From: a virus
Lineage: Duplodnaviria; Heunggongvirae; Uroviricota; Caudoviricetes
Length of the DNA stretch: 49,166 nt
Reading direction: 5' to 3' (one strand)
Virus record (IMG/VR): IMGVR_UViG_3300018080_000120
Shown piece after piece: positions 1 to 49,166 of the stretch. The stretch's first letter is position 1; each line of letters begins with the position of its first letter. Both the position numbers and the translations under genes were made by a program. Under the pieces are notes generated by a model. That model made no database searches. It was not told the origin of the DNA and saw nothing but the letters and a program-made list of their open reading frames with translations.

Positions 1-711
1 AGGATTCAAAACAGTATAAGCCACTGGCATGTGTCCTTTCGACCATACCTTCTTTTTGGCAGCTTTAGCTTCTTTCCCCACTAAACCCTTCGCAGCTTTT
101 TGCTCTCTTCTTTTCTGAACTTTTTCAGATCTCTTTAATATTTCTTTAAGAACGCCGCGTTCTACTTTTTGACCAGGAACTGAAGATAAATAACTTATTC
201 CAGGTTCATATTTACCTATAATTTTATAGGTTCTTACCATGCCTACTCTAAATAAATCAAAAAATATCCAATTTAGGACTTGCTTAAAATCTACATCAAA
301 ACACCAAGTATCATAAAAAGCTTTGATCTTATCATCATCTATATCATTTTCAAAACCCTTAGAAGCAAAATTAGTTAATATGTCTATGTGAGAACCATAC
401 ACATCATTCTCAACATAATAACGCATAGCTCTATTAAATATCTCTTTAGGATCTTCCTCATAAGGCGCTTTCTTAACCAAATCCAAAACTGTTCTATCTA
501 TAACATCTCGCCTAAGAGTAGATGCCACTGATTTCATGCTTCTTGTGGTTACCGCCTTCTCAGATGGCAATGTAGCAAGAACTTGATGATTGGGTTTAAG
601 ATAAAATGCAGCCTTGCCATTATCCTGATCCCACTCTATTTTCTGAATATCTGCTTTTGGATATTTTGAATTTAGTTCTTTGGTTACTTTTGCTATTTCT
701 TTAGAATCCAT
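1..711 (-). CDS. Probable portal protein, N-terminal part (runs off window edge; not in ORF track)
   Basis: Manual translation open from ATG at 711 (RBS AAGGAG) to base 1: MDSKEIAKVTK...YYVENDVYGSHIDILTNFASKGF..., a portal-like motif. Directly downstream of terminase. Confidence 0.6.
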   Translation of the reverse strand, partial: MDSKEIAKVTKELNSKYPKADIQKIEWDQDNGKAAFYLKPNHQVLATLPSEKAVTTRSMKSVASTLRRDVIDRTVLDLVKKAPYEEDPKEIFNRAMRYYVENDVYGSHIDILTNFASKGFENDIDDDKIKAFYDTWCFDVDFKQVLNWIFFDLFRVGMVRTYKIIGKYEPGISYLSSVPGQKVERGVLKEILKRSEKVQKRREQKAAKGLVGKEAKAAKKKVWSKGHMPVAYTVLNP

Positions 712-723
712 ATATAATACTCC

Positions 724-2421
724 TTATTTTTTCTCCAATACAGCATGCTGAATATATTTTTTACCCATCGGCGTAGAATTAGTAAACCTGGCACCAGATT
801 GGTGAGGTCTGACCAAACCTTTAGCATGCAATACTATTTCGGGAACTTCGTTTTCTCTATCTATTTCTCTCACGCCCCAAGCTGCTAAAATTAAAGCAGA
901 ATATAAGTCTTTGTTTTGACCTTTTTTAGGTGTATCAAAATGTCTCAAACCCCTTGCAGTTTGAGTAACAATAATATTCAACATTTGAGATTTTAACAAT
1001 CTTACATCTTCATATAAAGTCTCTTCTATTTCTGACCCTGCCAATGATGGCATAGGAAATCTTAAATCTTTATTTTCTAACAATGCTAATGTATCAAAAT
1101 TAGCATCTGAAATCCAGGCAGAAGTTGGATTAACAAGCTGTAGTATTCGTTTGCCATTCTTGCCTTTAGTAGCGTCATCGCCCCTATCTAAAATAGGCGT
1201 ATGTCCGTTATACCCCTCTTGTAATAAGTCTCTTATAGGTTTTCCTCCACCCTGAGAATCCATGAATATTCTAACTATATTAAATCTATTAGTTAATTTC
1301 TGAATGGCGGTTGTCATCTCTTGAGTTGTCTTATCTTTCAACCCCTCAACATATACTATTTTGTTAGGATTATCCAATTCAACTATAACTACACCGCACA
1401 GAGCGGATCCACCTTGATTAGGATCAATCCCCATCACATATTGACTGCCTTGGTGACCATTAAAAAGTATATTAAAATCACTACCTATAGTACAATCTTC
1501 CAACAAAGAAGCCTTAAAAAACCCATCGCTATCAGAAGACATGCCAGCTTCATATTCCATAAAAAATTCCAAGCTGGACATAGTGCGTATCGCCTCTCGT
1601 ATATTTTCTTCGTCAAGAAAAGCTGGGGGGAGTAGTTGGTAGGGTACTTGATGGACTGCATATTTGTCGCCATGGCCTTCTTTAATAGCTCGCCAATAAG
1701 CCTTCATTCTTCTCCACATATGGTTAAATTTGAAATAACCAGAAGAAGCCATTATTATTTTATTAGCAGCTTGTTCTTCAAAATCTTCCTCTCGAGCCAA
1801 TCCAGCTGCTATAAGTCTATTTCTTCTTTCTCTTTCACGAACTCTCTGCATCGGGTTAGAAGAAACAGCACCCATAGGTCTAATAACTGTATCAATTATA
1901 TTCGGCGGTACTTGAGCCAACTCATCTATCTGGATCAAATAAAAACGGGATCCACGAATTTTGGCCCCGTCTACACCGATTGGCATCGCTTCTATATAAC
2001 TACCGCGAAAATTGGCTGCATTTCTAAATTTCAAATAACACTGATCAGCACCACGAACAGGCCTCTTTTCGGCGGCATCTCTTAGAATGGCCGAACCATC
2101 ATATAAATTTTCTACTTCGGTAAATATATATTTAGACTGCCTAAAAGACGGCCCGATTAAACCCACACGATATCCTGGATACAATAAGGCATGTAAAACA
2201 GCATTAACTGCAAGTAAAAATGTCTTTCCACCACCACGACCCATTACAGTAATAACAAAGTTCTTAAACCACATATCTCTAAGAACCATTCTCTGAACAG
2301 GCGCCAAATCAATATTCAGAAGATCATACGCCGCCATTATAGGATCGCGTCTATAATATTCAACCATAGCAGCGCCTTGAGACATCACATCATCTATTCT
2401 CTCAAATGAACTTATTACCAA
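724..2421 (-). CDS. terL: Terminase large subunit
   Basis: Walker A GRGGGKT, GPSFRQS motif, Walker B IQIDELA, coupling motif ASSG, C-terminal RNase H-like nuclease (GIDP...MDSQGGG...KDLYSAL). Confidence 0.92.
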   Translation of the reverse strand: MVISSFERIDDVMSQGAAMVEYYRRDPIMAAYDLLNIDLAPVQRMVLRDMWFKNFVITVMGRGGGKTFLLAVNAVLHALLYPGYRVGLIGPSFRQSKYIFTEVENLYDGSAILRDAAEKRPVRGADQCYLKFRNAANFRGSYIEAMPIGVDGAKIRGSRFYLIQIDELAQVPPNIIDTVIRPMGAVSSNPMQRVRERERRNRLIAAGLAREEDFEEQAANKIIMASSGYFKFNHMWRRMKAYWRAIKEGHGDKYAVHQVPYQLLPPAFLDEENIREAIRTMSSLEFFMEYEAGMSSDSDGFFKASLLEDCTIGSDFNILFNGHQGSQYVMGIDPNQGGSALCGVVIVELDNPNKIVYVEGLKDKTTQEMTTAIQKLTNRFNIVRIFMDSQGGGKPIRDLLQEGYNGHTPILDRGDDATKGKNGKRILQLVNPTSAWISDANFDTLALLENKDLRFPMPSLAGSEIEETLYEDVRLLKSQMLNIIVTQTARGLRHFDTPKKGQNKDLYSALILAAWGVREIDRENEVPEIVLHAKGLVRPHQSGARFTNSTPMGKKYIQHAVLEKK

Positions 2422-2434
2422 ATATCAACCCTCT

Positions 2435-2959
2435 CTACTCTTCTTCTATCGTATCTGCATCCTCATCGTTTCTATTGCCAGTTAATAATTCTGATTTAGA
2501 AACCTCATCCTCTTCTTTCTTCATCTTCTCCGCCTGCTTAAACATCTGCTCTTTTTTATCCTCATCAAAAGCCAATGCAAGATCAGCAATAGAAATACCA
2601 CTAAATTTCTTTGGATCTATTCTATCCTTTCTCCTTGTAGCTAAATTCTCCTTTAATTTCTCTGTTTGCTTCCTTATTCTTTCAACAGCCAATGAAGCAT
2701 CTATTTGCATGGAAGGTTCTTTTTTACTAGTCTTTAATAAACGAATCTCCAGCACCCTGTTTGTGGCTATAGACATAACATCATCAAAATCATTAGCAGT
2801 TAGTTGAGATTCATCAAAATCCTGTAAATAAATATTTACAAGACCTTGATACATTTCTAGCTCTTCAGGCTCAAACATATCGGAAGCCGGTATCAAGCCT
2901 TCTAACATTTCTCTAAATTTAGGTGGATTCTTAGGTCTTCCCCTCGGTCTCTTCGCCAT
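2435..2959 (-). CDS. Hypothetical protein, possible terminase small subunit
   Basis: Immediately upstream of terL; basic N-terminus RPRGRPK, helical/coiled-coil body. Confidence 0.35.
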   Translation of the reverse strand: MAKRPRGRPKNPPKFREMLEGLIPASDMFEPEELEMYQGLVNIYLQDFDESQLTANDFDDVMSIATNRVLEIRLLKTSKKEPSMQIDASLAVERIRKQTEKLKENLATRRKDRIDPKKFSGISIADLALAFDEDKKEQMFKQAEKMKKEEDEVSKSELLTGNRNDEDADTIEEE

Positions 2960-2968
2960 ACGCCCCTC

Positions 2969-3400
2969 TTAAATCAGTGAAAATAATTCGATTACTTCCT
3001 CGAACTGACCTTTCTCTATTAATTCGTCCTTCAACATAAGCAAAAATTCTGGGGTGGCACTATGCCCAAAACTATCAATATTAGCCCCATAACACAACTC
3101 TACCTGTCTCAAACGAGTTAATTTATTATCTCGAACCACATGCTCCATCTCATCTAAATTATCTTTATTATCAGACATCCAATCTGAAACTTCTTCAGAA
3201 TAGTTTTCATACTCTTCTTCAAGAGTTACAGATAGTGGATACCTTTTTTTGAAATGGTCGCTGAGTGATCTCGATATTTTATTTTTAGTTTTTTCTGAAT
3301 GAGGTGTGCCTAATCTATATCGCCTTATTTTGTCCTTCGTTTCTTCGCTAACACGGAAGCCTTCTGGGCGCCCACGTTTCTTGTTATTGTTCTCATCCAT
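2969..3400 (-). CDS. NUMOD3-like repeat DNA-binding protein
   Basis: SEETKDKIR and HSEKTKNKIS motifs; no nuclease motif seen. Confidence 0.45.
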   Translation of the reverse strand: MDENNNKKRGRPEGFRVSEETKDKIRRYRLGTPHSEKTKNKISRSLSDHFKKRYPLSVTLEEEYENYSEEVSDWMSDNKDNLDEMEHVVRDNKLTRLRQVELCYGANIDSFGHSATPEFLLMLKDELIEKGQFEEVIELFSLI

Positions 3401-3415
3401 CTCTCTATATTTTTA

Positions 3416-3904
3416 TCACCCTTCCAAATCGATATCATCAATTCCGCACTTTACCAATCTCTCGGCGCCAAAAATCATGACACTCACCATCAATTTGTCG
3501 CCCTCAATCTCTTTTATTACACATGTCATACCCTTAAATGGAGTGCCTGTCAATTTAACAACCATATCAACATGAGCCTCACTCGCAGGTATAACATCTT
3601 CATACTTCATTTTTGACAACTTCTGTACTTCTTTCATCTCCTTGGGAGAACATGGCCCCACATAATCACGTATCCAAGGATATTCCTGTAATTCTGTATA
3701 TGCCTTATTTGTGTGATTATACTTAATAAATACATAATTACTATATAAAGGCACATCCTTGCTTTTCCACCCTGATTTGGTGGCATAATCCTTTTTAACA
3801 GTGGGATAAACAAAATCTTCCACTTTCTCAAATTCAGATAAAAATTCACATACTTTTTCCCATCTTGCCCCTATTATTGTCCAGACATGCCATCCACTAT
3901 TCAT
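3416..3904 (-). CDS. NusG/RfaH-family transcription elongation factor
   Basis: NGN-like N-domain (WHVW...YSNYVFIK...DYVG) plus KOW (GTPFKGMTCVIKEI...VSVMIFG). Confidence 0.85.
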   Translation of the reverse strand: MNSGWHVWTIIGARWEKVCEFLSEFEKVEDFVYPTVKKDYATKSGWKSKDVPLYSNYVFIKYNHTNKAYTELQEYPWIRDYVGPCSPKEMKEVQKLSKMKYEDVIPASEAHVDMVVKLTGTPFKGMTCVIKEIEGDKLMVSVMIFGAERLVKCGIDDIDLEG

Positions 3905-4163
3905 CGATCTTCTCCACTTTTACAGCTTTGTCACAATTACTACATACTATCATAATTGTATTTTTAGAAGCCAACATCTCATGACCACATCCAACACACC
4001 TAAACCATAATTGTTTCTTAGATTTAGGCGGTCGGGAAAACGAAAAAGGCAATCCCTTATGATCATCAGCAAATTTAGATTCTCGATGAATCTTTTCTCG
4101 GTGTTTCCTTTCTCCACCTTCTGGAACATATCTTCTTGGGGCACCAGGACTTAATTCTACCAT
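3897..4163 (-). CDS. Zinc-ribbon protein
   Basis: CVGC and CSNC pairs; overlaps neighbours. Confidence 0.55.
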   Translation of the reverse strand: MVELSPGAPRRYVPEGGERKHREKIHRESKFADDHKGLPFSFSRPPKSKKQLWFRCVGCGHEMLASKNTIMIVCSNCDKAVKVEKIDE

Positions 4164-4861
4164 AATTCCTCCTTAATAAAACTATCCCTTTTAATTGTCA
4201 CTTTTTTATAAATATTTACCCAGTATTTTCTATTAAAATTTGCTCGTGAGTTACACGAGGAACATAAAGTGATTAAATTGCTTGGATGACAGTTCTTTTT
4301 GTTATAATCAATGTGATGAATCGTTAATCGCTGACTTGCTCCCCAACAATCAGGATTTTGACAAGTATAATTATCTCTCTTTTTAATTGATTTTTTATAT
4401 TCTTTATCGGCCCATGCATCACAATAAGGATCGCAACTAATACCGCCTTTCCAGTTATAATGATTAAGCCCAGATATATTTAATACACCACAACTTGGGC
4501 ATCTATACCCCTTACTCCAATTGTTCCAAGTCATAGAATGTCTGTGACCTTTTGGACAAATATAATTTAACTGTTGATGAGCATTTAAATATTTTTTAGT
4601 AAGTAAAACATAGTCATCTTTATCAAAACTATTTTTAACAATGCTAAAATCCAGTCTAAATCTTTTAGAATTTTCAATAGGCAAGCATTCAGGGCATCTC
4701 ACACCCTCCTGCCAATGATACCAACCTACACTATGTCTGTGACCTTTTGAACATATATATGTTAGTTTTTGTTTATTATTAACATATAAATCAGTCAGTA
4801 ACTCATACCCACTATCTTTAAAAGACTTTCTTATATATTCTATGGTAAGTTTTTTAGACAT
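4157..4861 (-). CDS. HNH homing endonuclease with two Zn-knuckle repeats
   Basis: Repeated C.KGHRH...CP.C units; RDNYTCQ...IHHIDYNKKNCHPSNLITLCSSCN. Confidence 0.85.
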   Translation of the reverse strand: MSKKLTIEYIRKSFKDSGYELLTDLYVNNKQKLTYICSKGHRHSVGWYHWQEGVRCPECLPIENSKRFRLDFSIVKNSFDKDDYVLLTKKYLNAHQQLNYICPKGHRHSMTWNNWSKGYRCPSCGVLNISGLNHYNWKGGISCDPYCDAWADKEYKKSIKKRDNYTCQNPDCWGASQRLTIHHIDYNKKNCHPSNLITLCSSCNSRANFNRKYWVNIYKKVTIKRDSFIKEELW

Positions 4862-4870
4862 CTTATTTAA

Positions 4871-5446
4871 TTACCCAATCACACCTTTCATAGGCTCCAC
4901 ATGTACAAATCGCTTACTTGAAACAAAGTCAGCTATATAAAGAGTCAATTCTTCAGGAGTATATCTATTCAAAGGCTTTTTAGCATCACCGGAGCTCCAC
5001 GGCCCATAATGATAACGAACCGCATAATAAATTACAAGAGCTTGATCTCTATTCAATTTATCCTTAAAACACTCTTTATAGACGCTGGCTATCAAATCCG
5101 CCATTATCTGAGGATGCTCTCGAACAGTATGCCCTTTGGACTCTAACCCCTGCTTTGCCAAGTCGTGTAATATAGCAGCAGCACAGATGGCGTCTCTATT
5201 AGAAGCACAATCTATGCCAGTAGACAATTCGTAAGCAACTGCTACAACTCTTTTGGTATGAAGAATAGTACCATCAGCACCAAGCTCATCGATGGGATGA
5301 TAAAGACCGCTGGATGAACTCGGACAATCTTCAAAAACATAATCTGGCGCTGCTTTGATACACGCTTTTGTTAATTCCTTAATTTCCTTATTTCTAATCA
5401 AATTTAACTCATTCTCAAATGTTTTAATCCTTTCCTTATAATTCAT
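4871..5446 (-). CDS. HD-domain phosphohydrolase
   Basis: SSSGLYHP...LHTKRV...ILHDLAK...YHYG...ADF HD-fold motifs. Confidence 0.8.
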   Translation of the reverse strand: MNYKERIKTFENELNLIRNKEIKELTKACIKAAPDYVFEDCPSSSSGLYHPIDELGADGTILHTKRVVAVAYELSTGIDCASNRDAICAAAILHDLAKQGLESKGHTVREHPQIMADLIASVYKECFKDKLNRDQALVIYYAVRYHYGPWSSGDAKKPLNRYTPEELTLYIADFVSSKRFVHVEPMKGVIG

Positions 5447-5456
5447 AATATCTCCT

Positions 5457-5675
5457 TTATCGTGTTGGTAAATTCACGTTATCAACACTCAATCTCACAT
5501 TCCTTATCCTCGTACTGGGATTTGAAGCGCTATATCCCATCTGACCCATAGTAACTCTACCATATCTTCTGGCAACATCGTAATTCATAAATCTTAAATT
5601 ATCATCACGGGAAAGCGTAGCGCCTTCTTCGTATCTGATAAATCTACTACGAATGTCACTCATTGGAATAGCCAT
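5457..5675 (-). CDS. Hypothetical protein
   Basis: RBS plus ATG, packed in operon. Confidence 0.55.
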   Translation of the reverse strand: MAIPMSDIRSRFIRYEEGATLSRDDNLRFMNYDVARRYGRVTMGQMGYSASNPSTRIRNVRLSVDNVNLPTR

Positions 5676-5700
5676 AGTTTATTCCTCCCTAATGGTAGTT

Positions 5701-5973
5701 TTAGATTCTTTTCTTTAGCTCAGCGTATTCTTCCGCATGCTCTTCTTTATTCTTATCAATTTCTTCTTTATTAGCCTGAATAAACTGCATCAAGCCCATA
5801 ACGAAATCTGGCACAGAATCACCTTTCCATTCATAAGAAATTCTAATACGCTCGTCGTTGCCCCTCTTTATACCAACACTGGCATACTTATAGTCACCAC
5901 TCTTCATGATGTCAGCACCAATAATCTCTTCGACTGCAACTGTGATGGTAAATCCTTTGTTTTTAGATGCCAT
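5701..5973 (-). CDS. Hypothetical protein
   Basis: TAATG-type coupling with the kinase gene. Confidence 0.6.
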   Translation of the reverse strand: MASKNKGFTITVAVEEIIGADIMKSGDYKYASVGIKRGNDERIRISYEWKGDSVPDFVMGLMQFIQANKEEIDKNKEEHAEEYAELKKRI

Positions 5974-6590
5974 TACATAATCCTCCCTTTTTTAGATAAT
6001 TTATCAATATGCAATATTGCATTAGCTATATTATAAGCGGCGGACATCAATCCCTCTAGAGTACTATTGTTCTCAACAGTAATATCAAAAGCACAATTAT
6101 CCAATTCCGTTTCTGATGCATGATCCTGACCATGGATCTCATTATCTACATCCCGAACTACCCTAATATTTACTCCACCATTTTCTTCTATATATCCTAC
6201 TTCATTCAAATATCTAACATCGGTCACTATGATATCTTTATCATTCCCGACATATTTATCCAAAATATTAACCCAAAAGTTTCGGTCTATTCTTCTATAA
6301 AAACCGCCAAACTCCTGCATTATTTCTCGCGGGGTCCAAAAAATATCACTAGTAAGAAGGTCAATATCTGATGTCTCCTTAGGATACCTATAATCAGGTT
6401 CTTCCTTTTTATCTCCCCACAATTGTTCATAAGACAAATCAAAATGTTCAGCACACATTTTCTTTAATTCATCCGCAAATGCGACTCTCATGAAATGCCT
6501 ATTATATTTTTCTTTAAAAATCTCTATCAAATATTGTCCTAATGTGTCTTTTCCCGATCTTGCTCGGCCCGACAGCCCAATAATACTCAT
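5973..6590 (-). CDS. Deoxynucleoside monophosphate kinase (T4 gp1-like)
   Basis: GLSGRARSGKDT P-loop, AFADELK, TPREIMQ, DVRYLNE, HASE; start moved to MSIIGL. Confidence 0.85.
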   Translation of the reverse strand: MSIIGLSGRARSGKDTLGQYLIEIFKEKYNRHFMRVAFADELKKMCAEHFDLSYEQLWGDKKEEPDYRYPKETSDIDLLTSDIFWTPREIMQEFGGFYRRIDRNFWVNILDKYVGNDKDIIVTDVRYLNEVGYIEENGGVNIRVVRDVDNEIHGQDHASETELDNCAFDITVENNSTLEGLMSAAYNIANAILHIDKLSKKGRIM

Positions 6591-7375
6591 TCTAATTCTC
6601 CTTTCTTTATCCATTTAAAACCACCAGCTGTTTCTGCATACCTATTTGTAGCATTAACAATACAACTCTTGTTTATGCCAGTTAGTCTACCAGCCTCTGC
6701 GGCTGATGGATATTCTCTAATAACTTCTTCTGTATCAAGATTTATTTGAATGACTGGCTTTGATGACTTGTCATTAAATCTCCCTTTTAATGTATTAGAG
6801 ATTTTCTCTCTAACATATTCAGGAACTTTTTGGCCTTTTCTAGCAGTGTTATAACCAGCTTTACCTTTATTCCATGAGATGTGGCCTTTTTTAAAAGCGC
6901 CTTTATTAAGATGATTAGTCACATGGACTTTTCTACATTCGACTGAACAACACTTATACACATCCCTCCTTGATGGTCGTACCTCAAAATTCTTACCACA
7001 TACAACACAAGACTTTTTCATTCTCGTTCCAGTATTCCAAGGGATATTTCCCTTCTTGAAGGATGTTTGATTACCAAAGCTCAGCCCGTTTCCACCATCT
7101 ATATAATTGACCAAATCACATCCTTTATCTTTATAGTATTCAATAAAATACCTTTCCCACTTTTTCCATTCATTGATAGGAACCTTTCTAATCACCTCAA
7201 TAGATGGTTTTAAACCTTTTTTGCGCAAACGGGCAATCCAATTGCGCTTGTGAGTGTCTTTATCCCTACCAGGGTTTAAATGATCTTTATATCGTTTTTT
7301 CACATCATTGGCCTTACCCACATATCTCACACTGCCAGTTATAGGACATTTCAATACATAAATATTTGTGATCAT
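6587..7375 (-). CDS. GIY-YIG homing endonuclease with NUMOD3/NUMOD1 modules
   Basis: IYVL...YVG...R...H...E...N; KKG.IPWN repeats; C-terminal KPVIQ...YPSAAEA HTH. Confidence 0.85.
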   Translation of the reverse strand: MITNIYVLKCPITGSVRYVGKANDVKKRYKDHLNPGRDKDTHKRNWIARLRKKGLKPSIEVIRKVPINEWKKWERYFIEYYKDKGCDLVNYIDGGNGLSFGNQTSFKKGNIPWNTGTRMKKSCVVCGKNFEVRPSRRDVYKCCSVECRKVHVTNHLNKGAFKKGHISWNKGKAGYNTARKGQKVPEYVREKISNTLKGRFNDKSSKPVIQINLDTEEVIREYPSAAEAGRLTGINKSCIVNATNRYAETAGGFKWIKKGELE

Positions 7376-7611
7376 TTAAACCTCCTTGCCACTGAAACCA
7401 CTCTATGAAGCTCTGTTCCAAGTTTTTTAACTCCTTTTAGAGTTTTGTCCATGGCTTTATCTAATTCTTCAACCTTTTCCTCAGCTTCCCTTTCTATAGG
7501 GATCAATTTCACTACATACTCTTTACATTGCTTATCACAGTCTTGCTTAAATTTACAAAAACAACCAATTTCGCCATCATCATCGAAATTTACATAATAT
7601 TTATATATCAT
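7372..7611 (-). CDS. Hypothetical protein
   Basis: ATGA overlap with the next gene. Confidence 0.55.
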   Translation of the reverse strand: MIYKYYVNFDDDGEIGCFCKFKQDCDKQCKEYVVKLIPIEREAEEKVEELDKAMDKTLKGVKKLGTELHRVVSVARRFK

Positions 7612-8040
7612 TTAAGCAGCCTCTGTGTTCCATCTGGCGTATTGTATTTTAGAATCTAATACTTTTATATCTGACCTTATCTCGTCTATTTTTTTATTTA
7701 CTTTATTAATATCTATATATACAATATTATTAATATAATAGGAGTCATTCAGGATCTTTTCAAAGTGTAAGATTTTATCTTCCAACACTTTCTTTATTAT
7801 TGTAGCATCCTTCAGTCTGACTTCTGATTTATTAACTTTTATCATCGTCTTAGCTTCTGCTCTGTCGATAGACACAGAGAGCTGCTGATACTTGTCATAT
7901 AACTTTTCCAGATTTTCAAATGCTTTTTCCAACAATTCACCACTCTCATCAGTTTTCATAAGACGACTTATGTGTTGAATTGATCCTAACACTAATTTCT
8001 CAGTGTACTCCTTTTCTATTATAGCCTCTGCTAACAGCAT
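7612..8040 (-). CDS. DIP1984-like coiled-coil protein
   Basis: MLLAEA N-terminus and LDSKIQ..RWNT C-terminus resemble this family. Confidence 0.45.
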   Translation of the reverse strand: MLLAEAIIEKEYTEKLVLGSIQHISRLMKTDESGELLEKAFENLEKLYDKYQQLSVSIDRAEAKTMIKVNKSEVRLKDATIIKKVLEDKILHFEKILNDSYYINNIVYIDINKVNKKIDEIRSDIKVLDSKIQYARWNTEAA

Positions 8041-8052
8041 GACCTGCTCCTT

Positions 8053-8271
8053 TTACTCAGGAATAACTTCTTGAGCCTGAGCACCTTTGTCTGTTTCCAC
8101 CAACTTAAAGGTCACTTTCTGTCCAGCTTTCAGGGTTTTATACCCATCCATCTGAATATAAGAATAATGAACAAAGTATTCTTCTTCTTCGTCACCATCC
8201 TTAAATACAAAACCATAACCTCTTGTTGCGTTAAACCATTTTACAGTCCCATTAAGTCTCTCTTCTGTCAT
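8053..8271 (-). CDS. csp: Cold-shock protein
   Basis: GTVKWFN...GYGF, YFVHYS, GYKTL..GQKVTF, GAQAQEV. Confidence 0.95.
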   Translation of the reverse strand: MTEERLNGTVKWFNATRGYGFVFKDGDEEEEYFVHYSYIQMDGYKTLKAGQKVTFKLVETDKGAQAQEVIPE

Positions 8272-8289
8272 AATACAAATTCCTCCCAA

Positions 8290-8853
8290 TCACGAATATA
8301 ACCTTTTCAAATAATCCAGATCGACGTTCTCGTAGTTGTGATTAGCGTCTTTTAGTTTAAGTCTGTGTAGATTACCATCCTCTCGGTAATCTATGTGTAT
8401 CCATCCCTCGGGGAAATACTCACATATAAGAGTTCTGAACTCAAGGTTGTTGTAAGACCATTCAGCTAAATCCATCAAGGTCACACCCTTCACCGCAGGC
8501 TCTATATCTGAAGCTTCCCCTCTAGCATGATTAGATGTAACAACCCTTTTCCCGTTTATCATGCTAAAACTACCTATTGCTATACACAATTCCTCACTTC
8601 TAAATCCTGATGTAATCCTTATACTCCCAAACTTATTTCTTATTGGTTGTAATACATTTACAGCCAATTTTTCAATGTTTTCCCATTGTTGTCTGTTTGG
8701 GGTATTGTCTATACCTAGCCTTGTGGCAGTATCAGACTTAACAAATTCCTTATATTTGAAATTCGGCGCGCCAGATATCTGACTATTCAGATCTGGCTGT
8801 TTCCAGCTAACGCTGGTTATTAACTTTTTTCCTACTTCCCACAATCTCCCCAT
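8290..8853 (-). CDS. Peptidase M15A family, likely endolysin
   Basis: ITSGFRS, SNHARGEASDI, WIHID Zn motifs. Confidence 0.8.
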   Translation of the reverse strand: MGRLWEVGKKLITSVSWKQPDLNSQISGAPNFKYKEFVKSDTATRLGIDNTPNRQQWENIEKLAVNVLQPIRNKFGSIRITSGFRSEELCIAIGSFSMINGKRVVTSNHARGEASDIEPAVKGVTLMDLAEWSYNNLEFRTLICEYFPEGWIHIDYREDGNLHRLKLKDANHNYENVDLDYLKRLYS

Positions 8854-8883
8854 AATTTGTCTCCAATTTAGAGCATTCAATAT

Positions 8884-8912
8884 ATTATAGAATATTTTTT
8901 GCATTTTGCTAG
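8884..8912 (-). promoter_or_regulatory. Phage promoter copy 1 (CTAGCA-N17-TATAAT)
   Basis: Exact motif and spacing shared by 7 intergenic sites. Confidence 0.8.
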
Positions 8913-8936
8913 ATAAATTAACTAAATTTGATTAAA

Positions 8937-9935
8937 TTATAATATAGCTGCCATTAATGCTCCATGCGCAACACAGGTCATGGGGTCATCAGCCCTACGA
9001 ACTTCTCTAATTTCAAAAGGAAATTTTCTTTCCTCCAACTCATTTTCAAATTTCTTCACAAAACCACCAGCTAATGATAAACCACCACTCACTATAACTG
9101 GCATTGCCTCCCTAAAAGCGGGCAGCTTAGTTTTCTCAAGTTCATATATAATATTATCTAACGCATATGTCATCAATATTACATAATAAATACTCAATGC
9201 TTCTTGTATTTTACTGGTCGGATTAGTTAAATCCAGATTTGACATTTCCTTCTCTATCTGAATCATAGAAGGTTCCATATCCAGAGCCTTTCCAACTGAT
9301 GCATCTATCCAATCCCCGCCGCGGGTTAACGAAAACTGAATTACAGGATCGCCCTCAAAACATACAGCCGTATTTACCATACCAGCACCGAAAGAAATGC
9401 ACATCCCTGTCAAATTGTCATCTAACAATTCAGAAAATGAAATTGCAAAAGCTTCATTTATTGGGCTTGGATTAAACCCCATTTCTTTAATATATTTCTT
9501 CATCATTTCACTATGATAAAATACATCAAATTCACCATCTACAGGTTCGGCTGGTATAGAAAAAACTAAATTAGTCTTTTCTTCTGTCTTTCCTATTAAA
9601 CTTTCTATAAGTCGTTTCATTATTGGTAAAGCATCTTTTTCTTTTGGTGATAACACACCTTTTCTCATTGGGCGGAGGGCATTTGAATTTCTTTCATTTG
9701 CCATTAAAAGAGCGTCTTCCCCGACAACAATAAAATCTTTACCATCAACAATATAGTTTGATTTGCGATTTTCTAACGCCATGTGTATACTTTTTCTGTT
9801 CACATCTGACTTTGGCGTCAATCTAAAAAATGCATCCCTCTCTTTTCTATAAATAGGCATACCATTAGCATCCATAGTAGCTGACACTAACATATTGGTT
9901 CCTATATCCAGACCAACACCTTTTTTCTCACCCAT
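8937..9935 (-). CDS. Actin-fold ATPase (ParM/MreB-like)
   Basis: Phosphate-1 GLDIGTN, connect NEAFA, phosphate-2 SFGAGMVN, adenosine SGGLS, connect-2 VAHG. Confidence 0.8.
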   Translation of the reverse strand: MGEKKGVGLDIGTNMLVSATMDANGMPIYRKERDAFFRLTPKSDVNRKSIHMALENRKSNYIVDGKDFIVVGEDALLMANERNSNALRPMRKGVLSPKEKDALPIMKRLIESLIGKTEEKTNLVFSIPAEPVDGEFDVFYHSEMMKKYIKEMGFNPSPINEAFAISFSELLDDNLTGMCISFGAGMVNTAVCFEGDPVIQFSLTRGGDWIDASVGKALDMEPSMIQIEKEMSNLDLTNPTSKIQEALSIYYVILMTYALDNIIYELEKTKLPAFREAMPVIVSGGLSLAGGFVKKFENELEERKFPFEIREVRRADDPMTCVAHGALMAAIL

Positions 9936-9943
9936 AATTACCC

Positions 9944-10534
9944 TCACTTATTTAATAATTTCTTCAACTTGGACAGATCATCCATGACATTCTTCGGTTT
10001 TTCCTTTTCCTCATCTTTTATTGTTATATGAGGATCCAAGTCATCCTTTTCGTCCGCCGGATCAATAAAAACCTTGTCATTAATCTGAGGTCTATCAGGC
10101 TCAACAACAAGGTTATCAGACATTTTGCTTGTCATATTAGAAAGTTGGATTTTCAACTCTGACATAAAATCAGCATATTTACCAGTTTCATTAAGTTTAA
10201 ATGTAAGTTCTGATATAATCCTATCTTTTTCTATTATCATTCTTTCTAATAAAGAAATTTTTGTAATGGCGGCTTGTAATTCTTTATTCAAATTATTAAA
10301 TTCATCATTATACCTTAAAGACATCTCTCTTTTTGTGGCTTCTACCGCATCATCTATTTTTTGCTTAATCTCATCAAAAGATAAACCAGATTGAGTGGAA
10401 GTATCCTTCTCGGCCTGCCTTTTTAATGACGCTTCATACGCCAATTGCTGTCGTCTTTGTATGTCTCTCGGCCCGCCGCTGCCAAGATGCTTCCTCGGAT
10501 CTTTCTTTATCTCTTTATTATAAGCGATTTTCAA
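9944..10534 (-). CDS. Coiled-coil protein, candidate actin adaptor
   Basis: Long heptad region; C-terminal amphipathic VMDDLSKLKKLLNK. Confidence 0.5.
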   Translation of the reverse strand: MKIAYNKEIKKDPRKHLGSGGPRDIQRRQQLAYEASLKRQAEKDTSTQSGLSFDEIKQKIDDAVEATKREMSLRYNDEFNNLNKELQAAITKISLLERMIIEKDRIISELTFKLNETGKYADFMSELKIQLSNMTSKMSDNLVVEPDRPQINDKVFIDPADEKDDLDPHITIKDEEKEKPKNVMDDLSKLKKLLNK

Positions 10535-10537
10535 ATC

Positions 10538-11122
10538 TTACTTCTCCCTCTTAAATAAAATTTCATCAATAATTCCATATTCTTTAGCTTCTTCAGGACT
10601 CATGAAATAGTCCCTGTCTAAATCTTTTTTCAATTTCTTAATAGAATGTCCTGTAATTTTAGATAGTTCGCCTAGCAAAATTTCATTTCTTACATCAGCT
10701 TCCTTCAATAATATCTTAATGTCTGCAATATTACCATCTGCTCCTGATGACACTTGATGCAACATTATTCTTGCATTCTTAAGAGCACTCCTTTTGCCTT
10801 TGGTGCCGGCTGCAAGAATAAAAGCTGCGGCACTGCATGCTTCACCTATACAAACCGTTCTGATATCAGGTTTTATATAATTCATGGTATCATAAATGGC
10901 CAGGCATGCATGAACATTCCCACCAGGACTATTTATATATATTGTGATATCCTTTTCAGAATCATCAGATTCCAAAAATAAAAGCTGGGCTGTTACTGAA
11001 TTCGCCAGCTCATCCCTAAATGACCTGCCAATAAATATTATCCTATCCTTCAATAACCTCGAATATAAATCGTAAGTCCTTTCTCCATTTCCATGTTCCT
11101 CTATAACATACGGTACTGACAT
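10538..11122 (-). CDS. clpP: ATP-dependent Clp protease proteolytic subunit
   Basis: YDLYSRLLKDRIIF, YINSPGG, ACSAAA (Ser), MLHQ (His), RDYFMSPEEAKEYGIID. Confidence 0.97.
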   Translation of the reverse strand: MSVPYVIEEHGNGERTYDLYSRLLKDRIIFIGRSFRDELANSVTAQLLFLESDDSEKDITIYINSPGGNVHACLAIYDTMNYIKPDIRTVCIGEACSAAAFILAAGTKGKRSALKNARIMLHQVSSGADGNIADIKILLKEADVRNEILLGELSKITGHSIKKLKKDLDRDYFMSPEEAKEYGIIDEILFKREK

Positions 11123-11181
11123 AATTCTAATCCTCCTTAATTCTATCCTTTTCTTTTGAATTATTATTGGTTTACATTTAT

Positions 11182-11210
11182 ATTATAGAATAAAATTTTG
11201 ATTTTGCTAG
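11182..11210 (-). promoter_or_regulatory. Phage promoter copy 2
   Basis: CTAGCA-N17-TATAAT upstream of clpP. Confidence 0.8.
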
Positions 11211-11233
11211 ATAAACCATTGAAATTTTTTTTA

Positions 11234-11962
11234 TTATACTCCAAATATGAAAGTACTATCAATTTTATTTCCAAATTCAAAAGTATCAACGGATTTTGTA
11301 CCAAATCTAAAGCCATTATAAGCTCCTATTGGCGGGGTAAAATTTGATGTCCAACGAGCTATGCCTTTCGAAATACGGAGTTCATCCATATATCCACTAA
11401 AATATCTGTCAGCAGCAGCCTCAGTTAGCAAATGACCAATCTGTAAATCTTGGGCACTATCTGAGATTAATCCAGCATTTGTAGCGCCATCAACCTCATT
11501 ACCACCTAAAAATGCATAAAAATCACTTCCTGATCTGGCTATCGCAAAATGATACCAAATATTTATCTCACAAGCAGTATCAGAAGTTAGAAGAACTTCC
11601 CATGAACCTCCAATATCACAGATGAGTCTAAGATAATTTGAAGAGCTTACATCTACAATCCAACCATCGTCTGCGTCGTCGGCTTGAAGTATAATTGGAT
11701 TGAACTTATCAATCTCGGTTAAATAAATCCAACCATCAATAGTAAAATTGCCAGCACCAAAATTAAAATCAGCGTGGTTATCAGCATAAATATAGTCACC
11801 ATCCCCATCAAATAATGCACTGAATCCACCAAATTTGCTCTGTACATCACTTCTACTGACATCGCCTACCAAATTTATTGTATGATTACTATCTGAGGAA
11901 TCTGTTAGGCCAACATCATCCATGTGTAATAGTAGTTTAGTGTATTCGTCATTTCCAGCCAT
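11234..11962 (-). CDS. LamG/concanavalin-A-like lectin virion protein
   Basis: SKFGGFSALFDG, FTIDGWIY, WYHFAIAR, GYMDELRISKGIARWTSNFTPP. Confidence 0.8.
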   Translation of the reverse strand: MAGNDEYTKLLLHMDDVGLTDSSDSNHTINLVGDVSRSDVQSKFGGFSALFDGDGDYIYADNHADFNFGAGNFTIDGWIYLTEIDKFNPIILQADDADDGWIVDVSSSNYLRLICDIGGSWEVLLTSDTACEINIWYHFAIARSGSDFYAFLGGNEVDGATNAGLISDSAQDLQIGHLLTEAAADRYFSGYMDELRISKGIARWTSNFTPPIGAYNGFRFGTKSVDTFEFGNKIDSTFIFGV

Positions 11963-11979
11963 TTATTTTTCTCCTTATT

Positions 11980-13248
11980 TTATTCTACCCCAAAAACCCA
12001 GGTATCATCATCTTTTTGACCGAATAAAAAAGCTCCCCCTGATTTAGAACCAAAAGCTGTTCCAACACCTACTCCAACAGTTAATGTGTTAGAAGAATAA
12101 GGTGTGGGACTACATTCATTGCCCGTCAGACTAAAATCACTTGGATGGTAAATAGCTATTCTACCAACACTACCATCACCACCACTTCTTACATCGGTAG
12201 GCGGACTTTCAAAACCAACACCTTTGTTACCTTTTAAAGTCTTTATATTGTTAGAACTAGCACTTACAGATCCACAATGTAATAATATAGATCCTCCAGC
12301 ACCACCACCAGCAGCGCTAGATCCAGGATAATCAGTACCATCGCCGCCATTAGATTTGATAAAACTACCACTTCCTACTAAAGTTATTGTAGTAGCATGT
12401 ATAAGAATAATACCACCACCTCTACCGCCTTTGTGATCATGCCAGCCGCCACCACCAGAAGCACCAAAGAATATATCAATTAACTCTTGAGATCCATAAG
12501 ACGAACCTCCTTGAAAATAATGACCGCTTGCTGGCCCACCATTTTCACCAGCAGTAGCATACCCTCCACCACCGCCACCGCCATCCCATGAGTCAGTTCC
12601 AGCAGCGCCACCAGGCGGATTAGTAACACTATAAGGATTACCACCTCCAGGATCAAAACCTATTTTCAATGGACCTGAACCAGTTCCGCCATTATATACA
12701 GTAGAATATCTATATCCTTTCTCTGACATATCAATTCCACCATTATTATTTATGGTCAATATGCCTTTTACATATACGGAAAAAACTCCACCAGATGCTC
12801 CTCCATAGGAATTACCTGTTAAAGTTACACTTGCATTAATAGTTGCATTGTTATATTGCGGAATTCTCTGTATAATTACTCTTTGATGGCCTTCCGTAGT
12901 ACCTATGTCATTATCATCGCTTGCGCCTGACCCATAATATTTAGTTTTACTAGTGGTAAAAGTAATAGTATTGGAATTCACTGAATCAACAACAAATATT
13001 TCATAATTACCTACATTAACATAAGATGACTCATCACCTTGTATATTTATTAGTATTACTTTATCACCAGCGGCAATTCCATTAGGTGTAGCAGTGGTAA
13101 TTACATTATCTGAATTAACAGTGCTACATGAATAAACCACCATATCAGCGTAACTTCTACCATCAGCAACTATATCTGTATTTAAATTTTTATTTGCTGA
13201 AAAAGTTACATCACCATCAGATCCATTACCTCTGTCAAGTTCTACCAT
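11980..13248 (-). CDS. Glycine-rich virion fibre/adhesin protein
   Basis: GxGxDG N-terminus, many GGGGG/GGxGG runs; in fibre cluster. Confidence 0.65.
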   Translation of the reverse strand: MVELDRGNGSDGDVTFSANKNLNTDIVADGRSYADMVVYSCSTVNSDNVITTATPNGIAAGDKVILINIQGDESSYVNVGNYEIFVVDSVNSNTITFTTSKTKYYGSGASDDNDIGTTEGHQRVIIQRIPQYNNATINASVTLTGNSYGGASGGVFSVYVKGILTINNNGGIDMSEKGYRYSTVYNGGTGSGPLKIGFDPGGGNPYSVTNPPGGAAGTDSWDGGGGGGGYATAGENGGPASGHYFQGGSSYGSQELIDIFFGASGGGGWHDHKGGRGGGIILIHATTITLVGSGSFIKSNGGDGTDYPGSSAAGGGAGGSILLHCGSVSASSNNIKTLKGNKGVGFESPPTDVRSGGDGSVGRIAIYHPSDFSLTGNECSPTPYSSNTLTVGVGVGTAFGSKSGGAFLFGQKDDDTWVFGVE

Positions 13249-13270
13249 TTCAATATCTCCTTTTTATTAT

Positions 13271-14035
13271 TTATGTGGTAGTCCAAGATCCATGAGCGCC
13301 AGTTATTACCCATTGAGTAGCAGCAGCCAATTGTATAGTAATTGTTGCATAGGTTTCAGTGGCCTCATCATCATAAATAGTACCACCAGCTGAAGAGTCA
13401 GCTATTATATCACTATCAGCTGCGTCAACTGTTAAGGTTCCACTTGCAGTAGAAGCTTTAACAAATCTAAACCAACCGCCAACATCACCAGCATCTACTG
13501 ATGGTAAATCAAACTCACAATTTCCAGCAGAAGCAGTCATCGTATAAGTCTTCCCAAAATCACCAGTAGTTAAAGTGGTTGTACCTGAGATAGTAACAGC
13601 GGTAGTAGCATATTTATGCACTGCGCCTCCTGACATACCTGCTGCAGTTAAATAACTGACTAACAATATATCATTAGTCTCAGGAGCTACTGAAAACGTA
13701 ATAGTATCTCCAGAAATTGTATAGTCATTGCCACCACCTGGTTCTTGATGTATACCATTTAGATATACTTGTTCGCTATCAGCTGGTGATGGCGTATTGG
13801 CTAATGTGAATGTAACATTAGACCCATTAATATCACCAGTAGGAACCTCATTTATCACTAATGACCCAGCCGCTGTCCATTCAAACTTACTACCATTCCA
13901 CTTTAAAATATAATCAGTTGTGGGAGAATTATAAACATCCAACTTATCTTCAGTGATGGACTCAGCTAAAATATGTACTCCAGAAATAGTAGCGTCCTTA
14001 ATTTGAGCGCCTCTAATTGCTAGATTAAGTGCCAT
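13271..14035 (-). CDS. Virion fibre/decoration protein
   Basis: Shares IRGAQI, E.KLD..N.PT and FTL..P...VYLNG...DYT modules with neighbours. Confidence 0.65.
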   Translation of the reverse strand: MALNLAIRGAQIKDATISGVHILAESITEDKLDVYNSPTTDYILKWNGSKFEWTAAGSLVINEVPTGDINGSNVTFTLANTPSPADSEQVYLNGIHQEPGGGNDYTISGDTITFSVAPETNDILLVSYLTAAGMSGGAVHKYATTAVTISGTTTLTTGDFGKTYTMTASAGNCEFDLPSVDAGDVGGWFRFVKASTASGTLTVDAADSDIIADSSAGGTIYDDEATETYATITIQLAAATQWVITGAHGSWTTT

Positions 14036-14061
14036 TTTTTATTTCTCCTTTTTTCAAATTT

Positions 14062-14664
14062 TTAATAAATCTGACCCATTACTCCGTATCTTTTAGGGGC
14101 AGAACTAAACGAAAATTCTTTATTGAAAGAAAACCATATATCATAATAATTTTCTTCCTCCTCAAATTTCTTTCTGTCTTTTATTAATATTTTATTTGGC
14201 CAATAACACCAGTCTAAAACACATTGAGTATCATCGCTCCTTACATAAAGCACATAAGCATGCCCTCCGCCTTTTACTGCACCAGCTGCTATCCTTACTT
14301 TATAATCTGGTACTCCAGCTATTAAAGATAGAGATTTTATCAAAATTGCGCCGTCTTCACAATCTCCTTTTCCAAGTGTGATAGTATCTTCTGGATTTTG
14401 CCAAAATTCTTTTTGTCCTTTAGTTTCCACATCTCCAGTATATTTGACGTGGTTCATAACAAAGATGAGAATATTATACATAGTTTCGTTATCTTCTTTT
14501 CCCACCAAGTTATGATTCTTTATTACATCTTCTAATATAAAACTTCTATCAAAAATAAAAGTTCTGACATCCCTTAATCTACCATACTGAGCTTTATATA
14601 CAACCCTTTCTTTAGGTTGTCTACTATTCCAATAGTTCGCTCTCTTCTTTTCTTTTGGAGTCAT
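14062..14664 (-). CDS. Transglutaminase-like cysteine protease
   Basis: GDCED (Cys), GHAY (His), LD (Asp) triad. Confidence 0.75.
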   Translation of the reverse strand: MTPKEKKRANYWNSRQPKERVVYKAQYGRLRDVRTFIFDRSFILEDVIKNHNLVGKEDNETMYNILIFVMNHVKYTGDVETKGQKEFWQNPEDTITLGKGDCEDGAILIKSLSLIAGVPDYKVRIAAGAVKGGGHAYVLYVRSDDTQCVLDWCYWPNKILIKDRKKFEEEENYYDIWFSFNKEFSFSSAPKRYGVMGQIY

Positions 14665-14766
14665 TTATTTATACCTCTTTGCTATTTTTAAAGCAAATTC
14701 GGTAATTATAAATACCCCAATACAAAAATTAACTATAATTTATTATTATGTTTCTTTTTTGTAATT

Positions 14767-17043
14767 TTAACTACCTTCCAATAATTCTATTCTTGATATT
14801 AAATCCTCAATAATTATCTGCTGCTCTTGAACGGCTTTTATTAGTGGCATTACTAAAGCTTCTTTAGAAATACCAAGCATTCCACTATCACCAGCAGAAA
14901 CAGCTTCAGAATATACTTCTTGTAACTCTTGTGCTATAAACCCAATCACTTTGGGTCCTTCTGGATTTTTATTCCAGTTAAATTCTCTAACTCTTAATCC
15001 ATTTATAATTTCTATTCCATTTATTTGTGCATCTTCTATATTACATTTCAATCTCTCATCAGAGGTATCAGTAAGTGTAAATGTACCATTAACAGATTTA
15101 ATTTGGCCTGTCTCAGTCCCATTTCCATCTTTTGCTAATATAAAATAAGTAGTGCCAGAACCATCATTAGCGCCAGCCTGAATAGCCAATCCATATCTAT
15201 TTGCATCATCTCCAGCATTATAAATTCTCATAACATAATTAGATGCCCTATTGTTTTCTACATCTAATGGATAACTAGGAGAACCTGTACCAACACCAAC
15301 AAACCCATCACTTCCTTGTAAGAAAAGACCATAAGCACTAACATCACTTTCTACACGAAAATCTATATCAGACCCATCTTCATTAAACACTGTTGAAGTT
15401 GAGTTGAGTTGAAACCTTGGATTTCCAGTTGAATCATTAATATAGAAATTCGCAGATCCACATCCAAGAATTGCATGATAACCACTTGTATATTCTATCT
15501 TGAATTGTGGAGAAGAAGCGTGTTCTATATGCAGCAATGCATCAGTAGATCCAGCGGTATTAATTCCTACATATCCATTTTCATCTATCCTTAATCTATC
15601 AACTAGACCACCACCAGGTGCTGCAGTCTGAATAGTCAATTTTCCATCATCTTTATTTCCAGTATCAGGACCAGCCAATCCATAAATTGCAGCAATAGTG
15701 TTGTTATTCCATTGAAATTGGAGCCCGCCTACTGCATCGTTTTCTGAAGCTCTATTTGTATCAATTCTAATAAGTTCTGACGAATCGCCTGAATTGTATA
15801 ATTCTAACATAGTTCCAGGACTAGCTGTTCCAATACCAACATTTCCAGAGGAATCTATGTGCATTCTTTCATTCCCAGCAGCCATTCCGCCAGTGAAAAA
15901 TCCCATTTCACCACTTGCATGTCTTGCTACTAAGTTCAAACCACCAGATAGATCATCATTGGCATAAACACACATTCCATCTGCTTCAAACGCACCACTT
16001 GATGAATAAGACGAACCAAATACAAGTAAAGCACCTGAACCACCATCTTCAGTAAGATTAAGTTGGGCGTATCCAGTATTAAGACTTGATTGGATAATAA
16101 CCGTCGCAGAAGCAGAATCACCACCATTAACATCTAACAATTGAGATGGATCAGTCGTTCCAATACCTACTTTTCCAGAAGAATCAATAGTCATGGCATA
16201 TGTTCTTGTCATAGCACCATCTGCTCCAGGATTAGTACTATCCACAACAAATTGGTGCTCTCCTGAATATTGCCTATAATAGCTGGCTGTTCCAGCGTTT
16301 ATATGTTTCCACCCACCAGAACTTTCATAACAATTATTTGAAAACAAAGTATATGCACCTGTATTTCCCAAACTTGTATTTGCACCAAGCTGTAAAACAT
16401 CATAGGAAGAATCCCATATAGGTATGGTGGTTGTTCCAATTCCTACATTTTGACTTGCATCAATTGTAACAGCGTTAGTATTACTTGAATTAAACTGAAT
16501 AAGCCCGTCACTATCAAATACAAATTGATCACCACTATCGGCATATTGGATATAAGCTTTTCTTGTGGAATCTTGATAAAAACTCATATATGGATTTCCA
16601 GTAGCACTGGAATCCTGTATCCTCAACAATTCACCAGTCCCATAGGAATGTAGTTGAACGGCTGGAGTAATTCCAGCTCCTATACTTCCAGTAGTGTGAA
16701 AATCTCCTGTTCCAGAAATAGTTTGCGATCCGAAATTCCAAGTACCTGTTAATTGTCTATTTCCATTAGTTAATAGATATTGAGAATGATCATCATCTGT
16801 TAATCCATCAAGAGTCCCATGATCTGTAGTGCTGGAAATTTCCCATTTCATTTTACCCGCAGCATCATTCCAGATCAAAGTATACCCATCAGTTGGACTG
16901 TTATCAATATCCAACTTAGATTCAGGCACAGATCCATCTATCAACTTAGTACTACCAGATATACTAGTATTAGCAATATCTTCCCCAGTTAATGTCAGAT
17001 TTCTTATTTGGGAAGCCCTCACACTGGTATTTCTATCCGACAT
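14767..17043 (-). CDS. Tail fibre with C-terminal intramolecular chaperone (peptidase S74)
   Basis: Repeated IDSSGNVGIGT; SDERLKCNI...GFIAQEL...coiled coil. Confidence 0.85.
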   Translation of the reverse strand: MSDRNTSVRASQIRNLTLTGEDIANTSISGSTKLIDGSVPESKLDIDNSPTDGYTLIWNDAAGKMKWEISSTTDHGTLDGLTDDDHSQYLLTNGNRQLTGTWNFGSQTISGTGDFHTTGSIGAGITPAVQLHSYGTGELLRIQDSSATGNPYMSFYQDSTRKAYIQYADSGDQFVFDSDGLIQFNSSNTNAVTIDASQNVGIGTTTIPIWDSSYDVLQLGANTSLGNTGAYTLFSNNCYESSGGWKHINAGTASYYRQYSGEHQFVVDSTNPGADGAMTRTYAMTIDSSGKVGIGTTDPSQLLDVNGGDSASATVIIQSSLNTGYAQLNLTEDGGSGALLVFGSSYSSSGAFEADGMCVYANDDLSGGLNLVARHASGEMGFFTGGMAAGNERMHIDSSGNVGIGTASPGTMLELYNSGDSSELIRIDTNRASENDAVGGLQFQWNNNTIAAIYGLAGPDTGNKDDGKLTIQTAAPGGGLVDRLRIDENGYVGINTAGSTDALLHIEHASSPQFKIEYTSGYHAILGCGSANFYINDSTGNPRFQLNSTSTVFNEDGSDIDFRVESDVSAYGLFLQGSDGFVGVGTGSPSYPLDVENNRASNYVMRIYNAGDDANRYGLAIQAGANDGSGTTYFILAKDGNGTETGQIKSVNGTFTLTDTSDERLKCNIEDAQINGIEIINGLRVREFNWNKNPEGPKVIGFIAQELQEVYSEAVSAGDSGMLGISKEALVMPLIKAVQEQQIIIEDLISRIELLEGS

Positions 17044-17057
17044 ATATCAACACTCCA

Positions 17058-17543
17058 TTATTTTTTGGTTGTCTTCTTAGACTTCCTTTTAGTAGTAGAC
17101 CTTTTAGCAGGCTTGTTTTTAGTCTTAGTAGTTTTTTTGGTTTTCTTTTCTTCTTTTACATCTTTTTCTTTCTTAGTCACGGAAAATTTATGTGTAGTTT
17201 TAGGAACAGGTTTTTCAACTGGCGGTTTAGGTTCCTCTGTCTTCATTCCATTCAATTCGTCAAGAACCAACACTATACCATCCAGCTTTAATATCTGCTT
17301 ATTAATTTCAGATACCCTATTTTCTGTATCTTTAATTACTTCTTGAAGACGTTTGTTGAGACCATCAATCATATCAAAACCTTTTTGTCTTTCAGCTTTT
17401 GCCCATTCCAATTTATTCTTAATAACATCTCTTAAATACATATCATCATTCCTCCTGGTTTCTTCCATTCTCCTTAAAGTTCTTTCCATTCTTTCTCTTT
17501 TTTCGGGCGGCAATCTATCCACCGCGACTCCTGTTAATCTCAT
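17058..17543 (-). CDS. Coiled-coil protein with Lys/Thr-rich tail
   Basis: Helical N-part; KKTKKTTKTKNKPAKR tail. Confidence 0.6.
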   Translation of the reverse strand: MRLTGVAVDRLPPEKRERMERTLRRMEETRRNDDMYLRDVIKNKLEWAKAERQKGFDMIDGLNKRLQEVIKDTENRVSEINKQILKLDGIVLVLDELNGMKTEEPKPPVEKPVPKTTHKFSVTKKEKDVKEEKKTKKTTKTKNKPAKRSTTKRKSKKTTKK

Positions 17544-17573
17544 ATAATTACTCCTTTAATTTCTATAATGTAA

Positions 17574-17603
17574 TTAAAAGGGCGGAGCAAAAACCCCGCC
17601 CTT
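17574..17603 (-). terminator. Intrinsic terminator
   Basis: Minus strand AAGGGCGGGG-TTTTTG-CTCCGCCCTT then TTAA, just after the 17611 stop. Confidence 0.7.
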
Positions 17604-17610
17604 GTATCAA

Positions 17611-19740
17611 TTATCCTGATTTAACATAATGAATAACTAAAATATCATTAGTTATAGGTGCAACAGTAAAAGTAACACTAGTCCCAGATTGTGTATAATC
17701 TTTACCCCCGCCCTTCTGCTGCATTAGACCATTCAAAAATACCTGTACGGAATTGTCAACAGGAGTATTAGAAAGGGTAAATACAGTAGTAACACCGTTA
17801 CAATTGGCAGATTCATCTTCCATTTGTATATCAGATTCAGAAACTCCCTCGACCGCAACGTCTGTCCACTGCATACCACTTGCTGTTGTATACTGTAAAT
17901 AATAACCATCGGTAGGACCGTTGGCTACATCCAACTTGGCTTCTGTAATACCTTCGTCTTTAACTCTTAGTGTATCGGAATTGGTTTCAATAGTAGAATC
18001 ATCAACATTTACACTCAAGACACCAGCAGCATATGCCAGACCATCACCAGCCACGGCAGGATCCAATATTACATAGTCACCGCTAAGTGCTATACCACTT
18101 GTGGTATTCACTGACAAAGAGGTACTACTACCTAAGGACACCAAACCACCACCGGCCAAACCAGTGCCAGCAGTAACAGTAAGTGAGCTATTAGCCAATT
18201 GAGCATTATCAACTCCACCAGCCTTAATTGTCACATCACCAGCAGTTACATCAAAATCTCCGTCATTAAATGAGGCAACACCAAGACCACTAGTGGTAGC
18301 AGTATCGACTACAAAACCCAGTTTTCCAGTACCATCGGAATAATCTACCGAAATATAGGTTTCAGTACCACCGTCCACCATATCGCCAACTATATCTTGT
18401 ATAACTTCATTACGATTAGTTACCCAATCAGTGTAATCAGATGCAGTCAAATGGTAATATTCATTAGTGGTTCCACCTTGCTTACCAGCTGTATTATTAT
18501 GTGTAATTGTTGAACCAAATTTTACCCAATCTGATCCATTATACACATAAAGAACGTCCTCGTCTTCAACCCATGTAGACATACCTTCATCAGGAGCTGT
18601 TCCAGACCATGTAGCTCCGGTCCATTCATAAACATAATCCTCGGTCCAAGTACCAGAAGTAGTAGGAGCAATGTATCTATTGGTACCTGATGCAGATGCA
18701 TCGCCATATTCAGTAGTAATACTTACTACGCTATCTTGCCAATCAAGACCTTGAACTAAACCATCAACATATCCCTTGGTAGTCAAATGTGAAGTTTCGG
18801 TAGGTAATTGACCAGCCACAGTACCGGTAAATCCTCTGGTTCCGTCTACAAGAATATATTGAGTATGGTCGTCATCATCCTTGCCACTCAAACCACCATG
18901 ATCTATTCCAGAATCCTTAACTTGTAGATCATTACCATTTAATTGAAAATCATCAGTATCATAATTGAATGTAATAGTCTGAGCTGCGTAGGTAAGTGGA
19001 GCACCAGCAACACCAGTAGCATATATGGTATGATCATTATCACCAAGTCCGCTTAACAATCCATGGTCCAAAGCTCCACTAGCGGTTGCATCGTCAACAT
19101 ATTTCTTATCAACGAGATCTGTATCGCTACTAAATGCGGGATGTGAATTATAGTTCTGAATACCTGTAAAGTCCCTGGTACCATCTGCCAGTACATAAAT
19201 AGTATGGTCGTCATCGCCAAGTCCAGAAAGAGTACCATGATCTAATCCACTTGCGGTAGCCTGTAGGGTATCGCCAATAATTTGAATAGTTGTACCATCT
19301 ACATTGACTATCAAATCATCGCCAGAAGTACCAAGACCATCACCAGCATTCACTGATAAAACACCAGCAGCGTAAGCAAGTCCAGTACCAGCAACAGTGG
19401 GGTCTAATATAACATAATCACCATTCAAACTTATACCACTAGCTGTGTTAACACTCAATGTAGCAGACTCGCCAAGAGACAGTTCCTCATCAGTACTAGA
19501 CAAACCTGCACCGGCAGTAACAGTGACAGAACTATTGGCTAATTTGGCATTTGCAATAGACCCTGCCAACATATCATTAGTAATACCACCAGCTTTGACC
19601 TGTAGAGTATCAGTACTTATTTCAATAGATGAATCATCCACATTTACAGTCATAATACCACTGGACATTACTAGACCGCCACCAGCAATAGACTCATTGA
19701 TCTGTGCGCCTCTAATACGAGTATTAGTAGGTGTAGGCAT
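17611..19740 (-). CDS. Long virion fibre protein with internal repeats
   Basis: AG.GL repeats, three DHG.LSG..D.DH..Y repeats, C-terminal VFLNG...DYT domain. Confidence 0.75.
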   Translation of the reverse strand: MPTPTNTRIRGAQINESIAGGGLVMSSGIMTVNVDDSSIEISTDTLQVKAGGITNDMLAGSIANAKLANSSVTVTAGAGLSSTDEELSLGESATLSVNTASGISLNGDYVILDPTVAGTGLAYAAGVLSVNAGDGLGTSGDDLIVNVDGTTIQIIGDTLQATASGLDHGTLSGLGDDDHTIYVLADGTRDFTGIQNYNSHPAFSSDTDLVDKKYVDDATASGALDHGLLSGLGDNDHTIYATGVAGAPLTYAAQTITFNYDTDDFQLNGNDLQVKDSGIDHGGLSGKDDDDHTQYILVDGTRGFTGTVAGQLPTETSHLTTKGYVDGLVQGLDWQDSVVSITTEYGDASASGTNRYIAPTTSGTWTEDYVYEWTGATWSGTAPDEGMSTWVEDEDVLYVYNGSDWVKFGSTITHNNTAGKQGGTTNEYYHLTASDYTDWVTNRNEVIQDIVGDMVDGGTETYISVDYSDGTGKLGFVVDTATTSGLGVASFNDGDFDVTAGDVTIKAGGVDNAQLANSSLTVTAGTGLAGGGLVSLGSSTSLSVNTTSGIALSGDYVILDPAVAGDGLAYAAGVLSVNVDDSTIETNSDTLRVKDEGITEAKLDVANGPTDGYYLQYTTASGMQWTDVAVEGVSESDIQMEDESANCNGVTTVFTLSNTPVDNSVQVFLNGLMQQKGGGKDYTQSGTSVTFTVAPITNDILVIHYVKSG

Positions 19741-20121
19741 TTATTCTTCCTCCTTTTTAAAATTATAAATTATTATTAAATTCATAATTCTCAAAACGAT
19801 TAAATACACTAATGCATATGTCACAAGAGGGATAATGACATGCAAAAAGTATATGATCCTATCTGATTTAACAGATATCACCTTATCCATTCCTAAGAGA
19901 TGCTTTATATCCTTATCCGTGAATAAAAAATAATTATTTTTTTAATTTGAATTCTAAAACAAGAAAAATCCTTGGTTGGATTTCCGGCTTCCGCCAGAAA
20001 TAATTCGGTAAGTCTAAAGACCTGTTCCAAAAGTATTTTAAAAATTTTGAATCAGGCAATTCCCGACGAAGTCGGGGGTTATAAAATATATTCTTATAAA
20101 AGCTATATTCTTATATATAGC

Positions 20122-20185
20122 GGTGATCAATATGATCACTGTACGTAGCTCAATATGATCACTGATGGTGATCAATATGATCACC
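20122..20185. repeat. Three palindromic repeats (G)GTGATCA-ATA-TGATCAC(C), iteron-like
   Basis: Copies at 20122-20140, 20150-20163 (partial) and 20167-20185; five GATC sites; next to AT-rich noncoding DNA. Confidence 0.85.
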
Positions 20186-20192
20186 TTTATTT

Positions 20193-20816
20193 TTATCTAG
20201 AGTTCTTAAAACTTTTAAAGATTTGATTCAGCCTACGATAATAATCGTTTCTCTTGAACAGAAATTGATAAATATTTTCACCATTTTTATATATTTTGGT
20301 AATTATATTTACTTTGTCGGCATTCCTAAAAATGAATTCTCTTACTTCTGGGTCTATGCAGTAATTAGAAAAATTATCTATTCTTGGGCTATGCCATCTC
20401 TCTGTTACATTCTCAGATTGTTTGTTTATTTCTTCAGTTATTTTATTCTCGTACTTCGGAGCGAGATGGAATATTAAATAACTTTTATCAGATTTATTTT
20501 GGGTTCTGAAACCTACCAGATATCTATTGCTTCTGGATTTCTTTTTTAATTTTATTATGACGCCTAGTTCTATTAATTTATCCACACACCGCCTAACGGT
20601 GGAGTAGCTAATACGTCCTATTTTTCTTTGTAGAGTTCTATGTGTTATATTCGATACTAACAAGCCATTTCCATAAAGACCATTTTCGTTATAGGCTATA
20701 CTATCCCATAGGGCGAACATAACGATTTTTTCTTCAGCGGTTAAAATATGTCTATAAAATCCACAAGAATTCATAGTCTTAGATATACGAATAAAATTAT
20801 CGTTAAAAAAATTCAT
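20193..20816 (-). CDS. Winged-helix protein, candidate replication initiator
   Basis: THRTLQRKIGRISYSTVRRCVDKLIELGVI HTH plus wing SNRY. Confidence 0.6.
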   Translation of the reverse strand: MNFFNDNFIRISKTMNSCGFYRHILTAEEKIVMFALWDSIAYNENGLYGNGLLVSNITHRTLQRKIGRISYSTVRRCVDKLIELGVIIKLKKKSRSNRYLVGFRTQNKSDKSYLIFHLAPKYENKITEEINKQSENVTERWHSPRIDNFSNYCIDPEVREFIFRNADKVNIITKIYKNGENIYQFLFKRNDYYRRLNQIFKSFKNSR

Positions 20817-20828
20817 AAATTCACCTGT

Positions 20829-21113
20829 TTACTTTCTTAAATGTCTAAAAAAAGGAATACTTTTAATAATATCTTCATTATCAACTTCGTCTTTGTTTTT
20901 ATAATGATTACAGTCAATGGTTATTTCTCTATCAATATCCATATTGGATATCAAACAGAGGTTCAAAACAACTATGTTATCGTTATCACTAAATAAAGCA
21001 TTGCCGTCCTCATCGACATAATCCTCCAACGACGTAGGTATAAAGCACCTACGAAATCGATAAGCGCAGTCTTTACAAATACTTTTTCCTTTAGATTTGT
21101 ATTTCTTCGTCAT
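20829..21113 (-). CDS. Cys-containing hypothetical protein
   Basis: CKDC...C...C.H. Confidence 0.55.
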   Translation of the reverse strand: MTKKYKSKGKSICKDCAYRFRRCFIPTSLEDYVDEDGNALFSDNDNIVVLNLCLISNMDIDREITIDCNHYKNKDEVDNEDIIKSIPFFRHLRK

Positions 21114-21318
21114 CTTTTCCCCGCTGTCTCAATGCTCTATCTACTGTTTCCTGATCCTTTTGGCAATCTATTTTGCCTTCCGCTTTTAATCGTTTAATCT
21201 TTGCGTTTATTGAATCAGCGGATCTGTTAAAAAGTTTTTGTAATTCCTGAATTGTCGAGGTCTTATAATGCTTTATAAGTAATGATTCCTCATACAATCC
21301 CCAACCCTTGCGACGCAT
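21091..21318 (-). CDS. Myb/homeodomain-like HTH protein
   Basis: W...EE.LL...Y...RS..SI..K..RL. Confidence 0.55.
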   Translation of the reverse strand: MRRKGWGLYEESLLIKHYKTSTIQELQKLFNRSADSINAKIKRLKAEGKIDCQKDQETVDRALRQRGKDDEEIQI

Positions 21319-21349
21319 GTTTTACCTCCGATCTTGCGCCTTCAGTTAT

Positions 21350-21378
21350 ATTATAGAATACAATTTTGGTTTTGCTAG
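21350..21378 (-). promoter_or_regulatory. Phage promoter copy 3
   Basis: CTAGCA-N17-TATAAT. Confidence 0.8.
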
Positions 21379-21429
21379 ACTGAAAAAATTTTCTATGGTT
21401 TAACCAATTATTTCAGTGTTTTGGTTAAT

Positions 21430-21837
21430 TTACCATAGTCCATTTAACATCTGCTTATAATTACTAATATCTAAATTATATTCATATACATATACCGGAA
21501 TAGATTTTTCTGCATCCGGAGCGCAAAATAATATATTAGCATCTATAATCTTTCTCCTGAATTTATCAGGGGTGTAGCCTTCAATCCCCTCTAATTTTTT
21601 AATAACAGCATCAATATTATTAAATCTCTGTATTTCACCATAAACTATATCTTTTTTATTATCAGATAGTTTAATTCCTGGAAATTTATCATCAATGTTG
21701 TATAATTTAGCATGAATAAATGTCGCTTTAGTATAAATTCTATTTTTTGATAACACTGAAATATATGGAAAATTTGTTCCAGCCCGTAAAGCACCATACA
21801 CAAATATTTTATCTAGGCGATCTAGGTCTTTTTTCAT
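21430..21837 (-). CDS. Gamma-glutamylcyclotransferase (GGACT/AIG2-like)
   Basis: IFVYGALR, FPGI, VYGEI, EGY; true start MKKDLD after RBS GGAGG. Confidence 0.75.
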   Translation of the reverse strand: MKKDLDRLDKIFVYGALRAGTNFPYISVLSKNRIYTKATFIHAKLYNIDDKFPGIKLSDNKKDIVYGEIQRFNNIDAVIKKLEGIEGYTPDKFRRKIIDANILFCAPDAEKSIPVYVYEYNLDISNYKQMLNGLW

Positions 21838-21865
21838 CGTCCTCCGTCCTAAAAATATTTTTTTG

Positions 21866-21937
21866 AGACGACGAGGGGACTCGAACCCCCATACGCAGGG
21901 TTGCAGCCTGCTACCTATCCAGTTCGGCCACGCCGTC
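21866..21937 (-). tRNA. tRNA-Cys(GCA)
   Basis: GACGGCG/CGTCGTC acceptor, GCAGG-CTGCAAC-CCTGC anticodon arm, TTCGAGT T-loop, U73; CCA not encoded. Confidence 0.92.
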
Positions 21938-21940
21938 TTG

Positions 21941-22021
21941 AGCGGGAGACGGGACTCGAACCCGCAGTGCATTAAGCGCCAGCTTGGAAGGCTGGTGGCA
22001 TACCAGTTTGCCTACTCCCGC
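21941..22021 (-). tRNA. tRNA-Gly(UCC) with 13-nt variable region
   Basis: GCGGGAG/CTCCCGC acceptor, CCAGC-CTTCCAA-GCTGG, U73; 81 nt; CCA not encoded. Confidence 0.88.
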
Positions 22022-22059
22022 TTTGTGTACTTCTTCATTCTAAATCAAAAAATAAAATC

Positions 22060-22311
22060 TTATTGCTGTTGTATTGCTACTACTTGAATATGCGGCATAA
22101 TTTTATTAGGTGGAGCAATAGTCAATGACACATGAAGGTCACACCTATATCTTTGTAATACAGCCTGGATTTCTTGAGTACATCCAGTGATTCTCTCATC
22201 TATTTCCCTTTGTAAAGCAGCCTTAGCTTCTTCTGCACTCACTTCTGGTTTCTTTGTAGCAGTGTTTTTGGATGCTGCTTTTTTGGTTTCAGTCTTCTTT
22301 TTTCTTGGCAT
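22060..22311 (-). CDS. Hypothetical protein with Lys-rich N-terminus
   Basis: RBS GGAG, ATG, helical body. Confidence 0.6.
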   Translation of the reverse strand: MPRKKKTETKKAASKNTATKKPEVSAEEAKAALQREIDERITGCTQEIQAVLQRYRCDLHVSLTIAPPNKIMPHIQVVAIQQQ

Positions 22312-22321
22312 GATACTCTCC

Positions 22322-22750
22322 TTATTTAATTATTTTTACTTTATATTTAATGGGGCGCACGGAGGGAATTGAACCCTCGATGGTGGTGTTAGAATCCACT
22401 GCCTTGGCCACTTGGCGACATGCGCTCGGTCCATACTCTTCTTTAATCTTTCTTATCCTATTTTCATCAGGTCTTAGTTCAGCAGACTGACCTTCATATG
22501 GATAAGAAGCTTCAATTTGACTTCGAGTCTTTCCTCTAAGCTCGGAATATGCTATATGTCTATGGCGATATTCCCGCCTAAGCTTATTAAGCGAATACGA
22601 ATTCTTAAAATATTCGTCCCACGCTTTTGAATTATAATGTGCGACCTCATAACCGCCGCGCTGATGCTCCTTAAATAAATTACGCTTTCGTCTAATTTCT
22701 TTTCCTGAATCTTTTAACCATTGTTTAAGTTCTGACATTTTACCTTTCAT
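22322..22750 (-). CDS. Conserved-type phage protein whose 3' end spans the CUA tRNA
   Basis: EYRHRHIAYSELRGKTRSQIE motif; frame stays open through the tRNA to the TAA of TAAGGAG. Confidence 0.6.
   Translation of the reverse strand: MKGKMSELKQWLKDSGKEIRRKRNLFKEHQRGGYEVAHYNSKAWDEYFKNSYSLNKLRREYRHRHIAYSELRGKTRSQIEASYPYEGQSAELRPDENRIRKIKEEYGPSACRQVAKAVDSNTTIEGSIPSVRPIKYKVKIIK
22351..22425 (-). tRNA. Amber-suppressor tRNA (anticodon CUA), Gln-like body
   Basis: GCGCATG/CGTGCGC acceptor, D arm GCC-AAGTGGCCAA-GGC, GTGGA-TTCTAAC-ACCAC, GAGGG-TTCAATT-CCCTC, C73, encoded CCA. Confidence 0.9.
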
Positions 22751-22762
22751 TTTTTATCTCCT

Positions 22763-22846
22763 TTAGATTGAATTTTTTTCCGCCAGGATAAAAAATGGAG
22801 GCCCTCTTGATAGAACCTATAATTTATCTAATCTTTTTATCTACAT
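22763..22846 (-). other. Mini-ORF with two in-frame TAG codons
   Basis: TAAGGAG RBS, ATG TAG ... TAG ... TAA; fills the gap between two genes. Confidence 0.3.
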
Positions 22847-22857
22847 GGATTATCTCC

Positions 22858-23073
22858 TTATTTAGAACCAAAAGACCCATTTTTGGTGGGGGTAGGAAAC
22901 TCCATTTCCATATAAACAGTTTCACCACCACAATTGGGACATTTGAAATTATCATCACATTCCATAGAAGCTATATACTGAATAAAGAAATTACATTTAG
23001 AACAATATACTTTTATAATATTGCCTACCTTTATCATCTTTCTTCTTTTTGGTCCTACAATGTCTTCAAACAT
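22858..23073 (-). CDS. Zinc-ribbon protein
   Basis: CSKC and CPNCGG; start MFEDIVG just after the tRNA. Confidence 0.6.
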   Translation of the reverse strand: MFEDIVGPKRRKMIKVGNIIKVYCSKCNFFIQYIASMECDDNFKCPNCGGETVYMEMEFPTPTKNGSFGSK

Positions 23074-23085
23074 ATTTCCTCTTTT

Positions 23086-23160
23086 TGGAGCGGACACGGG
23101 GTTTCGAACCCCGAACCTGCTGGATGGCATCCAGCTGCTCTACCGTTGAGCTATGTCCGC
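23086..23160 (-). tRNA. tRNA-Gly(GCC)
   Basis: GCGGACA/TGTCCGC, GCTGG-ATGCCAT-CCAGC, U73, encoded CCA. Confidence 0.95.
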
Positions 23161-23319
23161 TTATCTCTTTTTGTAACTGATCTTCTTTTTGCCGTTTATT
23201 ATGGTTTTCAAATATCCTCTTTCTTTACATTTGCCGGCTTTAGGGCAACTGTTACAATGCTCTAAAAACCTTAAAACACTCTCACAATTAAAATCTGAAG
23301 CGTGTACGGTATTTCCCAT
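23161..23319 (-). CDS. 52-aa Cys-rich protein (not in track)
   Basis: RBS AAGGAG; MGNTVHASDFNC...CNSCPKAGKC...; stop abuts the tRNA 5' end. Confidence 0.6.
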   Translation of the reverse strand: MGNTVHASDFNCESVLRFLEHCNSCPKAGKCKERGYLKTIINGKKKISYKKR

Positions 23320-23322
23320 AAA

Positions 23323-23874
23323 TTACTCCTTCCACTGCGTTTTTCTGCGACTTTTCCAGTTTTTTCTTGTTCGAATGTCGCTTCTTGCTTTATCTTCCCA
23401 CGCAGTAGGTAACCAATTTTTAGTTCTTTTACCTCTTATAAATTCTTTATAAGCTTCGTTCCATCTTAATTCTTGAGCTGTCTTCGGTTTTTTATAGTAA
23501 TTCTTGAAATATCGTCTATAACGTCTACTTCCTGTATAAGGCACAGGAGAATGTCTATAAATAAAATTTTCTCGTCTAAGACACCATTCTGTGCGCCTGG
23601 CGCGATTCTTTTGGCGAATGTCTTCCAGTATATCGTTCTTTGTAATTACACTACCAAATTCATCTCTAACGATATATCTAATAATCTCTTCGCCAGCCCG
23701 CGACCAAATGCGCATATATTTCTCTGGCCAATCCTTAAATGTGGTTACAACATGATCTTCCACAAACCAGTAATTCATTGCCTCAATAAATTCGTCATAA
23801 TTCTCGTACTCAAAAACTTCTCTATCGTTTTTTATTAATCGAATTCTTGGTTTGTATTGTGGTATGTCGTACAT
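23323..23874 (-). CDS. Basic hypothetical protein
   Basis: KPKTAQELR...LPTAWED...NWK.RRKTQW motif. Confidence 0.65.
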   Translation of the reverse strand: MYDIPQYKPRIRLIKNDREVFEYENYDEFIEAMNYWFVEDHVVTTFKDWPEKYMRIWSRAGEEIIRYIVRDEFGSVITKNDILEDIRQKNRARRTEWCLRRENFIYRHSPVPYTGSRRYRRYFKNYYKKPKTAQELRWNEAYKEFIRGKRTKNWLPTAWEDKARSDIRTRKNWKSRRKTQWKE

Positions 23875-23948
23875 GTGACCCCACCTCCTTATAGTAGTCT
23901 CAACTATAAGGCATCGGTCACATAGTAAATAACAGGTCCTCCCACCAT
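23873..23948 (-). promoter_or_regulatory. Leader peptide (MVGGPVIYYVTDAL-TAG) plus RBS-sequestering hairpin
   Basis: Perfect 8-bp (23873-80/23916-23) and 9-bp (23887-95/23903-11) stems cover part of AAGGAGG and the ATG. Confidence 0.6.
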
Positions 23949-23973
23949 ATTATTTACCCCTCCTTTATTTAGA

Positions 23974-24429
23974 TTATTTAGATCTTATTATTTCTTCTAA
24001 CAATCTTTTTTGTTTATCGTCCAAATAATTAGGCGGAACTACTTTTTTCTGATATTCCAGATACATATCGCAAACAAAATTCTTAGCTTCTTTTTCTGAA
24101 ATAAAAAGTAGTCCATCTTCTATTTCAATATTAATCATTGCAAAATATTTAGGAAAGAATTTTTCATCTTCTACACTAGGAATTTGTTCATCTTCTTCCA
24201 TATATTGTAGTAAATAAAGGCCTAATTGTATTGCATCGTATGTTCTTTGATTTTCAAGTGTTATCTTGACTTTTAAATTTTTATCAATTTTTTCAAGAGA
24301 ATAAATCAAGCATATACTCTCTTCTCTTGGATCCGGCATTTCAGACAAAGTCATCCTATTCCAAGATGCTGTGCATCCAAGACAAAATACTAACATACAG
24401 ATACATAAAAATTTAAGTAGTTTTCTCAC
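23974..24429 (-). CDS. Putative lipoprotein
   Basis: GTG start after GGAGG; signal peptide ending LVFCLG-C. Confidence 0.55.
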   Translation of the reverse strand: MRKLLKFLCICMLVFCLGCTASWNRMTLSEMPDPREESICLIYSLEKIDKNLKVKITLENQRTYDAIQLGLYLLQYMEEDEQIPSVEDEKFFPKYFAMINIEIEDGLLFISEKEAKNFVCDMYLEYQKKVVPPNYLDDKQKRLLEEIIRSK

Positions 24430-24502
24430 TACTGCCCCTCCTAATCTTAATGAGCAGATTATAAGATGGCCGGACACCCTACTGCTCTATTCTTTACTAA
24501 TT

Positions 24503-24663
24503 TCCTGGCTCAAGGAATCGGCGTCCCTGCGTTTCGATATCCACCCCGTTGAGCTATCGGGGCAAAGAAATTAGCCCCGGCAATATTTCAAGGTATTTAA
24601 ATTGCAGTCCCTAGAGCTCGCTCGTCAGCTAATGGCGTTCATCGACCCCAGAGTACCCCAGGA
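24503..24663 (-). ncRNA. Unidentified structured RNA candidate
   Basis: GC-rich noncoding island; end-to-end pairing TCCTGG/CCAGGA, GGGGTCG/CGATTCC, GAGCT/AGCTC, CGGGGC/GCCCCG; about 80 nt downstream of promoter copy 4. Confidence 0.5.
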
Positions 24664-24747
24664 TTTATCTGCAATAATTCTTATCCGTTATTATAATTAT
24701 CTATTCTTTCTTTTATGCGTCTTATATCGTCTAATATTCTCACTTTT

Positions 24748-24776
24748 ATTATAGAATATATTTTTAAATTTGCTAG
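24748..24776 (-). promoter_or_regulatory. Phage promoter copy 4
   Basis: CTAGCA-N17-TATAAT. Confidence 0.8.
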
Positions 24777-24779
24777 ATA

Positions 24780-25220
24780 TTATTTTTCTTTTTTCTGTTT
24801 TGTGGGCCAGTAATATGGCAAACCCGGCTCAACATCCCAATTATATTGGCTATAGAACTCTTTGTTCTTTTCCAATAATTTGGATTTATGTGAATCATGG
24901 AATTCCTTGTTTCCTACCCAATCGGGATATGTTATAGAAAAAATCATACATTTCTCAGGTTCCATATTATTTTCATATCCTCTTGAAACCCATTCTCTTA
25001 TTATACAATTTATATAATATCTTAGACAGTTTGCATACCCCTCCCACATTTTCACGGCGGGATGATTAATCCATGCTATTTTCCCATTTTCATTCGGTTT
25101 AGCCTTGCCTTCTATTATGTTTAATATCTGTTTAGCTTCAACGCGCTGTTTGCCTAAGCGTTTGTAATCTAAAGCTTTAGCTGATTTTTCAAAGTCTGTA
25201 TATGGTAAAAAAGTTTGCAT
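24780..25220 (-). CDS. Pyrimidine-dimer glycosylase/DenV-like (MSMEG_6728-type) protein
   Basis: MQTFLPY, LD.KRLGKQRVEA.QIL, NHPAVKMW.GY, EW..RGY. Confidence 0.8.
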   Translation of the reverse strand: MQTFLPYTDFEKSAKALDYKRLGKQRVEAKQILNIIEGKAKPNENGKIAWINHPAVKMWEGYANCLRYYINCIIREWVSRGYENNMEPEKCMIFSITYPDWVGNKEFHDSHKSKLLEKNKEFYSQYNWDVEPGLPYYWPTKQKKEK

Positions 25221-25232
25221 TTTTTTATTTCC

Positions 25233-25409
25233 TTATAGTATAAATCTAAATTCTCTATTTTTGTCTTCTTTTAAAATAGCCTTGAGATCTTGTTCTGTAA
25301 GATGAATATATACTTTTGTCAGTATTTCATTATCAGAAGCACTTTCTTCAACATAACTTCCGCCATACCCCTTTTTAACTATAGCCTCCAGTACTTTGTG
25401 AATCTCCAT
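25233..25409 (-). CDS. Hypothetical protein
   Basis: Start taken at MEIHKV; overlaps the upstream gene end. Confidence 0.45.
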   Translation of the reverse strand: MEIHKVLEAIVKKGYGGSYVEESASDNEILTKVYIHLTEQDLKAILKEDKNREFRFIL

Positions 25410-26046
25410 TCTCTCTTTCCTCCCGTTTCTTATATCGCGCTTGCATATCTCGTTCACCTTGATATCTACCATTGTAATAACATCTTTCAGCAGTAAGTAT
25501 AGACATTTGGTCGGCTTCCCATTTCATAATACTTTCATGGGCTCTCCTATATTTATTTAATTTGCCAACAGCATTGGCTAAATAAATAGCATGATTATGA
25601 AAACAATGACAAACTCTATCACCGGCCTGCATCAGATACCTGTCGTCGCCATTTTTATACATTTCGATGCTTAAAACTGAGAAAGTATGAAACATTTGTT
25701 TAAATATTTCTCGATATTCATGGGTGACGTATAAACTTTCTTCCCAATCAGACCTAAATCGAAATTCAATCAAATTACTTTTAAAATACTTGATTACTAA
25801 TTTTGCAAATTTATAAGAACATCTAATCAAACTATATTCACCTTCATAAAAATAATGCCAGTTAGGATCCATATATAATATTTTATCATAAATTCTAACA
25901 ATATGAGCGAAAGCTTTCTTCATGCCTTCCTCGCTTTCTCTTCTTTCTCCGTTGAAACCATCCAGCCAAAATTCCACAACTTCATTTCTATATTTGAAGT
26001 TATCCTTCATTAGCCTTAATTTGTTGATTATATTTCTAATTCTCAT
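25375..26046 (-). CDS. Hypothetical protein
   Basis: 223-aa ORF with ATGA coupling. Confidence 0.65.
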   Translation of the reverse strand: MRIRNIINKLRLMKDNFKYRNEVVEFWLDGFNGERRESEEGMKKAFAHIVRIYDKILYMDPNWHYFYEGEYSLIRCSYKFAKLVIKYFKSNLIEFRFRSDWEESLYVTHEYREIFKQMFHTFSVLSIEMYKNGDDRYLMQAGDRVCHCFHNHAIYLANAVGKLNKYRRAHESIMKWEADQMSILTAERCYYNGRYQGERDMQARYKKREERENGDSQSTGGYS

Positions 26047-26294
26047 AATTCTTGATTCCTTTTTTTGCTTAATTTCTTTAGGTCTTGTTCTAATCTCAGC
26101 AATATTTCTATTACATCCTCATATTTTACCCAGTTTCCATTATCATCTTCCATCATGCCTATTTGATTTCTGGTATCGACATTCAGGGTAAATATACTAT
26201 ATCTTTTTATTAAATCCATTTTAATTCCCCTTAATTCTTTTTTCCAACCACCATTTTTCAAACAATCTCCTAGAGATACGCTTTTGGGCAGCAC
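26043..26294 (-). CDS. Hypothetical protein (true start probably downstream, MDLIKRY)
   Basis: EDDNGNWVKYEDV phage-type motif. Confidence 0.45.
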   Translation of the reverse strand: MLPKSVSLGDCLKNGGWKKELRGIKMDLIKRYSIFTLNVDTRNQIGMMEDDNGNWVKYEDVIEILLRLEQDLKKLSKKRNQEL

Positions 26295-26487
26295 TCATAT
26301 TTTTCCATAATATAGTTTCCTGACTACCACAAATTGGGCATGAATCAATGCCCCAACTATTTCCTCCTGACCAAAACGTATCATGAAGTCCGCACTTTAT
26401 ACAGAACATTTCATTGTCATGAAAATCTTTACTTTTTGGTCTGGGATCGTTATTATTTGGAACCCATTTTCCATTAACTATTGGCAT
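26221..26487 (-). CDS. Zinc-ribbon protein
   Basis: CIKC and CPICGS. Confidence 0.6.
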   Translation of the reverse strand: MPIVNGKWVPNNNDPRPKSKDFHDNEMFCIKCGLHDTFWSGGNSWGIDSCPICGSQETILWKNMSAAQKRISRRLFEKWWLEKRIKGN

Positions 26488-26498
26488 ATTTATTCTCC

Positions 26499-26987
26499 TT
26501 AATAATCCAAAAAGAAAGTTTTAACCATATCAGCAGCTTCTTCTACTGTATCTACTTTGGCAGAACAGCATTCATCAATCCAAGGATGAGTAGTGTAAAT
26601 GTTTTCTACCCCGCCGGTGATGGCTATTACTGGTATATAAAAAACATCCCTTGCCCAGGTCAATTCTTGAACAGTGCCTATCATGGGTTTATCACTATTG
26701 TAAAGTTCTAAATTCACTACTATAATACTGCACATTTTAACCATCTGATAGTCTTTGGCTCGAAGTATTTTTTGTGATCGCTTTTTTGCCTCGCGGGTAA
26801 ATGCTAAACCATCTTCAGTGGCGTCTTTCATTCCTTGATTAAATTTGTTAGCACAAGGATTCACTATTACAACATTTGGTTCACCTTTTAATAGTTTAGT
26901 AAAGTTTTCCCGCCATTCATATGTACGGTTATCCTCATTGATATTTCCCGCCAAATAGATAAAGTGACGTTTTTTGTTTGTATCCAT
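26499..26987 (-). CDS. Nucleoside 2'-deoxyribosyltransferase-like protein
   Basis: IYLAG, WRE.F, NP, D..MVK.C, IGT.QE..WA, PVI. Confidence 0.7.
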   Translation of the reverse strand: MDTNKKRHFIYLAGNINEDNRTYEWRENFTKLLKGEPNVVIVNPCANKFNQGMKDATEDGLAFTREAKKRSQKILRAKDYQMVKMCSIIVVNLELYNSDKPMIGTVQELTWARDVFYIPVIAITGGVENIYTTHPWIDECCSAKVDTVEEAADMVKTFFLDY

Positions 26988-26992
26988 AATTC

Positions 26993-27220
26993 TTACTCCT
27001 TTTCCTCTAAATCTATTTCATCCGTTAATTTATAAAATTCATCCATAACATATTCAAACAATTTATCATCCTTTTTGGTTAAAGCTGCCAGAGCGGTCAA
27101 ATAAACTATAGGCGCTGGCACATCATCATCATCTTTGAATTCAGGAAGCACAAGCTTTATATCTCCTTTTGTATTCATTATAAATGCAGCTTCATTATCT
27201 TTGAGTTCAATTGTCTCCAT
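26993..27220 (-). CDS. Hypothetical protein
   Basis: RBS and operon packing. Confidence 0.55.
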   Translation of the reverse strand: METIELKDNEAAFIMNTKGDIKLVLPEFKDDDDVPAPIVYLTALAALTKKDDKLFEYVMDEFYKLTDEIDLEEKE

Positions 27221-28016
27221 TAAACATCCTCTTCTTTTTTAGGTGTTTACATATTTTATCCAAATTATGAAAATTTTTTCTATTTATTGTTATTCTTTTC
27301 CACCCTAATTCTAGGAGCTCTTTCTTTCTAAAAACGTCGTTCTTTTTAACACTCTTCATTAGATGTATTTTGCCATCATACTCAAAATCCAACATTAAAC
27401 TTGGAACGGCAGTGTCCAAAAATCTAAACGATCTTTGAGTTTTTACATAATAATTAAATTTAGCATCTATGAAATATTTTTTAATCATTTCAAACATTTC
27501 TTTTTGTCTAAATGAATTATTAGATTTTATATTTTGTTTTAAATTTTTCGGTATTTTTCCTTTTAAAGATTTACTTATTTTTCTACGGCGGTTTAGTTCT
27601 GTTTTTGGTGATATTTTTCTTATTCTGGCTTTGTTACTTTGACAATATCCTTTATCACAAATAGATCTATGCTGTGTTTTAGTTATAAACTCTTCCCCGC
27701 ATATTTTACATATATGTATATAATCTCTTTTATTACCCTTATTCTTTGGAACTCTGCCTTTTAAAGCATTACTAATTTTCTTATTTCTTTCCTTTGTATA
27801 GACCCCATCGTTCCATAGTTTTTTTACTTGTCTACTAACTTTATTTTTGTACTCTTTGTTTTTTCTATATGATTCATTTCTATTGTCATAACGCCCTTCA
27901 GTCCACATTTTTTTAATAATGTGAGAATGTAATTTACAAGAACACCTCCTACACAAACCACTTTTACTACCACTAGAGATTTTATTATCGCATTTGTTTT
28001 TACAATACTGGTCCAT
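27207..28016 (-). CDS. Homing endonuclease-like: NUMOD3-type repeats plus Vsr/DUF559-like nuclease
   Basis: RNKKIS..LKG repeats; FLD...DFEYDG..H...D..R...L..LGW. Confidence 0.75.
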   Translation of the reverse strand: MDQYCKNKCDNKISSGSKSGLCRRCSCKLHSHIIKKMWTEGRYDNRNESYRKNKEYKNKVSRQVKKLWNDGVYTKERNKKISNALKGRVPKNKGNKRDYIHICKICGEEFITKTQHRSICDKGYCQSNKARIRKISPKTELNRRRKISKSLKGKIPKNLKQNIKSNNSFRQKEMFEMIKKYFIDAKFNYYVKTQRSFRFLDTAVPSLMLDFEYDGKIHLMKSVKKNDVFRKKELLELGWKRITINRKNFHNLDKICKHLKKKRMFNGDN

Positions 28017-28437
28017 TTTCTGATTCTTTAATGTCTTCATATTTTGATAGTATACATCTTCTTATTTCAGTTACACATTCAGATAATTCACCACTTATAT
28101 TTAAATGGTTGTCTATATTTTTTTTATTAATACCAGACGTAGGTTTCATATTTATAATCATATCATGTAATAAATTATGTGCTTCTTCGTACTTTATATA
28201 TGCTAGATACTCTAGTACACTATTAAATGCTTTATAATTATTATAACTTGGTTTTACATGATATTTACAATATTTAAACAAAATATAATTAAGTGATCCA
28301 TCACACGGTACTTTACATTCATTAATCAACCATGATAATGTATCTATTAAATCCATAGAATTATTATATGGCCTATTAGACATCTTTTGAATTATTTTAT
28401 CCAATTCAGGTCTTTTTTCTTGTAATACGTAAGGCAT
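28000..28437 (-). CDS. DUF6899-like phage protein
   Basis: MPYV...R..LD, G.LNY, SYNNY, EI.R..L..YED.K..ENG.V. Confidence 0.55.
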   Translation of the reverse strand: MPYVLQEKRPELDKIIQKMSNRPYNNSMDLIDTLSWLINECKVPCDGSLNYILFKYCKYHVKPSYNNYKAFNSVLEYLAYIKYEEAHNLLHDMIINMKPTSGINKKNIDNHLNISGELSECVTEIRRCILSKYEDIKESENGPVL

Positions 28438-28448
28438 TTTAATTCTCC

Positions 28449-28625
28449 TTAATTTTCCCAAAATTTTAGTCCGATATCTTCAAAATCCTCACACCCATTT
28501 CTTCCCTAAATAAATATTTTTTCACCCTTTTCATTTTTCTTTGTAATTACAACCTTATGTCCCTTCAGACAGATGGATTTTTTAATATCGTTTTTACAAT
28601 GTTCACAAATATAATAATCCTTCAC
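28449..28625 (-). CDS. Small Cys-rich gene interrupted by one TAG (28506-28508)
   Basis: GTG KDYYICEHCKNDIKKSICLKGHK...KIFI*GRNGCEDFEDIGLKFWEN TAA; fills the whole intergenic gap. Confidence 0.55.
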
Positions 28626-28627
28626 TT

Positions 28628-28828
28628 TTAATTCTCTTCCATTTCAAAATCAATTATTAATCTTTCTCCACCAGGCAAATCTTTGTCTTCAAATATTCCA
28701 ACTCTGCCGGATACTTTGACTGGCAATTCTAAATATTGCATGCACTTTTCTATGCCTCTCGCAATAATATCTGCTCGACCGTCTCTTACAAAATCCATTC
28801 CAACCGTGAATGTTTCTTTTCTTTTCAT
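28628..28828 (-). CDS. Hypothetical protein
   Basis: RBS GGAG; compact alpha/beta-like sequence. Confidence 0.55.
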   Translation of the reverse strand: MKRKETFTVGMDFVRDGRADIIARGIEKCMQYLELPVKVSGRVGIFEDKDLPGGERLIIDFEMEEN

Positions 28829-28845
28829 TTTCTTTTCCTTCTCCT

Positions 28846-29376
28846 TTATCGCTCTTGTATTTTAATTTCCCACTGTTCGTGGCCTTTTATTTTATTCCAA
28901 TATTTAATTTCTTCGTCAAACTTTTTCTGAGCCGCTTCCTTTGGGGGTATATGCCAATTTTTATCAATAAACTCATTGGGATAAGTAGGCATAATAATTA
29001 TACCATTTTTCGCTACTAATAAAAATTCCCGGCTCCAGTCATCTATTTCACCATCAAAATTTGAATCTACCATGTGCCACACCACCATACTTCTCGATTC
29101 ATCGCTGGATATGTTTTCATTGTATTCTTTGGTATTAACAACTACTCCTGCAAACAAGGTGACAAAATGATAAGTATATTTCCATAGAAATAAATTGTGT
29201 TTACATTTATTTTCCGCCGACATGATGGTTCTTGTATCTGTTTTGAATATCTTGGCGTTCGGGGACATTATATACTCTACTAAAGATTGAACTTCTGATT
29301 TTTCCACCGTATTTCCCACGGGGGCCATAAAAAATACTGCTATTAATATCATGAGACTAATTAGTAATTTTTTCAT
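28846..29376 (-). CDS. Exported protein
   Basis: MKKLLISLMILIAVFFMAP signal peptide. Confidence 0.6.
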   Translation of the reverse strand: MKKLLISLMILIAVFFMAPVGNTVEKSEVQSLVEYIMSPNAKIFKTDTRTIMSAENKCKHNLFLWKYTYHFVTLFAGVVVNTKEYNENISSDESRSMVVWHMVDSNFDGEIDDWSREFLLVAKNGIIIMPTYPNEFIDKNWHIPPKEAAQKKFDEEIKYWNKIKGHEQWEIKIQER

Positions 29377-29406
29377 AAATTCTCCTTTATCGTGGTTGTT
29401 AGGAAT

Positions 29407-29435
29407 ATTATAGAATAATATTTTATTTTTGCTAG
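29407..29435 (-). promoter_or_regulatory. Phage promoter copy 5
   Basis: CTAGCA-N17-TATAAT; the -35 overlaps the TAG stop of the upstream gene. Confidence 0.8.
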
Positions 29436-29806
29436 CTGGATTTTATTTTTTCTATATATGGTGTGGGATCAATATATTCAATTGGTATTCCATATTTATC
29501 AGCTAATGCCATTTCAGCTTTAACTCCTGTGGAAGTTTCCCAACCATCTAATTTTATTACTATTAATTTTTTACATATTCTTACAAATTCCTTATCCATA
29601 AATTCCCAGAATTCCCATTCTCTGGGAAGACCATACTTTTTAGCTATATGATGGCAAGCACTTATGGGGGCATAAATCAATCTTCCCTGCTTCATTAGGT
29701 CGGAACAGATTAAATCACATACATCCGCCCTAAAATCCATAAGTTCTTCGGTTCCATCACTATATGGAATAGCTAAATATTCTATATCTGATATAAATTT
29801 TCCCAT
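29432..29806 (-). CDS. DUF1937 / NDT-fold protein
   Basis: YLAIPYS, IYAPI...H.IA, WEFW...D, LDGW..S.GV..E...A...GIPI. Confidence 0.7.
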   Translation of the reverse strand: MGKFISDIEYLAIPYSDGTEELMDFRADVCDLICSDLMKQGRLIYAPISACHHIAKKYGLPREWEFWEFMDKEFVRICKKLIVIKLDGWETSTGVKAEMALADKYGIPIEYIDPTPYIEKIKSS

Positions 29807-29821
29807 CAGTAATTCCTCTCT

Positions 29822-30145
29822 TTATTTATAAACTAGTAGGATGGAACAAACCATCGCTCCTACAGCTCCTATTATATTCCAAACATTTACCATTTCCTTA
29901 AATACAAGAAATGATGTAATAAATCCAAAAATAGATATCATTATAGAACCAAAAAAGAATGCCTGTAAATAACTTGGCGCTATAGAATAAACATATGGAT
30001 ATAACCACGACAAAAATAAAACACATCCAAGCGAATATATGATAAAGGAAAACCAGGTTAAACCATAATATTTACCAATCCCATGAATTACAGCTACCAC
30101 TAATGCTCCCAATATTTGTAATATCCACCACAAATTATTCTTCAT
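29822..30145 (-). CDS. Small 4-TM DMT/SMR-like membrane protein
   Basis: Four hydrophobic helices; FLVFKE.V...NIIG C-terminal DMT pattern. Confidence 0.6.
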   Translation of the reverse strand: MKNNLWWILQILGALVVAVIHGIGKYYGLTWFSFIIYSLGCVLFLSWLYPYVYSIAPSYLQAFFFGSIMISIFGFITSFLVFKEMVNVWNIIGAVGAMVCSILLVYK

Positions 30146-30386
30146 CAGTATTGAAATCATCGTATCCAAGTAAACATTTCTTCCCAAATTTAATTTTATT
30201 CCATGCTCGCTCATGAAAAAAATAGAAAAGTGTCTTAAGTCCTATCTCTATTCCTCCTATTTGCAAACATTTTTCAATGCCGCCAAAATAGTAATAAACC
30301 AGCAACACAGTAAATACTGAAGTCCAAAATCTATAAGAGGCTGTTTTAATTATTGTCCTCCATTTTGATTCATTATATAGTTCCAT
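30135..30386 (-). CDS. DUF2061-family membrane protein
   Basis: ES..RTIIKT.SYR...K..FYFFHERAW.KIKFG. Confidence 0.8.
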   Translation of the reverse strand: MELYNESKWRTIIKTASYRFWTSVFTVLLVYYYFGGIEKCLQIGGIEIGLKTLFYFFHERAWNKIKFGKKCLLGYDDFNTDEE

Positions 30387-30396
30387 ACAACTCCAT

Positions 30397-31713
30397 CTAT
30401 TGATCCATTAATACTTCTTTCAATATCTTTATACAAATAGATATCTCCCAAGCCGATGCGGTGAGTGATGGGCTAAATCTTATTGTGCTTTCACCACAAC
30501 CCAGTAATAACAAACCCTTCTCAAAACACTTTTGAATTATATCATTTCTTACTTTAGGATTGGGATTTCCATCTTCATCAACTATTTCCATTCCCAACAT
30601 GAAGCCTTTACCACGAACATTGCCGATAAGTAATGGGAAATCTTTTTCTAATTCTTTTAGTTTCCCCATAAAATATCTACCTTGTTTTTCAGCATTTTCA
30701 ATAAGTTCTTCTTCAAGCATTTCTATGGTAGTTAAGGCAGCAGCACATGATACCGGATTTCCACCGAAAGTAGATGCGTGAGCACCAGGAACCCAGTTCA
30801 TGATTTCTTCAGATGCTACCATGATACCCAACGGCAATCCTGAGGCAATCCCTTTGGCTATGGTTATTATGTCAGGCTTTACCCCAAAGTGTTCCATTGC
30901 GAACATTTTTCCAGTTCGACCCATACCGGATTGAATTTCATCTGCCACATATAATATACCATATTTTTTAGTTATACGCCGTAATTCTTTGTGAAATTCG
31001 CTGGGTGGAACTATATATCCGCCCTCTCCTTGTATAGGTTCTACAAATATAGCTGCAACTTTATATGGATCAATCTTTTTCTTAAAAACAACGTCTTCCA
31101 AATACCTTACACATTCTAAATCACAAGCTGGTGTAGTAGATTTGCCATAAGGGCATCTATGACAATTAGCATAATCAATGTGTGTGACACCAGGCACAAA
31201 TGGTTCAAACTCCGTTCTTTGTATTGATTTGCTTGAAGTAAGCGACAAAGCGCCCATAGTCCTGCCGTGAAAAGCGCCGTAAAAGGCGATATTTAATTTA
31301 CGTCCTGTGGTGTATCTTGCCAGTTTGAAAGCGGCTTCCACTGCTTCGGCGCCCGAGTTGGCAAAAAATGCCTTTAGATTACCCTCGATGGGCGCTAGAG
31401 AGCATATTTTTTCTGCCAAGTCAATTTGTGGCTGATAATAGAAATCAGTGCCAGACATATGCATTAATTTGTCAACCTGATCTTTTATTGATTTAACTAC
31501 TCTTGGATGACAATGCCCTGTAGTATTAACCGCTATTCCGGCAGTAAAGTCTAAAAACTCATTACCATCCACATCCTTTATCCATAAACCATTGGCGCTA
31601 TCAACCACTAAAGGATAGGCCCTTGTATATGAAGGGGAAACATACCTCTCGTCCTTAGCAATTAATTCAGCAGCCTTTGGTCCTGGCAATTTTCCTAATA
31701 TTTTAGGTTCCAT
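30397..31713 (-). CDS. Class III PLP aminotransferase (GabT/ArgD-like)
   Basis: FHGRT, FVEPIQGEGG, ADEIQSGMGRTG, IAKG (PLP Lys), STFGGNP. Confidence 0.93.
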   Translation of the reverse strand: MEPKILGKLPGPKAAELIAKDERYVSPSYTRAYPLVVDSANGLWIKDVDGNEFLDFTAGIAVNTTGHCHPRVVKSIKDQVDKLMHMSGTDFYYQPQIDLAEKICSLAPIEGNLKAFFANSGAEAVEAAFKLARYTTGRKLNIAFYGAFHGRTMGALSLTSSKSIQRTEFEPFVPGVTHIDYANCHRCPYGKSTTPACDLECVRYLEDVVFKKKIDPYKVAAIFVEPIQGEGGYIVPPSEFHKELRRITKKYGILYVADEIQSGMGRTGKMFAMEHFGVKPDIITIAKGIASGLPLGIMVASEEIMNWVPGAHASTFGGNPVSCAAALTTIEMLEEELIENAEKQGRYFMGKLKELEKDFPLLIGNVRGKGFMLGMEIVDEDGNPNPKVRNDIIQKCFEKGLLLLGCGESTIRFSPSLTASAWEISICIKILKEVLMDQ

Positions 31714-31714
31714 T

Positions 31715-32701
31715 TTATGGCATCCTTTTATAATTATCATATATAAGTATAGCTAGAGCTAAATCCTCCAAAGCTACTCCTGTACTTATAAACATTTTAT
31801 TTTCTTTATTGGGGTAACAGAAACCTCTTTTACCCTTCATAAAATCTCCTAATGATTTCAATCTGTTCTTATCAACAATCCCTTCTTCTAATGCTCTTGA
31901 TACCAGTCCAGTATGAGCTACTTGGTCGTAGCTGTCACAGAAATGGTCTACCAAAGTCAAAACACCCGGTTCAAATTCGATTTTATCTTCATTATCCCCG
32001 CCTACAGCACAAATGAGCATGTCTTTACTTGGAACAATATCATTTATGAATATATGTGGTTCATCTGTAGGTGTTAGAGTTACAACTATATCACATTCTT
32101 TAAAAATTTTATCTTTTTTAGACTTTTTTATATCAATATTTGGGAAATTATCTACTAATTTATTCATATTATGTTCATTTATATCATGAATGTATATATC
32201 TTTAATATTTCTAACAGCCTTTATTGCTGGAATGTGATAATATGATTGCTTTCCACATCCTATAATTCCCAACTTCTCAGAGTCTTCATTTGATAATGCC
32301 CTTACAGCCACCGCAGTTGCAGCTGCGGTTCGATAGGCCGTCAAAGCACAAGCATCACAAATCATTATAGTTTTCTGAGTAATTGCGTCGTTTAATACAT
32401 AAATCCCCATCGCTAATGGTAAATTATACTGCGAAGGATTATCAACACAACATGAAATAATTTTAGTTCCACAAAATTGTGAGTATTTTTGCATAAAAGA
32501 GGGCATAACACGATAATCGTTATTATGCCCTTCTAGTACCATAATTGTTTTAGGTGGAGAAATTGTACACCCAACAGCTTCTTGTAAAAAAGTTTCTTCA
32601 ATGGTGTCAATTATGCGTAACCACCCTAATTTATTCAAACAATCAGTTATTTCTTCTTCCGATGGGACTATTGCCCCATGTATACCTTTTAAAATCTCCA
32701 T
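31715..32701 (-). CDS. Ornithine cyclodeaminase/mu-crystallin family protein
   Basis: LTAYRTAAA, GIIGCGKQ, AVGGD, STGVALEDLA. Confidence 0.9.
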   Translation of the reverse strand: MEILKGIHGAIVPSEEEITDCLNKLGWLRIIDTIEETFLQEAVGCTISPPKTIMVLEGHNNDYRVMPSFMQKYSQFCGTKIISCCVDNPSQYNLPLAMGIYVLNDAITQKTIMICDACALTAYRTAAATAVAVRALSNEDSEKLGIIGCGKQSYYHIPAIKAVRNIKDIYIHDINEHNMNKLVDNFPNIDIKKSKKDKIFKECDIVVTLTPTDEPHIFINDIVPSKDMLICAVGGDNEDKIEFEPGVLTLVDHFCDSYDQVAHTGLVSRALEEGIVDKNRLKSLGDFMKGKRGFCYPNKENKMFISTGVALEDLALAILIYDNYKRMP

Positions 32702-32736
32702 AAACAACCTCCTATATCGTGGTCGTCCTCATATAT

Positions 32737-32765
32737 ATTATAGAATATTATATTAATTTTGCTAG
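32737..32765 (-). promoter_or_regulatory. Phage promoter copy 6
   Basis: CTAGCA-N17-TATAAT, heads the cyclodeaminase operon. Confidence 0.8.
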
Positions 32766-32778
32766 ATAAATATAATAT

Positions 32779-33288
32779 TTAATATACACCTAAATCTCTT
32801 AGAAGATCGTCTATACCTAATTCTTTAACCTTCAATCTAATAAATTCAGATATAGTAGGACAATAAGGCTGCCGCTTCAAAAACATTCCTGCCTCAGAAG
32901 GAGTTCTATCGTTTTTGACAGAATTACAATCTCTACATGCGGCTACGCAATTTTCAAAGCTTGTTTTACCTCCCTTTGAAATAGGCACCACATGGTCGAT
33001 TGTTAATCTTTTACCTTTAGCATGACAATAAGCGCATGTAAATTCATCTCTAACCATTACATTTCTCTTTGAAAAAGGAACTTTTGATTTGTAGATAGAT
33101 CTCACCAACTTCATCAGCTTTAAAACGGCAGGAATTTTCATAATTACGGTTTTTTCAAAGTTTTTTATCACTTTTTCTGTATACTTAATCACTTCCGCCT
33201 TGCCTTTGAATATCAAACAAATAGCCCTTTGCCATGAAACGGTATTTAGATAGGTATAGTCTGAATTCAATACGATTACGTGTGTCAT
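32779..33288 (-). CDS. HNH endonuclease (McrA-like small family)
   Basis: RD...CAYC...TIDHVVP.SKGG...FEN.V.AC..CN..K..RTP.EA. Confidence 0.9.
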   Translation of the reverse strand: MTHVIVLNSDYTYLNTVSWQRAICLIFKGKAEVIKYTEKVIKNFEKTVIMKIPAVLKLMKLVRSIYKSKVPFSKRNVMVRDEFTCAYCHAKGKRLTIDHVVPISKGGKTSFENCVAACRDCNSVKNDRTPSEAGMFLKRQPYCPTISEFIRLKVKELGIDDLLRDLGVY

Positions 33289-33304
33289 TGGTCGTTCTCC
33301 TTTT

Positions 33305-33550
33305 TTATTTTAATATAGCTCTATAATCACATCCAATATTAAAACATTTAAATTCTACAGTAAATAGATCTGGACAAATTATACACCATTTCCTATTAGT
33401 GATTTTAATTAGTTGATTACTCCCGCATTTGGGACAAATTAAATTTTTATGACATATTTTTATGTATTCTTCCTGTGCTTCTTTCTTTTTACACTTTTCC
33501 AGAATTTCTATTTGATCCGAAGTCAAGTGTCTCTTTAATTTTCCTTTCAT
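33305..33550 (-). CDS. Zinc-ribbon protein
   Basis: CPKCGS, C..C. Confidence 0.55.
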   Translation of the reverse strand: MKGKLKRHLTSDQIEILEKCKKKEAQEEYIKICHKNLICPKCGSNQLIKITNRKWCIICPDLFTVEFKCFNIGCDYRAILK

Positions 33551-33717
33551 TACTCTTCCTCTCTTAGTTCTTTTTCTATGTCTCTTAATTCTTGGATAGT
33601 GGTTTCTATTAAACCCCTTTCAGAAACAAGCCACGTATACAAATGGTATGGGCTATTTTCACCATTGGTTACAGCTTCTTCTAAGAGAGCAATAGCATTA
33701 TTAATCGATATCTTCAT
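33550..33717 (-). CDS. 55-aa hypothetical protein (not in track)
   Basis: MKISINNAIALLEE...REEE; TAATG coupling. Confidence 0.6.
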   Translation of the reverse strand: MKISINNAIALLEEAVTNGENSPYHLYTWLVSERGLIETTIQELRDIEKELREEE

Positions 33718-33892
33718 TTTCCTTCTCCAAATTCTTTATATATTTAGATAAACATTTTTTACTACAAATATTTACCCATTTTGATTTTTTATCTTTATTA
33801 GACTTTACTTTAAAACCTCTGATAGCGGTCTTATTACAAACACCACATTCTGGATTCAATTTTTTTAATAGTTTGAATAAAAGTTGTGTCAT
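33701..33892 (-). CDS. Small Zn-finger protein
   Basis: Start MTQLLF; CGVC...CSKKC. Confidence 0.55.
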   Translation of the reverse strand: MTQLLFKLLKKLNPECGVCNKTAIRGFKVKSNKDKKSKWVNICSKKCLSKYIKNLEKENEDID

Positions 33893-33974
33893 ATTTTGTT
33901 TTTCCTTTTTGTTTTTCGCAAAAATTTTCCCGAGGGGGAAAAAAGACCATGATGAATTCCTCTTTTTCTTTCTA

Positions 33975-34015
33975 TTTATGTTTTTTGCCGCGGGTCTAAT
34001 ACTTAAGACCACGAT
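33975..34015. repeat. 41-bp operator-like element copy A
   Basis: 32/41 identical to 35295-35335; contains GGTCT-N8-AGACC. Confidence 0.6.
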
Positions 34016-34266
34016 TACCCACTTGCTTCTTCTGTTTTCCTAATTGATTGTACACACCTAACCAGTTTGTTAATAGCCTTAATAGCCCCGTCCATTTTTC
34101 CTTCCAATATCTCTATTCGTTTTTCCATCACATTCAGACGAGCTTCCATTCCATTCACTTTAGTTGTATTGCTTCTTGCTATTCGAGTTCTCCATATGGT
34201 ATCACTCAAATCATCGCTCACATCACTCAATTTTCTACCCACTAAAGTATGACTATATTTTCCCAT
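34015..34266 (-). CDS. Coiled-coil hypothetical protein
   Basis: Heptads MEARLNVMEKRIEILE. Confidence 0.55.
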   Translation of the reverse strand: MGKYSHTLVGRKLSDVSDDLSDTIWRTRIARSNTTKVNGMEARLNVMEKRIEILEGKMDGAIKAINKLVRCVQSIRKTEEASG

Positions 34267-34280
34267 AATTCTAATTCTCC

Positions 34281-34616
34281 TTATAATAAATTAAATTCAG
34301 TTAATAATTTATAATTGATACAGTATAAATTTACTATATATATTATATCTATAGATGCTAATATGCTCAAAAATAAAATATTAGAACCCATTTTATAGAG
34401 CACCCAAGATAAAAGCACGATAGCTGCTGTCTTGGCAATCAACAAACCGCTTATTACTCCCAGTTTTGACATTAGCCATGCTACTAATGGATTAAATTCC
34501 ATAGAATAAAAAACTATAGGGTCTAAATCTCCAAATAATACATAACTTGAGTAAACATCAAATGTTTGAAGTATAAAAAATATAAATATTAATATATATA
34601 ATATTAATTTATTCAT
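34281..34616 (-). CDS. DUF5658-like membrane protein
   Basis: D...S...E.NPL...L..K pattern with TM helices. Confidence 0.55.
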   Translation of the reverse strand: MNKLILYILIFIFFILQTFDVYSSYVLFGDLDPIVFYSMEFNPLVAWLMSKLGVISGLLIAKTAAIVLLSWVLYKMGSNILFLSILASIDIIYIVNLYCINYKLLTEFNLL

Positions 34617-34860
34617 TCCTCTCTGGTGGATCTGGCCACGGCTTAGGTGGTAAAAATCCGCCCTTACCTTCCAATTGGTGACATCTTTTACATTCTCTTT
34701 CTTCTTTCCAGATATTCTTTCCTATTTCCCCTTTGTACCAGTCACCCCATTTATGATCTATAACATTGCAGATTACACTCAAAAATACATATTTTAATAA
34801 TCTTCCTAATGTGTGTAGAAATGTGTCTTTGTTTCTGGCTATATGATAAACTTTACTCAT
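34609..34860 (-). CDS. Hypothetical protein
   Basis: C...HKW...C.RC motif. Confidence 0.5.
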   Translation of the reverse strand: MSKVYHIARNKDTFLHTLGRLLKYVFLSVICNVIDHKWGDWYKGEIGKNIWKEERECKRCHQLEGKGGFLPPKPWPDPPERNE

Positions 34861-34861
34861 T

Positions 34862-35245
34862 TTAATTTTCCTTTAATGCCGGATTTCCTGCCCAGGCGAA
34901 AGTACCATCTTTTCGCCACGTAAGACTTCCTCTTATATTTATTACTATACGATAATCTGATATGCTTATTCCATAAACTTCAACTTCCATTCGCCCAAAT
35001 AAATGGGTAGTTAGAATGAGTTTGTTCGCACTTAATATTTGATGAAGACGTGTGCCCTCTACGCTATTCAAATCGAATAAATGCTCACTATTCAATTCAA
35101 TATCTCCGGTGATGCCTTTCGTGATATTTGTTATATATGCTTTATTATCCTCAACTTTTCCACTAATATACATTTTTAATTTTGCTCTTACTATTAAATC
35201 CTCTGTGTCTTCTCTGTCCCTTATATTGCAATAAATCGAGTCCAT
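34862..35245 (-). CDS. Hypothetical protein
   Basis: RBS GGAG; beta-rich. Confidence 0.55.
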   Translation of the reverse strand: MDSIYCNIRDREDTEDLIVRAKLKMYISGKVEDNKAYITNITKGITGDIELNSEHLFDLNSVEGTRLHQILSANKLILTTHLFGRMEVEVYGISISDYRIVINIRGSLTWRKDGTFAWAGNPALKEN

Positions 35246-35294
35246 AATTCTCTCCTTTAATTTCTCCGCATTTTTTCGCGGGGGTAACTATCTT

Positions 35295-35335
35295 TTTATG
35301 TTTTTAGTCATGTGTCTTAGATTTAAGACCATGAT
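35295..35335. repeat. 41-bp operator-like element copy B
   Basis: Contains perfect GTCTTA-N4-TAAGAC. Confidence 0.6.
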
Positions 35336-35343
35336 AAAACTTA

Positions 35344-35529
35344 TTAACTTATACCAAACCATTTTGGTCTACGCACGAAATTGATTAATTTACCAGGTAT
35401 AACTACCACTTTACTATTACCTAATTTTTCCAGTGTTTTCACATCTTTCATATTGTGTAATCTAAGAGTGCCTACGGCTTTTCCTTCCACTTGTACTACA
35501 TATTCTCTTGTTTCTTCTGCTTTAGCCAT
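35344..35529 (-). CDS. Hypothetical protein, paralog of 35496..35717
   Basis: YVVQVEGKAVGTLRL. Confidence 0.55.
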   Translation of the reverse strand: MAKAEETREYVVQVEGKAVGTLRLHNMKDVKTLEKLGNSKVVVIPGKLINFVRRPKWFGIS

Positions 35530-35717
35530 GTGTTCCAGATCCTCCTCCATCTACTATTTGTAGATTTAAAATTTACTATTTGTCCAACGCCGACTTCTTT
35601 TAACTCTATATTTGTAGTTTTTAGATCTAATAATCTATTTATTCCTTGATTGCCTACCAACTTCAAAGTTCCCAATAGTTTACCATCTACATGTACTCCA
35701 TAAATCTTTCTGTTCAT
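35496..35717 (-). CDS. Hypothetical protein, paralog of 35344..35529
   Basis: YGVHVDGKLLGTLKL. Confidence 0.55.
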   Translation of the reverse strand: MNRKIYGVHVDGKLLGTLKLVGNQGINRLLDLKTTNIELKEVGVGQIVNFKSTNSRWRRIWNTWLKQKKQENM

Positions 35718-35718
35718 T

Positions 35719-35910
35719 CTATTCTCCTACTTTTATTAATGCTTCTTTTCCACAATATGGGCAATAGTTTACCTGAGTTAGACCGCTTGTATCTACCATC
35801 CACATTTCGCCATTCTTATATTGTATACATATATTTATACTATATCCAGCTCCTTTTCGTGGTAGTGGTCCTTTACACATATGTTTATCTAATAGATTAA
35901 CTTTTATCAT
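35719..35910 (-). CDS. Zinc-binding hypothetical protein
   Basis: H.C...C...YCPYCG. Confidence 0.55.
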   Translation of the reverse strand: MIKVNLLDKHMCKGPLPRKGAGYSINICIQYKNGEMWMVDTSGLTQVNYCPYCGKEALIKVGE

Positions 35911-36125
35911 TCTTCTACCTCTCTTATATGTACTTTAAATATACATTTACAATTTATACATAATAATGCATCACTTGATACTTGTGATTGTTTAAAGCTA
36001 ACGCCTAATCCAAGAGATTTTTCTCTACAGTCTGGACATTCTATATAGACATCCTGCCATTTCTCTATTGGGTTGTACCCCCGACCATGTGCTACGGTTT
36101 CGTAAGGCATAGCTTTCTTTATCAT
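35907..36125 (-). CDS. Zinc-ribbon paralog 1
   Basis: CPDC.EKS...LLCINCKCIF. Confidence 0.6.
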   Translation of the reverse strand: MIKKAMPYETVAHGRGYNPIEKWQDVYIECPDCREKSLGLGVSFKQSQVSSDALLCINCKCIFKVHIREVEE

Positions 36126-36250
36126 TTGCCAAACTTTTCCCTATCAGCAGCTTTTTTAATAGTATTCCAGCTTGTACCATATTGTATCTTTACACTACAA
36201 CGATTTCTTTTTTTCCTCTTGCCCTTGGGATATTTCTTTCTTAATTTCAT
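36122..36250 (-). CDS. Small basic protein
   Basis: MKLRKKYPKGKRKKR; ATGA overlaps at both ends. Confidence 0.45.
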   Translation of the reverse strand: MKLRKKYPKGKRKKRNRCSVKIQYGTSWNTIKKAADREKFGK

Positions 36251-36417
36251 TTTAATTCTCCTTGCACAAATGTTAACAACCATATAGCATTTTCTATGGT
36301 AGTTCGGTTGTCCCATTCGTGTGGTTCACATTTAATCCATGGATATAATTTTATAGCTTCACCATAATTTTGTGGAACCGTTTTTATTAATTCTGGATGT
36401 TTTGTTAAACTTTCCAT
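36247..36417 (-). CDS. 56-aa hypothetical protein (not in track)
   Basis: MESLTKHPEL...FVQGELK; fills the gap. Confidence 0.55.
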   Translation of the reverse strand: MESLTKHPELIKTVPQNYGEAIKLYPWIKCEPHEWDNRTTIENAIWLLTFVQGELK

Positions 36418-36420
36418 TAG

Positions 36421-36678
36421 TTATCTTCTATCTTCTACTCTAATACTAAATACACATTCACATTCATCACATCTTAATTGATAAACATTGCTCGGCCCTG
36501 CCTTGATTAAACAAAATCCATAGTGTGGCGGCCACGAATTGTAATCATGACATCCCACTAAACTTCTTTGACATTCTGGGCATGTGATTTCCACATTATA
36601 TAATAAATCATTTTTACGGGTGTATTCTTGTCCATGATGGATTACTGATAACACTTTTGCCTTATATTTTACATCCAT
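36421..36678 (-). CDS. Zinc-ribbon paralog 2
   Basis: CPECQRS...LRCDECECVF. Confidence 0.6.
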   Translation of the reverse strand: MDVKYKAKVLSVIHHGQEYTRKNDLLYNVEITCPECQRSLVGCHDYNSWPPHYGFCLIKAGPSNVYQLRCDECECVFSIRVEDRR

Positions 36679-36945
36679 TTATTTCTCTCCTACTATAATA
36701 TAGAATTCACATCCACAGCATGTGCATTTAAGTGTATAACGGGTTCCTTCAGTGATGTCTCCTTCATTAGTTAAATGAGTTCTGTTTATTACTGCAAAAT
36801 ATGGGCAATACATAAAATCTAATCCACGAGCGCCCATCGATTTCTGGCTACATTCTGGGCAATACAAATCTACTCCATCTAGATCTTTACTGAATTCCTC
36901 ATATCTAAATCCATGCTTTTTTACTGCTCCTCTGATTATTTTCAT
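36679..36945 (-). CDS. Zinc-ribbon paralog 3
   Basis: CPECSQKS...LKCTCCGCEF. Confidence 0.6.
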   Translation of the reverse strand: MKIIRGAVKKHGFRYEEFSKDLDGVDLYCPECSQKSMGARGLDFMYCPYFAVINRTHLTNEGDITEGTRYTLKCTCCGCEFYIIVGEK

Positions 36946-36946
36946 T

Positions 36947-37075
36947 TTAATTATCCTTATTTTTTATAATCTTCTTTATATTAGACCAATATTTGCTAAA
37001 TTGTTCCATTTTATCCATTTTATTGAATAATTTACTTAACATTTCCTTCTCTTCATCTGTAAGTTCTCTTTTCAT
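36947..37075 (-). CDS. 42-aa hypothetical protein
   Basis: MKRELTDEEKEML...; RBS TAGGAG. Confidence 0.5.
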   Translation of the reverse strand: MKRELTDEEKEMLSKLFNKMDKMEQFSKYWSNIKKIIKNKDN

Positions 37076-37084
37076 ATGCTTCTC

Positions 37085-37171
37085 CTACACTATAAATAAA
37101 TATCCTATGCCAATAATAGCAAGCCCAAAAACAATTCCGATGCCAAATCCAATTAGAAAATGTTTATTCAT
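37085..37171 (-). CDS. 28-aa single-TM microprotein
   Basis: MNKHFLIGFGIGIVFGLAIIGIGYLFIV; RBS GGAG. Confidence 0.5.
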   Translation of the reverse strand: MNKHFLIGFGIGIVFGLAIIGIGYLFIV

Positions 37172-37181
37172 GTTAATTCTC

Positions 37182-37781
37182 CTATAATTCTAAATCTATA
37201 TCGTCATAGACATGTATTTCTTCTCTCATTAACCTGGCAAATTCTTCTCTAAATTCATCTGCCGTATATATGTCAAACCATCCCATTACTATACTGTCAG
37301 GATTTTTCTTTAATTGTCTTGCCAATTTCACATATTCACTAATTTCAGGCAATGTTTCTTCGTCAATGAGACTATAAAAATCTAAGAATGTAAAATCAAA
37401 TTTCTTATCTATTTGTTTGGCACTTACCATATAATCCAGACCTGATCCAATAACTATATTATGCCTTTCATCTTTTATTGGATTAACCTTTTCTTGCACA
37501 TCAACAACGTTGAAGTTTCTTTCCACCGTTGTCAAAGAAGTTACTTTATCCCGCGACAAAATGTATTTACTCGCAACTCCCAATCCTAATCCTATTTCAA
37601 GACAATCTCCGTATGGTTTATCAGCTATCTGTTCTTTGTATTCTACGATCTCGTCTTCTACCGCCCAAAGATTGTGTCCCGGTCCTATATCCAAATGTAA
37701 TAAATTTCTGAACTTATAAACTCGAACATCTCCACTTTCTGCTATTAATTCTCCTGATTCAAAATATACTAAATTCCTCAT
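37182..37781 (-). CDS. Class I SAM-binding protein, spermidine-synthase-like fold
   Basis: CLEIGLGLG, VTS.T.VE.N, FDF.FLDFY. Confidence 0.75.
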   Translation of the reverse strand: MRNLVYFESGELIAESGDVRVYKFRNLLHLDIGPGHNLWAVEDEIVEYKEQIADKPYGDCLEIGLGLGVASKYILSRDKVTSLTTVERNFNVVDVQEKVNPIKDERHNIVIGSGLDYMVSAKQIDKKFDFTFLDFYSLIDEETLPEISEYVKLARQLKKNPDSIVMGWFDIYTADEFREEFARLMREEIHVYDDIDLEL

Positions 37782-38128
37782 TACACATTTCCCCATCCAG
37801 CTGGTTTATCATCTTTGTCAAAAGCTTGTCCGTGATAGGTGGTAGACTCTTTTACACTATCAATCATACTATCTACATCTTCAGGTTTCAGATATGGCCT
37901 ATTCCCCGCAGGTCTTTCAGTCTCTGGTTCTTCCAGATGGTATACCTTCATTCTGGCTTCTTCTAATCTATTGTTCATAAGCACAAAGTCTTTTCGAACC
38001 TCAAAGATTGTTTTTTCTCTACCACGTTTGAATCCAAGTTTATAAGATTGTATGGCTATTCCAATACCTAAAACAAGTACAACTATGCATAAAACTAAGT
38101 TTTCCAATCCTGCCATTTTCAACTCCAT
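37781..38128 (-). CDS. Membrane-anchored coiled-coil protein
   Basis: N-terminal TM LVLCIVVLVLGIGIAI. Confidence 0.55.
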   Translation of the reverse strand: MELKMAGLENLVLCIVVLVLGIGIAIQSYKLGFKRGREKTIFEVRKDFVLMNNRLEEARMKVYHLEEPETERPAGNRPYLKPEDVDSMIDSVKESTTYHGQAFDKDDKPAGWGNV

Positions 38129-38140
38129 ATATATAAAATA

Positions 38141-38560
38141 TCAGTTATCTTTTAGTTCTTCAACTACTTCTTCTGTATTGTCTATCAAACTATTCAAAGC
38201 TGGCAAAAATTCATTTCCTACATATTTCCAGAATTCTGTTTGTGCCAACTCGAATCTTTTCTTGTCAGAACCGGCATATTTCATTTTGTCATCCCAAGAT
38301 TTCTGAAATTCCATTAAACCTTTTCTTTGGGATTCAGGAGATGACATTATAAATTCATCAACTATTTGCTGTTTCTCAGCTTCAAATGCAAATATATCTT
38401 CTTTGTACAATTTACTCAATCTATCATGCTCTTTCAAAGCATTATCTGCTTTATCTTCATCTTCCTCTTCGTGTTCACAATCTCGATCACATTCTTTGTC
38501 GCATCGATCGTCATCATGGTCGCAGCCTCCACAGCCTCCACAATTTTTTTCATCAGTCAT
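38141..38560 (-). CDS. DUF3135-like protein with Cys/acidic N-terminal tail
   Basis: L..LY.ED..AFE...Q.I...I...P..Q..L..FQ; N-terminus CGGCGGCDHDDDRC. Confidence 0.5.
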   Translation of the reverse strand: MTDEKNCGGCGGCDHDDDRCDKECDRDCEHEEEDEDKADNALKEHDRLSKLYKEDIFAFEAEKQQIVDEFIMSSPESQRKGLMEFQKSWDDKMKYAGSDKKRFELAQTEFWKYVGNEFLPALNSLIDNTEEVVEELKDN

Positions 38561-38575
38561 TTTTTTTTACTCTCC

Positions 38576-38794
38576 TTATGGTATTGTTTTACAAAAACCA
38601 CAGCTTACACAGTCATAAGTTACAGGTAATGGGCTTCCTCTAGTTGTCAATTTTACTTTTTTACCACATTTTGGACAAACTCTGATTTCTAAACATTCAT
38701 ATTCATATTGTGCTAAAGCCTTTTTTTTGAGCATTTCGTTATAAATTTCGAGTTGTTTTGGCAATAAAAATTCTCTTATCAATCTTTTATCCAT
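38576..38794 (-). CDS. Zinc-ribbon protein
   Basis: CPKCG...CVSCG. Confidence 0.55.
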   Translation of the reverse strand: MDKRLIREFLLPKQLEIYNEMLKKKALAQYEYECLEIRVCPKCGKKVKLTTRGSPLPVTYDCVSCGFCKTIP

Positions 38795-39059
38795 CGTTTT
38801 TTCCCATCCTTTCATCTCGACATTTTCCACTATTACAATTTCCGCCATATTTGGTACACTCTAACCATGGTCGATTGCATTCTTTGCAATATCGTTCTTT
38901 CAGGGTCCCATCTATACGGCACTGCATAAATTTGGCTCTGAAGGAAATGTAATTTCTTTCTTCGAGATTATATATAGTTTCGGGTTCGTCATAAGCTGTT
39001 TTGTTCATTTTGTTCATTATCAAAAGTTCTTTTTTGTCTCTAACATATCCTGGCGGCAT
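38787..39059 (-). CDS. Cys-rich hypothetical protein
   Basis: CKEC...C...C...C. Confidence 0.5.
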   Translation of the reverse strand: MPPGYVRDKKELLIMNKMNKTAYDEPETIYNLEERNYISFRAKFMQCRIDGTLKERYCKECNRPWLECTKYGGNCNSGKCRDERMGKNDG

Positions 39060-39277
39060 TATAACTCCTTTTTTACCTCAATTACTATTCGGTCTGTGTA
39101 ATTTTGAACTTCAAAATATCTGTGAATATTCATTACAACCTGTGAAACTATTTCACTTATCCTATCCTCAAGATTTTGTTTTGCCTTCATTATTTCCTCT
39201 TCCGCAGCTTGTTGAATGGCATTCTTAATACCGCCCATCACAGCATTATTAAAAGCTTCCATTTCCTGATTTGACAT
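39059..39277 (-). CDS. Helical hypothetical protein
   Basis: Start MSNQEME after TAGGAGG. Confidence 0.55.
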   Translation of the reverse strand: MSNQEMEAFNNAVMGGIKNAIQQAAEEEIMKAKQNLEDRISEIVSQVVMNIHRYFEVQNYTDRIVIEVKKEL

Positions 39278-39288
39278 AAATAATCCTC

Positions 39289-39480
39289 CTATCGCCAAAA
39301 TATTGGAAGAAAGAACGGGTCTCCATCTTCATCCTGTTGTTCTTTAATCCATTCCCATATCTGCTTCTGTAAATCATAAGGGTCATTTCCATCTTTAGAG
39401 TCCTTAGACTTAATTTTAATCTCTTTTTTCTCCTCTTTTTTTGATTCTCCGATTATATCTTCGAACATTTCAATTTTCAC
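39289..39480 (-). CDS. Hypothetical protein, first gene of the minus arm
   Basis: GTG after GAGG; MFEDIIG motif shared with 22858..23073. Confidence 0.5.
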   Translation of the reverse strand: MKIEMFEDIIGESKKEEKKEIKIKSKDSKDGNDPYDLQKQIWEWIKEQQDEDGDPFFLPIFWR

Positions 39481-39526
39481 CTCATTTTAGTCCCCCCGAC
39501 GACAAAATTCGTCATCGTTTGAGTAT

Positions 39527-39555
39527 ATTATAGAATATTTTCCTCGATTTGCTAG
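39527..39555 (-). promoter_or_regulatory. Phage promoter copy 7
   Basis: CTAGCA-N17-TATAAT at the divergence point; 7-bp hairpin at the transcript start. Confidence 0.8.
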
Positions 39556-39730
39556 GCAATTTGGATAAATTATCGTGGTCAAACTTGATTTTCAGAGTAA
39601 ATTATGTGTAATAGGGTCCCTAATGTCTATTTCCTGTATTTATGTTATATTCAAAAAATTATAGGGGGGTGGGTAAATCCCTATAAACATTATCATTTCA
39701 AACTTTTAGATTTATTCGAGGAGGTATATC

Positions 39731-39865
39731 ATGGTATCTATCTATAGACTCACACATCGTGGATTGGTCTTTTGCGGTTGGGGAGAAAGGAAAGATGATG
39801 ATTTCTTTACAGAACAGGGATATGTCATCATCTATCCGTCTCTAAACCCGAATGATTGGAGATAA
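39731..39865 (+). CDS. 44-aa microprotein
   Basis: RBS GGAGG; MVSIYR...EQGYVIIYP. Confidence 0.6.
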   Translation: MVSIYRLTHRGLVFCGWGERKDDDFFTEQGYVIIYPSLNPNDWR

Positions 39866-39945
39866 TCTCATTTCTAATGAAAAACAATCCTTTACCATAA
39901 TTCAAAAAACAATACTTTACCATAATTTCGAAGGGAGGTGAGAAA

Positions 39946-40071
39946 TTGGACTTTGACCCTGATATTGGAGAGATTGTCTATCTTGAAGAAGATTTAGAGA
40001 ATGAGGACCCTTTTCCCGAGGATAGATGGGAAGAGGAATTCGACAACATTTCAGATGAGGAGATTTCATGA
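39946..40071 (+). CDS. 41-aa highly acidic microprotein
   Basis: GGAGGTG RBS, TTG start; 19 D/E and 1 R; ATGA overlap. Confidence 0.6.
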   Translation: MDFDPDIGEIVYLEEDLENEDPFPEDRWEEEFDNISDEEIS

Positions 40072-40274
40072 TGAGAAATCAAGACAAAGAGATTCAACAG
40101 GTTATTCGACAATTTACTCGTGGAACTCGCACCAACAATAATCGCAAGAGTGGTTTCGTCACCTATGCAATGATGGGTGGTAGGAGTATCGGTGAGACCG
40201 CAGGTGCGCAAGTAAGAAAAGTCTTCAAAAAAGAGGTTAGAAAGGGGAACGTGATTCGTCGCACCAATTCCTAA
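40068..40274 (+). CDS. Basic hypothetical protein
   Basis: Arg/Lys-rich. Confidence 0.5.
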   Translation: MMRNQDKEIQQVIRQFTRGTRTNNNRKSGFVTYAMMGGRSIGETAGAQVRKVFKKEVRKGNVIRRTNS

Positions 40275-40341
40275 TCTCAACGGGGGTCTATCCCCCGACA
40301 TATGGGTATGTCTCGTACCTGTATGTCGGAGTGTATACTCC
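40271..40341 (+). repeat. Structured intergenic element copy 1
   Basis: GGGGG/CCCCC, CCGACAT/ATGTCGG and GAGT/ACTC stems. Confidence 0.7.
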
Positions 40342-40372
40342 GTTTATTAACCTATAGATTGGAGGTGTTATC

Positions 40373-40648
40373 ATGAGAAAACCTTATAAATACACTGAAT
40401 TGAGTGATGTTCGGTGCGCACATGACAAATGTGCAATGGTCAATGGGAAAGAGGGTGTCGTTCGTCGTCTCATCAAAAAGAACGTTGTCGAGAGACTCAA
40501 AGGGACGAGAACCAAACTCTATTGTTATCCCTGTTCCATCTTTCTCAAAAATGGGATGACTGCAAAGAAACACAAAGAGTCTCGTAGGGTAAGAAAGGTG
40601 AATCGTCAGGAACAACTCATCCAACAGATGCAGAGAGGTGAGGTCTAA
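40373..40648 (+). CDS. Basic Cys-containing protein
   Basis: RBS GGAGGTG; C.H..C...C..C. Confidence 0.55.
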   Translation: MRKPYKYTELSDVRCAHDKCAMVNGKEGVVRRLIKKNVVERLKGTRTKLYCYPCSIFLKNGMTAKKHKESRRVRKVNRQEQLIQQMQRGEV

Positions 40649-40712
40649 TATCAAAGGGGGTTTATCCCCCGACATGCATCCATTTTTGGGTGTATGTCGG
40701 AGTATAAAACTC
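40645..40712 (+). repeat. Structured intergenic element copy 2
   Basis: Same stems with a different inner sequence. Confidence 0.7.
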
Positions 40713-40729
40713 GAAAGGAGGTGGTGATT

Positions 40730-41035
40730 ATGTGGTGGATGTTACAGATAGTTGGTTGTGCAGGAGTATGTATTGCACAGATAATAAATCGTAAATATGG
40801 TCTATGTTCCACATCGTGGACTTTCTATTCTTTAATCGCAATATTTATTACCTATCCTGCATTTGGGAAATCCTTTTCAATCGCACCATCATTCTTCAGT
40901 GCATGGTTCTTGGGACAGGTCTGTCTTAATGTATTTGGTCTTATAACTGCATTTCTCGTATTCGGAGATTCCGTCTCATTTCAACAATGGGTAGGTTTAA
41001 TACTCGCAATCATCAGTGGGTATTTATTAATCTAA
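40730..41035 (+). CDS. Small 4-TM DMT/SMR-like protein, paralog of 29822..30145
   Basis: WW.LQI.G...YGL...YSL...SIAPS...FG.IT.FLVF shared. Confidence 0.65.
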   Translation: MWWMLQIVGCAGVCIAQIINRKYGLCSTSWTFYSLIAIFITYPAFGKSFSIAPSFFSAWFLGQVCLNVFGLITAFLVFGDSVSFQQWVGLILAIISGYLLI

Positions 41036-41054
41036 TAGAAAGGAGGTGAAACCT

Positions 41055-41456
41055 ATGTTAATCAATGTCGATTGTGACGGAGTTCTCGTTCCCAATTGGT
41101 ATGAGGAACTCTTTATGAAGAAATTACAGGAGTTTCCGCAAGGTATTTCCAAGGGAAGTCCTATATTCGATTGGTATTTCTCAGTGATTCATGAACACCC
41201 ATTACTTCCACTGAATGTTCCTTTACTTCAGGCACTTGCGAATTCGGGACATCCTATTCGTCTGTGGACCAATCGTAATGACGAACTCATAAAGAGAACC
41301 TTGCAAAATCTTGGTCCTTGGGTATCTATCTTTGACTCTTTCCACTTTCTCAATGGAGATAAGATTAAGAGTAGAGTGGATGGAATAGTCATTGATAATT
41401 CAATCAACTACCTCAAGTGCGGTGAACTTGGGGGAATTCATTATGAATGGAGGTGA
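41055..41456 (+). CDS. HAD-superfamily hydrolase (5'-nucleotidase-like)
   Basis: DCDGVL, WTNR, IDN. Confidence 0.7.
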   Translation: MLINVDCDGVLVPNWYEELFMKKLQEFPQGISKGSPIFDWYFSVIHEHPLLPLNVPLLQALANSGHPIRLWTNRNDELIKRTLQNLGPWVSIFDSFHFLNGDKIKSRVDGIVIDNSINYLKCGELGGIHYEWR

Positions 41457-41570
41457 TAATAATAAAACCCAAACTTCCAAAAGACTACAAACACAAACGG
41501 AAAGGGCATGACTACCTTCTATGGTTGGTCATATTGGCAATAATTCTTTTATATATAGGAGATTATATCT

Positions 41571-41891
41571 ATGGTTAATAAAAGACACATACCCATATTT
41601 GTCGCGGGTGTGATAAGTTTCATTATTCTCATTTCCGCGGCGGCTGTTTATTCTCATCCCACCAAGAAAAATGTATATGAGGAGATGAAAGTGGATGCCT
41701 ATCAACCAGGGCTCGAACTCGTCTTGGTAGACAGGGATGAACAACTCTATTCAACAATGGATTATGACCCTGAAGTTTCCTTCAGAGAAGGTGATTTCGT
41801 TCTCGTTCATATGGAATTCACTTATATAGGAAACCAATACTACATCCTCAAACATATAAAAGTGATAAAAATCACTTCACCTGCCGAATAG
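41571..41891 (+). CDS. Membrane-anchored/exported protein
   Basis: N-terminal hydrophobic helix. Confidence 0.55.
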   Translation: MVNKRHIPIFVAGVISFIILISAAAVYSHPTKKNVYEEMKVDAYQPGLELVLVDRDEQLYSTMDYDPEVSFREGDFVLVHMEFTYIGNQYYILKHIKVIKITSPAE

Positions 41892-41903
41892 AGGAGGTGA
41901 ACT

Positions 41904-42206
41904 ATGGCATATAATTTCAAAACAGATGTAGGAAGATTGCCGTCCAACACCACGATTTTAGTACGCGTTGCTGATAATGTACTTGAACAAGAGGATTGGG
42001 GGATTGACATGCTTACCATTCAATATGGAGTGGTAGTATCTCAGGAATCCCTTTTCAAAGGGGTCTATGAAATCCCCAACATGGTGGGTTGGACCACAGA
42101 GGAAGTCTGCGAATGGACTTCCTACCATGATCCCTCAAGTCATCCACAGAACTTCTATGAATTGAGTTATATGGAAACGGTTCCGTGGGTAGGGCCTGCA
42201 TTTTAA
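41904..42206 (+). CDS. Acidic hypothetical protein
   Basis: RBS GGAGGTG. Confidence 0.55.
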   Translation: MAYNFKTDVGRLPSNTTILVRVADNVLEQEDWGIDMLTIQYGVVVSQESLFKGVYEIPNMVGWTTEEVCEWTSYHDPSSHPQNFYELSYMETVPWVGPAF

Positions 42207-42231
42207 CCCTAAAGAGTAAGGAGGTAAACAG

Positions 42232-42432
42232 ATGAAAGATTTACAAATATCAGATGAAGGCTTTAAAAGGTCTGCAATTCCTGATGGGAAATACACAATG
42301 AGCAGTCCATTCCATCCTATCGATTTTACAATCGAAAAGGAAGGCAATACCATCACATATCTTGACAACTCGAAAGACGATATTCGGGACAAGACATATG
42401 ATGAATGGACTTTCACACCCAAAACCAAATAG
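42232..42432 (+). CDS. Hypothetical protein
   Basis: RBS AAGGAGGT. Confidence 0.55.
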   Translation: MKDLQISDEGFKRSAIPDGKYTMSSPFHPIDFTIEKEGNTITYLDNSKDDIRDKTYDEWTFTPKTK

Positions 42433-42447
42433 AAGGGAGGTGATATC

Positions 42448-42663
42448 TTGATTAGTTTACCTTTATTTGGAAGTAAAGACGCACGTATCTTCATTGAAAA
42501 AGTTAAGGATGGTACCACTACATGCGATGCGATGAAAGATAAAAAAGAGCAGTGTTTTGAACCCGTGAAGTATTTCATCGAGGGTGGACATTATTGCAAA
42601 GAGCATTCAAAAATGGTCTTGCGCATCTGTGGAGTGGATGAGGTTACACTGAACCAAATGTAA
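42448..42663 (+). CDS. Cys/His hypothetical protein
   Basis: C...C...YC.EH. Confidence 0.5.
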   Translation: MISLPLFGSKDARIFIEKVKDGTTTCDAMKDKKEQCFEPVKYFIEGGHYCKEHSKMVLRICGVDEVTLNQM

Positions 42664-42762
42664 AGGAGGTGACATGGTTAAACAACTTAAACTTTGGCGG
42701 GAACTCCGTTATACTGAGATTGTCGTTGTGCTGCTATATTGCCTTCGCTTTTTGGGGGTGAT

Positions 42763-42933
42763 ATGAAAAAGAAAGTAATCTTAGTGGGTGGAACGTATAT
42801 GGACTATCTGTATTGGGCAAGAGACCAGGTAGTAATGAGACTTGAACGTATCTTCCTCAATGCAGCAACGGGTATCAAATGGGAAACATTCTATTATACC
42901 TGTATGGCAGTTAATATCATAGGGAGGAACTAA
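42763..42933 (+). CDS. Hypothetical protein
   Basis: Start MKKKVILVGG. Confidence 0.45.
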   Translation: MKKKVILVGGTYMDYLYWARDQVVMRLERIFLNAATGIKWETFYYTCMAVNIIGRN

Positions 42934-42934
42934 C

Positions 42935-43099
42935 ATGGTAGAATTATATAAAGCTGATGAAGATGGATCTGGTTTCACTCTTAAGGACTATGGAGTGGAA
43001 GGTTGTGAGGAGAAGTATGCCCAGCAGGGATTTGTTGTTGTCAGACCAGACCAACCTGACAAGGTCAAACCTGTCGGTTCCCAGCTGATTCAGAAGTAA
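42935..43099 (+). CDS. 54-aa microprotein, paralog of 39731..39865
   Basis: MVELYK...QQGFVVVRP; RBS GGAGG. Confidence 0.6.
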   Translation: MVELYKADEDGSGFTLKDYGVEGCEEKYAQQGFVVVRPDQPDKVKPVGSQLIQK

Positions 43100-43130
43100 A
43101 CCTTAACCAACACTAAAAGGAGGTGTTACT

Positions 43131-43361
43131 ATGGCAAAATTTAAGAATGGCGATGTCGTGGAGTTTGCTATGTCAAAAACCTTTGACAGGTCGGTATTTG
43201 GTACCTTCCTTCACATGATCTTCAAGAAGGGTCAGGCATTGGCACAAATTCGTCTGTCCAATTCCAATGTGGTTACTATTGAGCCCAAGCTCATCAAGAC
43301 CACATCCCAGCAGATTGTAGAGGAGAAGATCCTCCGGCTTAAGGCTGTGAAGGGTTGGTAA
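43131..43361 (+). CDS. SH3/KOW-like small protein
   Basis: FKNGDVVEF. Confidence 0.5.
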   Translation: MAKFKNGDVVEFAMSKTFDRSVFGTFLHMIFKKGQALAQIRLSNSNVVTIEPKLIKTTSQQIVEEKILRLKAVKGW

Positions 43362-43363
43362 AT

Positions 43364-43432
43364 GTAGTGGGAAGGAAACCCCTTCCCCTACCATCCTGCT
43401 CGTCTCTACCCGAGACGGGCAGACATGGTGGT
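43364..43432 (+). other. Two tandem intergenic hairpins
   Basis: GGGAAGG/CCTTCCC and CTGCTCGTCTC/GAGACGGGCAG. Confidence 0.6.
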
Positions 43433-43458
43433 AAATCTATAAGAAAGGAGGTGATATC

Positions 43459-43695
43459 ATGGAAAGGGAATGGCTTGAGATGATTACAAATAACTTGGAA
43501 GAAAAGGGCGACAATCTGTTCTTGGTTTCATGGAATACTGGAGATGGTGTTGAAACTCTCTGTTTCACAAGTAGGGAAGGAATAGAAGAATATCTCGCAA
43601 GCCATAACTTTGACCCCTCAGATATTGAAATCATGGAAGTCAAAGTAACGAAGAGGTTTAAATGGCAAAAGGTTGTAGAATTAACAGAAATCTAA
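43459..43695 (+). CDS. Acidic hypothetical protein
   Basis: RBS AAGGAGGTG. Confidence 0.55.
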   Translation: MEREWLEMITNNLEEKGDNLFLVSWNTGDGVETLCFTSREGIEEYLASHNFDPSDIEIMEVKVTKRFKWQKVVELTEI

Positions 43696-43715
43696 ATTTA
43701 AGGAGGTGTTGATTA

Positions 43716-43927
43716 TGATTTGTAAATTGGCTCCAGTGGGTTGTGGTTGCCCCGCCGTGGACAAAAATGGCAATTGCACCGTTCATTTCAAGGAGGGTAT
43801 AGAACGCAACATGGAAAAGGGATATTGTGTCTTTCGGAATATTCGAGCTCCTAAGACTGGCATCTATGAACCTAGAATGGCAAAACGCGTTCGCGTCGGT
43901 CAACAGAAACAGAGAAAGTCAAGATAA
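43716..43927 (+). CDS. Cys-rich hypothetical protein
   Basis: MICKLAPVGCGC...C...C. Confidence 0.55.
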
Positions 43928-43969
43928 ACTTGTGGGGGAGAAATCCCCCACCAAAACAGGAGGAATATT

Positions 43970-44233
43970 ATGTTAGATAGGATTCGTAGTTTGCTTAAAA
44001 AGAAAGAAGAAAAGCTTGACTGTGGTGGAAGAGACTTCGATCACTGCGAATTTGACGAATGCGCAGATGATGAATTGTATCTCGTATTCTTGAGGAAAGA
44101 TAACATGGAAAAGGCGACTACTCCTCCATCACTTGCATGGCTTGATTGTCCATTGACCTACTCGGAACGTGGTGAGATTGAAAGAATTCAAAAGGTCAAG
44201 ATCCTCAAGGATTATCATCCGATAGTAGCTTAA
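43970..44233 (+). CDS. Hypothetical protein
   Basis: RBS GGAGG. Confidence 0.55.
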   Translation: MLDRIRSLLKKKEEKLDCGGRDFDHCEFDECADDELYLVFLRKDNMEKATTPPSLAWLDCPLTYSERGEIERIQKVKILKDYHPIVA

Positions 44234-44290
44234 TCCAAATGCCTGGGAGGGGGGGGGAAATCCCCCTCAAACTTCCAAAAGGAGATAAAC

Positions 44291-44791
44291 ATGCCAAAGG
44301 TCTTAAAAATCAGGAAATATCCAGACCCCATTCTTCTTGAGAAAGCAGAAGCGGTCGGGGAAATAACCCCTGAAATCCGAATTCTCATATTGAATATGCT
44401 GGAAACCATGGATCATTATAACGGACTCGGTTTGGCAGCCCCTCAAGTTGGCGTTTCCAAAAGAATTATCGTCTTTCGAGACTATAATGGACAAAAAACC
44501 GAATTGGTTAATCCAGTGATAACCAATGCAATAGGTGAGGAATGGCAAGAAGAATCCTGTCTCAGTATTCCTGGATTTTCAGGTTTTGCAAGACGCCATG
44601 CCATCATCTATGTAGTGGGAATGGACATGAATGGTTTTGAACGACAATATGATTCAGTGGGTTTGAACACAGCAGCTCAAGCTATTCAGCACGAAATTGA
44701 CCATTTGGATGGAATTCTTTTTGTTGACCGTCTAAATCGTCACAGCAGAAGAGCTTGGGCAAAATTCTCCAAAAAGAGGGGGTGGAAATAA
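44291..44791 (+). CDS. def: Peptide deformylase
   Basis: GLGLAAPQVG, ESCLS, QHEIDHLDG. Confidence 0.95.
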   Translation: MPKVLKIRKYPDPILLEKAEAVGEITPEIRILILNMLETMDHYNGLGLAAPQVGVSKRIIVFRDYNGQKTELVNPVITNAIGEEWQEESCLSIPGFSGFARRHAIIYVVGMDMNGFERQYDSVGLNTAAQAIQHEIDHLDGILFVDRLNRHSRRAWAKFSKKRGWK

Positions 44792-44792
44792 A

Positions 44793-44927
44793 ATGGCAAG
44801 ACGTTTACCAACAGTTAAAATAAATGGAAAAACCTACTACGTGGATACTCGATTGCGTCAATATCGCAATGTAGAAAATCCACATGATTTCATCGATATG
44901 GATGAAGAGGAAGGTAAAAATGGATAA
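44793..44927 (+). CDS. 44-aa protein (not in track)
   Basis: MARRLPTVKINGKTYYVDTRLRQYRNVENPHDFID. Confidence 0.6.
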   Translation: MARRLPTVKINGKTYYVDTRLRQYRNVENPHDFIDMDEEEGKNG

Positions 44928-45360
44928 AGGTTTAAAAACATCTAATATTTGCCATCGGGAATTGCAAAAAAGAAATGCAGATGAAATCATGGTCTTTACA
45001 GTTCTGAGTAAACTCTTCAAATACACTTTCAGAATTGCAAAGATATACAATGCCAAAATCAATGCATTACAGATATGGATGCGATATAAAAAAGGAAGAG
45101 TTTTCTATCTTGGATATCTCAAAGAGAAACATGTCCTACATTTGACTGACAACAGCGAGCTTCCAGCTGGTCATCTGGCTTATGACATTTTCTCAACCAC
45201 ATTGAGTATATTGAGAAACAACAAACCAATTCCCGAGGGATTAGAGATATATCCCAGCTGTTTTCGATGCACGAGAAGATTAACCAGACCTGAAGATATT
45301 GCACGAGGATTTGGGCCTGAATGTGCCAAATACATGGACAAATATGGTCAAACGTGGTAA
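44920..45360 (+). CDS. DUF6011-domain protein
   Basis: CFRCTRRLTRPEDIARGFGPECAK. Confidence 0.7.
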   Translation: MDKGLKTSNICHRELQKRNADEIMVFTVLSKLFKYTFRIAKIYNAKINALQIWMRYKKGRVFYLGYLKEKHVLHLTDNSELPAGHLAYDIFSTTLSILRNNKPIPEGLEIYPSCFRCTRRLTRPEDIARGFGPECAKYMDKYGQTW

Positions 45361-45374
45361 GGAGGTGATGATGC

Positions 45375-45611
45375 ATGCTAAAGAAAATCATTGGTGAAAT
45401 AGAACATTATATCCATCCGATGCATATATGGTGTAAATTATGTGGTTGGATGGGAGAACAAGCCGCAAAGCGTGTATGTATTCAATATGAATATATATAC
45501 GAAAAGACCATTCGAAAGGTCTTTAAACTTATGATTAAACATTTATGCAAGGAGGTGAAAATATCATGTGTGGATACCCAGGCGAAGAATTCTGCGACGA
45601 ATGCTTCGTAA
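45375..45611 (+). CDS. Hypothetical protein
   Basis: RBS AAGGAGGTG; HP.H.WC.LC. Confidence 0.5.
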   Translation: MLKKIIGEIEHYIHPMHIWCKLCGWMGEQAAKRVCIQYEYIYEKTIRKVFKLMIKHLCKEVKISCVDTQAKNSATNAS

Positions 45612-45817
45612 GAATTACAGAAGGAGATACAGATAACAATTGGCCATGTCCCGAATGTAGAGAGAGATTAAGTCATATTTGTCCCCGCTGCGAGCGACAT
45701 CTCGATGAGGCTCTGCCTGAGGATGAACATGGCGATCTGGAACTCTGTGAATTCTGTAAAGAGGAGCTCGGCGGGGAAAATGCGGAACCTGTGGGATATG
45801 GGACGCAAATCCAATAA
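45566..45817 (+). CDS. Acidic Zn-finger protein
   Basis: Four CxxC pairs. Confidence 0.6.
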   Translation: MCGYPGEEFCDECFVRITEGDTDNNWPCPECRERLSHICPRCERHLDEALPEDEHGDLELCEFCKEELGGENAEPVGYGTQIQ

Positions 45818-45947
45818 GGCTCTACGCCGAAAGAAAAATAAAGGACAGCATCAAAGAAGGCGTACCACGAGAGGTCATAGGTTGATCTCCAAGTTTAAGA
45901 AGTATAAGTGGTACAATGGCAAAGACTCTAAATCAGAGGAGGTGTAA
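45798..45947 (+). CDS. 49-aa very basic protein
   Basis: MGRKSNKALRRKKNK... Confidence 0.4.
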   Translation: MGRKSNKALRRKKNKGQHQRRRTTRGHRLISKFKKYKWYNGKDSKSEEV

Positions 45948-45950
45948 TTC

Positions 45951-46202
45951 ATGGACATGCATTCACCAGGACCTAGTAAAGGGGACGAATTCTATTTGGT
46001 GGAAACTAATGAAGGAACAGATTCGAAAGTTATACTGGAAGATTTCAGAACTGAAGATGGGGTAAAGGGTTTTCTCAAACTTTCATTTAAGGCTGCGTTT
46101 CCTCAAATAAGAAACATCTATAAGGTGAAGGTAATTGAAGAAATGATGCCAGAAATACCTGAAATTGAACTTAAATCAATAAAGGAGGTGACAAAAGAAT
46201 AA
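45951..46202 (+). CDS. Hypothetical protein
   Basis: RBS GGAGGTG. Confidence 0.55.
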   Translation: MDMHSPGPSKGDEFYLVETNEGTDSKVILEDFRTEDGVKGFLKLSFKAAFPQIRNIYKVKVIEEMMPEIPEIELKSIKEVTKE

Positions 46203-46582
46203 TGAGAGCGACTTGCACATGGGGTGACGGTCCTGACGTTATATTGACAATAGATGGCGAAAGATTCATTCTCTACGAAGATCCACAGCACATTGAACCA
46301 ACAAAGGGTGACTTCAAACATGGTTTTGTAAGAAAAGGGTCAACGGATCTCACCGCAGACGAGGCCGAGGCACTTGGACATCAGCTCATCAATGCTGCTG
46401 CCCAAGCGCGTGGTTTAGACAAACTGTGTGAGGATCATGATAAACAGGCCGTGTTGGATGAACTGGAACGGCCACCAATTCCCAAAGAAGATTTGACCTG
46501 TCATACGTGCAAAGATAAAGATATCTGTAGATATGCGTATGACCATTACAATACAAACGGCGATTGCCTGGCCATGAAATAA
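46202..46582 (+). CDS. Hypothetical protein with C-terminal CxxC...C...C
   Basis: TAATG coupling. Confidence 0.6.
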   Translation: MRATCTWGDGPDVILTIDGERFILYEDPQHIEPTKGDFKHGFVRKGSTDLTADEAEALGHQLINAAAQARGLDKLCEDHDKQAVLDELERPPIPKEDLTCHTCKDKDICRYAYDHYNTNGDCLAMK

Positions 46583-46592
46583 GGAGGTGTAA

Positions 46593-46805
46593 ATGGACTT
46601 TAAAGTATTTCAACGGGACACCCATCACTGGGATATATATACTATTACCACTATTGATGGTTCTCCTTACAGCAAACGTAAATTCAAAATAAGAGGAGAG
46701 CCAGGTACCATCGTGTTAATAAGAGCGGAAGACTCATTCACATTAAGCTTCAAAACACCCATCGCCGCAATGAGTTACGTCTGTGACTATCTGATGGGTA
46801 TATAA
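46593..46805 (+). CDS. Hypothetical protein
   Basis: RBS AAGGAGGT. Confidence 0.55.
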   Translation: MDFKVFQRDTHHWDIYTITTIDGSPYSKRKFKIRGEPGTIVLIRAEDSFTLSFKTPIAAMSYVCDYLMGI

Positions 46806-46838
46806 TAAGTCATTAACATCTATTTGGAGGATCTATCT

Positions 46839-47555
46839 ATGTATAAAACTATGATTATTGGCAATCTCGGTCACAACAATAAATATTTCGACAGCACATG
46901 TTCACAGTGCGGCGGCATCTATGATTCCATGAAAACAAGAGTATGTGAGAAATGCGGTCAGGCTCTCATTCCCATCACCAACAGCCAGGGCCGTAAGATG
47001 GCAATCTCTGAAGGCAGCATCTATCCTGCACTCTCCAAGGAGATGAAGGAAAATCAGGCGAAAGCCACTGATGATTGCCCTAACGGCATGCCGATTGTGC
47101 ATCGCTTTGCGCTTTTCAGCTTTGCTGGTGAAGATGACATCGTTCCTGAGCACCCGCTTCACAAGTATCTTACCAGCGGCCGGCAGATTCAGCTTGAAGT
47201 GAATCACGAGCCTGTCGCAAAGTCCTTTACAAATAAGGACGGCAGACTGTGCTGTGAATTCCGGTATGCCATCATTACGAGTCATCCTTATAATGACAAG
47301 GTTACCCTTCTTGGCCGGAAGACTGATGAGGTCAATGCCAGAACTTCTTCCCCCGCGCAATCTGCGGCTGCTGCTAATCCGCATGCTGATACAATTACGG
47401 AGTTGAAAGCTCAAATCGAGCGCATGGAACGGCATTTGGGCATGGAGCAGCCCCAGTCACCGGCGGAGGAACCAGCAACAATCAATGAACCTGAAATTCC
47501 AAGCGAGCCCGTTCAGTGCGAATTCTTCGACACTACTGGTTCTGCAATAGTATAA
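46839..47555 (+). CDS. SSB-like OB-fold protein with inserted zinc ribbon
   Basis: MIIGNLG, KYLTSGRQIQLE, SFTNKDG, KVTLLG, Pro/Glu-rich tail; insert CSQC...CEKC. Confidence 0.6.
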   Translation: MYKTMIIGNLGHNNKYFDSTCSQCGGIYDSMKTRVCEKCGQALIPITNSQGRKMAISEGSIYPALSKEMKENQAKATDDCPNGMPIVHRFALFSFAGEDDIVPEHPLHKYLTSGRQIQLEVNHEPVAKSFTNKDGRLCCEFRYAIITSHPYNDKVTLLGRKTDEVNARTSSPAQSAAAANPHADTITELKAQIERMERHLGMEQPQSPAEEPATINEPEIPSEPVQCEFFDTTGSAIV

Positions 47556-47604
47556 TCCAACAGACAATCCACATCCTGTCCGGGGCGGCTCATACCCGGG
47601 CAAG

Positions 47605-47802
47605 ATGTGGTATCCGGGGGTTGCTTCTATGAAAATGGTCGGTATCCAATGGACGCCTCATGTCAATATGATGCGCATCGAATGTCAGTGTGGTCAATCC
47701 TTCTTCGCTCGAATAGACCGCTGGAAAACCCAGTGTCCACGCTGCCATCGAGTAGAAAGCACCGTCAAACTAAGGAACGAGTTCGTAGGAATCCGGAAAT
47801 AA
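47605..47802 (+). CDS. Zinc-ribbon protein
   Basis: CQCG...CPRC. Confidence 0.55.
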   Translation: MWYPGVASMKMVGIQWTPHVNMMRIECQCGQSFFARIDRWKTQCPRCHRVESTVKLRNEFVGIRK

Positions 47803-47877
47803 CCTGCGATCCGCTATCTCTCACCCGGGCAAGATGTGGTAACCGCATTGGCTCAGCCCGAATTTACGGAGGTATTT

Positions 47878-48153
47878 ATGAAACATTTTATAATATCAGT
47901 ACTATTAATTCTGTTGATGCTGTCGTTCATCGCAATTTTAAAAGCTGATGAACCACAAGACTATCCACCTGAAGACCTCGTCTACGTCACCCAAATCGGC
48001 CTATTCAAAGAAATCATCATCATACCGAAAGGAAGCCTCAATCCCGAACACCGAGGCAAAATATGGCAGACCAAGAAGCAATGGGAAGCCGAATGGAAAC
48101 AAGCCTTGGAATGGAGAGATGAAATCCTAAAAGAAAAGGAGGAAAGTCAATGA
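47878..48153 (+). CDS. Secreted protein
   Basis: Signal peptide MKHFIISVLLILLM; IPKG.LN.E...W.T. Confidence 0.65.
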   Translation: MKHFIISVLLILLMLSFIAILKADEPQDYPPEDLVYVTQIGLFKEIIIIPKGSLNPEHRGKIWQTKKQWEAEWKQALEWRDEILKEKEESQ

Positions 48154-48494
48154 AAAGATACTTATTGTTATTTATTATATTGTTGTTATCCGGATTACTC
48201 GGCGCATGTTCATCCCTGCCGACGATTCCAGTTCCTACCGTCAGCTTCAGCCAGCCAGACAGCCCGCCCGACAACGTGGTTTTCTGGGTTGTTCTACCCG
48301 ACGAACACGCGGTCACTCTTGCAGTCATTCCAAAAGGCCACTTCAACGAAGAAAATCACTACAAAGGATGGCTTACGATCGATGAATTCCGGGAAGCCAT
48401 GAAGAAATACTGGGCATGGAGAGCGCAGCAAGACGACGAGGACACAAGACAACTTTACATAGGAGGGAAGAAATATGAAAATCCGAATCAATAA
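48150..48494 (+). CDS. Lipoprotein, paralog of 47878..48153
   Basis: Lipobox LLGA-C; IPKG.FN.E...W.T. Confidence 0.7.
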   Translation: MKRYLLLFIILLLSGLLGACSSLPTIPVPTVSFSQPDSPPDNVVFWVVLPDEHAVTLAVIPKGHFNEENHYKGWLTIDEFREAMKKYWAWRAQQDDEDTRQLYIGGKKYENPNQ

Positions 48495-49166
48495 AGAACC
48501 ACCTTTGCCACTCGTTAGAATAGTGGACGAAGAGGCAAAGGGCATATCCACAATCGAAACGGTTCTGTTCGATACGTTCTATACCGAAGAATGTGTGCCA
48601 GCAGGCTTCTGCCCAAAAGAAGGGTTGATTCTCATTGACCTCGGGCATTGCCTGATGAGCCCATATTTCCTCCAGCAGGGCATGATGATGTATCCGGGCA
48701 TTTGGTTCAATATGCTTTGGTCTCTTCATCATGAGATATTTCATGCGAAGCAATTGGAAGCTGACCCATCCTTGATAGAATGGGAAGGATTGCCACCCGT
48801 GCTGGAAGGTGAAGCGGAGCAATATGCAGCCATAAAGGTAATGGGATGGTGCAATAATGGCGGCTGGATTCCAGGCATCGAGGAAATGGGCTGGTGCGGC
48901 GAGCAATTCAAGGCACTCATTAATGCTCACTATCATGATGAGTTCGGCGATAAACTGATTCGGCAAATGAATGCGATAGGAATGGGTGGCATTGCAGAAC
49001 TTCGAGACGTGGTGGCTTTGAAAGACATGTCGATAGACCGATATGAAACACTGGTCAAGAGCGCAATGACAGACGAAATTGGCATAGTCGATCATAAGAA
49101 CCATGAAATCTACTTGAGGCCAGCCGAATTCTTCGGATCCAGTTTCTGCTGCATGGGTAGAGACGG
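48475..49166 (+). CDS. HExxH zinc-metallopeptidase-like protein (partial, not in track)
   Basis: Open from ATG 48475 to the window end; HHEIFHA and downstream EGEAE. Confidence 0.6.
   Translation, partial: MKIRINKEPPLPLVRIVDEEAKGISTIETVLFDTFYTEECVPAGFCPKEGLILIDLGHCLMSPYFLQQGMMMYPGIWFNMLWSLHHEIFHAKQLEADPSLIEWEGLPPVLEGEAEQYAAIKVMGWCNNGGWIPGIEEMGWCGEQFKALINAHYHDEFGDKLIRQMNAIGMGGIAELRDVVALKDMSIDRYETLVKSAMTDEIGIVDHKNHEIYLRPAEFFGSSFCCMGRD

What the first reader, a model, noticed from the sequence alone, without database searches (positions are those of the whole stretch)
22351..22425. Amber-suppressor tRNA(CUA) in a phage that still uses TAG as a stop
Seen: a complete 75-nt cloverleaf with anticodon CTA and encoded CCA. 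The D arm and anticodon region resemble E. coli tRNA-Gln(CUG), but it has G1-C72, C73 and an A31.A39 mismatch, so its amino-acid identity is unclear. Also seen: long genes contain no internal TAG, and at least 12 genes end in TAG. Known: CUA tRNAs are typical of TAG-recoded (code 15) phages. Inference: this one serves conditional or partial read-through, or marks a genome entering or leaving recoding.
Basis: partly seen in the sequence, partly recalled or inferred. Interest (0 to 1): 0.85.

Follow-up and report, generated by a model that had tools for sequence, protein, structure and literature searches.

The report
Self-gated amber-suppressor tRNA cassette
A marine-sediment phage that uses the normal genetic code carries a real stop-codon-reading tRNA that belongs to a small conserved gene cassette, and a leader in that cassette holds two UAG stops, so the tRNA probably switches on its neighbouring gene rather than recoding the genome.

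Summary
Window 22351-22425 (-) is a genuine tRNA with anticodon CUA, G1-C72, C73, encoded CCA and an A31.A39 mismatch. The phage uses code 11, and 13-16 genes end in TAG.

The tRNA is neither a mutation nor a sign of recoding in progress. Ten diverged relatives keep it with CUA, with strong covariation and mostly a 4-bp anticodon stem. TAG makes up 15-21% of their stops. No conserved long gene carries an in-frame TAG.

It sits in a conserved cassette:
- a leader mini-ORF (22763-22846) with two in-frame UAGs and a Pro-Pro motif;
- a covarying hairpin that sequesters the ribosome-binding site of the next gene;
- ORF-X (helical, no Pfam family, over 1000 clusters);
- a PTH2-fold hydrolase gene in most relatives, lost in this phage;
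- the tRNA(CUA).

In IMG/VR, 69 of 80 loci with the PTH2-like gene carry a tRNA(CUA), mostly just downstream.

Best reading: a limited suppressor whose demonstrable client is its own cassette, so that ORF-X translation is gated by suppression. The amino acid inserted, expression and ultimate purpose are unknown.

This scan found the PTH2 plus CUA pairing before on other DNA. I found no paper describing it.

The parts
22351..22425 (-). tRNA(CUA): 75 nt, G1-C72, C73, encoded CCA, A31.A39 mismatch giving an effective 4-bp anticodon stem; anticodon at 22390-22392
   Evidence: ARAGORN; Rfam 54.3 bits; nine clade orthologues with 15 of 21 pairs compensatory and CUA invariant
22763..22846 (-). Leader mini-ORF behind an AAGGAG ribosome-binding site: ATG, UAG at codon 2 (22841-22843), UAG at codon 10 (22817-22819), Arg-Gly-Pro-Pro at 22796-22807, stop TAA at 22763-22765 just before the ORF-X ribosome-binding site
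   Evidence: Same design (M-x-UAG ... UAG ... Pro-Pro-stop) in 11 relatives, with synonymous changes after the first UAG. In the wider IMG/VR set 27 of 70 loci have it, against 0 of 70 on the reverse strand. Also seen in distant contigs L205, L206, L208
22799..22818 (-). Stem-loop starting right after the second UAG, followed by a U-run (terminator-like) inside the leader
   Evidence: a hairpin in the same place in L061, L111 and L114
22748..22797 (-). Hairpin sequestering the ribosome-binding site: 5' arm 22785-22797 lies in the last leader codons, 3' arm 22748-22761 covers the Shine-Dalgarno sequence AGGAG and the AUG of ORF-X
   Evidence: Predicted in 9 of 9 phages although the arm sequences differ. 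RNAalifold finds 7 of 9 pairs with compensatory changes
22322..22750 (-). ORF-X: conserved part 22426-22750 (108 aa, helical hairpin, motif EYRH-x-HIAYSELRG). In this phage the frame runs on through the whole tRNA to a TAA at 22322-22324
   Evidence: 27 close clusters; 1074 representatives at E<=1e-3; no Pfam or PHROG family; AF2 pLDDT 91.4; no significant fold match
23086..23160 (-). tRNA-Gly(GCC), upstream neighbour in the conserved tRNA block
   Evidence: same order in L015, L060, G003, G004
21940..22021 (-). tRNA-Gly(UCC), downstream neighbour, with a 13-nt variable region
21865..21937 (-). tRNA-Cys(GCA), last gene of the tRNA block

Best explanation
The gene is a working amber-suppressor tRNA. 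It is the RNA part of a small, self-gated cassette that many large standard-code phages carry. The cassette order is: leader mini-ORF with two in-frame UAG codons and a Pro-Pro end, a hairpin that hides the ribosome-binding site of ORF-X, ORF-X, a PTH2-fold hydrolase gene (present in most relatives, lost here), and then the tRNA(CUA).

Inferred mechanism: without the tRNA, ribosomes stop at codon 2 of the leader and the hairpin keeps ORF-X untranslated. When charged tRNA(CUA) outcompetes RF1 at both UAGs, ribosomes reach the leader's end, sit on the 5' arm of the hairpin and free the Shine-Dalgarno sequence and AUG of ORF-X.

The rest of the genome uses TAG as an ordinary stop. Suppression is therefore probably weak or tightly held, and the tRNA serves this switch rather than a changed genetic code.

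Shown: the tRNA, its conservation, the cassette, the conserved UAGs and the hairpin. Inferred: charging, read-through, activation of ORF-X, and what ORF-X does.
For: (1) Real tRNA.

(2) Nine orthologues from phages whose terminases are as little as about 60% identical keep C34 U35 A36 A37. All 7 acceptor pairs covary, 92.6% of cells are paired, and 0 of 500 shuffles reach the observed score.

(3) ORF-X lies directly upstream of tRNA(CUA) in every relative with context: window, L015, L060, L061, L062, G003, G004, L111, L114, L116, L118.

(4) The leader with two UAGs is present in all of them. Codons after the first UAG change synonymously (Arg AGA/CGA/CGC, Leu TTA/CTT, Asp GAT/GAC; Pro-Pro as CCT CCA, CCC CCA, CCA CCA, CCG CCT), which argues for translation past UAG.

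(5) The hairpin is predicted in 9 of 9 phages with different arm sequences and shows compensatory pairs.

(6) In the wider family, 69 of 80 IMG/VR loci with the PTH2-like gene have tRNA(CUA) on the same strand, mostly 4-130 nt downstream. About 25 of 86 PTH2-like genes start M-x-UAG, and 9 carry a UAG at different places inside the domain, so an amino acid must be inserted there. The cultured Acinetobacter phage ME3 has the pair.

(7) Code 11 throughout.
Against: There are no data on expression or charging, and the only run that spans the tRNA is probably the source sample.

The inserted amino acid is unknown. The discriminator base varies: C here, U in six, A in two and G in one clade member, and A36/U10/G10/C1 in the wider set.

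A suppressor should extend the 15-21% of genes that end in TAG. There is no sign of back-up stops: the median extension is 10 codons after TAG against 7 after TAA.

The Pro-Pro codons also pair with the start of ORF-X, so part of their conservation may be at the RNA level.

This phage lacks the PTH2-like gene that defines the cassette elsewhere.

The window's own fold is only weakly better than shuffles (z -1.26).
Confidence: 0.62

Rival explanations
1. A general weak suppressor with no dedicated client. It would buffer amber mutations in a large genome, add C-terminal extensions to some proteins, or disturb host termination. The upstream leader would be incidental.
For: TAG ends 13-16 window genes. 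Cultured standard-code jumbo phages carry tRNA(CUA) or tRNA(UCA) with no target found (XacN1, PMC5852040; Atu_ph07, PMC6102473). Read-through of window TAG stops gives no conserved extension.
Against: This does not explain the strict linkage of the tRNA to ORF-X, the PTH2-like gene and a leader whose UAGs are conserved while neighbouring codons vary. Mutation buffering is too weak a benefit to keep a gene over this much divergence.
Confidence: 0.15
2. The tRNA does not insert an amino acid in this phage. Uncharged or specially loaded, it would act with ORF-X (and the PTH2-like hydrolase in relatives) at UAG codons, for example in RF1-independent release or rescue, or it would act as a decoy for an anticodon nuclease.
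For: The discriminator is not conserved. The 31.39 pair is broken in 8 of 9 clade members and in 22 of 57 tRNAs of the wider set, and C33 occurs in 10 of 57. The tRNA is constantly linked to a peptidyl-tRNA-hydrolase fold. TAG stays a common stop.
Against: In-frame UAGs at varied positions inside PTH2-like genes, and at their codon 3, need a residue to be inserted. Leader codons after the UAGs show coding-type conservation. The acceptor stem and T arm are kept as in elongator tRNAs.
Confidence: 0.12
3. A mark of TAG recoding: either unseen parts of the genome use code 15, or the lineage is moving into or out of it.
For: Suppressor tRNAs are typical of recoded phages, and standard-code relatives with suppressors have been read as precursors (Borges et al. 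preprint 10.1101/2021.08.26.457843). Lak megaphages also carry the PTH2-like gene next to a stop-reading tRNA (UUA). The genome is not complete: no whole genome is held, and CheckV rates relatives 17-55% complete.
Against: ORF coverage under code 11 is 0.89-0.99 over 385 kb of window and relatives, and code 15 gains no more than code 4 does. No conserved long gene holds an in-frame TAG. Structural genes beyond the window, including a 6803-aa ORF, are open under code 11. TAG is 15-21% of stops. No RF-1 domain was found in G001-G005.
Confidence: 0.05

Closest known systems
Suppressor tRNAs of stop-codon-recoded phages (code 15 crAss-like, Lak and others; Borges et al.)
   Same: A phage-encoded tRNA with a CUA anticodon, standard-code host machinery presumably charges it, and it is linked to control of phage gene expression.
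   Different: There is no genome-wide or late-gene recoding here, TAG is a common stop and no release-factor or synthetase gene was found. The UAG clients are confined to the cassette itself.
tRNA(CUA) or tRNA(UCA) genes of cultured standard-code jumbo phages (XacN1, Atu_ph07, Acinetobacter ME3)
   Same: A standard-code large phage with an amber or opal suppressor. ME3 and XacN1 also encode the PTH2-like protein, and in ME3 the tRNA lies 450 nt from it.
   Different: The papers found no targets. Here a conserved leader, the ORF-X gene and a sequestering hairpin are identified. This phage lacks the PTH2-like gene, and ORF-X was not found in cultured phages by tblastn.
Leader-peptide translational attenuators (ermC, cat, secM-secA type; from established knowledge)
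   Same: A short upstream ORF with its own ribosome-binding site, a hairpin that hides the next gene's ribosome-binding site, and a ribosome held at the leader's end that opens it. A C-terminal Pro-Pro is a known slow-termination context.
   Different: The inducing signal would be a stop-codon-reading tRNA encoded in the same operon, not a drug or a secretion defect. Two UAG codons act as the gate.
prfB (RF2) autoregulation through an in-frame UGA (from established knowledge)
   Same: An in-frame stop codon early in a message senses how efficiently that stop is decoded and sets the output accordingly.
   Different: That case works by a +1 frameshift and senses a release factor. This one works by read-through and senses the balance between tRNA and RF1. 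The regulated product is not a release factor as far as can be told.
tRNAs with 4-bp anticodon stems (Fakih et al. 2026, PMC13092985)
   Same: One end pair of the anticodon stem is unpinned. The paper links this state to stronger stop-codon reading and, in an old E. coli suppressor screen it cites, to UAA reading by C:A wobble.
   Different: Those cases are mostly tRNA-Trp(CCA) reading UGA. Here a fully cognate CUA tRNA has the bottom pair (31.39) open, and the effect is untested.

Membership tests
Elongator tRNA (Rfam RF00005) | Score above the curated threshold and a full cloverleaf with a 7-bp acceptor stem, G18 G19, and a T loop | tested here: met
   54.3 bits against a threshold of 29; acceptor and T stems 100% paired in 9 orthologues
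Elongator tRNA (Rfam RF00005) | 5-bp anticodon stem closed by a 31-39 pair | tested here: not met
   A31.A39 here; unpaired in 8 of 9 orthologues
Suppressor tRNA of a TAG-recoded (code 15) phage | In-frame TAG in many conserved phage genes, so that code 15 restores coding density | tested here: not met
Suppressor tRNA of a TAG-recoded (code 15) phage | TAG rare or absent as a true stop | tested here: not met
   13-16 of about 98 genes here; 15-21% of stops in relatives
Suppressor tRNA of a TAG-recoded (code 15) phage | Accompanying RF2 or aminoacyl-tRNA synthetase gene ('code change module') | tested here: inconclusive
   None among the annotated window genes. No RF-1 domain in G001-G005. All these records are fragments
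tRNA-Gln-derived amber suppressor (supE type) | Weak 1-72 pair, G73, G2-C71, G3-C70, G10 (E. coli GlnRS identity set, from established knowledge) | tested here: not met
   G1-C72, C2-G71 and C73 here; only G10 and G3-C70 fit. The relatives' own tRNA-Gln(CUG) has U1-A72 and G73 and is unlike the CUA tRNA
tRNA-Pyl | 3-nt variable loop, small D loop, 6-bp anticodon stem, pyl genes (from established knowledge) | tested here: not met
   5-nt variable loop, 8-nt D loop, 4-bp anticodon stem. ARAGORN's 'Pyl' is only its label for the cta anticodon
Leader / ORF-X / PTH2-like / tRNA(CUA) cassette of large phages (seen earlier by this scan, not found in papers) | tRNA(CUA) on the same strand at the 3' end of the operon | tested here: met
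Leader / ORF-X / PTH2-like / tRNA(CUA) cassette of large phages (seen earlier by this scan, not found in papers) | PTH2-fold hydrolase gene next to the tRNA | tested here: not met
   No hit to the PTH2-like profile in the window, in L119, or in L060, L061, L111, L114, L116. Present in L015, G003, G004, L118, L062
Leader / ORF-X / PTH2-like / tRNA(CUA) cassette of large phages (seen earlier by this scan, not found in papers) | ORF-X gene at the head of the operon | tested here: met
   Window 22426-22750. Found in 40 of 80 IMG/VR loci with the clade profile. In 4 of 4 distant representatives ORF-X is followed by the PTH2-like gene
Leader / ORF-X / PTH2-like / tRNA(CUA) cassette of large phages (seen earlier by this scan, not found in papers) | Short leader with an early in-frame UAG | tested here: met
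   Window 22763-22846; conserved
Leader-peptide translational attenuator | Hairpin that sequesters the downstream ribosome-binding site, with its 5' arm at the leader's end | tested here: met
   Predicted in 9 of 9 phages, with covariation
Leader-peptide translational attenuator | Ribosome pausing at the leader's end that raises downstream translation | not testable with these tools
   Inferred from the Pro-Pro-stop motif; needs toeprinting or reporters

The most novel reading that the evidence does not exclude
A tRNA-operated translational switch. A phage-encoded amber suppressor and a two-UAG, Pro-Pro leader would form a sensor of how UAG is being decoded (tRNA against RF1). The sensor would turn on ORF-X and, in most phages, a PTH2-like peptidyl-tRNA hydrolase. 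The cassette would be a widespread phage module, never described, for monitoring or overriding termination at UAG. It would be the ancestral platform from which TAG recoding in phages could evolve, and ORF-X would be a new termination- or tRNA-directed factor.
Probability: 0.35. Interest if true: 0.85.

Novelty: new variant of a known kind. Interest (0 to 1): 0.72.

Why it matters
Suppressor tRNAs in phages that keep the standard code have been a loose end. The XacN1 paper looked for targets and found none, and they have otherwise been read as first steps toward recoding.

This window and its relatives give a concrete, testable target: a conserved leader with two UAGs that controls access to the ribosome-binding site of a conserved unknown gene.

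The cassette is widespread. ORF-X has over 1000 clusters, and tRNA(CUA) accompanies 69 of 80 loci with the PTH2-like gene.

This window is an informative variant. It has lost the hydrolase but kept the leader, ORF-X and the tRNA, which points to ORF-X and the tRNA as the core.

If the mechanism holds, it is a natural tRNA-gated gene switch. It would interest people who study translation control, the evolution of the genetic code, and orthogonal suppressor systems.

Tried and rejected
- No whole genome is held for the window.
- megablast of 21000-24000 against cultured phages gave no match. An exact tRNA pattern in IMG/VR gave no match.
- blastn of the tRNA found only weak hits to other phage tRNAs and nothing in E. 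coli. The Gln likeness therefore could not be shown.
- The nearest cultured terminase is at most 30.5% identical, so the host is unknown.
- No RNA holder was listed among the sequencing runs. Contigs of X2-X4 do not span the tRNA.
- ORF-X has no Pfam or PHROG family. The Atlas feature search gave no usable hit. Foldseek against PDB and the Atlas gave only generic helical hairpins. tblastn found no ORF-X in cultured phages.
- The small CxxC ORF with one TAG at 28449-28625 has no homologue in the fetched loci, so it could not be tested as a client.
- Read-through extensions of TAG-terminated genes showed only neighbouring genes that happen to share a frame. The stop there is not consistently TAG, and extra stops occur in some relatives.
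- The columns holding in-domain UAGs in PTH2-like genes are variable, so the inserted amino acid cannot be inferred.
- The second leader at 23874-23948 keeps its hairpin in relatives but its in-frame TAG in only 3 of 7.
- The sequence profile of the PTH2-like protein against PDB was weak (E 0.16). The fold search was needed to place it.
- I did not run a complex prediction, because I make no binding claim.

Full report
**Observation.** ARAGORN finds four tRNA genes on the minus strand of the window: Gly(GCC) 23086-23160, a CUA tRNA 22351-22425, Gly(UCC) 21940-22021 and Cys(GCA) 21865-21937. Rfam's tRNA model scores the CUA gene at 54.3 bits against a threshold of 29. It flags a single non-standard pair, 31.39, which is A.A. 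The sequence shows G1-C72, C2-G71, G3-C70, discriminator C73, encoded CCA and the loop UUCUAAC. ARAGORN's 'tRNA-Pyl' is only its label for this anticodon, and the body is not Pyl-like. I could not reproduce that: blastn finds no E. coli match, and with the anticodon masked the nearest phage tRNAs are Gly, with weak scores.

**What the window is.** It is part of a large phage genome with 36% G+C. It has a large terminase at 724-2421 and a tail fibre at 14767-17043. The same terminase lies on a 103.5-kb public contig, which continues beyond window position 1 with portal-sized and other structural-sized genes and a 6803-aa tape-measure-like ORF. Relatives are common in IMG/VR, with 56 loci whose terminases are 40-87% identical. 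No cultured phage is closer than 30.5%. The DNA is held by sediment and seawater metagenomes.

**Genetic code.**
- Code 11 gives dense coding in the window, and no long ORF needs TAG read as sense.
- About 98 genes end 68-71 times in TAA, 13-16 times in TAG and 14 times in TGA.
- Over 385 kb of window plus four related records, stop-to-stop ORF coverage under code 11 is 0.89-0.99. Removing TAG gains no more than removing TGA does.
- A cross-genome search for in-frame TAG inside conserved coding alignments found only off-frame or antisense artefacts.
- TAG makes up 15-21% of stops in the window and in G001-G004. Extensions after TAG are no shorter than after TAA.
- No RF-1 domain occurs in the five related records, although these are fragments.

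The phage is therefore not recoded in anything I could see.

**Conservation of the tRNA.** The CUA tRNA is present in the same tRNA block in L015/G001, L060, L061, G003, G004, L111, L114, L116 and L118. On nine orthologues, 15 of 21 pairs show compensatory changes, all seven acceptor pairs covary, 92.6% of cells pair, and no shuffle reaches the observed score. C34 U35 A36 A37 are invariant. The 31.39 position is unpaired in 8 of 9 (A.A or A.C), so this is a family of tRNAs with a 4-bp anticodon stem. The discriminator is not conserved: C here, U in six, A in two, G in one. The amino-acid identity therefore cannot be read from the acceptor end. E. coli work shows that CUA tRNAs tend to be taken by GlnRS or LysRS through U35, and that the 31-39 pair shifts that balance (PMC1483225). 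A recent survey links 4-bp anticodon stems with stronger stop-codon reading and cites an old screen tying them to UAA reading by C:A wobble (PMC13092985). These are leads, not tests.

**The cassette.** In every relative the tRNA is preceded by a roughly 108-aa gene that I call ORF-X (window 22426-22750).
- ORF-X has 27 close clusters and 1074 representatives at E<=1e-3 in an exhaustive profile search.
- It has no Pfam or PHROG family.
- It folds confidently as a long helical hairpin plus short helices (pLDDT 91.4), with no informative structural match.
- In the window the ORF-X frame runs through the whole tRNA. In L060, L061 and many database homologues it ends at the TAA formed by U35 A36 A37 of the anticodon loop. 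The protein tails show this.

In L015, G003, G004, L118 and the more distant L062, a 96-aa gene lies between ORF-X and the tRNA. Its model (pLDDT 90.5) matches only PTH2 peptidyl-tRNA hydrolases at the top of Foldseek: 2zv3, 1q7s, 1xty, 1wn2 and 3erj, with TM 0.7-0.83.

Searching IMG/VR with this protein returned 257 relatives. Of the best 80 loci, 69 carry a tRNA(CUA) on the same strand, mostly starting 4-130 nt after the gene. Two more carry tRNA(UCA) in that place. ORF-X is detectable directly upstream in 40 of the 80. Four arbitrarily chosen distant ORF-X representatives are all followed by the PTH2-like gene.

The window phage, its next 20 kb, and the fetched parts of L060, L061, L111, L114 and L116 have no such gene. 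The two C-terminal types of ORF-X suggest that the loss happened at least twice.

**Clients of the suppressor.** This scan had noted before, on other genomes, that the PTH2-like gene is often interrupted by an early UAG. I checked this. About 25 of 86 genes start M-x-UAG, including the gene of the cultured Acinetobacter phage ME3. Nine carry a UAG at different, variable positions inside the domain. In the window's close clade the gene has no UAG.

Behind an AAGGAG site comes ATG, a UAG at codon 2-3, a second UAG about seven codons later, and an ending in Arg/Lys/Ser-Gly/Ser/Pro-Pro-Pro followed by a stop. All eleven relatives have it. Between and after the UAGs the peptide is conserved (Lys-Arg-Leu-Asp ... 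Pro-Pro) while codons change synonymously. This is what translation past UAG predicts. In the wider IMG/VR set, 27 of 70 distinct loci have such a leader upstream of the cassette and 18 end in Pro-Pro. The reverse strand of the same stretches has none. Distant contigs show M-T-UAG...Pro-Pro-UAG...Pro-Pro-stop.

**The hairpin.** In nine of nine phages, the minimum-energy fold pairs the stretch at or just after the leader's stop with the Shine-Dalgarno sequence and AUG of ORF-X. The arm sequences differ between phages, and z-scores run from -1.3 to -3.8. RNAalifold on a plain MAFFT alignment still finds 7 of 9 pairs with compensatory changes. In the window the arms are 22785-22797 and 22748-22761. 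The window's leader runs ten codons past Pro-Pro and ends at a TAA next to the ORF-X ribosome-binding site. A second stem-loop begins right after the second UAG. In the window it is followed by a U-run, so it looks like a terminator. Transcriptional attenuation may therefore add to the translational control.

**Mechanism (inferred).** Without active tRNA(CUA), ribosomes terminate at leader codon 2 and the hairpin blocks ORF-X. With it, ribosomes pass both UAGs, reach the leader's end, cover the 5' arm and expose the ORF-X start. Pro-Pro before a stop is a known slow-termination context. ORF-X, and the hydrolase where present, would thus be made only while UAG is being read through. ORF-X or the hydrolase gene ends on or against the 5' end of the tRNA, so translating ribosomes could also interfere with tRNA processing from the same transcript. 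That would be a possible negative feedback, and it is speculation. What the cassette is ultimately for is open. Two ideas fit the parts but are untested: managing the consequences of read-through (peptidyl-tRNA turnover, ribosomes run into 3' ends), or sensing RF1 activity.

**Comparison with what is known.** Phage suppressor tRNAs are well known in recoded phages and are reported in a few standard-code jumbo phages without targets. Leader-controlled hairpins over a ribosome-binding site are classical. I found no paper that links a phage suppressor tRNA with a PTH2-like gene, ORF-X or a UAG-bearing leader. The scan's own earlier notes describe the PTH2 plus CUA pairing on other DNA. This window adds three things: the hydrolase-less variant, the two-UAG leader conserved across a clade, and the covarying hairpin.

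**Verdict.** Confidence in the main reading is about 0.6.

Noticed in passing
window 23874-23948 (-): A second short leader (14 codons, then TAG, then 4 more codons to a TAA) lies in front of gene 23323-23874. A 9-bp hairpin covers the TAG and part of the Shine-Dalgarno sequence. Relatives keep the hairpin, but the in-frame TAG is present in only 3 of 7.
   Followed up: partly
window 28449-28625 (-): A small Cys-rich ORF is interrupted by one in-frame TAG and fills an intergenic gap. I found no homologue in the fetched loci, so it remains untested as a suppressor client.
   Followed up: partly
window 21940-22021 (-): tRNA-Gly(UCC) has an unusually long variable region of about 13 nt.
   Followed up: no
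window 7612-8289 (-): A cold-shock-domain gene and the next gene share a reading frame in most relatives, separated by one stop and 2-4 codons. The stop is TAG in G003 but TAA in the window.
   Followed up: partly
L119 19896 onward (same phage, beyond window position 1): The gene call on the 103.5-kb contig reports a 6803-aa ORF with a PhageMin_Tail domain, an exceptionally long tape-measure-like gene.
   Followed up: no
L204 (Prevotella phage Lak-A2) 740-812 and 1501-1752: In a TAG-recoded megaphage, the PTH2-like gene sits about 700 nt from a tRNA with anticodon UUA rather than CUA.
   Followed up: no
L120-L199 (IMG/VR loci): Among 57 distinct CUA tRNAs next to PTH2-like genes, 22 have a non-Watson-Crick 31.39 pair, only 2 have G-C there, and 10 have C33 instead of the near-universal U33.
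   Followed up: partly
window 8937-9947 (-) and 10538-11122 (-): On the identical contig these carry an actin-like gene (Pfam Volactin/MreB hits) and a ClpP-family protease gene.
   Followed up: no
L112 (GCA_016840695.1, contig JAEORV010000165.1): A 5-kb contig carrying ORF-X and the tRNA(CUA) is filed inside an NCBI genome assembly. It is possibly a phage contig binned with a bacterial MAG, which could hint at the host.
   Followed up: no
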